Virus record (IMG/VR): IMGVR_UViG_3300049228_000044
Span: 1 to 39,516 of that record
DNA length: 39,516 nt
From: a virus
Lineage: Duplodnaviria > Caudoviricetes
Reading direction: 5' to 3' (one strand)
Shown one piece after another: positions 1-39,516 of the stretch. A model generated the notes under the pieces. That model was not told the origin of the DNA and searched no databases. It saw only the letters and a list, made by a program, of their open reading frames with translations. The translations under genes were made by a program, and so were the position numbers. Numbering within the stretch: the first letter of the stretch is position 1; every line of letters begins with the position of its first letter.

Positions 1-313
1 CCCCAAGCTGGTCCCGAAGCTGGTCCCCAAGCTGGTCCCCAAGCTGGCCCCGAAGCTGGTCCCCAAGCTGGCCCCAAAGCTGGCCCTTCGCCGGCATGGC
101 GAATATCTTGAGAGCCATCATGCACATGGCTGGACTGTCAAATATAAACAGCTTTGGCGCAGGCTTCCCGATTTCCGCATAGGCATTAGCGAGCGCGCTT
201 TCCAACTCCGGGCGATCAATCCGCCCGCCGCCGCACGCGATGTCCAGATACCGCTGGCGGAAGCGCGGCAATTCCGCTTCCTGATCCGGGGTGAGTTCGG
301 TTATATTGGTCAT
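1..313 (-). CDS. DUF6745-like protein, N-terminal part (runs off window start)
   Basis: ATG at 313 overlaps the upstream stop (ATGA). Reads MTNITELTPDQEAELPRFRQRYLDIACGGGRIDRPELESALANAY...FDSP..., then (G/D)QL(W/G/R) repeats. Open to base 1. Confidence 0.85.
   Translation of the reverse strand, partial: MTNITELTPDQEAELPRFRQRYLDIACGGGRIDRPELESALANAYAEIGKPAPKLFIFDSPAMCMMALKIFAMPAKGQLWGQLGDQLRGQLGDQLGDQLRDQLG
2..85 (-). repeat. 12-bp coding tandem repeat, 7 units of G(G/A)C CAG CTT (T/G/C)GG
   Basis: Read directly. Encodes GQLW GQLG DQLR GQLG DQLG DQLR DQLG and is truncated by the window edge. Confidence 0.95.
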
Positions 314-468
314 GCTTGCCCCTCTGCTAAAGCGTGCAGTTCGTCATGCTTGCGCAAGTCGTATTCGAACTGCTTGGCGATGGTGGCGATATCGGCCTTG
401 TCCTTGATCCCGTAAGCACGGGCGCAGGCGCGAGCCGAAAGCAGGCCTTCTTTGACGTAATCTACCAT
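310..468 (-). CDS. Hypothetical protein (52 aa, MVDYVKEGLL...)
   Basis: AGGAGAG RBS before ATG 468; stop overlaps the next start. Confidence 0.75.
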   Translation of the reverse strand: MVDYVKEGLLSARACARAYGIKDKADIATIAKQFEYDLRKHDELHALAEGQA

Positions 469-490
469 CTCGTCTCTCCTGTTGAAGGGG

Positions 491-667
491 TTAGGCCGTG
501 GCTGGATAAACTTCGGGAAGTTCAACATCCGTGTAATCGTGCCAGCCGCCGCATTCATCTAGAATGGTAGCGTCGTCGTCGTCCGTACCTAAAACCTGTC
601 CAGCAACGCCGTTTGGCCAAATCACATTGTCACCAATTTCAAGATAGTCGTATTGATCGTATGTCAT
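491..667 (-). CDS. Small acidic hypothetical protein (58 aa, MTYDQYDYLEIGDNVIW...)
   Basis: GAGGAG RBS before ATG 667; lies directly downstream of a predicted promoter. Confidence 0.75.
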   Translation of the reverse strand: MTYDQYDYLEIGDNVIWPNGVAGQVLGTDDDDATILDECGGWHDYTDVELPEVYPATA

Positions 668-690
668 GCTCAATCTCCTCTTGCTGCCCC

Positions 691-720
691 CTCTTAGCAC
701 AGCGGTTGCGCGTTGCAACC
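691..720 (-). promoter_or_regulatory. Putative sigma70 promoter with overlapping palindromic operator
   Basis: TTGCAA(718-713)-16 bp-TAAGAG(696-691); inverted repeat GGTTGC-N5-GCAACC at 704-720 covers the -35. Confidence 0.6.
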
Positions 721-747
721 TCTTTCTGCATGGTGCGGTGATTTTTT

Positions 748-927
748 TCAGCGCTTCCAAATCACCAATCCGAGAGGGCGGCGAAGTTTCACCATATCAT
801 CAGCCGCAATCTGCTCGCGCCGCCTTTCGCGGTGACTGGCCAGCGCAGCGAGCGCTTGAGCTTTTGTCTTGGCGCGAGGAAGCGACCACATTGCGCCGCC
901 GTCCAGCATGATCGAAAACCGGGCCAT
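748..927 (-). CDS. Small basic hypothetical protein (59 aa, MARFSIMLDGGAMWSLP...)
   Basis: Below the ORF-track cutoff. AAGGAG RBS, ATG 927, TGA 748-750. Confidence 0.7.
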   Translation of the reverse strand: MARFSIMLDGGAMWSLPRAKTKAQALAALASHRERRREQIAADDMVKLRRPLGLVIWKR

Positions 928-939
928 CTTACTCTCCTT

Positions 940-1427
940 TAGTGGCTATCCGGCGTCCAGATACAGCCCGTCCCCCGCCGTAGGTGCTACCACAAGCGGA
1001 TAGCAAGGCGTTTGCCTAGATGCTTCATCTTCGTTTCACTACACCTGCCCTGTACCTCTCGGCGGGGGGCCAGCCCGGTCTCCTCCGATGGTTCACCAGC
1101 CTAAAAACTGGATTGGCCTGCCGAGGTCGCATTCATCGCCCGAAGGCAACGGCATTTTCGCGGTGCAGTTATACCTTACCTCACATCAAGGATCGGTGGC
1201 GCGGGGGTGACGCCCGAAGTACATGGCCGTTGACTGGGGTGCCTAGCCAGTTGTGGACTTTCAGCTTTGCCGGAATGAACTCGGCGCGCGCTTTCCATCC
1301 AAGGCAGCTTTTCCAGGGTGATGCGGTCAAACGCCAATTCGAACCGGGCTTGCATTGTCCGATTGATGGCCGTATAAGAGACCTGCAAACCAATCGGGCC
1401 GCATGGGATCACCCTCCTGTGCGGCCC
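940..1427 (-). ncRNA. Putative ~490-nt structured non-coding RNA (candidate replication primer / origin transcript)
   Basis: Gap in an otherwise tightly packed operon, with its own predicted promoter. Many hairpins, including a cUUCGg loop at 1135-1150 and a 9-bp long-range stem 972-980/1060-1068. Confidence 0.5.
1350..1378 (+). promoter_or_regulatory. Antisense sigma70 promoter
   Basis: TTGCAT(1350-1355)-17 bp-TATAAG(1373-1378), opposite to all flanking genes. Confidence 0.7.
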
Positions 1428-1434
1428 AAACTTT
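1384..1434 (+). ncRNA. Putative ~50-nt counter-transcribed antisense RNA
   Basis: Starts just after the antisense promoter and ends in an 8-bp GC hairpin GGGCCGCA(1396-1403)/TGCGGCCC(1420-1427). The following U-tract is weak. Confidence 0.55.
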
Positions 1435-1460
1435 ATGCGCGCGACTGGCGGACTTGTAAA
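1432..1460 (-). promoter_or_regulatory. Putative promoter of the long ncRNA
   Basis: TTTACA(1460-1455)-17 bp-CATAAA(1437-1432). Confidence 0.5.
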
Positions 1461-1499
1461 GCCCCATAGACTTATGACTTTTTCCGATTAGTCTTTGTA

Positions 1500-2087
1500 C
1501 TATGCGTTGATTTGCCGATTTATCGGAACCACGTTGCTTTCCAGCCGCGCCAGCTCGGCCCTCATTTCCAGCGTCTCGGCTTCCCGGCCCAGCTTTTCGT
1601 AAATCGCGATCCGCTTGACCAGCGAAGCAACCTTGTCCGCCTGCGTCACGATCCGCCCGGTATTTGTGCCGTTCGGCCTATGCGATTGCCGGACCCAGTT
1701 GCGCCAGGTCTTTTCCCATGCCAGCTTGACCGCGCCTGCGCCCGATTTGGCCTGCCAGTAGTTCGCGAACAGTTCGGCTTCGGCTTCGGTTTCTTCCGGG
1801 TGCCAGCAACGCTGCGCCATCGCCCATGCTTTCCAGCCTTCGGGCAGTTGCCAGTCGTTCGGCAGCCTGGTCCCGCGCGTCACCTCGCGCTTGGCGATCA
1901 ACGGCGCATGGATGCCTATAGCCGCCATGATCGCGGTGACGTGGCGCACCTCTAACCCGGCGAAATCGGCAAAGGCGGCAACGTGAAACCCCGGCTCGCG
2001 CATTGCGTGCCAGCAATGATAGGCATGGCCGGTCTTGACCTTGGCCTCGCGGGCAATCAGCGGCAGGCGAGGATCGAACGGCGTCAC
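1500..2087 (-). CDS. Phage replication protein with DnaT-like domain
   Basis: RLPNDWQLP...FANYW...K.AWEKTWRNW motif typical of phage replication initiator / DnaT-like ssDNA-binding C-domains; located after rusA. Confidence 0.65.
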   Translation of the reverse strand: MTPFDPRLPLIAREAKVKTGHAYHCWHAMREPGFHVAAFADFAGLEVRHVTAIMAAIGIHAPLIAKREVTRGTRLPNDWQLPEGWKAWAMAQRCWHPEETEAEAELFANYWQAKSGAGAVKLAWEKTWRNWVRQSHRPNGTNTGRIVTQADKVASLVKRIAIYEKLGREAETLEMRAELARLESNVVPINRQINA

Positions 2088-2425
2088 AGCGTCACCTGAA
2101 CACCGCCGGGCTTCATCGGCCTGGCAAACGTCACGGTCGGCACGGCAAAGGCGCTATCGTCGATCCCCAGGGCCATCGCAATCCCATCCTGATACGCTTT
2201 CATGGCAGCTATGGTATTGTCCAAATCGATCCGGTTCGCGGTCTTGGGCGTGACCGTGTAGGCCAGCTTGACCGGCGTTCCGTTCCACTTGAAACAGCGC
2301 GGCAGCTTGGCCTTGGTCGCATGGTATGCCCATTGCTTGTGCTTGGCAAATTCGCGATGCTTCGCGGCCCAATGGCCCCTGCCGTTCGGCCAGAGTATCT
2401 TGGCGGGGAATGGCAGGACGATCAT
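2084..2425 (-). CDS. rusA: RusA-family Holliday junction resolvase
   Basis: L.PN.R.HW motif and catalytic D.DN...K...D.....IDD pattern; ATG 2425 overlaps the upstream stop. Confidence 0.85.
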   Translation of the reverse strand: MIVLPFPAKILWPNGRGHWAAKHREFAKHKQWAYHATKAKLPRCFKWNGTPVKLAYTVTPKTANRIDLDNTIAAMKAYQDGIAMALGIDDSAFAVPTVTFARPMKPGGVQVTL

Positions 2426-2571
2426 GCGCAACTGTCCATCATTTCCGCCTGCGCCGCCAGCCGCCGCACCTCAAGCCGCACGTCGTCCGATGGCACGATA
2501 TGCCCGGCCTCAAGTTCGGCGGCAATCGCCTGCAGGCGTTCGGCTATCTTGCGTAGTGCAGGGGCAATCAT
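2422..2571 (-). CDS. Hypothetical protein (49 aa, MIAPALRKIAERLQAIA...)
   Basis: Fills the gap exactly with ATGA overlaps at both ends. Confidence 0.75.
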   Translation of the reverse strand: MIAPALRKIAERLQAIAAELEAGHIVPSDDVRLEVRRLAAQAEMMDSCA

Positions 2572-3269
2572 TCCGGTTCGTCCTGGGTGGGTGTTTCAAC
2601 CTTGCGCAACGCTTCATAGACAGCCAGCACATAAGGATGCTTCACCGCCCGTTCGTCCCATGTTTTGTAGCTGTGGCAAATTGTGCTGTGGCAACCCTTT
2701 TGCAGCCGCCGCGCAATCGCCGGAAAGCCGGTGCCGTTCTCGCGCATCAGCTTTATCGCCACTGCCCGCGCGTTCAGGTAAAGCGAGGAACGACCTTCGC
2801 CGCGCAGTTCGCGCACCGTGATGTTGAACGCAACCGCAACCGAATGCATGATGTCGCCAGGCAGGGCATGGTTCTCGATAGGCAGCATGTTGGCTTCCAG
2901 AGCGGCTTTCTTGGCCCGCTCGGCATCCTCTAGCGCGGCTTGTGCCAGTCTGGCCTTCCGGCTCCGCGCGGCTTCCTGCGCCGCTGTCCGTTCCGCAAGC
3001 CGGGCATTGTAACAGGTGAGGCACTTTTCCTTGCCGTCGCTGTACTCAAAGGTGTTTTCAGCCGTGCGGATATGCCCGCAATCGAACGGCTTTTCCTTGC
3101 GTCCGACCGGCTTCCAAGCTATCTTTTCGCGCAGTTCCCGGCATTGCTCAAGCGTTGGGGCCTTGCCGAAATAGCCCAGCGTCCGCGCCCGGATCGTGCT
3201 GGGGTCGCTGATGTAGCTGGCGAGGTACTTGGCATAGCTAGCCGGGGTGCTGTAGTCGTAGTCAATCAT
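2568..3269 (-). CDS. Protein with Zn-finger-like segment and C-terminal DnaA domain IV-like HTH
   Basis: CGH...ENT...CLTC, coiled coil, then VAVAFNITVRELRGEGR...AR...G.GFPAIARRL...HSTICH, which resembles Bac_DnaA_C. Confidence 0.8.
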   Translation of the reverse strand: MIDYDYSTPASYAKYLASYISDPSTIRARTLGYFGKAPTLEQCRELREKIAWKPVGRKEKPFDCGHIRTAENTFEYSDGKEKCLTCYNARLAERTAAQEAARSRKARLAQAALEDAERAKKAALEANMLPIENHALPGDIMHSVAVAFNITVRELRGEGRSSLYLNARAVAIKLMRENGTGFPAIARRLQKGCHSTICHSYKTWDERAVKHPYVLAVYEALRKVETPTQDEPE

Positions 3270-3373
3270 GCCAGCGTGATCACGACGGCAACGCCAACCA
3301 TGCCCCAAATCAACAGCATCAGCGAACCGCCGCACACGATACCGCGCCACAGCGCTCTTGCTTCGTCATCCAT
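3266..3373 (-). CDS. Small membrane protein (35 aa)
   Basis: MDDEARALWRGIVCGGSLMLLIWGMVGVAVVITLA; overlaps both neighbours. Confidence 0.6.
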   Translation of the reverse strand: MDDEARALWRGIVCGGSLMLLIWGMVGVAVVITLA

Positions 3374-3572
3374 GATTTGCATCACAATACCCCCTGCGGT
3401 CATAAATATAGTCACCCGCGCTCGGTAGCAGCAAGTCATTCCAGAAACGCCACATCCGACCAAACTTCAACCAGTCAGGCGTCGCCCAGTACAGCCAGTG
3501 GCAAAGTCTTCCCCTCGTATAACGAAGTACGCTGTGCCGGACGCAGCCGCAGATTTCGCATCGCTCATCCAT
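3366..3572 (-). CDS. Hypothetical protein (68 aa, CxxC)
   Basis: GAGGAG RBS before ATG 3572; coupled to neighbours. Confidence 0.65.
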   Translation of the reverse strand: MDERCEICGCVRHSVLRYTRGRLCHWLYWATPDWLKFGRMWRFWNDLLLPSAGDYIYDRRGYCDANHG

Positions 3573-3768
3573 GAACCTTGCTCCTCGCCTTGTGTGTTGC
3601 GTGTCCGCGCCGGGCAGCTTCCGCCCGCGCCTCGCGCACGACCCGTTGCCGGGCGTAACCGGCTTCAAGCTCGCGCTCCAAGGCCGTGCCGTGGATAGCT
3701 GCCTGCCGCTCCGCACGGGCCGCGTTGTGGCGCAGGGCAGCGGGGAGGTGGGGGATGAGGTCGATCAT
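3565..3768 (-). CDS. Hypothetical protein (67 aa)
   Basis: ATGA overlap with the LexA-like gene. Confidence 0.7.
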   Translation of the reverse strand: MIDLIPHLPAALRHNAARAERQAAIHGTALERELEAGYARQRVVREARAEAARRGHATHKARSKVHG

Positions 3769-4031
3769 GCGACACGGATGTGGTAGAGCGGCGCCCCATC
3801 GGGAGCGCGGGGGATGGTAACGGGGGTGAGCAGTTCAATGGCGCGGGCGCGGTTGGGCAAGCGGCGGAGCCAGCCACGCCAGACAAGGCCGTCAATAATG
3901 GCCTGAAATTTATTCAACGAGTTGACGCCGATCACTACCGCCATTTCCCGGAAGCTCGGGCTATAGCCATGCGCTTCCTGATAGCCTGCGATGTAGCGCA
4001 GAAGCTCGGCTTGGCGAGGGGTGGGGGTCAC
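3765..4031 (-). CDS. LexA-like DNA-binding-domain-only protein (88 aa)
   Basis: TPRQAELLRYI...HGYSPSFREMA...GL..RGWLRRLPNRARAIELL matches the LexA N-terminal winged helix. No S24 peptidase domain. GTG start overlaps the upstream stop. Confidence 0.85.
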   Translation of the reverse strand: MTPTPRQAELLRYIAGYQEAHGYSPSFREMAVVIGVNSLNKFQAIIDGLVWRGWLRRLPNRARAIELLTPVTIPRAPDGAPLYHIRVA

Positions 4032-4123
4032 AGGTCGTTGGCCGCGAATGAACGGCGCGGGCAGCGGTGCAGCTCGGTTATGCGGTCCCATGTTTGCAGG
4101 ACGGCGCGGTATATGGCGATCAT
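4028..4123 (-). CDS. Small hypothetical protein (31 aa, MIAIYRAVLQTW...)
   Basis: ATGA and GTGA overlaps on both sides. Confidence 0.55.
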   Translation of the reverse strand: MIAIYRAVLQTWDRITELHRCPRRSFAANDL

Positions 4124-4317
4124 GGCGCTTCAACCTGGCCAGTCAGATAATTGGCCATAAACTCGCGCGCTTTGGCCTCGGTTTCAGGCCAGACCCGTCG
4201 CCCCTTTTCCAACTTGTGAACAAAGGCGGTATCGTTAAGCGCCAGTTCGCCAAAGCGGGTGGGCGGGAGCGAATGCGTATCGCAAAACGCGCGGATATCG
4301 GGGAGAAGCGTTGTCAT
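4120..4317 (-). CDS. Cro-like small HTH regulator (65 aa)
   Basis: LLPDIRAFC...PTRFG.LALND..FV..L..GR......AK...FM pattern of alphaproteobacterial phage Cro-like proteins; first gene left of the divergent switch. Confidence 0.8.
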   Translation of the reverse strand: MTTLLPDIRAFCDTHSLPPTRFGELALNDTAFVHKLEKGRRVWPETEAKAREFMANYLTGQVEAP

Positions 4318-4323
4318 TCCCCT

Positions 4324-4410
4324 TTCGTATATGACGATTTGCCCCGTTGCAAGATTTATTTTGCTTTGATGCAAATTAGCGCTTGCAAAGGTGCAAACTA
4401 TCGGTATTCT
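4324..4410. promoter_or_regulatory. Divergent early promoters with three palindromic operators
   Basis: TTGC-N6-GCAA at 4339-4352, 4361-4374 and 4383-4396. Rightward promoter TTGCAA-16-TATTCT; leftward promoter TTGCAA-17-TACGAA. Confidence 0.85.
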
Positions 4411-4434
4411 GGCTTCACACAAGGAGCAATGCAA

Positions 4435-4629
4435 ATGGAACCCTACCTCCAAATTTCGCAAACGCTGCACCGCCTGAGCGAAGCCGAACAGCTCTCAATC
4501 ATGGTTGCGCTTATCCAAGGTGGCCCCGAGGCCGGTTATCGCAGCGACGCCTTCATTGACGCGCTAATCCCGGTCGATCTGGCGCTTTCCGCCGCATATG
4601 CCGAACTCGACAGCGTGAGCGGAGGTTAG
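4435..4629 (+). CDS. Hypothetical protein (64 aa), first rightward early gene
   Basis: AAGGAG RBS 8 nt before ATG 4435. Confidence 0.75.
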   Translation: MEPYLQISQTLHRLSEAEQLSIMVALIQGGPEAGYRSDAFIDALIPVDLALSAAYAELDSVSGG

Positions 4630-4630
4630 C

Positions 4631-4711
4631 ATGATCCACCGCCTCCCCGCGCTGCTGGTCACCCTGTTCGTTATCGGCGGGGCTGTTGCCCTGATTTGGG
4701 AGTATCTGTGA
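4631..4711 (+). CDS. Tiny membrane peptide (26 aa, MIHRLPALLVTLFVIGGAVALIWEYL)
   Basis: GGAGG RBS; TGATG coupling to the next gene. Confidence 0.6.
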   Translation: MIHRLPALLVTLFVIGGAVALIWEYL

Positions 4712-5040
4712 TGATTGAACCGGGAACGCCGCTGCCTTGGCGGGTGCGTGATGATGTGGTTTCGAGCGCAACTTGGCTAAGCGCTGAGAACGATACGGTT
4801 GATCTGGCTTGCGTCGGGGAAGGCTGGCCCCCCAGCGAAGAACTTTGCGCAGAACAAGACGCGGCCTACATCGTCCACGCTTGCAACGCTTACCCAGCAC
4901 TGGTCGAACAGGCCGATGCGCTGGAAGAGGCTTTGGCGAACCTCATGCTTTACCACGATGTACCTGGCCCGGTTGATGCCCCGCTCGCGCCGTTGCTTCG
5001 CGCTGGCTTCGCCGCCCTTGCTGCGTACCGCAAGCCATGA
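4711..5040 (+). CDS. Phage hypothetical protein (TPLPW...DAAYIVHACN type)
   Basis: Common early-phage motif TPxPW...NA.FIV.A.N; coupled starts and stops. Confidence 0.75.
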   Translation: MIEPGTPLPWRVRDDVVSSATWLSAENDTVDLACVGEGWPPSEELCAEQDAAYIVHACNAYPALVEQADALEEALANLMLYHDVPGPVDAPLAPLLRAGFAALAAYRKP

Positions 5041-5111
5041 GGCTTCTATTCGCCATTATCATGACACCATGGGCCTTGCTACTGGCCCGCTTGCTGAGGT
5101 TTGAACGATGA
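5037..5111 (+). CDS. Tiny hydrophobic peptide (24 aa, MRLLFAIIMTPWALLLARLLRFER)
   Basis: ATGA overlaps on both sides. Confidence 0.55.
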   Translation: MRLLFAIIMTPWALLLARLLRFER

Positions 5112-5347
5112 GCAACACCGCCCGCCATGACCGGCTGCTGAAAGCCGCATCGAACGAGTACCGCTATATGGACAACGCCAGCATGGATTACCTCGCTGAC
5201 AAATTGGGCAGGCCGCGAATAGTCGCGCCCGCGCCGGTTGACCGCGTTGTCAGGACATCGCCGGAAATCGACAGGCAAGTTACGTTTGCGCGCCGGGTGA
5301 TGGGCGAAGCGCGTTGGGCACAACTGAACAAGGAATGGAACGCATGA
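5108..5347 (+). CDS. Hypothetical protein (79 aa)
   Basis: ORF track; coupled with neighbours. Confidence 0.75.
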   Translation: MSNTARHDRLLKAASNEYRYMDNASMDYLADKLGRPRIVAPAPVDRVVRTSPEIDRQVTFARRVMGEARWAQLNKEWNA

Positions 5348-5502
5348 ACATCAAACCGCCCCCCAGCACCGGCTATCAGCGCACCATGCGCGTGCCTGGC
5401 CCATTCGAGCGCGAGGAGCCGCCGTTGCGCTATCGCTTCATTGCCATGCCGATCATCGGAACGCTGGCTTGGGTTTTGCTGGCAGCGGGGTGGGTGTCGT
5501 GA
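5344..5502 (+). CDS. Small membrane protein (52 aa)
   Basis: ATGA/GTGA overlaps; C-terminal hydrophobic helix. Confidence 0.65.
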   Translation: MNIKPPPSTGYQRTMRVPGPFEREEPPLRYRFIAMPIIGTLAWVLLAAGWVS

Positions 5503-6176
5503 CCGTCGCCAAACCCGCAACCGTCTATGCCAAGATTGCCGCCGTGCAAGGCGAACTGGCGAAAGTCGGCATCGCCAAGACCCGGCGCAATACGCAAGGC
5601 AGCGGCTATAACTTTCGCGGCATTGATGATGTCTATGCGGCGCTGGCACCGTTGCTCGCGCAGCACGGCCTGGTTATCGTTCCGCGCGTTATCAGCCGGG
5701 AAGTGATCGAGCGCAGCAGCAAAAGCGGCAACGCCTTGTTCTACGTCACGGTCCATGCGGAGTTTGACTTTGTGTCCGCCGATGATGGCAGCTCCCACAC
5801 CGCCGCCACCTATGGCGAGGCGATGGACAGCGCCGACAAGGCGACCAACAAGGCCATGAGCGCGGCTTACAAATACGCGGCGTTCATGACGTTCGCAATC
5901 CCGACCGAAGGCGACAACGACGCCGATGGGCACACCCCGGAAGTGGCGACAAAGAACGCTTGCATAACCGATGCGCAGCGGACCGAGTTGATCAACATGC
6001 TTGAGCAGATGAACGTCCCGGTTGGCCCGTTCCTGCAAGTTGGCAACATCTCCGATCTGGCTGAATTGCCCGCTGGCGAGTTTGAGGTGGCGAAGCGGTG
6101 GATCAACCAGCAAGCGGTCAAGCAGTCGCGCGATGCAGCCCCAGGAAAGGACGCGCCAGATGCAATTGACTACTGA
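5499..6176 (+). CDS. erf: ERF-family single-strand annealing recombinase
   Basis: GYNFRGIDDVYAAL...GEAMDSADKATNKAMSAAYKYA...F.IPT.D.DAD motifs. Confidence 0.92.
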   Translation: MTVAKPATVYAKIAAVQGELAKVGIAKTRRNTQGSGYNFRGIDDVYAALAPLLAQHGLVIVPRVISREVIERSSKSGNALFYVTVHAEFDFVSADDGSSHTAATYGEAMDSADKATNKAMSAAYKYAAFMTFAIPTEGDNDADGHTPEVATKNACITDAQRTELINMLEQMNVPVGPFLQVGNISDLAELPAGEFEVAKRWINQQAVKQSRDAAPGKDAPDAIDY

Positions 6177-6864
6177 CAACCCCCGCGCCGTGATCGGCGA
6201 CAACGCGCCGCCGGATGCGATTGACACTGCGCTGGAACCGTTCGGCGATGTCTTGGAGGAAGTCGCCAACTGGCTTGACGGCGCGACAGTCGAGAACGCG
6301 GGCCAGCTCGATGCCACCGATGCGCTGCTCAAGGAACTGAAAGCCGCGCGCAAGGCTATCGACGAAGCCCGCGACGAATGCACCGGGCCCCTGCATGAGG
6401 TGTGGAAGGCCGAAGTCGCACGATGGAAGCCGGTGCAGGACGATCTGGACCGCCAAGTCAAATGCCTGGTTGCAGCCCAAGCCCCGTTCAAGGCCGCGCT
6501 CCATGCCGAACAGGAAGCCGCCAAGCTCAAGGCCCGCGAGGAAGCCGAACGGATCGCAGAGGAAGCCAGGAAGGCGCACCTTGCCGCGAATGCTGCGAGC
6601 ATCGAAGAACAGCGCAAGGCCGACGAACTGCTCGCCGCCGCAGAGGAAGCCGCGAAGGCCGTGGCCAAGGCGGACAAGGCCAGTGTCAAGGGAATGCGCA
6701 CGGTACAGAGTTACGTGATCGACGATCACCGCGCCGCGCTCAATTCGATAGCGCGCAATGATCGCGAGGCCGTGACCGCGTTCATCGAAGACTACGTGCG
6801 GCGCAATTTCAAAACCCGCGCAATCGACGGCGTGACCGTTACGCAAACTAAGGAGGCGTTCTAG
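6160..6864 (+). CDS. Coiled-coil recombination-associated protein (Gam/Gp157-like placement)
   Basis: IGDNAPP N-terminus, long Ala/Glu coiled coil and IDGV C-terminus; adjacent to erf. Confidence 0.6.
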   Translation: MQLTTDNPRAVIGDNAPPDAIDTALEPFGDVLEEVANWLDGATVENAGQLDATDALLKELKAARKAIDEARDECTGPLHEVWKAEVARWKPVQDDLDRQVKCLVAAQAPFKAALHAEQEAAKLKAREEAERIAEEARKAHLAANAASIEEQRKADELLAAAEEAAKAVAKADKASVKGMRTVQSYVIDDHRAALNSIARNDREAVTAFIEDYVRRNFKTRAIDGVTVTQTKEAF

Positions 6865-7193
6865 TGTGCCCGCTCGCCCTCTCCGAATACAACCGGGCGC
6901 GCTACCGGCACAATCCGGCCTTCCGCCTCGCGCAGATCAACCGCGTCAGGGCAGCTAGGGGAATGCCGTTAGCGCCAAGTCTGGACGCGATCAGGATCAA
7001 CATCCCGCAATGCGATTGCCCGCACGTCACGAAGCGGCAGGATGCTACGGAACGTAAAACGCAGGTGATCGCCGCCTATCAGGCCGGGCATTCATCGCGC
7101 GCTGTTGCCGCGCAATTCGGGATAGCGGACGCCTATGTCCGGCAGATCGTCAAGCGGGCAGGTGTGGCGCGCCCGCGCGGCAAGCGAACGTAA
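6864..7193 (+). CDS. HTH DNA-binding protein
   Basis: C-terminal VIAAYQAGHSSRAVAAQFGIADAYVRQIVKR helix-turn-helix. Confidence 0.7.
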   Translation: MCPLALSEYNRARYRHNPAFRLAQINRVRAARGMPLAPSLDAIRINIPQCDCPHVTKRQDATERKTQVIAAYQAGHSSRAVAAQFGIADAYVRQIVKRAGVARPRGKRT

Positions 7194-7199
7194 CCCCCC

Positions 7200-7246
7200 G
7201 CACGGTTATCCGTGCAGCCCGAGCCGGGGCGGGTGCCTCCCCCGGC
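7200..7246 (+). promoter_or_regulatory. Two intergenic GC hairpins (possible terminator/attenuator or processing site)
   Basis: GCACGG-TTAT-CCGTGC (7200-7215) and GCCGGGG...CCCCGGC (7223-7246). Confidence 0.4.
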
Positions 7247-7265
7247 ACAGTTTGAAGGAATGAGC

Positions 7266-7559
7266 ATGGGCAGGCCAACCGCTGCGGAAAAGGCTCACAT
7301 GGTGCGCGTGGCCCAGATGCCATGCCTTGTATCAGGGGAATGGCCTGTGACGCTTCACCATTGCACGGGCCACGCTGATCGGATGGGCCGCATACCGCGC
7401 TCGCATAAATGCGTCGTGCCCTTGGCGGCAAGGTATCACCTGATCCAGCACGGCCCGCGCGAGAGTGTCGAGGCGCTGGGCCATCAGGGGTTCTACCGCG
7501 TCCACGGGATTGACCTGAAAGCCGCCGGGGATCGGTTGTGGGATGAAAGCAATGGATAA
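7266..7559 (+). CDS. HNH-like nuclease (Ref/DUF968-like)
   Basis: HM.RVAQMPCLV.G...LHH...VVPL...H...H...GH..F...HGIDL pattern. Confidence 0.75.
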   Translation: MGRPTAAEKAHMVRVAQMPCLVSGEWPVTLHHCTGHADRMGRIPRSHKCVVPLAARYHLIQHGPRESVEALGHQGFYRVHGIDLKAAGDRLWDESNG

Positions 7560-7980
7560 GGCCCCGCTATTCTTTGAAGCTAGGCTAGGCGGTCTATTCC
7601 CTGCCAACCGTGCGGCAGAGGTAGCCATGCGCGAGATCGCCGGGCGCGTCCGCGTGACCATGACGGGCGGACGGGCAAACCAGCGCCGTAGGGGCCTATT
7701 CTGGGCAACGGCGGGGCTGGTTGTGCCGCTCTTGAATGACCGCCACACCATGACGCTTACCGAGGACGATTTGCACGACATCATGCGCGACAAGTTCCGC
7801 ATGTACGACGAGCATGTTTTGCCATCTGGCGAAGTGCACCGCAAGCGCTGGTCAACGTCCAACCGGGCGATGAACGAAGCGGATCGGGCCGAATACCTCA
7901 ACCGCTGCCTTGCGGTTTGGTCAACCTGGACCGGCGTTGACGTTTCTGCCTTGCGCCGGGAAGCTGAATTGTCCGCTTGA
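7552..7980 (+). CDS. DUF1367/NinB-like recombination protein
   Basis: R.N.RR...FWA...LHD...STS...M...R.EY pattern; usual neighbour of HNH/Ref genes. Confidence 0.65.
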   Translation: MDKAPLFFEARLGGLFPANRAAEVAMREIAGRVRVTMTGGRANQRRRGLFWATAGLVVPLLNDRHTMTLTEDDLHDIMRDKFRMYDEHVLPSGEVHRKRWSTSNRAMNEADRAEYLNRCLAVWSTWTGVDVSALRREAELSA

Positions 7981-8283
7981 CGGCGGAAAGGACTGAATAT
8001 GTCGGAGACCTTTTGGAATTACGAGCCGACGCCATGCCGGATTGTCCGCGTCGTTGTTGGACGCTCGCCAAGGCCGAGTTGGTGGAGCGCGAGCCTCGCT
8101 GGCACAATCCGCGAGGCCGTCGAGGTCAATTACCACGGCGAGGTGTTTTACCTCGACAATCCGGGCGTCCCGGCAATCAACCCCGGCGAGGGCTGGCGCA
8201 AAGTCACCGAAGGCCGAGGCGGACCTGATTGGCCGCATTCTGAGATACCGAACGCGCGCGTTATCGAGGACGGCGGAAAGGAC
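7979..8283 (+). repeat. 15-bp direct repeat pair GACGGCGGAAAGGAC
   Basis: Copies at 7979-7993 and 8269-8283, each containing the RBS of the following gene. Confidence 0.9.
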
Positions 8284-8289
8284 GGATGA
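7999..8289 (+). CDS. Hypothetical protein (96 aa)
   Basis: AAGGA RBS; ORF track. Confidence 0.75.
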   Translation: MSETFWNYEPTPCRIVRVVVGRSPRPSWWSASLAGTIREAVEVNYHGEVFYLDNPGVPAINPGEGWRKVTEGRGGPDWPHSEIPNARVIEDGGKDG

Positions 8290-8564
8290 TGGACTGGCAA
8301 CCGATTAGCACCGCGCCGGAGGATGGGACGAAGGTTCTCGTGCTTTATATGGGGGATGTGCATGTGGCAGAATTTGGGCCTGTCTGGCACCCTTCGGATA
8401 AGCGGTGGAAGGTTAGGGCGCCTAGCCGCGATCCGCAAAACATAAACACGGCGGTCATTGGCCCAGATATTGGACCAGACGGAAAGTTGCAACTTTGGGG
8501 GGACGCAGGCCCAACCCATTGGATGCCCCTTCCCCCTACCGATGGAGGCAACAATGAAGGATGA
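8286..8564 (+). CDS. DUF551-family protein
   Basis: WQPISTAP.DGT.VL...PTHWMPLP signature. Confidence 0.85.
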   Translation: MMDWQPISTAPEDGTKVLVLYMGDVHVAEFGPVWHPSDKRWKVRAPSRDPQNINTAVIGPDIGPDGKLQLWGDAGPTHWMPLPPTDGGNNEG

Positions 8565-8718
8565 ACGCTGCGAGAACTGCCGGTTCTCCAAGCCGCACAA
8601 TGACGGCATCCCGGCCAACTCAGGCTTTATGATAATGTGTCGGCGCTTTCCGGCTCATGTTGTGCGGCAAACCTATTCCTGGTGCGGCGAGTTCAGCAAG
8701 TTGGAGGACCAGCCATGA
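8554..8718 (+). CDS. Small Cys-rich protein (54 aa)
   Basis: GGAGG RBS; CENCRF...CRRFP...WCGEF motif. Confidence 0.75.
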   Translation: MKDERCENCRFSKPHNDGIPANSGFMIMCRRFPAHVVRQTYSWCGEFSKLEDQP

Positions 8719-8903
8719 CCAATGACACTCGGTTCTGGAACGCGACAGAGCGCGCGGAAGCCGACTTTACCGGCTCAGCAGACGTGTCACGGTTTCGGCG
8801 AAAGATGCGGAAGCTCGGGCACGATTGGGATGCAATCGCAGACCGCATTGCGTCGATTCACCCCCGTCTCTCCAAACAGGAGAAGCCCGATGACCAAGGA
8901 TGA
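8715..8903 (+). CDS. Hypothetical protein (62 aa)
   Basis: GGAGG RBS, ATGA overlap. Confidence 0.7.
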   Translation: MTNDTRFWNATERAEADFTGSADVSRFRRKMRKLGHDWDAIADRIASIHPRLSKQEKPDDQG

Positions 8904-9147
8904 AATCGCCGGGATCGCGGCGGGGTTGAGTAAGGCGCAGTGGGCGGCAATCCGCGATGCTTCACCACTTTATCGAAGCAGCCCGGATGCGCTCTTCATC
9001 ACAGCGCGAGGTCGCGGACGCAACGCCTTGCTAGACAGCCTCCATAACCTTCATCTTGTGGCTGTGTCCACCTTCGGGCCAATGCTGACAAACGGAGGCC
9101 TAGCCGTCCGCAACCACCTCAAGGACCACCCCCATGCTGACCGATGA
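8890..9147 (+). CDS. Hypothetical protein (85 aa, winged-helix-like LT..GLAVR C-terminus)
   Basis: AGGAG RBS before ATG 8890. Confidence 0.7.
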   Translation: MTKDEIAGIAAGLSKAQWAAIRDASPLYRSSPDALFITARGRGRNALLDSLHNLHLVAVSTFGPMLTNGGLAVRNHLKDHPHADR

Positions 9148-9382
9148 AATGCGCGCCGATGGCTGGATCGTGATCAATATCGGCTGCATTGAGTGTGGCG
9201 TTTCTTCCAACATTGTTGGAGTCTTTACCGACCAAGCTACGGCTGATGGGCTGGCTGAAGCGCTAAACAAAACACATTCTTGGCGAGAGGGCGGGCAAAA
9301 CCATTTTGAGGTTTTCCACATGCCACGGCTAAACGAAGTTGCAGAAGAGTATCGCCCGGAGCCGCCCCATGACCCCCGCTGA
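9134..9382 (+). CDS. Hypothetical protein (82 aa, CIEC)
   Basis: AAGGA RBS; ORF track. Confidence 0.7.
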   Translation: MLTDEMRADGWIVINIGCIECGVSSNIVGVFTDQATADGLAEALNKTHSWREGGQNHFEVFHMPRLNEVAEEYRPEPPHDPR

Positions 9383-9800
9383 ACGCAACGCGCTGGCCGA
9401 CCGGATCGAGGCGGAAGCGCCAAGCCGGGAACTGGATGCGGCGATATACAACGCTGTCCCTGACGGCCCAAACCGCAAGGCTGAACGCTTGCCCGTGGAT
9501 CGGTGGGAAAGCCGGTTTGACGACGGCTGGCGGACAATGTGGGCTGACCGCGAGGATAAGTATTGCGAACCGTTGAAGCGCTACACAACCTCGCTCGACG
9601 CGGCCATGACGCTGGTGCCGGAGGGGTGGTTTGTGGACATTTCAATAAGGCCGGAAAGGTTCAAACCGAGTGCCGCTTATACTCACCCAAGCAAGGTTAG
9701 GAGGGGCCTCTGGTATCGTGTCGAAGCATCAACCCGGCCTCAAGCTGTTTGCGCCGCCGCCCTTCGCGCACAGGCACAGGAGGCGGGGGATGCTGCCTAA
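9369..9800 (+). CDS. Phage ABA-sandwich-like protein
   Basis: SRELDAAI...YTTSLDAAMTLVPEGW...A.CAAALRA motif. Confidence 0.7.
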   Translation: MTPAERNALADRIEAEAPSRELDAAIYNAVPDGPNRKAERLPVDRWESRFDDGWRTMWADREDKYCEPLKRYTTSLDAAMTLVPEGWFVDISIRPERFKPSAAYTHPSKVRRGLWYRVEASTRPQAVCAAALRAQAQEAGDAA

Positions 9801-9951
9801 AGACCTACTGGACGCTGTTGGCGAACTCGCGATGGCGATCAAGCCGCACTACATGGACGCTGGCCAGCGGAAGCGGATCGCAGCGGCAATAGGCGTCCTG
9901 ATCGAACATATCATCGCTTACAGGCCGGAGCCAACCGATGCAAACACCTGA
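9790..9951 (+). CDS. Hypothetical protein (53 aa)
   Basis: GGAGG RBS; overlaps neighbours. Confidence 0.65.
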   Translation: MLPKDLLDAVGELAMAIKPHYMDAGQRKRIAAAIGVLIEHIIAYRPEPTDANT

Positions 9952-10146
9952 ACAATGGTTCGCATGGCATCCAGTGCGGTGCAAGGCGGTCGCCGGGCTG
10001 GGCTGGCACCATAACGGCGGCTGGGTTTGGCTCCGCATGGTTTGGCGGCACAGATCAAGCCGCTTGGTTGCTTACAGCAAGAGTACCGACCACTGGACCA
10101 CAAGGAAATGCTGGGCGTACTACATAAAGCCGGAGCCGACCGATGC
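9924..10146 (+). repeat. 18-bp direct repeat pair GCCGGAGCC(A/G)ACCGATGC
   Basis: Copies at 9924-9941 and 10129-10146 (17/18 identical), each spanning RBS and ATG. Confidence 0.9.
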
Positions 10147-10153
10147 CACCTGA
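9938..10153 (+). CDS. Trp-rich hypothetical protein (71 aa, WFAWHPVR motif)
   Basis: GGAG RBS; WFAW.PV...WVWL motif common in phage small genes. Confidence 0.75.
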   Translation: MQTPEQWFAWHPVRCKAVAGLGWHHNGGWVWLRMVWRHRSSRLVAYSKSTDHWTTRKCWAYYIKPEPTDAT

Positions 10154-10328
10154 CACCCTCTCCCCGCTCACCACCCGCCAGGAGCGCAAGGGGATCGAAG
10201 CGATCATATCCAAGGTGGTCCGGCGCGCAGTTTTCCACCGCAACGCCAACGATCTGCTGGTTGAGGTCTACCTCGCCGGGCTGTGGCACGGCAGCGAGCT
10301 TATGCGGCAAGGAAGGATTGAGAGATGA
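10143..10328 (+). CDS. Hypothetical protein (61 aa)
   Basis: GGAG RBS; coupled. Confidence 0.7.
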   Translation: MPPDTLSPLTTRQERKGIEAIISKVVRRAVFHRNANDLLVEVYLAGLWHGSELMRQGRIER

Positions 10329-10594
10329 ACGACGAAAACAAGCTGCCAGATAACGGACGAGCTATTCTCGACGCATTATCCACCGGCGGCGATTGGGAAG
10401 CCCCCGACGAAGATAATTTTTACGCTCGTAAAAGGCCCGCCATGACCACCGAACCCCTATCCGCCCGGCTCGAACGGCTGGCGAAGAATGCGCTCAATGC
10501 CAGGGATTTGTACGAGCAGGGCGCGCGCGGCGCTGGGCAGATCATTGATCTTATTCCAACCATCATCGCAGCTTTGAAGGAGGCAGGTAAGTGA
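10325..10594 (+). CDS. Hypothetical protein (89 aa)
   Basis: ATGA overlap; ORF track. Confidence 0.65.
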   Translation: MNDENKLPDNGRAILDALSTGGDWEAPDEDNFYARKRPAMTTEPLSARLERLAKNALNARDLYEQGARGAGQIIDLIPTIIAALKEAGK

Positions 10595-10785
10595 GCAGCA
10601 CCAGCTCCATAATTGTCCGGCAGGACGCAACCGCAGCAGCGCGACAGCGCATGTTCGATATGCTGGTCGGGTTTGCGCCGTGCCGCGAACTGAAAGTCGG
10701 GGACATCGTTTGGATTGCCGACTGGGTTTCGATAGTAACATTCGACGCGATCAGGGCCGTTGACGAAGCGGAACAGCCGCCATGA
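10591..10785 (+). CDS. Hypothetical protein (64 aa)
   Basis: GGAGG RBS, GTGA overlap. Confidence 0.65.
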   Translation: MSSTSSIIVRQDATAAARQRMFDMLVGFAPCRELKVGDIVWIADWVSIVTFDAIRAVDEAEQPP

Positions 10786-10970
10786 CCAAGCCCGGAAACC
10801 ACCGCGTCGAGGTGCAGGAGAGCGAGGAATATCTCGCAGGCCGGGAAGCGGCTAGGCGCGGCGACACGAAGCCTGATTGGCACACTTACGGCTCGATTGT
10901 ACTCGCTACTTGCCTCTTGCGGATGCGCCTCGGCTGGCAGGACTACCACGATCAGGAGAAGGCGAAGTGA
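10782..10970 (+). CDS. Hypothetical protein (62 aa)
   Basis: ATGA overlap; Y..G.EAARRG...GW.D motif. Confidence 0.7.
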   Translation: MTKPGNHRVEVQESEEYLAGREAARRGDTKPDWHTYGSIVLATCLLRMRLGWQDYHDQEKAK

Positions 10971-11100
10971 CCACCATTCGTTGCATCGTTTGGATGTTTC
11001 TGGTTCTGTGCACTGTGCCTTTAGCGGCTGTCGTGCAGGGTATTCTCTGGGTCGCCAATATCGTTGAACCCGATTGCTGAAGGAGAAGGCGAAGTGACCA
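10954..11100 (+). repeat. 20-bp direct repeat pair AGGAGAAGGCGAAGTGACCA
   Basis: Exact copies at 10954-10973 and 11081-11100, each spanning RBS and GTG start. Confidence 0.95.
10967..11080 (+). CDS. Small membrane protein (37 aa)
   Basis: AGGAG RBS, GTG start; hydrophobic IVWMFLVLCTVPLAAVVQGILWV. Confidence 0.65.
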   Translation: MTTIRCIVWMFLVLCTVPLAAVVQGILWVANIVEPDC

Positions 11101-11447
11101 TCGAAACCGAAGCGCGGGCGCTGATTGAACGGCTGGGAAGACCAGGACCAACAATTCGTGCCGATGCGAACCAAGCCGCCGCCATGCTCGAAACCCTGCT
11201 TGCCGAGAACGTGAAGCAGGCGGCAGCGCTGGCCCAACTTCACGAAGCGATGGCGACCGTGTTGTCGCTGCGGCGGCTGTCCACTACCCCTGAGGAGCGT
11301 GAAACCGCCAAGGCTGCGATCCTTGTCTGGCGAAAGATCGAGAGGCTGGTTCGCGATACTTCGCCGCGCGCGTCAGACGAAGGTGACGAGATATGGGAAA
11401 CGCCGGGAGACATTACCGTAGAAGCCCTGAAAGACCTCACCCCATGA
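11094..11447 (+). CDS. Hypothetical protein (117 aa)
   Basis: AAGGAG RBS, GTG 11094. Confidence 0.75.
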   Translation: MTIETEARALIERLGRPGPTIRADANQAAAMLETLLAENVKQAAALAQLHEAMATVLSLRRLSTTPEERETAKAAILVWRKIERLVRDTSPRASDEGDEIWETPGDITVEALKDLTP

Positions 11448-11590
11448 CACCTGAACCATGCCCCGCATGTCGCGGCTCCGGGAAAACATGGCGCTACCGG
11501 CAAGACGATCAGCGCTATCCGGTAAAGTGCGCCAAGTGCGCAGGCTCCGGGATCGCGCCACAAGCCCCGAAGGAGAACGGCGATGGTTGA
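11444..11590 (+). CDS. Small DnaJ-type zinc-finger protein (48 aa)
   Basis: Two CxxCxGxG motifs: CPACRGSG and CAKCAGSG. Confidence 0.75.
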   Translation: MTPEPCPACRGSGKTWRYRQDDQRYPVKCAKCAGSGIAPQAPKENGDG

Positions 11591-11822
11591 AGTGACACAG
11601 GCGGACCGGGATTGCGAAAAAGCCGTGCTTGATACGATGTTCCGCGGCGACGTAGAGCCGGGCAGTATCGCCGCCGCGCATGTTGCCCGCGAGCGCGATG
11701 GGATGATCGCTTGGCTGCGGGAGCTTGTAGCACAGGCGGAACGGCGCGGCACAATTTCGTTGCTCACAGGCATTGCCGACGCATTCGAGCGTGGCGAGGA
11801 TAAGGAGACTGATCGTGGTTGA
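11583..11822 (+). CDS. Hypothetical protein (79 aa)
   Basis: AAGGAG RBS; MVEVTQADR start. Confidence 0.75.
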   Translation: MVEVTQADRDCEKAVLDTMFRGDVEPGSIAAAHVARERDGMIAWLRELVAQAERRGTISLLTGIADAFERGEDKETDRG

Positions 11823-12069
11823 TGCAATGGAAGTGTGGCTAGGGGCGCGCAAAGCCGCCTATGCAGAGTGGCAATCTTTACCTATTGCCAACGAAGCAGG
11901 CGCCACCGTCATTGAAGCCGCTCTGTCCCGCGCCCGGATCGAAGGCGCGAAGGCTATGCAGGAAGCGGCGGTGAAGGCAGTGCAAGACAACCTCGCATTC
12001 AGCATTAAGGTCATCATTATAAAAGCAATCCGCGCCCTCGATCCCGTCAAGATCGCAGGGGGTGAGTGA
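11815..12069 (+). CDS. Hypothetical protein (84 aa)
   Basis: AAGGAG RBS, GTG 11815; AIRALDP motif. Confidence 0.7.
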   Translation: MVDAMEVWLGARKAAYAEWQSLPIANEAGATVIEAALSRARIEGAKAMQEAAVKAVQDNLAFSIKVIIIKAIRALDPVKIAGGE

Positions 12070-12344
12070 TGGACCTGGTTGAACGTGTCCGCGATGTCGT
12101 GCTTGCCGTCACCTTTGGCGATGGGGACACGTTGCATGACTATCTCGGCATGATGTCCGATGGCGACGGCGGGCTTGAGGATGGCGAGCTGATCGCCCGC
12201 GCTGCCATTGCCACTGTGCTGGACGCGCTGGCAGAGCCGGGCGAGGCGTTGCAGGGCGCAGTTGACGCTGTGCCGGTCGGAGTGGACAATCTCCACGAGA
12301 TATGGGCGGTAATGCTCGCCTATCGCCGCAAGGAGATGCTGTGA
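12066..12344 (+). CDS. Hypothetical protein (92 aa), last early gene
   Basis: LVERV...ARAAIA...EP...W..ML motif typical of alphaproteobacterial phage small genes. Confidence 0.75.
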   Translation: MMDLVERVRDVVLAVTFGDGDTLHDYLGMMSDGDGGLEDGELIARAAIATVLDALAEPGEALQGAVDAVPVGVDNLHEIWAVMLAYRRKEML

Positions 12345-12497
12345 GGGGGCATTCTCCCCTCGCGCCGTTCATGACCGGCTCTGAAAGCGCATTCACCGGA
12401 CCTTCCCCGGATATTCGACGCAGCGGGCACTCCCAACAAACTGCGCGCTAGCCTCGTTACGCTCTTAGCAACGCAGAGTTGGAGCTTGGCGGGCTGT
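12343..12497 (-). ncRNA. Putative ~150-nt structured small RNA
   Basis: Downstream of TTGCCC-17-TAGACA. Nested stems (CTCCAAC/GTTGGGAG, CTGCG/CGCAG) and hairpins CCGG..CCGG, GCCG..CGGC, GAGGGG..CCCCTC. Confidence 0.45.
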
Positions 12498-12503
12498 CCC
12501 GCT

Positions 12504-12549
12504 TGTCTAGCACGCCGGGGCTTGACGGGCAAGCGCGATGGGGTATGGT
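12504..12549. promoter_or_regulatory. Overlapping divergent sigma70 promoters
   Basis: + strand TTGACG(12522-12527)-16-TATGGT(12544-12549); - strand TTGCCC(12532-12527)-17-TAGACA(12509-12504). Confidence 0.65.
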
Positions 12550-12555
12550 GCGGGG

Positions 12556-12638
12556 GCTGCGGCGTCGTTCACTGACAAGTGCCCCTGGGAACTTCGGACG
12601 CGATAGGTGGAACAGTTGCCGATTAGGTCCGCCGCAGC
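12556..12638 (+). ncRNA. Small RNA 1 (83 nt), closing stem GCTGCGGCG/CGCCGCAGC
   Basis: Perfect 9-bp terminal stem starting 7 nt after the -10 box; internal stems GTTC/GAAC and CGGAC/GTCCG. Confidence 0.65.
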
Positions 12639-12640
12639 AC

Positions 12641-12668
12641 TTGCCTTCCTTCCGCAATGGTGTAGCAT
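12641..12668 (+). promoter_or_regulatory. Sigma70 promoter of small RNA 2
   Basis: TTGCCT-16-TAGCAT, same geometry as the RNA 1 promoter. Confidence 0.6.
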
Positions 12669-12674
12669 GGCCGG

Positions 12675-12775
12675 GCTGCGGCAGGAAATTTCGCCCACGG
12701 TGTGGCAACCGACTTCGTGTGCGGCAATGTCCACACAACAAGCCTGGAATGCCGCGCGGTGGAGCGGCCCGCAGC
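12675..12775 (+). ncRNA. Small RNA 2 (101 nt), tRNA-like acceptor/T-arm architecture
   Basis: 7-bp GCTGCGG/CCGCAGC stem starting 7 nt after the -10 box; 5-bp hairpin GCCGC-N8-GCGGC stacked directly before the 3' strand. Confidence 0.65.
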
Positions 12776-13392
12776 TACCTATCCACCGGCATATCTGGCA
12801 GGGGCCATTCAACCGGCTTGGCAGTCCCCGCATTGATCTTGTCCACCGCCATGTTGTGCGCTGCTACTCCGATCTTGACCCATTCGACAAGGGCTTGCAG
12901 TTCAGGTTCTCGGATCGCAACCATTCCGGTATCGGGTGGCAAGTCAGCAGGAACGTCGGGATTACTTCCTTCGGCGGGGGCGGGGGAAGGGCTGCGACAA
13001 ACTTGGTTGGGCCGCACCCGGTTAGCAGCGACATAGCGAGCAAGGGCGGTATCAGCAGCTTGCGAGCCGAGTTCATAGGCATGTTGTGCATCCTTCGCTA
13101 GTGCGGCGTTTCGGGCTTCGACGGCCTTGACCTGGGCCAGCGCGAGTTCTGAGGCTTGCTTGCTGGCGCTCACATAAGCGGCCTTTTGATCGGTATAGGC
13201 TTGCTCCCAAGTAGCGGCATCTACCCGCGCGTCCTGTCTGCCCCGCCACAGCCAGCCAGAGAGGCACAGGGACGCGATCAGGGCCGCTTGCCATGGATAA
13301 CGCATCGCAAGCCTAAAAAGCGCTGATATCGCTTCCTTGAGCCAATTCCAGATGCCCATTGCTTTCAGGGCTAGCGTGGCGAGGAAGGTCAT
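12775..13392 (-). CDS. Rz: Rz-like inner-membrane spanin
   Basis: N-terminal TM segment plus coiled coil; end of the lysis cassette; contains an embedded lipoprotein ORF. Confidence 0.8.
   Translation of the reverse strand: MTFLATLALKAMGIWNWLKEAISALFRLAMRYPWQAALIASLCLSGWLWRGRQDARVDAATWEQAYTDQKAAYVSASKQASELALAQVKAVEARNAALAKDAQHAYELGSQAADTALARYVAANRVRPNQVCRSPSPAPAEGSNPDVPADLPPDTGMVAIREPELQALVEWVKIGVAAHNMAVDKINAGTAKPVEWPLPDMPVDR
12864..13076 (-). CDS. Rz1: Rz1-like outer-membrane lipoprotein spanin, embedded in Rz
   Basis: MNSARKLLIPPLLAMSLLTG-C lipobox followed by a Pro-rich mature part, in a different frame inside Rz. Confidence 0.8.
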   Translation of the reverse strand: MNSARKLLIPPLLAMSLLTGCGPTKFVAALPPPPPKEVIPTFLLTCHPIPEWLRSENLNCKPLSNGSRSE

Positions 13393-13535
13393 GGCTTCCG
13401 TTCCGGCACTTGAAACCCGACTGGCCTATCGGGGTGGCGATGCACGGCATGATCGTCGAAGGCATCGCTCCATGATTTGGCATTCCGGTGCGTGCGCTCG
13501 TTGCGATTGCGGGGGTTGTAATAGGGCTTGGTCAT
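13389..13535 (-). CDS. Hypothetical protein (48 aa, MTKPYYNPRN...)
   Basis: TGATG and ATGA couplings at both ends; GGAG RBS. Confidence 0.6.
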   Translation of the reverse strand: MTKPYYNPRNRNERTHRNAKSWSDAFDDHAVHRHPDRPVGFQVPERKP

Positions 13536-13837
13536 CACCCCTTCTCCGTATCATCCGACAACGGTGGTGCTTCGGCAACCGGCGCGCTCTTGCCGAGCTG
13601 GTCCGCCATGCTTTGCATCGCCTGGTTTTGCCCGATGTTGCGGATCGAATTGATCAGCAACGGCAACGCCGCCATAAGCCCGCCGATCACGATCCCGTGC
13701 GTCTGGCTGTTGTCCGGCGCGTCCCCGCCAAGGATCGCAATGCCGAAGTCGCCAAGGCCAGCCACGAATATCGAGCCGACAATGACAATGACCGCTAGCG
13801 ACCACAGCGCGAACAGTTCCCAGCCATGGTTTTTCAT
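13535..13837 (-). CDS. Holin-like two-TM membrane protein
   Basis: Two hydrophobic helices; directly after the endolysin. Confidence 0.65.
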   Translation of the reverse strand: MKNHGWELFALWSLAVIVIVGSIFVAGLGDFGIAILGGDAPDNSQTHGIVIGGLMAALPLLINSIRNIGQNQAMQSMADQLGKSAPVAEAPPLSDDTEKG

Positions 13838-14364
13838 GCCGTCACCTCAAGCGTTGCCATTTCCAGCGCGGTCCGGCGCACCGCTTCAACCCGGCGCGTC
13901 CAGCCCTTGCCGAACCGCCAGAATACATTGAGGCCCTGCAAAAAGCCCAAACGCTTGCGGCACAGCGTGATAATCGTCGCCTTGGTCCCCATCCTGCCTA
14001 CAGCCGCAATCGTCGCCTTGCCGATGATCCCATCGCCGACCGCGCCAACCGATGCTTGCAGATACTTCGATGCCCGCGAAACCCCGCTGTTGACCGCGTA
14101 ATCGAATACCGCGTAATCCACCCCGGAAGGCAGATCGTCGCACCGTGCCCGATCCCAATAGAGCATCCGGTAAATCCATGCGATTTCATCGGCGGTAATG
14201 GCAATCACAGACTGCACGCCTTGCCCGTGCGACTTGCGCCAGCCGTCATAGACCGCCTGCGTCACGCCCTTGTTCGTCGCCCCGCCGGGGTCGTGCGGAT
14301 CGTTGACGTAGCCGCCCTCGTGAACGAGAACCCATGCGAGGCATTTGTCGAAGTTGTCTTTCAT
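13834..14364 (-). CDS. Endolysin, glycoside hydrolase family 108 with PG-binding domain
   Basis: HEGGYVNDPHDPGGATNKGVT, FDYAVNSG, DG.IG..T and FGKGWTRR motifs; AGGAG RBS before ATG 14364. Confidence 0.95.
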   Translation of the reverse strand: MKDNFDKCLAWVLVHEGGYVNDPHDPGGATNKGVTQAVYDGWRKSHGQGVQSVIAITADEIAWIYRMLYWDRARCDDLPSGVDYAVFDYAVNSGVSRASKYLQASVGAVGDGIIGKATIAAVGRMGTKATIITLCRKRLGFLQGLNVFWRFGKGWTRRVEAVRRTALEMATLEVTA

Positions 14365-14756
14365 AGAAACACTCCTGTTGCCGCCCATGCCGCACTCGCG
14401 AACAGATAGGCCCGCCATAGTCCAGTCCGCCCGGCCCGTTCTCCGACCCAGCCAATCCCGGTTTTGACAAAGGCCATGCCTCCGGTCGCCAGCATTCCCA
14501 TCGCTACCGCATAGGCCAGCGCCGGGTCAGCCTTCGCAACCGCGTGCTGCCAGGCCCATGCGATATACGATAGCCCGGCGAAAAACAGGCAACCGAACAT
14601 GCCATGGGCCGCGAACAATGCCGCAAGCCGTCCCGCTGTCGAGCCGTAGCCTTCCTTCGCGAAACAGGCCCGCGCAGTCAGCCACATCGACGGCACCATG
14701 AACGCACTCGCCAACGCCGCTTGGAAATGCAGCCAAAGGCTGAAGCTAACGCCCAT
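14361..14756 (-). CDS. Multi-TM membrane protein (holin/antiholin candidate)
   Basis: About four hydrophobic segments; ATGA-coupled to the endolysin. Confidence 0.65.
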   Translation of the reverse strand: MGVSFSLWLHFQAALASAFMVPSMWLTARACFAKEGYGSTAGRLAALFAAHGMFGCLFFAGLSYIAWAWQHAVAKADPALAYAVAMGMLATGGMAFVKTGIGWVGERAGRTGLWRAYLFASAAWAATGVFL

Positions 14757-14856
14757 CGATATGCGTCCCGATGCGCTCCATCGCTTCCATCAGGTTCAGG
14801 CGTTCTTCGACCACGTCCATGCGCTGCCACAACGTCGGCCCGAACCATCGCCGCAA
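14746..14856 (-). CDS. Possible small hypothetical protein (start uncertain)
   Basis: Fills the gap between neighbours: RRWFGPTLWQRMDVVEERLNLMEAMERIG. No clear RBS. Confidence 0.35.
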   Translation of the reverse strand: MRRWFGPTLWQRMDVVEERLNLMEAMERIGTHIDGR

Positions 14857-14861
14857 GAACT

Positions 14862-15059
14862 TTACGTGATGCCCAACTTCCGTTCCAGTGCAGCTATCCG
14901 TTCGTCCTTGGCTTCCTCGACTGCTACAATCCGGGCTTCCAACTTGTTGACCCGTTCCTTCATCGGCAGCACAAGGATGGTATAGCACGCCCCCCAGCCC
15001 ATGCCGAAGATCGCTGAGAACAGCGGGACGTTGAGCGCCGTAAGGTCGATATCCCCCAT
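14862..15059 (-). CDS. Single-TM plus coiled-coil protein (lysis-associated)
   Basis: GAGG RBS; TM segment then RVNKLEAR...RIAALERK. Confidence 0.75.
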   Translation of the reverse strand: MGDIDLTALNVPLFSAIFGMGWGACYTILVLPMKERVNKLEARIVAVEEAKDERIAALERKLGIT

Positions 15060-15071
15060 GTTGCAAGGCCC

Positions 15072-15488
15072 TCATGCTGCCCCCCTTAATCGGCCATGAC
15101 TTGCCGCCGGGATTATCGGTTGTAGTTTCGGCCAGGGAAGGCCCAAAGCCATTTGTATCGCCACGGCGGTCCAGTTGATCCACCATAATGTCACCTCAGG
15201 CCCCCAAGGGAACTGCGCCGCCCAGCACACCGGCATCAGGGCGATTATGCCCCATGCCGTCCAGTGCCGTTCACGGGCGCAAAGCCAGATGATCGCGGCA
15301 TCGCACAGCGCGAAAACAATCCGGCTGTCGGCCCCGGTATCCGCCCAGATGAATTGCTGGAACAGCCACGCGAGGCACACCGCAAAGCCGGTTTCCCGGA
15401 ACGTGCCGACCGTCCATAGCCGCACCGCGTTGCCCGCAAGGCAGGCAAACGAAAGCGCGATCAGGACAACCAGCGTCCAGTGCATCAC
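15072..15488 (-). CDS. Trp-rich multi-TM membrane protein (138 aa)
   Basis: About five hydrophobic segments; coupled to the upstream peptide gene. Confidence 0.75.
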   Translation of the reverse strand: MMHWTLVVLIALSFACLAGNAVRLWTVGTFRETGFAVCLAWLFQQFIWADTGADSRIVFALCDAAIIWLCARERHWTAWGIIALMPVCWAAQFPWGPEVTLWWINWTAVAIQMALGLPWPKLQPIIPAASHGRLRGAA

Positions 15489-15607
15489 CGGGGCGGGCCG
15501 TTGCCGGTTCCACCGCTGTTTGCGGTGACATCATCGCGGTTACGCTTTTCCAATGCTTCGGCAATTCGTTCCAGGGCGGCGGCTATGCGTTCTTGTACGT
15601 CATGCAT
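15485..15607 (-). CDS. 40-aa peptide MHDVQERIAAALERIAEALEKRNRDDVTANSGGTGNGPPR
   Basis: Strong TAAGGAG RBS; stop overlaps the next start; below the ORF-track cutoff. Confidence 0.75.
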   Translation of the reverse strand: MHDVQERIAAALERIAEALEKRNRDDVTANSGGTGNGPPR

Positions 15608-15618
15608 TGGTATTCTCC

Positions 15619-16140
15619 TTATGTGTTGGGAATGCCCCATATCGAAGCCTTGCCGGTCGGCATCGTGCCGCTGGAAAGAAAGAACTTAAGCCCATCCATC
15701 GTGCCTGTGTTGGCCAGAAACCCGAGCGAGCGAACATGCCTAAGATTGCCGTCCGCCGAAGTGTAGGCCGCGTGCCCGCGCAGATACTTGTGCAGCGCTT
15801 CGTTGGGATTGCCGATCTGGTATATCCCGGCGAAGCTTTCCCCGCTGGCGTTTCCTACCATGCTGGTAGCGTTACGTGTAAGCAACATCGAAGCCGCCGA
15901 GGTGCTGTTGTCATCTGATACCGCTGATGCAGTGTCCCGCACGGAAGCAATAAACCGATAGCCCGATGTCACCAAAGAACCGCCTATCGCAAATTGCGCA
16001 ACAATACTGACATTATCCGTGCCCACGGTAATGCCTTCAAGCCGAACCTGGATATCGTCATAGCCGGACAGCGAAAGCCCCGAGAACGTGATAGCATTGC
16101 TGGTCGGCGAAGTGATTTGTGAAATGAGTGTATAGCCCAT
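15619..16140 (-). CDS. Tail-tip/receptor-binding protein, paralog 3
   Basis: Beta-rich 173 aa, similar to the two upstream genes; follows the tail fibres. Confidence 0.7.
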   Translation of the reverse strand: MGYTLISQITSPTSNAITFSGLSLSGYDDIQVRLEGITVGTDNVSIVAQFAIGGSLVTSGYRFIASVRDTASAVSDDNSTSAASMLLTRNATSMVGNASGESFAGIYQIGNPNEALHKYLRGHAAYTSADGNLRHVRSLGFLANTGTMDGLKFFLSSGTMPTGKASIWGIPNT

Positions 16141-16664
16141 CAGGTGTGCCCTATCAGCACTGCTTTGCCCGTGGGCATTGTGCCGGTACTAAGCAAAATT
16201 CGCAGCCCGTCGATTGCAGTGGAATTGTTGACCACGCCCTCGCCATTGGCCATGATCGCGTTGCCAGTTGGCCCGGTGTGCGCGCCGTTGAATGTGAGAT
16301 ATCGCGGCTCGCTGGTTTCACGGTTAACCAGTTCGATCCGGGTGACAAAACTCTCCCCCGCCGCGTTGCCTACGCCGAAATTGGCGCCGCCATCGGTTAG
16401 CGCGATTTGTGCAGCCGCGTTTGTCGTCTCCGAGTCGGTTGTCCCGCCAGTAGAACGTGAAACATGGACATAGGAATAGTCGCTGGCGCCGGAAAGAAAT
16501 GAACCGCTCTGCGACACCCTGAGCCGGACTGAGGCATCATCCGTTCCAACAGTCAAACCCCAGACGTGTAAGGTCACAAGGCGATAGCCAGTCAAGGTCA
16601 AGCCGGTGAAACTGAGCGCATCGCTGGTAGGCGAAGTTAGCCGCGAAATGACTACCGAAGTCAT
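16140..16664 (-). CDS. Tail-tip/receptor-binding protein, paralog 2
   Basis: Shares TSPTS..L.F.GL.L.GY, G.TVGTD, VGNA.GESF and GTMPTGKA with paralog 3. Confidence 0.7.
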   Translation of the reverse strand: MTSVVISRLTSPTSDALSFTGLTLTGYRLVTLHVWGLTVGTDDASVRLRVSQSGSFLSGASDYSYVHVSRSTGGTTDSETTNAAAQIALTDGGANFGVGNAAGESFVTRIELVNRETSEPRYLTFNGAHTGPTGNAIMANGEGVVNNSTAIDGLRILLSTGTMPTGKAVLIGHT

Positions 16665-17221
16665 CAGGAAAGCCCCATCAAAAACACCCGCCCGGCAGTC
16701 AGAGAGCCGCCGCCATTGGTGCAGAACAGGCGAAAGCCAGTGATGTTACCGGTATTCGCCAGCATCCCCGACATAGTGGTGTAAACACTTTGCCCGTTAG
16801 GTTGCCGGTAGGTTATGTGCCCGGTTACGAACTTGTTGAGGCTACTCACCGCGTTTCCAATGTCTAGATACCCGGACAGGCTTTCTCCTGACGCATTGCC
16901 AACCCCTTCGCCAGCGCCAGGATTATGCAGTTCTATATAGGCTATTGATGTACTACCGCCAGAAGTTGTAGAACCGGCGCTTTCCCGGTCTGTATAGGAT
17001 TCCTGATAGCCGGAACTCACAACCGAACCGCCCATTTCCAGTTGCAAGGCAATGGAATTATCATCGGCATTAACCTTCAAGCCGGAAAGATAAACGCGGA
17101 TCGTGTAATAGGACGACAGGTCGAGACCGGTCAGGTTGATCTCGCCCGCGACAACATCGCCGTCATCGACGATTTCACTCCGCGCGCCCGCGCCTAGCCG
17201 CCAAGTAAACCCCCCGCCCAT
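16664..17221 (-). CDS. Tail-tip/receptor-binding protein, paralog 1 (185 aa)
   Basis: ATG 17221 in TGATG overlap; LTGLDLSSY, GVGNASGES and LANTG.ITG motifs. Confidence 0.7.
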   Translation of the reverse strand: MGGGFTWRLGAGARSEIVDDGDVVAGEINLTGLDLSSYYTIRVYLSGLKVNADDNSIALQLEMGGSVVSSGYQESYTDRESAGSTTSGGSTSIAYIELHNPGAGEGVGNASGESLSGYLDIGNAVSSLNKFVTGHITYRQPNGQSVYTTMSGMLANTGNITGFRLFCTNGGGSLTAGRVFLMGLS

Positions 17222-18507
17222 CAGGTGATCCCGTCGCCGGTCAGCCGCCATACCGTCGAAGTCACCTTGAGCAGCGATGCCGTGCCATTCGCCGCGATAG
17301 TCCGCGAGCCGGTAGAGCTTCCCCAACGCAGCGTGTCGGTTGTGATCGCCAGCGTGATCGCCCCGCCGCCGTTCTCGTTCACAATCGCAATCACCGTGCC
17401 GATCTGAAACGCAACCGAACCGTTGGCCGGGATTGTCAGGGTGTGCGGTGTGCCGGAAACGTGATAATAATGCCCGCCGCTGTCTGTCAGGGCCAGTGTG
17501 TAATCGTCCTGGTCCGCCATCTGCGGCGCGCCAAGGAAGCCGACTGAGGTTGTAACAGGCGTGCCGCTTTGTGTGACGGTCGAAGCAAGGGTGAGCGTCA
17601 CCGCCCCAGCCGCAAGCGCCTGCCCGTTGGCCCGGACGTATCCTACACACCGCACTACGTCCGAACCCTCGGAGCGGAACCGGGCCACGTCACCCGCCGC
17701 CGTGACGATGTTGGCGCCGGTCGGCAATATCAACGTCGAAGCATTATGCGTCAGCGTCAGGATGCCATCGAATACCAGATCAAACCAGCGTCCGGCCTTG
17801 TCCGTCGCCGGGTCTATATCGGTTATCGTGGTGGTGCCGGTGACGTGGAAATAGCCGCCATCGGTTAGCAGCATCGTCGCCGCGCTGGCAATGTCGCTAC
17901 CTTGTTCCCAAAGCGCTGCGAGGCTGTCAGGAGAAACAACCGTATTGGTTGCCGTGCCAGTCAGCACCCCGGCAGTTGAAGCCTGGTCGATTTGGCGGAT
18001 CAGGTTTGACCCTTCTACCGCAAGGATGCCCGCACTGGCGCGGGTAAGTGTGGTATCGCTGGCGTGACCGATTTGGAAACCGGCAAACTTTGGGGTGTCG
18101 CTTCCGCCCAAACCCAAATTGTCGCGGGCGGTGTCAACGCTTGAAACGTCGCTCAGGTTGTTCGCCACCAGCAAAGCGTCGATTGCCTCAAGCGCATCAA
18201 CCCGCGCCTCAAGCGCCGAAACATCACCCGTCACCGCCCCGTCCGGGAACTCGACATCGGTTATCGTTTTCTTGACTTCGCCGTCATAGGAAATGCGGAT
18301 AGTGCCGCTGGTGGCGTTGGTCCAGAACTCGAAAAACCCTTCTGCGTTTGAAGTCAGCGCATCAGTGTCCTGGTCAATCGCAGTGCTGCCGTCGTCGCTG
18401 TAAATCGTCTCGAAAGCGTCAACCGAAGTCAGCACCTCGATTGTCGCGCCGTTGACCGGCTTGCCGGTGACGGCGTTCTCTACGGTGTTGAAATAATGCC
18501 GGGCCAT
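17221..18507 (-). CDS. Tail fibre / tailspike-like protein
   Basis: N-terminal head-binding-like domain, coiled coil, ANNLSDV...ARDNLGL fibre motif, Thr/Gly-rich C-terminus ending W...GD. Confidence 0.8.
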   Translation of the reverse strand: MARHYFNTVENAVTGKPVNGATIEVLTSVDAFETIYSDDGSTAIDQDTDALTSNAEGFFEFWTNATSGTIRISYDGEVKKTITDVEFPDGAVTGDVSALEARVDALEAIDALLVANNLSDVSSVDTARDNLGLGGSDTPKFAGFQIGHASDTTLTRASAGILAVEGSNLIRQIDQASTAGVLTGTATNTVVSPDSLAALWEQGSDIASAATMLLTDGGYFHVTGTTTITDIDPATDKAGRWFDLVFDGILTLTHNASTLILPTGANIVTAAGDVARFRSEGSDVVRCVGYVRANGQALAAGAVTLTLASTVTQSGTPVTTSVGFLGAPQMADQDDYTLALTDSGGHYYHVSGTPHTLTIPANGSVAFQIGTVIAIVNENGGGAITLAITTDTLRWGSSTGSRTIAANGTASLLKVTSTVWRLTGDGIT

Positions 18508-18510
18508 GCC

Positions 18511-19137
18511 TTACACCCCAATCGAAAAGATTGTGCCGGAAACGGCTGCGTCTCTGGCGCTGAAAAGCGTTGCGGTCGATAGCCCGGTTGCAGAAACAAA
18601 CGGGTCATTGTCTTGCGCCGCCGTATCCGATGAACCCCCGTTAAACCATGCCCTCGCCCACGAACTATAGGTGTGCGCGTCACCATAGGCAACGCTTGTC
18701 GAAGTGTTGGCGGAAGCGGTTACATCCTTCCAGGCGAGGGTGAAATTGCCCAGCGTGAGCTTGCCGCTGGTAGCCCCGCCGGTTGCGGCAGGTTCCGAAG
18801 CTGCGCCCAGGGTAGTCCGTGCCGCCGCTGCGTTGGCGTCATCGATCAACGTTCGCCCGAAAGCCGAAAGATCGGTGGTAGCAAAGGTATCCGAACCGGT
18901 GGCATATATCAGCTTGTCCGCCGCCGTAGCTACCGCTGCAAGCGCGGTAAGGGTGGCCTCAAGCGGCTGAAAGTCCGCCCCGCCAAGAAACGTGCCATCG
19001 TCCAGCGCCGATGCAATGTCCGCCATAAGCTGCCGGATTGCATTGTTGATGTTCGCCGGGGTGCAGTTTTCCGCGATGTTGATCCCGGAAATTGCGGTAT
19101 TGCTGCCCGGCGTTGCGGAGTAGTCGGTTACGGCCAT
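18511..19137 (-). CDS. Tail fibre protein
   Basis: N...GINIAE.C.PANINNA.RQLMA N-terminus and LTALA...ADKL.Y.TG...FGRTL.DDA.AAAARTTLG fibre motif. Confidence 0.85.
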   Translation of the reverse strand: MAVTDYSATPGSNTAISGINIAENCTPANINNAIRQLMADIASALDDGTFLGGADFQPLEATLTALAAVATAADKLIYATGSDTFATTDLSAFGRTLIDDANAAAARTTLGAASEPAATGGATSGKLTLGNFTLAWKDVTASANTSTSVAYGDAHTYSSWARAWFNGGSSDTAAQDNDPFVSATGLSTATLFSARDAAVSGTIFSIGV

Positions 19138-19165
19138 TGCATTGCCCTTTGTATCGTTTTAATCT
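19137..19165 (+). promoter_or_regulatory. Antisense sigma70 promoter (leaderless mRNA)
   Basis: TTGCAT-17-TAATCT; ATG 19172 lies 7 nt after the -10 box. Confidence 0.65.
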
Positions 19166-19171
19166 GTGCCG

Positions 19172-19348
19172 ATGGGGCACCTTGCCGAAGTGATGTTCTG
19201 GAAAGCCTTCATTGTCGCGGCTTGGGCGGGCTACAGCGAAACCCGCCCCGACAAGGCCCTATTGCGGCGCTTCCAGCGCGAATGGGACAAGCGCAGAGCC
19301 AAACAACCCCTTCTTCTTCCGTACCCACTCCCCGAGCGCCTTGACTGA
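19172..19348 (+). CDS. Small antisense membrane protein (58 aa), superinfection-exclusion candidate
   Basis: MGHLAEVMFWKAFIVAAWAGY... hydrophobic N-terminus and basic tail; own promoter; overlaps the 3' end of the ejection gene. Confidence 0.55.
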   Translation: MGHLAEVMFWKAFIVAAWAGYSETRPDKALLRRFQREWDKRRAKQPLLLPYPLPERLD

Positions 19349-21883
19349 CTGCGGGCGTTTCCCAAGCATCAATGCTTGTGCGGCCTTCTGCCCTGTTTTT
19401 GTGTACGGCGTGGACATAAGAGCCAACAAAGCCGCAACCTTCGGGTCTATAATCCCCGCCTCCTGCGCCCCGAACGCGGCCAGCGGTGCCGAAGCAACAA
19501 GTGCCCGCCCGACCGTGCCGCTATTGGGGATGGTCGAAGGCAGCAGGGACTGCGCGTCAGCCTGCAAATCCTGCCCCGGCCTTGCCCCGATAGCCGTCAT
19601 GCGCTTGCCCGCCGATTGGTCGGTTGCGCGCAGTTTTATGCCCTTTTGCGCCGGTGTGTAGATGCCCCGGTTATTCACCGCCCCCGCCACAGCTTCGCGG
19701 ATAGGACGCAGGGCCGCAAAGGCTTCATCGGCACTGCGATACTTACCCATCAAATCCGGGGCTTGACGGTCAGCCATGGCTGTCATTTCATCAAGCATAG
19801 CGCCCGCACGCTTTGACTGCCCGTATCCGCCTGGCGATTGGGCAAGGTTGCGCCTTTCGTTGGAAAGAATTTGCTTCGCCGCCTGCATTCCTTCGCCGGT
19901 CATGTATCCGTTTACTATCTGGTCAGAAACAACCGGAGCGTAATCGGGATACTGCTGCATTGCAGTCTGCATCGCCTGGTCAGGCTGCAAGCGCATCGGC
20001 CCGAGCGCCTTGCCATAGGCGTCGGAAACCGCTTGGTCGGCCTGCGCATAGCCCCCTTGGCCCGCCTCTGTGACCCGCCCTCCTACCGGGGCGATGGCGC
20101 GGTTCATATCGACGCGGTTGAAATCCTCAATACCGCGCGTGCGGATGCCGCCGATCATATCGCCGATCACCGGCAAATCAGCCAGTCTGTCCTCTATCCC
20201 GGCGATTGCCTTGCCGCCCCAGCCCGGACGATCCCGAAGGATTTGGCCCGGCGAAAGTGTAATACCGGCTTCATGCAGATTGCGCGCAGCGGATACCGGG
20301 GCCGTAACCCCGCTGATCGCCCGCCCGCCCGCTGCGCCGATCCCTTGGCCCAACGTGCTGCCGATAGCAGAATACGCCGCACCGCGCAGCGGATCACCCT
20401 CAGTAACGCCGCCGTACCCAGCGCCATAGGCTGTATCGACAGCAAGGTTTTTCCCGAATGTCCCAGGCGGCCCGCCAAGCGTCTGCCGCGCCTTTATGAG
20501 CGCGTTGCGAACCAAAGGCGACATCCCGGCGGTATTGGACGGCAGCGCGGCACGCAGCGCTTTGCCACCGCCGCGTCCGGCCATACCAAGGCCCTTGGTC
20601 CCCAAAATAGCGCCGCCGATCTCCCCGGCCATCATCCCGGCCCCGTTCCAGTCGCCGGAATTGCGGATTGCCTCGTACTGATCGCCAGCCAAAGCCGAAA
20701 CTCCGCCCATCGACATCATATTGCCGAACCCCGCCGCTGCCGCTCCGGCGGGGTTATTGGCAAGACTGTTATCGATGATTTCAGACTGGCTCATCGGCAC
20801 TTTTGGCGGGGGGATGCGTGTATTCAGCGTGCCGCCTTTTTGCTGCGCCTGCTGCGCACTGCGCGCCCATTCGCGGTATTTTTCGGCTTGGATATCATCA
20901 ACCCCATAGCCGTAGCGCTGGTCAAGCTCGCTGCGAAACGCAGCGTAGCTGTCCGGCGTTAGGCGTCCGGCGTTCTGCCCCATCCATTGTTCGTATTCCG
21001 CCTGCATTCCGGGCGGAATAGTCCCCAGCTTCTCGGTGCCGCCAAACGGTACGGCCTGCTTGTTTTCGCTGTTGTCGAGGTACAACGCGCCAAGCGGGTC
21101 TCTCTGCTCAGGTTGCTGCGGCGGCCCTACTGGCGTAATCCGGCCATTGGCATCAGGGACGCCGCCTAGCCGCTGGATAGCTTCCTGCCGCGCCTTTTGT
21201 GCCAATCCCTCAATCGAAGACATCGTTTCCCGGTTGGTTTCGTCATACGCCCAACTGTCGGGGATATACGAACCCAGGTTGAGTTTCATTTCCGCCAGCG
21301 AGTTGTTTTCCCCGCCGGTTGTCCCGGTGCCTTGCTTGGCCCACGCCCGCAAGCGTCCAGCCGCCTTGTCGAAGCTCTTGTTTGCCTCGGTCGGCAGGAA
21401 ATCCTGCACCCCGTAGGCCCCAGAGGTCTTGCCTTGCCCGCGTGCGAAAGTCTGGCGTAGCTCGACAAGCATTTTCTCGATTTGCTGTGCGGCATTGTAT
21501 TGCGCGATAGCATCTGAGAACTGCGCAGCGGTCATTTCAGGACGCCCCGCGCCGTTTTTCGGGGTAGGCATCCAACCGGGGATAGGAGCAATATTGCCCT
21601 GCGCGTCGAGCGTCTTGCCTTCTTTTTCCAAATCGGCAAGGAACTTGGTTTGCTGCAAATTAAGGCTTGCGGCGGCGTTTCCTTGTGAAGCCGACGCCGC
21701 CTGAGCGGCGCGCGCTGCCGCTTGGCGGGCCAAGTCTAGCCTAGCGTTTTCATTTGCCTGCGATTGTGCCCGAGCCGGGTTGGGGAGGTTGTAAACGCCG
21801 CCAGCAGGCGGACGCGAAACAGGGTTGCCCTGCGCGTCCACCTCTACATATTCGCCGGTTTCCAAGTCTTGACGATACGACAT
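19259..21883 (-). CDS. Large DNA ejection/transfer (internal virion) protein, 874 aa
   Basis: Ala/Gly/Gln-rich helical protein at the P22 gp16-like position; ATG 21883 in TAATG overlap with GAGG RBS. Confidence 0.8.
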   Translation of the reverse strand: MSYRQDLETGEYVEVDAQGNPVSRPPAGGVYNLPNPARAQSQANENARLDLARQAAARAAQAASASQGNAAASLNLQQTKFLADLEKEGKTLDAQGNIAPIPGWMPTPKNGAGRPEMTAAQFSDAIAQYNAAQQIEKMLVELRQTFARGQGKTSGAYGVQDFLPTEANKSFDKAAGRLRAWAKQGTGTTGGENNSLAEMKLNLGSYIPDSWAYDETNRETMSSIEGLAQKARQEAIQRLGGVPDANGRITPVGPPQQPEQRDPLGALYLDNSENKQAVPFGGTEKLGTIPPGMQAEYEQWMGQNAGRLTPDSYAAFRSELDQRYGYGVDDIQAEKYREWARSAQQAQQKGGTLNTRIPPPKVPMSQSEIIDNSLANNPAGAAAAGFGNMMSMGGVSALAGDQYEAIRNSGDWNGAGMMAGEIGGAILGTKGLGMAGRGGGKALRAALPSNTAGMSPLVRNALIKARQTLGGPPGTFGKNLAVDTAYGAGYGGVTEGDPLRGAAYSAIGSTLGQGIGAAGGRAISGVTAPVSAARNLHEAGITLSPGQILRDRPGWGGKAIAGIEDRLADLPVIGDMIGGIRTRGIEDFNRVDMNRAIAPVGGRVTEAGQGGYAQADQAVSDAYGKALGPMRLQPDQAMQTAMQQYPDYAPVVSDQIVNGYMTGEGMQAAKQILSNERRNLAQSPGGYGQSKRAGAMLDEMTAMADRQAPDLMGKYRSADEAFAALRPIREAVAGAVNNRGIYTPAQKGIKLRATDQSAGKRMTAIGARPGQDLQADAQSLLPSTIPNSGTVGRALVASAPLAAFGAQEAGIIDPKVAALLALMSTPYTKTGQKAAQALMLGKRPQSVKALGEWVRKKKGLFGSALVPFALEAPQ

Positions 21884-22257
21884 TATCGGCCCCTCATTCT
21901 GGCAAGAATGTCCTGCCCGTATTTGCGCGTTTTCTGGCCCCAAATCTTGCGATTGGAACCGCCGTGATAGTACATTGCCGCATCGCCAAGATTGCCACTG
22001 CGTTGGCCGTAATCCCATGCTTCGCGCACTGCCGCATCGGTCAAGGCGTCTTGGTACTTCTTGGCCGCTTCGCTTGTGCCTTCCATCAAATGAGGCTGAT
22101 AAGGAATACCAAGTCTGCGGGCTAGCGCCTTTTCAGTTTCAGGCATGATCTGGCCCAATCCCCCAGCGCCTGAACCTTCGCGGTTGCGAACGCCGTACTG
22201 CCCGCCGGTTTCCTGCCCGATGATCGCCTGCTTGAAACCGCCGTATTCAGCGCGGAA
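21883..22257 (-). CDS. Lytic transglycosylase (SLT-like) domain, probably translated by frameshift from the upstream gene
   Basis: IIGQETGG...SGAGGLGQIMPET...A..YYHGG...TRKY motifs; no plausible start codon at the domain boundary. Confidence 0.75.
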   Translation of the reverse strand, partial: FRAEYGGFKQAIIGQETGGQYGVRNREGSGAGGLGQIMPETEKALARRLGIPYQPHLMEGTSEAAKKYQDALTDAAVREAWDYGQRSGNLGDAAMYYHGGSNRKIWGQKTRKYGQDILARMRGR

Positions 22258-22801
22258 AGCCGCCCGGCGCGGACGCCGGACCTCCCGGAATTTGATCGAC
22301 GATAGGGCCAAGGCGGCGCGGCTTCGGGTTGGCGCCGCCCAAAGCGGCACCGACGCCCGATTGCGGGCCGCTGTAGAAGTTATCTCCGGGCAGGGTCATG
22401 TTGACCATCGGATCGCCCAAACGCCGCAAATACATGTCAGCGGCTTCCTTGCCGAGCGTCTTTTGGATGTACTGATAATCGTTCACCGTGTCATTGTTGA
22501 CCGATTTCGGATTGGCCCGTTCATAATCGAACCGCTTTTGCCAATCCTCCCAACTTGTCGCGCGTTGCCGCTCCGCCTGCTGGGCTTCATGCTGGGCGCG
22601 GCGGTTTTCCTCCATTCGCGGCGCATAAATCGGGCGCATCCCGTTCACTTGGAGGAGGTAATCGCCAATCGACCCCGCAATTCCTCTGCCTACGCCGCCT
22701 TCGCCAAAGAAGCCGGGCTTCTTGGCTGGCTCTTGTGGCGGCATCTGCTGCGGCGCGAACGCCCCAGCGAAACCTTGCGGAAGCCCAAAAATACCGAACA
22801 T
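22247..22801 (-). CDS. DNA ejection/transfer protein 2 (184 aa)
   Basis: AGGGG RBS before ATG 22801; Gly/Gln/Pro-rich; position in the ejection cluster. Confidence 0.75.
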   Translation of the reverse strand: MFGIFGLPQGFAGAFAPQQMPPQEPAKKPGFFGEGGVGRGIAGSIGDYLLQVNGMRPIYAPRMEENRRAQHEAQQAERQRATSWEDWQKRFDYERANPKSVNNDTVNDYQYIQKTLGKEAADMYLRRLGDPMVNMTLPGDNFYSGPQSGVGAALGGANPKPRRLGPIVDQIPGGPASAPGGFPR

Positions 22802-22812
22802 ATCAAGCCCCC

Positions 22813-23481
22813 TTACGTCTTGAAGCCGCCGCCCGCCCAACCGGACAGCGCGGAGCCGAGAAGACCACCAAGCGTTGACCCGGCGCCCTGTTTTTGCGTT
22901 TGCGTACCATAGCCATTGAACAGCCCGCCAAGGCTTCCGGCATACTGTCCGGCAGCGTCAATCGGGGCCTGCGCGGCTTGAAGCGCTGCCATCATCGGCG
23001 TTATCTGGATCACGTCCGCCGCCGCCAGTCCGGGCGCCTGTCCTGCCGCCTGGCCCATCCGTCCGCGCTCGTCATTGTAAGCGCCATACCGGGTCGCCAG
23101 CGTATTCTTGGCGATGTTCCGGCTGATAATGTCGGCATAGGAACTGCCGCCGGTCAAACCCTTTGCCCCAAGCGATGCCTGCAACTGGTTACGGATATCG
23201 TCGTTTGACTGGCCTAGCATCTGGTCAAGGTAAGGGTTGCCCTCGTTCAGATAGCGGCCCGAAAGGACATCTGTGTTATAGCCCGTCGCGGCATTGACCG
23301 CCGGATTGCCAGCACGGTACTTTTCGATCATTTCCGGCAATAGCCCGGTAATCTGATCGGTCGCGTCTTGGATGTTCCCGGAGTTTTGATCGTATGCATC
23401 ACGAACCGAACCTGCCCCGCCGAGAATAAACGGCTGCGCTGGTTTCCACGGTGAAGTTGTGCTCTTGCTTTTTTTCGACAT
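22813..23481 (-). CDS. DNA ejection/pilot protein 1 (P22 gp7-like position)
   Basis: MSKKSKSTTSPW.PAQP...NPYL...GGS...Gly-rich C-terminus. Confidence 0.75.
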   Translation of the reverse strand: MSKKSKSTTSPWKPAQPFILGGAGSVRDAYDQNSGNIQDATDQITGLLPEMIEKYRAGNPAVNAATGYNTDVLSGRYLNEGNPYLDQMLGQSNDDIRNQLQASLGAKGLTGGSSYADIISRNIAKNTLATRYGAYNDERGRMGQAAGQAPGLAAADVIQITPMMAALQAAQAPIDAAGQYAGSLGGLFNGYGTQTQKQGAGSTLGGLLGSALSGWAGGGFKT

Positions 23482-23852
23482 TACAATTCCCTTTCATACC
23501 CTACACCCAAAGGGCTATGAATGACATTCCAATTCTTCAGCACCTTGACCCAGCCTTTGCGGCCATAGGCCCTGACTGACTTCATTCCGGCGGTGCGCAT
23601 TTCGTTGCCGATTGCTTCGTCTAAAGCATGTATCCAGCGGCGATGATCGCGCCCGCCGACCAGGATAACCTCGCCAAACCCGTCAACCGTAATTCTTGCC
23701 GTCGCCGCGCCGATCAGGTCCGGGTCATATATCGCCCAAATCAGTTCATGCTCTTCAAGTATCGGAACCCCGCCGCGCTTTGCCGCCGGTTCCAGAAACG
23801 CCTTGATTGCGGGCCAGTCAGGATGATCCGCCGCGACAATCCCGATAATCAC
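23481..23852 (-). CDS. GNAT-fold virion assembly protein (T7 gp13-like position)
   Basis: W..I..FLEPA..RG...LVGG...W...G...GRKGW.K.L motif; GTGA overlap. Confidence 0.7.
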   Translation of the reverse strand: MIIGIVAADHPDWPAIKAFLEPAAKRGGVPILEEHELIWAIYDPDLIGAATARITVDGFGEVILVGGRDHRRWIHALDEAIGNEMRTAGMKSVRAYGRKGWVKVLKNWNVIHSPLGVGYEREL

Positions 23853-24565
23853 GCCGCGAACGACATCAGGAATGGCCGCATAATCCGGCTTGAAATGGCC
23901 ACTCCCATAGTGCTGCCGAGAACCCAATTCGCACCGGGTGCGTTGCCATCAATTGAAGACGAAGCCGCCCCGCCCGCGAACGAGAACGTATAGGATGAAG
24001 CCAATCCAGCTGCCGAGCCATTGCCTGCACCAGCACCCCCAGCCCAAGCCATCGCAATAGAGGACGCCATGCCGGTAGCGGCGGCGCTGCCAGTCGCTGC
24101 GCCGCCTGCAACCGAATATGCAACCGAAGCCGCAAAACCGCTAGCACTGACGGAAACCGAAGCTGCGCCTGGGGCCAATACGTAAGTAAACGAAACCGCC
24201 GAACCATCGGCGTTCGCGGCGGCGGTTGCCGCTCCCACGGCGGTAGAATATGTTACCGTCCCGGCTTGTCCGTTGGCACTAGCGCCCCCGGTTGCCGCCC
24301 CTGCCGCAAATGACAGGCTGACTACCCCAGCGGACCCGTTGGCCGCAGCGCCCCCTGTCGCTGCCCCTGTTGCAGTGGAGAATGTAACTGTAAACGCCGC
24401 ACCAGGGGCGTTGCCGTCCAGCGCCCCGCCAGTCGCTGCGCCGCCTGTAAACGAAAAGGTATAGCTTGTTGCAGCGCCAGCTGCCTCTACCTCAACAGTA
24501 TCCCAAAGCCTTATGTCTGGCGAATTTGCATCGACAGTTATCGCCCTGAGAATGATGTCGGGCAT
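23849..24565 (-). CDS. Ala/Gly/Ser/Thr-rich repetitive virion protein
   Basis: About eight ~22-aa repeats (F..GAATGGA.ANG); 20-bp DNA repeat at 24089-24108 and 24428-24447. Confidence 0.75.
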   Translation of the reverse strand: MPDIILRAITVDANSPDIRLWDTVEVEAAGAATSYTFSFTGGAATGGALDGNAPGAAFTVTFSTATGAATGGAAANGSAGVVSLSFAAGAATGGASANGQAGTVTYSTAVGAATAAANADGSAVSFTYVLAPGAASVSVSASGFAASVAYSVAGGAATGSAAATGMASSIAMAWAGGAGAGNGSAAGLASSYTFSFAGGAASSSIDGNAPGANWVLGSTMGVAISSRIMRPFLMSFAA

Positions 24566-24975
24566 TAGACTGCAACCGGAATGATCGTATTAACCGTTGT
24601 GCCCGCTACGTCTGGGCTTCCTGCCCTATAGGCCACAAGGTAGAATGGCCCGGTTCCTGGCATATTGAAGACGAAGTTTCCACTCGCATCTGAAACAGTC
24701 TCGGCTATCGAAACGTCCCGCCCGGTAATATAAAGCTCCACCGCGCACGTCCCCAAAGCCGTCCCGTTCTTGTCGCGCGTCACCCCGGAAATTGTGAAAT
24801 TGGCATAGCCTCCGGGGCTGCGATAGACCACCGTCCCGATCTGGCCGCGATTGATCACCGTGCGCCCGGAAACATTGCGGTCATCGCTCTGGGTCAGCCC
24901 GCGCCAGTGCGACGCGGCGCGCCCGCCCCAGCCCATCCGCGCCAGGGGGCGGAACGCGGTGGGCTGCGCCGACAT
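24565..24975 (-). CDS. Virion protein with prealbumin/carboxypeptidase-regulatory-like domain
   Basis: ISGVTRD.NG..LG.C.VELY...TVSDASGNF.F motif; TAATG coupling. Confidence 0.7.
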   Translation of the reverse strand: MSAQPTAFRPLARMGWGGRAASHWRGLTQSDDRNVSGRTVINRGQIGTVVYRSPGGYANFTISGVTRDKNGTALGTCAVELYITGRDVSIAETVSDASGNFVFNMPGTGPFYLVAYRAGSPDVAGTTVNTIIPVAV

Positions 24976-25544
24976 TACACAGATTCCCAAATCTCATAGG
25001 TGTGAACGGTCATGGAACCGGTCGCAACGGTCTGGGTAAAGAACATATCAACCGCGTTAGCCGCCGTGTTGTCAAAGCCGGTTCCCACAGCAGGCGTGCC
25101 AACCGGGCACAGCAGCACCCCGTTACCGCCAGCGCTGGGCAGCGGCGCACCCACTACCGCTTCGGAAATCAGCTTACCCAGCCCGAACAGCGTGGTGCTG
25201 GTGCTGGTGCCAACCGCGCGGCAGGTTAGATCTACCTCAAGCAGAAACGGAACCGTAGTCTTGGCGACAATGTTCAGGTTCAGCGCGCCGCTGTCAAACG
25301 CGACGATGGTCCCCGAAGGCCCGGTGCGCAGATCAAACCGCGCGGTGCCTGGGGTAGTAACCACGCAGGAAATACGCCCGCCTAGACGGACCTTCCACTG
25401 CTTGCCCACCGTCCAGTAATTGTTCGGCAGGATTAGCCGCGAGGCCACCGGAATGCACGAAGCGGCGGCGGCGGTGGTCAGGGTCGGGCCGTCGCTGCTG
25501 GCAATCACCAGCGGGACGAAGGACGATGGGTTTGGATAGGCCAT
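24975..25544 (-). CDS. Beta-rich virion structural protein (189 aa)
   Basis: AGGAG RBS; Thr/Gly-rich; in the morphogenesis operon. Confidence 0.75.
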   Translation of the reverse strand: MAYPNPSSFVPLVIASSDGPTLTTAAAASCIPVASRLILPNNYWTVGKQWKVRLGGRISCVVTTPGTARFDLRTGPSGTIVAFDSGALNLNIVAKTTVPFLLEVDLTCRAVGTSTSTTLFGLGKLISEAVVGAPLPSAGGNGVLLCPVGTPAVGTGFDNTAANAVDMFFTQTVATGSMTVHTYEIWESV

Positions 25545-25552
25545 GAGTTCTC

Positions 25553-25972
25553 CTAGTTTTGCTTTGTCAGGGTTGAAGCGGCAAGGCTGAAAGTGCCGAG
25601 AGTCGAAGTGATGTCGGAGCCAAAATCATCATAGGCGATGATTTCATCCGCCGACGAAGCGCCGCCCCGAGACTTGTAATAGACCGCGCCGCGCGCCGTG
25701 ATCGTCGCGGTGGTCCATGAAACGGCGCCGAACGTAATCACAACCCTATCATTAGTGGTGTCAACCGCAGCAACCGTGACAGTCGAAGCCGTGCCGCCGG
25801 TTGTATATCCGGTACCAGAAACCTCGTTGGTCACGTCACTGCGCCGCGTATGGGTATCCTTGTTCGGAGTGTACGACGAAGTGACCAACATCACCTTGAA
25901 CGTGTCGGTATCGTAATCGACAGAGCCGATTGCCTCATCGCGCAAAGCGCTGTTGAAAATTAGCGAAGTCAT
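25553..25972 (-). CDS. Conserved virion structural protein (139 aa)
   Basis: D.DTDTFKVML..S.YTP..D.H...DVTNEVSGTGYT.GG motif, common in phage structural modules. Confidence 0.8.
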   Translation of the reverse strand: MTSLIFNSALRDEAIGSVDYDTDTFKVMLVTSSYTPNKDTHTRRSDVTNEVSGTGYTTGGTASTVTVAAVDTTNDRVVITFGAVSWTTATITARGAVYYKSRGGASSADEIIAYDDFGSDITSTLGTFSLAASTLTKQN

Positions 25973-26298
25973 TATGCGTCCTCTTCAATCCCGTTAATGT
26001 TGAATGTTACGCTTCCCGAAGCGGAGTAAACCCGGACAACATCTGAAGCGGCAACCGTGAACCTGGCCGTCGCCTGCGCCTCGTTTGCCCCCAGCGCGAA
26101 GTCATAGAGCAGATATTGCCCATTAGCCGAAGCCGCCCCGGCGACCGCATGTTGCAGCCTGATCGTCGTTGCCGTGGAGCGATTGCAGATAATCACTTCA
26201 AGCTCGGCCCGACGCGCGGCAGGCACCGTGTAAGCGTCCGTCAGCGTCGTTGCGGCAGGGGTGGACTGCGCCAAAGCGCCGAAGGTGTCACTGGCCAC
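25972..26298 (-). CDS. Small beta-sandwich virion protein (108 aa)
   Basis: LAQS.P.ATTLTD.YTVP...ICNR...L.YD...DV.RVY...F...G motif. Confidence 0.75.
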   Translation of the reverse strand: MASDTFGALAQSTPAATTLTDAYTVPAARRAELEVIICNRSTATTIRLQHAVAGAASANGQYLLYDFALGANEAQATARFTVAASDVVRVYSASGSVTFNINGIEEDA

Positions 26299-26437
26299 TC
26301 AGAAACCTGGCCTTCGCGCGCGAAAAGCCCCCCGCACCGGATTGCATCGACGAAACCAGCCCCGCAACCTTGTTGCCCTGTTCCGCTACCCTACGGGGCC
26401 AATCCTTGATCCGCGCATCTACCGGGATTTGCCTCAT
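26288..26437 (-). CDS. Small hypothetical protein (49 aa, MRQIPVDARIKDWPRRVA...)
   Basis: ATGA overlap with the nozzle gene; not in the ORF track. Confidence 0.65.
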   Translation of the reverse strand: MRQIPVDARIKDWPRRVAEQGNKVAGLVSSMQSGAGGFSRAKARFLSGQ

Positions 26438-27849
26438 CGCTCACCCCCTTGTTCCGCGTCAATCTCGATACCCTGGATATAGTCCCAATCGGTCCCCGCC
26501 GCGAAACGGATGGACGTGGAAATATACCGCCCGGCGGCCCGGATCGGAATGACCCCGCTGGCCCGCAACGTCGCCTCGGTTGACAGGTTCGGAGCGTCCC
26601 CCAGCCTTGCCCGCGCGTCCAGCACCATTGTTATCCCGCTGGTCGCATCCGTAACCGGCCTTACCGCCCGCACCCTTGCCCGATAGCCCGGCGTCAACTG
26701 CGCAAAACCCATATCGAGTTGAACCGCCAAATTGTCCCCAGCCAGCGTCCCCACCTTGTTATCGGCGTCCACAATATACAACCTGGGGTTGCCCCCTGAA
26801 AACCTTGGATCATCGAGCGAGTAAGGCATGGTGTCCAGATTAGGATAAATCACCGCCAAATCTTCAAGCCCGATTGAGGCCGTAAAGCCGGGGAACAGGC
26901 CGCTGAAAACAAGTTCGGCGGTTGCCCACTTATCCAACTCGAAATTGTAAATCCACAGCGCCCCCGGCGTCCCCGGCACCCCCCACATGACCAACTTGTT
27001 TTGCGGATCAACGGCGGTGTAGATATTTTGCAAGTCATCGCGCGAGACTTCGCGGTCAAATGTCCGGTCAACCTTTTCCGAACCGATTGGCCTAAGCTCT
27101 TGCCCATCCTCCAATGCCATGAAGCCCCGGTCGGAGCGGAAAAAGATCGTCCGGCCCGCTTGCGCTACAGTCGCCCCGTTCGCGCACCCAAAGTTGGTTG
27201 AAACTTCATCGAACTGGAACGGCGCATCGGCGCTTCCGGTCCGCGTCATGCGCACAATCTGCTCGCGTTGCAGGATGATCCCGTATTCACCCCCGGCAAC
27301 AAACTGGACCGAACCGCCCGCCTGGATTGGCTGCGAACCGGCTTGATCCACCCCGTCAACCCAAGCGGTATGATCGCGGTACGAACTCCATTGAACCGTG
27401 TTGACCACCCCCCCGGCCTGCCCGATCACGACATAATCGCCGACCACCGCCACGCTTGTCCCCGAAGGTGCCCCGGCTATCGCCGCAGCAGTAGAGCCGC
27501 CGAGGTCAACCTCATAAGTCACCCCGCCCGTCACCGCGACGGCATAATTCCCGAACTGCGTAAAGCGCCAGCGCCCGTCGATTGTCAGACTGCCGATCAG
27601 GCTGGTCCATGCCCCCGCGTTGTATTTGTAAAGGTTGGTAGCGGTACCGGCCAACATGTAGCCCGTCCCGTCCGCCGAAATCGCACTGGACCCGCCCAGA
27701 AACGTCCCAGAAAGCGCCTCGGAGATAGTCAGCACAGCTTGCACCGGACGATAGCCGTCCATCGCCGGATACACGTTCTCAGCCTTCAACAGCACCCCTG
27801 AGTTGTTTGACTGGTCCGGCTTGTAATCCGGCAGGGGCAGGCGGATCAT
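26434..27849 (-). CDS. Tail nozzle / DNA stabilisation protein (P22 gp10 / T7 gp12-like)
   Basis: Beta-propeller-like; GC....V.Q.G.TIFF.S.RGF...IG.EKVD.TF motif; follows the adaptor. Confidence 0.8.
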   Translation of the reverse strand: MIRLPLPDYKPDQSNNSGVLLKAENVYPAMDGYRPVQAVLTISEALSGTFLGGSSAISADGTGYMLAGTATNLYKYNAGAWTSLIGSLTIDGRWRFTQFGNYAVAVTGGVTYEVDLGGSTAAAIAGAPSGTSVAVVGDYVVIGQAGGVVNTVQWSSYRDHTAWVDGVDQAGSQPIQAGGSVQFVAGGEYGIILQREQIVRMTRTGSADAPFQFDEVSTNFGCANGATVAQAGRTIFFRSDRGFMALEDGQELRPIGSEKVDRTFDREVSRDDLQNIYTAVDPQNKLVMWGVPGTPGALWIYNFELDKWATAELVFSGLFPGFTASIGLEDLAVIYPNLDTMPYSLDDPRFSGGNPRLYIVDADNKVGTLAGDNLAVQLDMGFAQLTPGYRARVRAVRPVTDATSGITMVLDARARLGDAPNLSTEATLRASGVIPIRAAGRYISTSIRFAAGTDWDYIQGIEIDAEQGGER

Positions 27850-28487
27850 ACACAGACCGGCGAACGCAGGCGGATAGGGGAAGCAATGCGGTAGCGATTT
27901 CCCTGCTGGTTGATCTCCTCCATCGTCGTTACCAAAGCGGCTTCCAGAAGCGGAATGCGCGCGTCATGGCCCAGGAACGCCTCGCACTGGATCAACAGCG
28001 CGTAAACATAGGCGTCGGCATTCTCAGACAGCAGCCAGTTGGTCTGGTTTGCTGCCGAAAGATAGTCCAGTTTCGCCATGTAGGTCAGTTCAACCGTATA
28101 GGCCGCGTCCGGCGTCGGCCCGAAATACAGCGATTGGTTGGAAACGGTGTAAATGAACGGCTTGCCGCTCAATTCCATCTCGGATTGAACCGCGTGCAGC
28201 GGCGCCAGCGCCAAAGGATAGTCGCTGTCGATATAGGCCGAACGCAGTTGCCGGAAGCCGGTAGGCAGCGCGGCATAGGCCGTCCCCGCCGTGGTTGTCA
28301 CGCTTGCCGTAGTTTCACGTTCCGGCACCGTCAGCATCCGGTTAAGCCGGTATTCGGCCATCCTTAGCAAAGCGGGAAGCTGTGTTTCGGTTTCGCTGTC
28401 CAGTTCCAGGTGAGCAATGATGAAATCCAGCAGGCCGTCATACGTCTCGATATCGGCAGCGGTGGATAGCGTGATAGCAAGGCTCAT
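27846..28487 (-). CDS. Head-tail adaptor (tail tubular protein A-like)
   Basis: AE.RLNR.L...LP..F...G.P..Y...FGPTPD.AY..EL.Y...L...NQTNWL...D.Y.Y motif. Confidence 0.85.
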   Translation of the reverse strand: MSLAITLSTAADIETYDGLLDFIIAHLELDSETETQLPALLRMAEYRLNRMLTVPERETTASVTTTAGTAYAALPTGFRQLRSAYIDSDYPLALAPLHAVQSEMELSGKPFIYTVSNQSLYFGPTPDAAYTVELTYMAKLDYLSAANQTNWLLSENADAYVYALLIQCEAFLGHDARIPLLEAALVTTMEEINQQGNRYRIASPIRLRSPVCV

Positions 28488-29266
28488 GCCGCTTCCTCCA
28501 ATTGCTTGATCTTGTCTTCAAAGCGGCCGGTCAGCTTCTTTCCGGCCTCAATCCACTTGTCCTGCTGCTTGACCGCATGGGCATTGGTATAGATGTACTC
28601 GTGGATATGCCCGGTTTCCCATGACAGTTCGTGGTCAACGTAAATCTTGGCCCCGGCCTCGCGCAGCTTGCGGAAGAAATAGACATCCTCGCCAATCATG
28701 CCCGATTGGCCCGGAATTTCCTCGAACTTGAACAGCGGCATGAAGCTGCCAGTTTCCTTGTCCGCCTTGGCCTGCAACAGGTCAAACACCCGCATATTCA
28801 TCATGCACAGCCCGAAGCCCAGATGGTCAACCTCCTCGATAACCCCGTCTGTCGCCTTTTCCAGCGTGGTGTAAACAAGGTTTTTGTAATCCTGCCCGTC
28901 CGCGTCCGTAACCTTGCGGCTTGCCGTAGGGGCCGTAGGTGTGCAGCGCCGGGCATAGTTGGCGCCGATCACGTCCCGGTTGTGCGCCAGTAGCCTGGGG
29001 ATCGCATCGGCGGGGAATACATGGTCGGCATCAAGCCAGAGCATGTGCGAGGCGCCCCACACGATAGCTTCCGCAGCGAGCCGGTGGCGGCTCTCGGTCA
29101 GCATCGAACAGGATACCATGAATATCTCGGTTTCAATCTCAAGCAAGTTGCCGTCCGGGTCGGTCATGCGGCAGTTGCCCAGGTGAATGAGCGCCTGCGC
29201 CAGGCTAAGCGTGAACTTGGCCTTCGTGTCACCGTACGCCGGGATGCAGATTGCGAGCTTGATCAT
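28484..29266 (-). CDS. GT-A fold glycosyltransferase (GT2-like)
   Basis: ICIPAY N-terminus, DxD motif LWLDAD, GFG..M, GEDVYF and GH motifs. Confidence 0.8.
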   Translation of the reverse strand: MIKLAICIPAYGDTKAKFTLSLAQALIHLGNCRMTDPDGNLLEIETEIFMVSCSMLTESRHRLAAEAIVWGASHMLWLDADHVFPADAIPRLLAHNRDVIGANYARRCTPTAPTASRKVTDADGQDYKNLVYTTLEKATDGVIEEVDHLGFGLCMMNMRVFDLLQAKADKETGSFMPLFKFEEIPGQSGMIGEDVYFFRKLREAGAKIYVDHELSWETGHIHEYIYTNAHAVKQQDKWIEAGKKLTGRFEDKIKQLEEAA

Positions 29267-29559
29267 ATGGTTCCCTTTGTCGTGCGGTAACAGGCATTGA
29301 CCGGGTCATTCGCCCAGCGTTTCCAAGCTGCCGGATCGTGAAACCAGCCGTCGTTGAACGCCTGATCAAGAACAGTCTTGGGGATCAACGAGACCCGGCG
29401 CATGTCCATGGGTGGATTGTCACACCACATCTCTTTTGCGGCTGCGATGATCGGTTCAACGTCCTGCCGGGTTTCAATTCGGTGAACCCCGTCCTCGGCG
29501 TGGAATATCAGCTTGCGGCGTTCCTCGGGGACGGCCTCAAGCAATGCTTTTATGCTCAT
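29263..29559 (-). CDS. Conserved post-capsid protein (98 aa)
   Basis: AAGGA RBS; QDVEPII...IP...W.NDP.N..RT..G motif. Confidence 0.75.
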   Translation of the reverse strand: MSIKALLEAVPEERRKLIFHAEDGVHRIETRQDVEPIIAAAKEMWCDNPPMDMRRVSLIPKTVLDQAFNDGWFHDPAAWKRWANDPVNACYRTTKGTI

Positions 29560-29573
29560 ACGCTTCCTTTTGG

Positions 29574-29600
29574 AAAAGGGGCGAGGTTTCCCCCGCCCCT
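29574..29600 (-). terminator. Rho-independent terminator after the capsid gene
   Basis: AGGGGCGGGG-GAAA-CCTCGCCCCT followed by TTT. Confidence 0.75.
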
Positions 29601-29606
29601 CCCCTG

Positions 29607-30557
29607 TTACGAGGTAGTCAGATCGAACACGGCGGCATGGGCGTCAGGGTGACGCATTTCCAGCGTGTATTCACTGATGATGTCGCGAGTGATCGCGTCA
29701 CCGACACGGCCCAGCTCCTGCGGTTCAAAACCGCGCAGATAGGCCACAGCCACCTTGGTCACGTCGATAACGTAGGCATCGCGTCCACGCTGCGAACGGT
29801 TCGGCATGACCTTGAGGGTGCCGAAGTCCGAAGCGTAAAGCTCAGCAGCCGCATGAACAGTGCCGACATTGACGTTCTCACGCGCAGTAGTGCGGCCCGT
29901 GAAGGTCGAGAACTTCTGCTTGTTGAACGAACCGACCAGAACGATGTCAGGCTCGCCGCCATCGTCAAACGCATCCTTGATCGCGTCCTGCAACATCGCT
30001 TCGGTGAAGGTACGAAGGTCGCCCGCCGTCCCGTCAGTCGAAGCCGCAGTGGCCGCAGTGCTGTCCGCACCGTTGGTCCCGCGCGAGCCATTGGCGGAAA
30101 TCCACGCATTGAACGAACGCAAGGTTCGCGCAGTCGTGGTATTGCCCGCTGTCTGGCCAGTGTTGCCCAGCAGGATGTTCTCCTGATCGCGCTTAAGCTC
30201 AAGGCTCTTGAGCGACATCTGGTAGGCCATCATGTCATCGATGCCCGCCGGGTTGGTTGCCCGCTGGGTGCCGGTGACAGTCGCGTCCCTGCTGCTGATC
30301 TGGCAGTAGTTCTGCTTGCGCGCCGGGCTGGTCGAGCTAGCGCGGGTCAGCGCATCGCCTTCAAGCCTGGCGTTGGTCGAGTTGATCGACGCGAGCGCCT
30401 GCGTTGACCATTCATGCAGAACCGCAGTCGCTTTGACGCGCGGCACGGCGGAAATGAACGGAGTATCGGCAGGCGAAATGCGATAGACCGCATCGGTGAG
30501 GTCCTCGCGATTGGTGGTCACGTCATACGTGGCCAGAGCGGCAGTGACTTTCGTCAT
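29607..30557 (-). CDS. Major capsid protein (DUF5309/SU10-like)
   Basis: NREDL.D.VY.ISP.DTPF...HEW.T..L...NA..EG...NYCQI...Y.SDFG.L...PNR...EYTLE motifs. Confidence 0.92.
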   Translation of the reverse strand: MTKVTAALATYDVTTNREDLTDAVYRISPADTPFISAVPRVKATAVLHEWSTQALASINSTNARLEGDALTRASSTSPARKQNYCQISSRDATVTGTQRATNPAGIDDMMAYQMSLKSLELKRDQENILLGNTGQTAGNTTTARTLRSFNAWISANGSRGTNGADSTAATAASTDGTAGDLRTFTEAMLQDAIKDAFDDGGEPDIVLVGSFNKQKFSTFTGRTTARENVNVGTVHAAAELYASDFGTLKVMPNRSQRGRDAYVIDVTKVAVAYLRGFEPQELGRVGDAITRDIISEYTLEMRHPDAHAAVFDLTTS

Positions 30558-30563
30558 GGTAGA

Positions 30564-31595
30564 TTATCCCTTGAACAGATGTTTGAACACGGCAGCACCG
30601 GCTTCGATGCTGCCCTCACGGTTCAACCGGTCCATGTCGCGCTGCCTGCCTGCAATACGTTGCGCCGAACGCGGGCTGGATACACCGGGCTTCACCGCAG
30701 GCCCTGCCGGTTTCGGCTTGGCTTGCGCGGGTGAGGCCCGCAACTGATCGAACTGCCTTGCCTTCCAGAGCAGGTGCAACTGCGCCGATGTGATCTGGTC
30801 CTGCATTTCCGGGGCAAACAATTCCTCGGGAACGCCGTTCTGGATTGCATAGGTCACAAGGTCACGCACCAGCGGTTCCGCCTTGGCCGTATCGGTCAAT
30901 TCCGGCACGTCCGCCAACAGCTTCGGCGCATATTGCGCCTCATGCTCAGACTTCCATGCTTTGAACTGTTCGTTAGCCTCTTCGGTCTGCTGTCTGGTTA
31001 TGGCCTCCCGCTGCTCGGTGAGCTGGGCGAGGGCTTGGCTCTGCTGATCGTATTCCAGTTGTGCGAGGTCGAATGCCTCGCGGTTGTATTGTCCGGTTCC
31101 GGCGCCGAATGCGCGCGGGTCTGGCTTCACTGGATTGAGTACCGCCGAAAGCTGATCGATAGCTTCAAGGTACTGGTTCCGGTTGGTCTGCGCCTCTGCC
31201 AGCGCGGCCTCAGCGGCCTTGCGAGCGTTGGCACTCTCCTGGAACTTCGCATTGGTAGCGCGGATTTGCTCTGCGTCACGTTCGGCAACAAATGCCTTGG
31301 CGTCCGCTGGGAGCGCTTCCCAAACCTCTGCTTTGTCCGCAGGCCATGAAGGCGGCATTGGCTGGGCCTGTTCGGCTGCCTCTTCTCCGTCGTCATCGTC
31401 GGCTTCGACTTCAGCGACCTCTCCGGCCTCATCGATCTCTACCGTTTCCTCTTCGACCGGGCTTGCAAAGCGGCCATCTTCGCTTCTTAGCTGGACCGGT
31501 TCCCCGGTCGTAAATGCCTTGAATGCGTCGGCGGCGTTTTCGATTGCCTGATTGCGATCCGTTTCTGCTGGCGCAAGCGCCTGGGCAGTGTCCAT
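30564..31595 (-). CDS. Capsid scaffolding protein
   Basis: Acidic N-terminus, PPSW....E.WE.LP motif, coiled coil, KPG C-terminus; directly before the capsid gene. Confidence 0.85.
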   Translation of the reverse strand: MDTAQALAPAETDRNQAIENAADAFKAFTTGEPVQLRSEDGRFASPVEEETVEIDEAGEVAEVEADDDDGEEAAEQAQPMPPSWPADKAEVWEALPADAKAFVAERDAEQIRATNAKFQESANARKAAEAALAEAQTNRNQYLEAIDQLSAVLNPVKPDPRAFGAGTGQYNREAFDLAQLEYDQQSQALAQLTEQREAITRQQTEEANEQFKAWKSEHEAQYAPKLLADVPELTDTAKAEPLVRDLVTYAIQNGVPEELFAPEMQDQITSAQLHLLWKARQFDQLRASPAQAKPKPAGPAVKPGVSSPRSAQRIAGRQRDMDRLNREGSIEAGAAVFKHLFKG

Positions 31596-31630
31596 AGTTC
31601 ACCTATCGTTGAGGATGCCCCGAAGGGCGG

Positions 31631-31867
31631 TTAATCGCGGGCATTTCCCGCGAAACTCGCTAACTTCTGCCGCAGCTTGCGCACGGTGCGCAGTTCGGTC
31701 CAAATCCGGTCACGCTTGCGCGAAAACAGGCAATTCTCCCATGTCTCGCGCAGTTCCGTCTCAATTTCATCCCATGCCGCCTGATGGGTAGGATCATTCA
31801 ACAATGCCTGCGCAGCATAGGCCCGCGCCCGGCGTTCAGCGGCGCCAAGACCAATCGTGATGCTCAT
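31631..31867 (-). CDS. Small post-portal protein (78 aa)
   Basis: RA..AQALL.DP...AW...E...W motif; coupled to the portal gene. Confidence 0.75.
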   Translation of the reverse strand: MSITIGLGAAERRARAYAAQALLNDPTHQAAWDEIETELRETWENCLFSRKRDRIWTELRTVRKLRQKLASFAGNARD

Positions 31868-33987
31868 TCCGCCAAACTCCCGCCTTCGCGGTTCTGGCTC
31901 AACTTGGCATCGCTTTCACGGTCGCGGCGCTGCTCCGCGTAAACGGCGCGGCTGGCTTCCATCGTCATGCGCCGTTCTTCCAGTTCGGCCTCGCGGTCCA
32001 TGCGCTGCAATTCCAGCGCGTGTTCGCGGTTCATCCTTTCCACCGCCAGTTCGGCTTCAAACTCGGCCTGTTCGCGGGCAAGCTGCTGCTTGAGCATGGC
32101 CTCCTCGCGCGTTGCAGCCAGTTTAGCGGCCTGCGCCTGTTGATCGCCCTGAAGTCTGGCCTGCTGCAGTTGCATTTCAGCCTGAACCTTCATCATTTCC
32201 GGGTCAGGCTTTTGTTCCTGCTGCTGGCCTTCCTGCGGCTCGTTCAGGTATTCGTCGGTGTCTTTGATCCCCGCTGCCGTAAGCTTGCGCTTGACCGCGT
32301 TATAGACCTTGGTTTCATCGACCAGCCCGCCAAATGGCGACTGCGCCAGTTGTTCCATTGTCTCAAGCACACCATCGGCCAAGGCCATCTGTTCGGACTT
32401 GTCGCCAACCCCAAGCCCGACCGAAATAGAAACGTCCATTTCAGGCCAGCCACGCGGGTCCATCGGCACCCATTTGTTGCGCAGGCGGATAACCCGCTCC
32501 TGCTGCTGATGCTTTGTCACAAGCCCCAGGACCAACAGGAACAGCCGTTTCACGCCAGTCTCGGCAAAAATACGCGCGATCATCTCAATCCTGGCATTCT
32601 TGCCGCCCTGGACCATCGCCATTTCCGTAGCAGTCATGCCGCTTTTCTTGAGCGAGTTGCTGTCAAGGCCCTGCCCGGCCCGTGAAACCCCCGTGGTTTC
32701 CTCCACCCGCATGGCGACCATTTCCAGCATCGGCATGGATGCACCGGCGGTGTAGGGCACCGCGTCATAACGTAGTTGGTTGATGTCCCGCACCATAACC
32801 GCAGCGCCGGGCGCGGCATCGGCCAATGTTTCACCGGTCGCACCGTCCGTGCGCATCGCCGCTTCGCCAACTACCGGGCGCGGGTTGTTTGACTTGTACA
32901 GGTTATCGAGCATCTGCCGCCAAAGCACCGTCGAAATACGCTGTTCCTGGACCGTCAAATCGGCCAGCGCCAAGCCATAGACCTTGTGCGGCATCGGGAT
33001 TGGGCAAACCCCGGCAAAGGCGTTCTCCTCTGTTTCCTCGTTCAACAGGATCGTGTCGCCAACCCGCATCACCCGGCGAAGCTCCGCCACCCCATCACCG
33101 TCATAATCGACCCGGATATATTCATCGCGCAGCGCCATAATGTCCTGCGACCTATGGGCGGAAAGCTGCATATTCTGGTCAAACGACTGGTCCGAATAGC
33201 GCGCATCGCGAAGGGTACTGTTTTCCTCGTTCGCGCTCGCAGGCAGGTTCTCGACGATCTCCGCGTCGAAACCCATTTCAATGAGGTCGCTACGGGTGAC
33301 GTTGTTAGGCACATGCGCACAATACGGCGCGTCCTTGATCGAGCGGGCGAGCGGGGAAATGCGAAACTCCTCCGGCGGCACGTTGCAAATCTTGACCCGC
33401 CCGTCATAGACCATGCGGCCAATGTAGAACACCCCGTTCTCTTCACCCAGATACTCAGGCGACTGGCGTAGGTAAGCGGCCTGCATGTCGTCCTGCGGCA
33501 TCACTTCCTGCTTATCGAGGCGCTGGTTATCCTCCCACCACACCTTCACAACCCCGAGCTTGGTAAGCAGCCCGTCCTTGAACCAGTCATGCAGGATCAA
33601 AAAGCCATGGTTGTCGCAGTTGAAAATGTAGTTCACATATTCCGTTGCCTGTTCGGCGAAGTCTATGTCTTCCTCGCTCCGAGGCGCAAAGCGCACGGTT
33701 TCATCACTTGAGACAAACGGCTTGAGGACCGCCGCCAAAGCATTATCGACCACCAGCGCGACTGTCCCATCAACCACCGAGGAAGTGCCCTCAGCGGCGG
33801 GGACATCGGCCATGACGCGGTTGTAATAGTTGAGCGCCTGCTCTTGCTGCGCGGTTACGTCATCACTGCCGCCCGCCTGATAGCCGATTGCCTGGCTGGC
33901 ATGGGCGCCAAGGATCGAGGTCAGTTCCTCGTCGGGCATGGCTTCGCCGTCCGGATCTTCCTCAAACATGGCGGGTTGCGTTGCCAT
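31864..33987 (-). CDS. Portal protein (P22-like)
   Basis: AEQATEYVNYIF...DGLL.K.GVVKVWW...VPPEEF.I...D.DGDG.AELR...RQMLDNLY..NNP motifs and Gln-rich C-terminal barrel. Confidence 0.92.
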   Translation of the reverse strand: MATQPAMFEEDPDGEAMPDEELTSILGAHASQAIGYQAGGSDDVTAQQEQALNYYNRVMADVPAAEGTSSVVDGTVALVVDNALAAVLKPFVSSDETVRFAPRSEEDIDFAEQATEYVNYIFNCDNHGFLILHDWFKDGLLTKLGVVKVWWEDNQRLDKQEVMPQDDMQAAYLRQSPEYLGEENGVFYIGRMVYDGRVKICNVPPEEFRISPLARSIKDAPYCAHVPNNVTRSDLIEMGFDAEIVENLPASANEENSTLRDARYSDQSFDQNMQLSAHRSQDIMALRDEYIRVDYDGDGVAELRRVMRVGDTILLNEETEENAFAGVCPIPMPHKVYGLALADLTVQEQRISTVLWRQMLDNLYKSNNPRPVVGEAAMRTDGATGETLADAAPGAAVMVRDINQLRYDAVPYTAGASMPMLEMVAMRVEETTGVSRAGQGLDSNSLKKSGMTATEMAMVQGGKNARIEMIARIFAETGVKRLFLLVLGLVTKHQQQERVIRLRNKWVPMDPRGWPEMDVSISVGLGVGDKSEQMALADGVLETMEQLAQSPFGGLVDETKVYNAVKRKLTAAGIKDTDEYLNEPQEGQQQEQKPDPEMMKVQAEMQLQQARLQGDQQAQAAKLAATREEAMLKQQLAREQAEFEAELAVERMNREHALELQRMDREAELEERRMTMEASRAVYAEQRRDRESDAKLSQNREGGSLAE

Positions 33988-34505
33988 CAATGCCTCGCAG
34001 GCTTGTGCGCCTGAAGCGCAAACTTGAAGCTGCCGTTGTCGGTTTCACCGGCCATGATTTCAAAATCCCCATGCCAGAGCCAACGGAAGTCCGTCATCGC
34101 CGTTTTCCCGATTTGCTTGACGTATTCGGTCTGGTCCAGAAACACCAATGTGCCCCGCGTGATGATCCGCCGGTGCGACGGGTCAGACCATGCCCAGATG
34201 TCATCCCATGCCGGAACGGTCGCAAACAACATGCCGCCCGGCTTCAGCACCCGATAAATCTCCGCGAACTGCGCGAAGAATGCCTTGTAATCGCCCTGTT
34301 CCCCAAGATGTTCCAGCACCTCGTAAGCGTGGACCTCATCGAAACTGTCCGCATCGACCGGCCAAGGCAGGCTTTCCAGGTCATGCACAATGTCCGCGCC
34401 GCAGTTGGGATCATGGTCCAGTGTAACCAGCCTGTCCCATTCCTGTCCGCCAAACGATAGCTTTTTGATCCGGCGATTGCCGCAGCCTATCAGGAGTTCA
34501 GGCAA
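33987..34505 (-). CDS. Class I SAM-dependent methyltransferase
   Basis: LIGCG motif I, D..HDL..LPWP...DSFDEV.A.EVLEHL, EIYRVLKPGG, DP.H motifs. Confidence 0.9.
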   Translation of the reverse strand: MPELLIGCGNRRIKKLSFGGQEWDRLVTLDHDPNCGADIVHDLESLPWPVDADSFDEVHAYEVLEHLGEQGDYKAFFAQFAEIYRVLKPGGMLFATVPAWDDIWAWSDPSHRRIITRGTLVFLDQTEYVKQIGKTAMTDFRWLWHGDFEIMAGETDNGSFKFALQAHKPARH

Positions 34506-34768
34506 GCGGCCATTTCCTCAAGCCCATGCTGCAATGGGCAAAGCCGGATTGCTTCCCACTTGTCCGGGTGCGACTTCTTGAAGGCCTCAGCGATCTCGCC
34601 AAGCAGGTTCGCGTCAAACGCATCCTCATACTTGCGCTCGGTTTTGACAATCTCTGCCTGGGTGACAGTTTTTGACGCCCCCTTAGCGGCCTGCCGCTCG
34701 GCTTCGCTGCCCTGCATCAATGCGGCATAACTCTGCCCCTCAAGCGGTACTTTGCGCGGCCTACCCAT
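34490..34768 (-). CDS. Hypothetical protein (92 aa, MGRPRK AT-hook-like start)
   Basis: GAGG RBS; lies between the radical SAM and methyltransferase genes. Confidence 0.7.
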   Translation of the reverse strand: MGRPRKVPLEGQSYAALMQGSEAERQAAKGASKTVTQAEIVKTERKYEDAFDANLLGEIAEAFKKSHPDKWEAIRLCPLQHGLEEMAACLNS

Positions 34769-34776
34769 GCTTCACC

Positions 34777-35616
34777 TCAATAGTTGCACGTGGAACAAGG
34801 GCTGATACCAAGCCGCGAGAGGTTCCTCACCCGTCGATCCCGATAACCCTTGCCGTTGTAAATCTCAAACAGCGTCTGCTCGTTCAGGTCGCCAATCGAA
34901 TGCTCGGCCTCGCCATCCATACAACACAGCGCCACCTTGCCGGTTGCCGTGATGCTCAGTTCATACCAGCGCGAACACGGCGCAATAGGGATAGGCGCGT
35001 CCCTGCCCTTCACATGGTCAATCCAGCTATCACGCTTGACCAGCTGCACGGTGAACAGCGGCCATCGGCGATGCACGTACTCCCTAAACTCCGCGTCGTC
35101 CCTGCCGTCCAGCGAACAAACCCGGCTTATCACCACCTTATGCCCAAAGCCGCCAGTTGCGACCAACTTGTGCAGCATATCCAGGTTGCCAGCCGTCCGG
35201 TCGAAGTCCAGCGACATCGTTTCCCGGTATTTGTCGGCGTCGTGCTCGTTCAGGCTTATCCAGAGGTGCAGCACCCGTTCAAGTTGTGCCACTTCGCCCA
35301 AATGCCGGGCCGTGAGCGCCGATCCGTTCGTGAACAGCCTCAGGTGTGCTTTCGGCAATTCAGCGTTGATACGGCGGCACAGTGGCAACAGGCGCTTGTC
35401 CAGAAACGGCTCATTAACCTTGAACGGTGAAATAACGAAAGGCCGGGGATGGTCCTTTAGCTCCTCAATGATCCGGTCAATCATCGCGTCCGGCATTCGC
35501 ACCCCTTGCCGGTCTAGCGTAGGATACGGGCAGAACACACAAGCCGCGTTACACTTGGCATAGGTTTCGATGCTGATTTCGTGCGGCCAGTCCAGATATG
35601 TCTCGCGCAGGTTCAT
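34777..35616 (-). CDS. Radical SAM protein with SPASM/twitch domain
   Basis: CNAACVFC (CxxxCxxC), NEPFLD, TNG; C-terminal PC...G.VALCC.D...IGDL...L.EIYNG...PCSTC. Confidence 0.92.
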   Translation of the reverse strand: MNLRETYLDWPHEISIETYAKCNAACVFCPYPTLDRQGVRMPDAMIDRIIEELKDHPRPFVISPFKVNEPFLDKRLLPLCRRINAELPKAHLRLFTNGSALTARHLGEVAQLERVLHLWISLNEHDADKYRETMSLDFDRTAGNLDMLHKLVATGGFGHKVVISRVCSLDGRDDAEFREYVHRRWPLFTVQLVKRDSWIDHVKGRDAPIPIAPCSRWYELSITATGKVALCCMDGEAEHSIGDLNEQTLFEIYNGKGYRDRRVRNLSRLGISPCSTCNY

Positions 35617-37106
35617 ACCACACCGACCCGCATTCCTGTGCGCGGAACATTCACAAGCGAAACCTGCGCGGGCCTGATCGCCGCGCCCTCGAACGCCTTG
35701 TAACCGTGGCTGTATTCATCATGCCTGGCGACATCCTTCCACACCGCCAACTTATCGTCCCACTCCTTGCGGTAGTTATCAAGGCAAAGGATCAACTGCG
35801 AACACCGCTCTTCATCAATCCACGCATTCGGGAAAAACGTGCGGCTGGCGTCGATACCGTGCTTTTCGGTTGTGATGCGGGGCAGTATCTCGGTTGGGTT
35901 GATCCCCGCCTCCTGCGCCAGTTCCCATTTGTGCTTGACTGACTGCGCGCCTTGCTGGCGCTGCGCCCCATCGTGCGGCAGGTAATGGCGGGAATAGGCA
36001 TAGCCCTTGGAAAGCAGCACGCCGGAGTAATGCCCCCAGCTCTCCCCGTTGTTTTCGTAATAATCGACCGCCCGACGCTCTAGCCCGACATCCTGCCAGA
36101 ACACAATCACCGTGCTGTCGTTAACGCCCAAATCCCAAGTTGTGTAAACCGGCTGATCCAGCACCGGCAGGCGGCAGATGCGGCCCTGTTGCCGCGCCTT
36201 CGCCATCTGCTTGCTGAAATATGCGCCCTCAACACTTGCCTCGAAAGCCTCCTCCGGCGTGGTCGGAAACTCGCGCTTCATATCCTCGTTTTGCTGTTCG
36301 GACTTCTTGACGTACCAAGCCCGCTGCTGCCTGGTCAGCGGTATCCCTAACCCCTCTAGCTTTCCGAAATACTCCTGGTCTTCGGATGTTTCGCCGACAT
36401 CGAAGCCAAGGCGATATTTGGCATCCTGATACCAAGGGAAAAAATGGAACTTGAAATCAAGCGGGGTCAATTCCTTTTGTGCCAAAGCGCGGTCTTGCGA
36501 TGCCTTGCACAAATCGAAGAAGTGGCCGCTATGACCTTCCGCCGTGCTTTCGATCCTGATCTTCTGCCCGATATGCACCGTATTCAACGCGCCAGATTTA
36601 ACCTCTTTGGCTTTGTCGGGAAACTTCGCACAGAGCTTCCCGTATTCGCTTACGTGCAGCCGCTGGAACGTGCCTGAGCGCAGCGAGGTGCCAACCCGGA
36701 TGCTTGAGCCATTCCCAAACCGCATTGACCTAGTGCTGTCCTGCGTTGCCGGGACCAGCTTTTTGAACTCCTCTGGCAAGGCGTCGTAAGCGAACCTGAT
36801 CTTGTTATGAAAAAACGCCTCGGCGTCTTCCCGGTTATGCGCGATCACACCCGCAGCCGTATTCGGGATAAACAGACAATCATCCAGGTAGTCTAACTGG
36901 ATCACTGTGGTGAAACCAAGCTGCCTGGCTTTCAGGATCAAATCGAAGCCATGCTGATCGTCTAGAAACTTCTCTTGCACCGGGCGAAGGCGAAACGGAA
37001 TTTTGTCGCCGCTTTCATCCTGCACCGAATAGAAACCATCACGCAGCCTTGCCAGCTTATCGGGCCAGCGGCGCGCGGCTTCCTCGATTATGCTTGCCCC
37101 AGCCAT
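35613..37106 (-). CDS. terL: Terminase large subunit
   Basis: ILKARQLGFTT Walker A, LHVSE Walker B, ESTAEG, and nuclease motifs WDLG..D.T, LPHD, HD..SH...AF. Confidence 0.95.
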   Translation of the reverse strand: MAGASIIEEAARRWPDKLARLRDGFYSVQDESGDKIPFRLRPVQEKFLDDQHGFDLILKARQLGFTTVIQLDYLDDCLFIPNTAAGVIAHNREDAEAFFHNKIRFAYDALPEEFKKLVPATQDSTRSMRFGNGSSIRVGTSLRSGTFQRLHVSEYGKLCAKFPDKAKEVKSGALNTVHIGQKIRIESTAEGHSGHFFDLCKASQDRALAQKELTPLDFKFHFFPWYQDAKYRLGFDVGETSEDQEYFGKLEGLGIPLTRQQRAWYVKKSEQQNEDMKREFPTTPEEAFEASVEGAYFSKQMAKARQQGRICRLPVLDQPVYTTWDLGVNDSTVIVFWQDVGLERRAVDYYENNGESWGHYSGVLLSKGYAYSRHYLPHDGAQRQQGAQSVKHKWELAQEAGINPTEILPRITTEKHGIDASRTFFPNAWIDEERCSQLILCLDNYRKEWDDKLAVWKDVARHDEYSHGYKAFEGAAIRPAQVSLVNVPRTGMRVGVV

Positions 37107-37363
37107 TTGCGCGCCTCTTGGCTAACGGCAACAGTCGCATTGACATCGAGCGGGATTAGCTTGGGATAGATACTCGACCAGAACGCGCGCTCGTTCAGCG
37201 GATCTTCCTTTGCCCATGCGATCATGCGCGCGGTGCCGCCCAAGCCGTCCGCCGCAATCTGGATTGCTTCCTTTGCGGCTATAGTGGTCTTGTTGGATGC
37301 GCCTTTGGGCCTGCCTTTACCGGCATTTCCCCTATTGGCGCCTATTTTAGGCTCGGTGGCCAT
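37088..37363 (-). CDS. terS: Terminase small subunit
   Basis: GKGRPKG..NKTT...KEAI..A...LGG...KL.P motif; directly upstream of terL. Confidence 0.8.
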   Translation of the reverse strand: MATEPKIGANRGNAGKGRPKGASNKTTIAAKEAIQIAADGLGGTARMIAWAKEDPLNERAFWSSIYPKLIPLDVNATVAVSQEARKWLGQA

Positions 37364-37443
37364 AGTTTAAACCTTCGCTTTCCGCTGCCTTGGGCTGGGC
37401 GGTTTCAGGTTGTGTTACCTTGGCGCAACTTTCCAAGTTGACG

Positions 37444-37474
37444 CAGATAGCGCATGACACGGTAAGAATGTCAA
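37444..37474 (-). promoter_or_regulatory. Putative late promoter
   Basis: Perfect TTGACA (37474-37469) overlapping the stop of the regulator gene, with GCTATCTG 17-19 bp downstream; structured leader before terS. Confidence 0.5.
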
Positions 37475-37962
37475 GCCCCGACGGCTGCGGATAACCGTTC
37501 GCCAGCCATGCGGATATCGAGCATACTGGTTTCCAGCCATATGCGCTTGACCACTCCGGCAGGAGTGGTGCCGCCCTTGTGCGCCGCCCATTGGCTGACT
37601 GTCAGATCATCGACGGCAACGGCGTGGGCGATTGGGTACAGGCTCCCCAATATCGTTTCCAGACGTTGCAGTTCATATGCGGTGCGGAAATATCCGGTTA
37701 CATCTCCACTTCCCCGCCCCTGCAAGGCTTTGTCCAGGCTGTCACGGATTGGTGATTTTTCCTCTGCAATCGCTACATCGCGGTAGCGGGAGAGGCCCGC
37801 GTGCTGGCGCTTGGATAGCTTTCCGGTTGCGGCCATGGTGTCGATTACGGGAATACGGCGGTAGGCCATGGTTTGCCGGGCGAACGCGCCTTTGCCGTAT
37901 TGTTCCGGGGTCGGCTCCGCGATCTGGATTTGCGGGCGGGGCTTGCGTTTAGCTTTGGCCAT
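37471..37962 (-). CDS. Putative late-gene regulator (Q-position, DUF6456-like)
   Basis: Last gene before the late promoter; IDTM...G.LS.RQH..L.RY...VAVDD.T.SQWA pattern. Confidence 0.55.
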   Translation of the reverse strand: MAKAKRKPRPQIQIAEPTPEQYGKGAFARQTMAYRRIPVIDTMAATGKLSKRQHAGLSRYRDVAIAEEKSPIRDSLDKALQGRGSGDVTGYFRTAYELQRLETILGSLYPIAHAVAVDDLTVSQWAAHKGGTTPAGVVKRIWLETSMLDIRMAGERLSAAVGA

Positions 37963-38251
37963 GCCGTGCCTTTCCTGTCAGACGCAGCCGATAGCCGCCA
38001 AACGTGTATTTCACAGCCCAGCGCAGGCGTTCCCGGAATGATGTTACCCCCGGCAACATCCGCGCCGCGTCCAGTTCGATAATGTCCCATTGCCGGGTTC
38101 GGGTATCGTCGCCAGCGCGGTGCAGCGCCTCGATTGTCCCATTGCGCGATGTTTCCGCAGCAGCCAGAGAACCAAAGGCGATTGGACCGGCCATGAACTG
38201 CGGTTGCCCGGCCTTGGGATTGGTGCTGACAATCGCGTATTGCTTGGCCAT
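37949..38251 (-). CDS. Hypothetical protein (~100 aa, start uncertain)
   Basis: Fills the gap between the Lar-like and regulator genes; alternative TTG start at 38317. Confidence 0.55.
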   Translation of the reverse strand: MAKQYAIVSTNPKAGQPQFMAGPIAFGSLAAAETSRNGTIEALHRAGDDTRTRQWDIIELDAARMLPGVTSFRERLRWAVKYTFGGYRLRLTGKARHGQS

Positions 38252-38259
38252 GCCCAATG

Positions 38260-38478
38260 CTAGCGCGGTTCGCGGGGCGGCGCAATGCCGGGCCTTCGTG
38301 ATTGCGTAAAGTTCCAATCATCAATGGCATGCTCGTCAGTCAGCCTAAGCCGACCTGCATTGCCGCAAGAGCGGCAGACAACCATTACGCCTTTGTGCGG
38401 CCATGCCCGGCTTTCCCCGTATGGATACGATAAAACCACAGCATTGCCTTGGCATACCGAGCAAGGTTCAATTCTCAT
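38260..38478 (-). CDS. lar: Lar-like restriction alleviation zinc-finger protein
   Basis: PC..C.G.A...V.C..CG......AI..WN pattern. Confidence 0.65.
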   Translation of the reverse strand: MRIEPCSVCQGNAVVLSYPYGESRAWPHKGVMVVCRSCGNAGRLRLTDEHAIDDWNFTQSRRPGIAPPREPR

Positions 38479-38651
38479 GGCCTGAACCTTTCCGGCAATT
38501 CATCCTTGGCGAGCATATCCAACACCATAGCTTCGCCGCGCGTTGGCGAGGCAGTACCGCTTGCCCAGCGGCCTATGGTGCTTTTGTCGCGGGCGAGCCA
38601 GCGGGCTACGGCCTTGTTTGACAGGCCAGTGGCGCGGATTAGGGCGTTCAA
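38475..38651 (-). CDS. Small XRE-family HTH protein (58 aa)
   Basis: Not in the ORF track. MNALIRATGLSNKAVARWLARDKSTIGRWASG..SP; TTGA and ATGA overlaps. Confidence 0.75.
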   Translation of the reverse strand: MNALIRATGLSNKAVARWLARDKSTIGRWASGTASPTRGEAMVLDMLAKDELPERFRP

Positions 38652-39001
38652 TCCCTAGCCCTTTCCCATCCTTGCGGGGTGTACGCGGCCTGCCGCTGGA
38701 TCAGCCATGCGCCGGGGGCGATGACTTGAGCGGCATGGGTATGGTGATCGCGCAGGTGTACCAGTTCTGCTGGTTCGCCTTCAACCTGGAGAAACCCGCG
38801 AAAAATATCCATGCCGGAAAACTGCCTAACGCCGGGGCGTTCCATGACAACATGGTGGTGCCCGGTTTCGCTGTGCGTGATGATGTACTGACCACGCTCG
38901 GCAGTAAGCGGCTTGGCATTGGCGGGGATAGCCTTGATCGGGATCAGGTAGACATCGCCCTGCGGGATTGCCTTGCGTGAGGTATCAAATTCAAAGTCCA
39001 T
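38648..39001 (-). CDS. QGDV/His-rich cupin-like protein (partner of DUF6745-like gene)
   Basis: QGDV...HSETGHHH...H...H...PG.W...RQ..Y motif; AAGGA RBS. Confidence 0.8.
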   Translation of the reverse strand: MDFEFDTSRKAIPQGDVYLIPIKAIPANAKPLTAERGQYIITHSETGHHHVVMERPGVRQFSGMDIFRGFLQVEGEPAELVHLRDHHTHAAQVIAPGAWLIQRQAAYTPQGWERARD

Positions 39002-39002
39002 G

Positions 39003-39516
39003 TTAAGTCCTTTCCACTGCAAACTTGAGAATTTCCGGGGGCAAGCCGCCGTGTAGCACGGATTGCGCTTCGTCCACGGTCTTTGTGCCGGGCGGCACGG
39101 GAAGCGCAAAGCGCCTGTTTGTCCCGCATAGGGCGTCAAGAAAGCGCTCGCGCCCGCTGTCGGGTAAATCCACCTCTACCAATCGGCCCCATACCGGATC
39201 GCCGCTGTCTTCAATGGTTTTCGCGGAAAGCTGATCAAGGATGTTCGCCCAACCGACAATTTCGCAAGCCGCCGCGCGTTGGTCCATATTGGGCCAATGC
39301 AGCGCTTCGGCAGCGCTAGGCGGCTTTCCGGTAGTCCAGTCGTTCGGGATGGTTTGACCGTGCCATGCGGATAGTCCGTAGCCATCGGCATAGGCAACGG
39401 CAAGCCCGGCCTCACTGTGTAACCTGCGTTCATCATCCCACTTGACCAGAACCGGGCGCTGCGATGCCACAACGATATTCTTATACGGCCACCACCACTC
39501 GCACTGCGTCGAAATG
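39003..39516 (-). CDS. DUF6745-like protein, C-terminal part (enters from window end)
   Basis: Frame is open to the window edge: ISTQCEWWWPYKNIVVASQRP...RLHSEAGLAVAYADGY...WHG...CGT.R.FAL.VPP. Confidence 0.85.
   Translation of the reverse strand, partial: ISTQCEWWWPYKNIVVASQRPVLVKWDDERRLHSEAGLAVAYADGYGLSAWHGQTIPNDWTTGKPPSAAEALHWPNMDQRAAACEIVGWANILDQLSAKTIEDSGDPVWGRLVEVDLPDSGRERFLDALCGTNRRFALPVPPGTKTVDEAQSVLHGGLPPEILKFAVERT

Follow-up and report, generated by a model that had tools for sequence, protein, structure and literature searches.

A conserved, folded non-coding element with predicted antisense control in phages and defence islands of alphaproteobacteria, possibly an RNA-primed replication origin

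Judged from sequence comparison, the gap at the element locus of the window (the whole stretch of 39,516 nucleotides analysed here) belongs to an uncatalogued family of conserved, folded non-coding elements of ~480 bases, which occur in alphaproteobacterial phages and small defence islands. We regard it as a genuine and new family of structured RNAs under conserved antisense control; on our best reading it works like a ColE1 replicon, but it is not demonstrably a ColE1 member. We consider the chances about even that the element is a protein-independent, RNA-primed replication origin, in which the long RNA would serve as primer for DNA synthesis and would be shut down by a short antisense RNA. 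The parts of the element and the flanking genes are as follows.

950–1427, − strand: long structured non-coding element, ~480 nt, a predicted RNA with inferred ends; 30 full-length copies plus two island copies
1432–1460, − strand: predicted sigma-70 promoter of the long RNA, TTTACA-17-CATAAA (sequence motif)
1396–1427, no strand assigned: 5′ hairpin, the predicted antisense RNA target, conserved in shape and variable in sequence; z below −2 in 29 of 30 copies
1350–1378, + strand: antisense promoter TTG-N3-17-TA, in the window TTGCAT-17-TATAAG; conserved in 27 of 30 copies
1385–1435, + strand: predicted antisense RNA, ~50 nt, one hairpin and a weak T tail; fold z −5.77
1255–1345, − strand: conserved 5′ domain with near-invariant motifs TTGGCG ... 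AAAAGCTGCCTT (alignments and consensus fold)
1202–1207, − strand: C-rich loop, 5′ side of a pseudoknot, predicted partner of the 3′ G-rich tract (co-varying pairing)
972–977, − strand: 3′ G-rich tract, 3′ side of the pseudoknot, 7–12 nt ahead of the last conserved motif (959–965)
1030–1225, − strand: core of nested long-range helices, with 95–98% identity in short contigs from other samples
748–927, − strand: small ORF 3′ of the element and outside its conserved part, without a family match; the 3′ genes vary among copies
1500–2087, − strand: short replication-initiator-like gene, encoding an N-terminal HTH-like domain and then a domain common to phage primosomal/initiator families; no iteron array

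The first-pass annotation had placed both promoters and three stems (1396–1403/1420–1427, 1359–1365/1391–1397 and 972–980/1060–1068) in the gap, and all were found at those positions. Neither promoter passes a strict scan with the E. coli consensus. Both are without the last T of the −10 box, as is common in alphaproteobacterial promoters, and a motif resembling the long-RNA promoter was found with an ad hoc pattern at the equivalent position in 14 of the 30 copies. The whole gap folded as a single sequence no better than its shuffles (z −0.07), and the proposed comparison with Rfam (RNAI, ctRNA and large phage ncRNAs) gave no match at E values up to 10. Because the single-sequence fold, the strict promoter scan and Rfam gave nothing, the case rests on homologs. 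The evidence that the gap is structured comes from covariation among homologs and from the 5′ hairpin, not from the single-sequence fold. Short contigs within 1053–1208 were found in three metatranscriptome runs picked by words from the window; such contigs cannot show transcription and were left out of the evidence count.

The first copies were reached via relatives of the protein encoded at 1500–2087. DNA pattern searches, with true loci judged by profile, then yielded 9 of 12, 7 of 55, 4 of 9 and 27 of 77 matches; the remaining 3, 48, 5 and 50, L095 among them, were discarded as chance. Excluding near-duplicates and partial copies (<70% of the model), 32 distinct copies are known, namely 30 aligned full-length copies including that of the window and two from genome searches. 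The mean identity among the aligned copies is ~51% (range 36–94%). Genome searches, which used a sequence-only model, found the element in 3 of the 151 Sphingomonadaceae genomes and, at the level of the order, in 2 of 401, the centre genome being counted in both; a class-level search added nothing credible. Carriers include Sphingorhabdus sp. 109 (locus L102) and the genomes G025 and G127. Searches of family members by blastn against INPHARED phages, PLSDB and E. coli genomes returned chance-level or no matches; in particular, no PLSDB plasmid matched the three members searched. The 3′ half is of one type in 25 copies and of another in five (L002, L006, L199, L212 and L235), which keep the 5′ domain and the 3′ end common to both types while the middle and 3′ half differ, indicating module swapping. 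L001 has only the 5′ control module, placed on an unrelated non-coding body of ~400 nt after four tRNA genes (3690–4560), possibly a third RNA type. No published description of the family was found among the articles searched, though the supplementary motif tables of RNA surveys could contain it; the available portion of bioRxiv 10.64898/2026.09.22.753630 deals with other RNAs.

The antisense promoter proposed at the 5′ end of the long transcript is conserved among the homologs. Specifically, the spacing from the −35 TTG to a TA is exactly 17 nt in 27 of the 30 copies; one copy has a spacing of 18 nt and no copy one of 16 nt, and the spacer sequence is variable. TTG served as the anchor of this count and is hence not independent of it. 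A strong hairpin (z below −2) is predicted in the antisense RNA of every copy but L102, an island copy. The T-rich tail (five or more of nine) occurs in 17 of 30 copies, the window having four of nine. The hairpin sequence differs from phage to phage, as it does in specificity elements, a role that it may share.

The covariation check suggested at the outset was carried out on the 25 main-type copies, with the five copies of differing 3′ half omitted; 20 alignments simulated on a tree served as the null. Four column pairs outscored every null pair, all four being 92–100% canonical, and seven of the top nine covarying pairs are canonical. The compensatory changes support the long-range helices and, more weakly, the pseudoknot. 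Taken together, the pairs outline nested long-range helices that span ~100–170 nt, hairpins inside them and two predicted pseudoknots. In a separate 21-sequence alignment, the proportion of paired cells was 88%, compared with 75% for shuffles and 37–52% for slid controls, and two-sided changes numbered 108 versus 37. These counts are supportive and not independent, because the structure was derived from overlapping sequences, and helix 5 of the eight is out of register in this alignment (29% paired). The pairing of the loop at 1202–1207 with the 3′ tract occurs in three co-varying forms across subtypes (CACCCG/CGGGTG, CTTTCCG/CGGAAAG and CCCCCG/CGGGGG). As helix 3, this pairing is 86% paired with two-sided changes in two of six pairs, and its single pairs fall below significance in the tree-based test. 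The 9-bp stem said to close on the 3′ G-run is present (972–980/1060–1068) but was seen only in the subtype of the window, the family-wide partner being the loop at ~1202–1207. The counts of G-U against A-C (39 versus 33) give no strand signal; we infer the direction of the element from its promoters.

The window is a whole phage record of 39.5 kb with a CheckV completeness of 85%. Profile scans identified terminase, portal, capsid, ERF, exonuclease and RusA genes, and the presence of relatives in Sphingorhabdus and Sphingopyxis genomes points to an alphaproteobacterial host. Positions 2–313 and 39003–39515 (− strand) hold the apparent halves of one gene, split at a short tandem repeat and with DUF6745 at the right end, which suggests a circular, nearly complete genome. 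Between terminase and portal, the ORFs at 33987–35616 (− strand) resemble by eye a radical-SAM protein and a methyltransferase, possibly with a role in virion or DNA modification. At 2568–3350 (− strand), in the operon of the initiator-like gene, an ORF encodes the C-terminal HTH domain of DnaA (PF08299, E 6e-11). A contig from run X1 skips positions 748–931 and indicates that a deletion variant or a relative coexists. No tRNA or tmRNA was detected in the window, and GC skew is uninformative, with no switch at the element locus. Profile searches found no polymerase, primase or helicase among the ORFs scanned, a six-frame search found no DnaB domain, and the initiator-like gene has no iteron array. 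The phage is not free of a candidate initiator, because the product of the adjacent gene is a short protein of the replication-initiator type.

This protein matched PHROG 3992 (E 4.7e-14) and PHROG 1408 (E 1.1e-11), and PHROG primosomal/initiator profiles cover its residues 67–142; Pfam DnaT gave no match. Its predicted model (pLDDT 88) showed weak HTH fold matches at residues 3–67 (best VIA-align Z 7.0, HTH-like only) and no Foldseek match at E 0.001, with the middle domain barely covered in either comparison. A single-sequence model of the middle domain (pLDDT 47) was unusable. Ten of the 30 copies lie 3′ of a window-type initiator gene on the same strand, eight of them within 60 nt of the extracted region, and the whole element is directly downstream of the initiator in three of four full-length IMG/VR relatives. 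The shared C-terminal domain occurs in 48 further phage records, none of which carries the 3′ core of the element, although that core was detected in the positive control. These counts do not support an obligatory link to the DnaT-like gene.

The remaining contexts are diverse. Among the 146 of 244 flanking ORFs scanned, the element is often placed among ERF, SSB, exonuclease and RusA genes; in other copies it follows lysis genes, precedes terminase or faces a repressor gene. The genes 3′ of it are unrelated among copies (ERF, PAPS reductase, terminase and small ORFs), and in L088 and L104 the following long ORF is on the opposite strand, encoding a repressor in L104. No downstream gene is conserved, in agreement with the expectation that no rep gene follows the element. 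Eight other near-complete records were compared using ORFs of 185 aa or more, G008 having only the 5′ module. Three encode initiators of the window type and have no iteron array, G001 and G004 combine O-like initiators with such arrays, one encodes an O/DnaD-like initiator without an array, and one only an SF2 helicase. G003 has an initiator plus primase-helicase at a distance of ~18 kb from the element. An initiator is also present in the G012 prophage, and in most carrier phages one is encoded away from the element. All five window-type initiators checked are without iteron arrays. Because some carriers have iteron-bearing initiators or a primase-helicase, the element is not the sole origin in every carrier. 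A DnaB-type helicase is absent from 8 of 9 carriers (window included) and from 28 of 36 controls, and the argument from a missing helicase carries little weight because the absence is equally common in non-carriers.

Island copies provide the best indirect evidence of a priming role, by analogy of gene order at three loci, one of which is cut by a contig end. In G011, G127 and G429, an integrase is followed by an unrelated ORF of 244–290 aa, an HTH_17 excisionase and the RNA body, which starts past the control module, so that the 5′ antisense control part is missing. The intervening ORF matched no named family. The G127 island (L287, 7755–16430) is 8.6 kb long, lies between att repeats at a tRNA-Arg gene and carries restriction-modification and PDC-S31-like cargo; no replication gene or primase was found among its ORFs scanned. 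G011 (L102) carries an Avs4-like gene, its island ends not being found, and the G429 island is cut by the contig end. At that end (L282, ~1935–2140), the RNA body is immediately followed by a ~33-bp repeat that contains a palindrome and is present at least four times; this array is either iteron-like or an assembly break. PICMI satellites are described with the order integrase, variable ORF (iolg), AlpA, primase and cargo, and primase deletion lowers their copy number (PMC10803314, in the part available). The sphingomonad islands resemble them in being small and integrated and in combining an integrase, a variable ORF, an HTH_17/AlpA excisionase and defence cargo. In these island copies, integrase and alpA/HTH_17 are colocalised as in PICMIs but the mandatory primase was not found. 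Since the fourth place is held by the primase in PICMIs and by the RNA body in the islands, the RNA would occupy the primase slot; the missing primase refers to the ORFs scanned in G127, and G429 is truncated. The islands also differ from PICMIs in their sphingomonad hosts, in the tRNA integration site (G127) and in having no known helper phage.

As defined in the accessible text of PMC8683028, ColE1 replicons make a long RNA whose 5′ end is overlapped by an antisense RNA, and they require no Rep gene; the known examples given there are plasmids of five gammaproteobacterial orders. The layout claimed in the first-pass annotation agrees with this definition in the long structured element, the conserved 5′ antisense promoter and the lack of a conserved downstream rep gene. 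The likeness extends to a similar-sized long RNA, a 5′ overlapping antisense RNA predicted from its promoter (27 of 30) and hairpin (29 of 30), own predicted promoters and a G-rich tract just before the conserved 3′ end. However, the element is ~480 nt rather than ~550 nt long, and its predicted antisense RNA of ~50 nt has one hairpin, whereas RNA I has ~100 nt and two or three stem-loops; an antisense RNA of the RNAI model was not found, nor an Rfam match to one. Where ColE1 has an upstream G-run, the element has a C-rich loop with complementarity to its 3′ tract, and the carriers are alphaproteobacterial phages and islands instead of gammaproteobacterial plasmids.

The origin-proximal ColE1 sequence quoted in the first-pass annotation was found in record NC_001371. 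Robust sequence kinship to ColE1 was not recovered by any approach, the HMM, profile, motif-chain and profile-profile tests staying at shuffle or control level. The family HMM had no match to ColE1, profile scores against it gave z −0.6, −1.7 and +1.2, and reciprocal HMMs of eight enterobacterial origins and six other plasmid records gave no same-strand match at the origin. Profile-profile comparison of six subgroups remained at shuffle level. Mean pairwise scores reached z 2–3 for 4 of 11 origins, mostly near strand controls. Two candidate signals were rejected: a motif order resembling ColE1 RNA II, spotted by eye, failed statistically (motif chain z at most 1.1), and a permissive profile-profile setting gave z 3–4 with the reversed control scoring nearly as high. 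A very remote homology may still exist, as the enterobacterial HMM also misses the Pasteurella origins. Because no robust sequence homology to ColE1-type origins was obtained, the element is not filed as a member.

In repABC plasmids (ctRNA) and further rep leaders under antisense control, the antisense RNA is a single hairpin of ~50–60 nt. The one predicted for the element, of ~50 nt, is alike in this respect, but the element is without a conserved downstream rep gene and without an Rfam match. GOLLD, ROOL and ARRPOF are large structured phage and plasmid RNAs, ARRPOF being located in a region of rep-independent replication (PMC5737381, in the part available). The element is likewise large, richly paired and located on mobile elements; it differs in its conserved antisense promoter and in matching none of the Rfam models at E up to 10.

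If the element is an RNA-primed origin, the long RNA would be transcribed from ~1427, and its fold would let the G-rich 3′ end (~960–980) stay hybridised to the template. The primer would then be processed and extended by host enzymes; in ColE1 these are RNase H and Pol I. Helicase loading might proceed via the host restart pathway, perhaps aided by the short initiator encoded at 1500–2087. Pairing of the ~50-nt antisense RNA with the 5′ hairpin would inhibit priming, and the variable hairpin sequence would make this control phage-specific. The element could serve as a second origin in phages with an iteron origin, and in islands, where the 5′ control part is absent, it would be transcribed from the integrase-excisionase operon. 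We favour this mechanism because the layout fits the ColE1 definition, no downstream gene is conserved and the nearest long ORF faces the opposite way in some copies, the island RNA body fills the PICMI primase slot with no replication gene found in G127, window-type initiators lack iteron arrays, and copies often sit among ERF, SSB, exonuclease and RusA genes. Against it we count the iteron-bearing initiators of G001 and G004, the G003 primase-helicase and the G012 initiator; the lack of ColE1 similarity, of a PLSDB match, of a G-U strand signal and of a GC-skew switch; the DnaB absence shared with controls; the truncation of G429 and the missing ends of G011; and, in many copies, a leader-like ribosome site and start codon ~10–40 nt past the 3′ end. 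In summary, the structured element, the antisense promoter, the layout and the island contexts speak for the antisense-controlled RNA-primed origin of the first-pass annotation, while sequence kinship to ColE1, an obligatory DnaT-gene link and the argument from a missing helicase are not supported.

The ribosome sites belong to an explanation that we regard as unlikely though worth weighing, namely an antisense-controlled leader, a structured 5′ region setting termination, antitermination or translation of the following genes, as in phage immunity leaders and antisense-controlled rep leaders. It is in keeping with the position of the 3′ side of the pseudoknot shortly upstream of the ribosome site and start codon and with the RNA body preceding defence cargo in islands; the genes to be controlled are, however, unrelated among copies, oppositely oriented in L088 and L104, and missing next to the element in a variant of the window phage. 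We assign a similarly low probability to a free-standing functional RNA, either ribozyme-like, protein-binding or a toxic RNA checked by an antisense antitoxin, comparable to GOLLD/ROOL and other large phage RNAs of unknown role. Nested long-range helices and two predicted pseudoknots with invariant bases would suit such an RNA, as would the unconstrained position in phage genomes and the transfer of the 5′ control module to a different body after the tRNA cluster of L001. Yet no obvious terminator was seen by eye past the conserved 3′ end, Rfam offers no ribozyme or large-RNA match, and the antisense module that a toxin requires is lacking in island copies.

Less probable still is a structure of single-stranded DNA (a lagging-strand start, primosome assembly site, or packaging or transfer signal), with transcription merely opening the DNA. 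This agrees with the lack of G-U bias and with SSB and annealing proteins among the neighbours, and structure-finding methods also recover ssDNA motifs (PMC5737381, in the part available); two convergent conserved promoters and the terminator-like antisense hairpin point instead to control at the RNA level. Type I toxin-antitoxin systems also consist of a long RNA and a 5′ antisense RNA, and this shared layout is what speaks for a toxin-antitoxin or other small-protein locus, e.g. ORF 1176–1412. The coding tests largely refute it and leave it very improbable. ORF 1176–1412, a potential conserved protein in the gap, is not conserved among copies, no ORF is shared across them (the commonest stop bin holds 11 of 30), and no hydrophobic ORF exceeds a mean hydropathy of 1.5. 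In addition, only 23 of 127 indels keep the frame and conservation shows no codon period.

Should the priming role prove false, what would still stand is a ~480-nt RNA family missing from the catalogues, whose complex fold is supported by covariation and whose antisense control is built in. Antisense-controlled RNA priming is the textbook mechanism of gammaproteobacterial ColE1-type plasmids. Somewhat short of even likelihood, in our estimate, is the wider proposal that RNA-primed origins under antisense control evolved independently a second time, in a class used by alphaproteobacterial phages and by primase-less satellites, where a folded RNA would replace the replication protein. The swappable 5′ hairpin/antisense pair of this class would serve as a code for incompatibility or immunity. 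If true, RNA priming would also operate in alphaproteobacterial phages and in defence satellites without any replication protein, and the family would offer compact, tunable and mutually compatible origins for sphingomonads.
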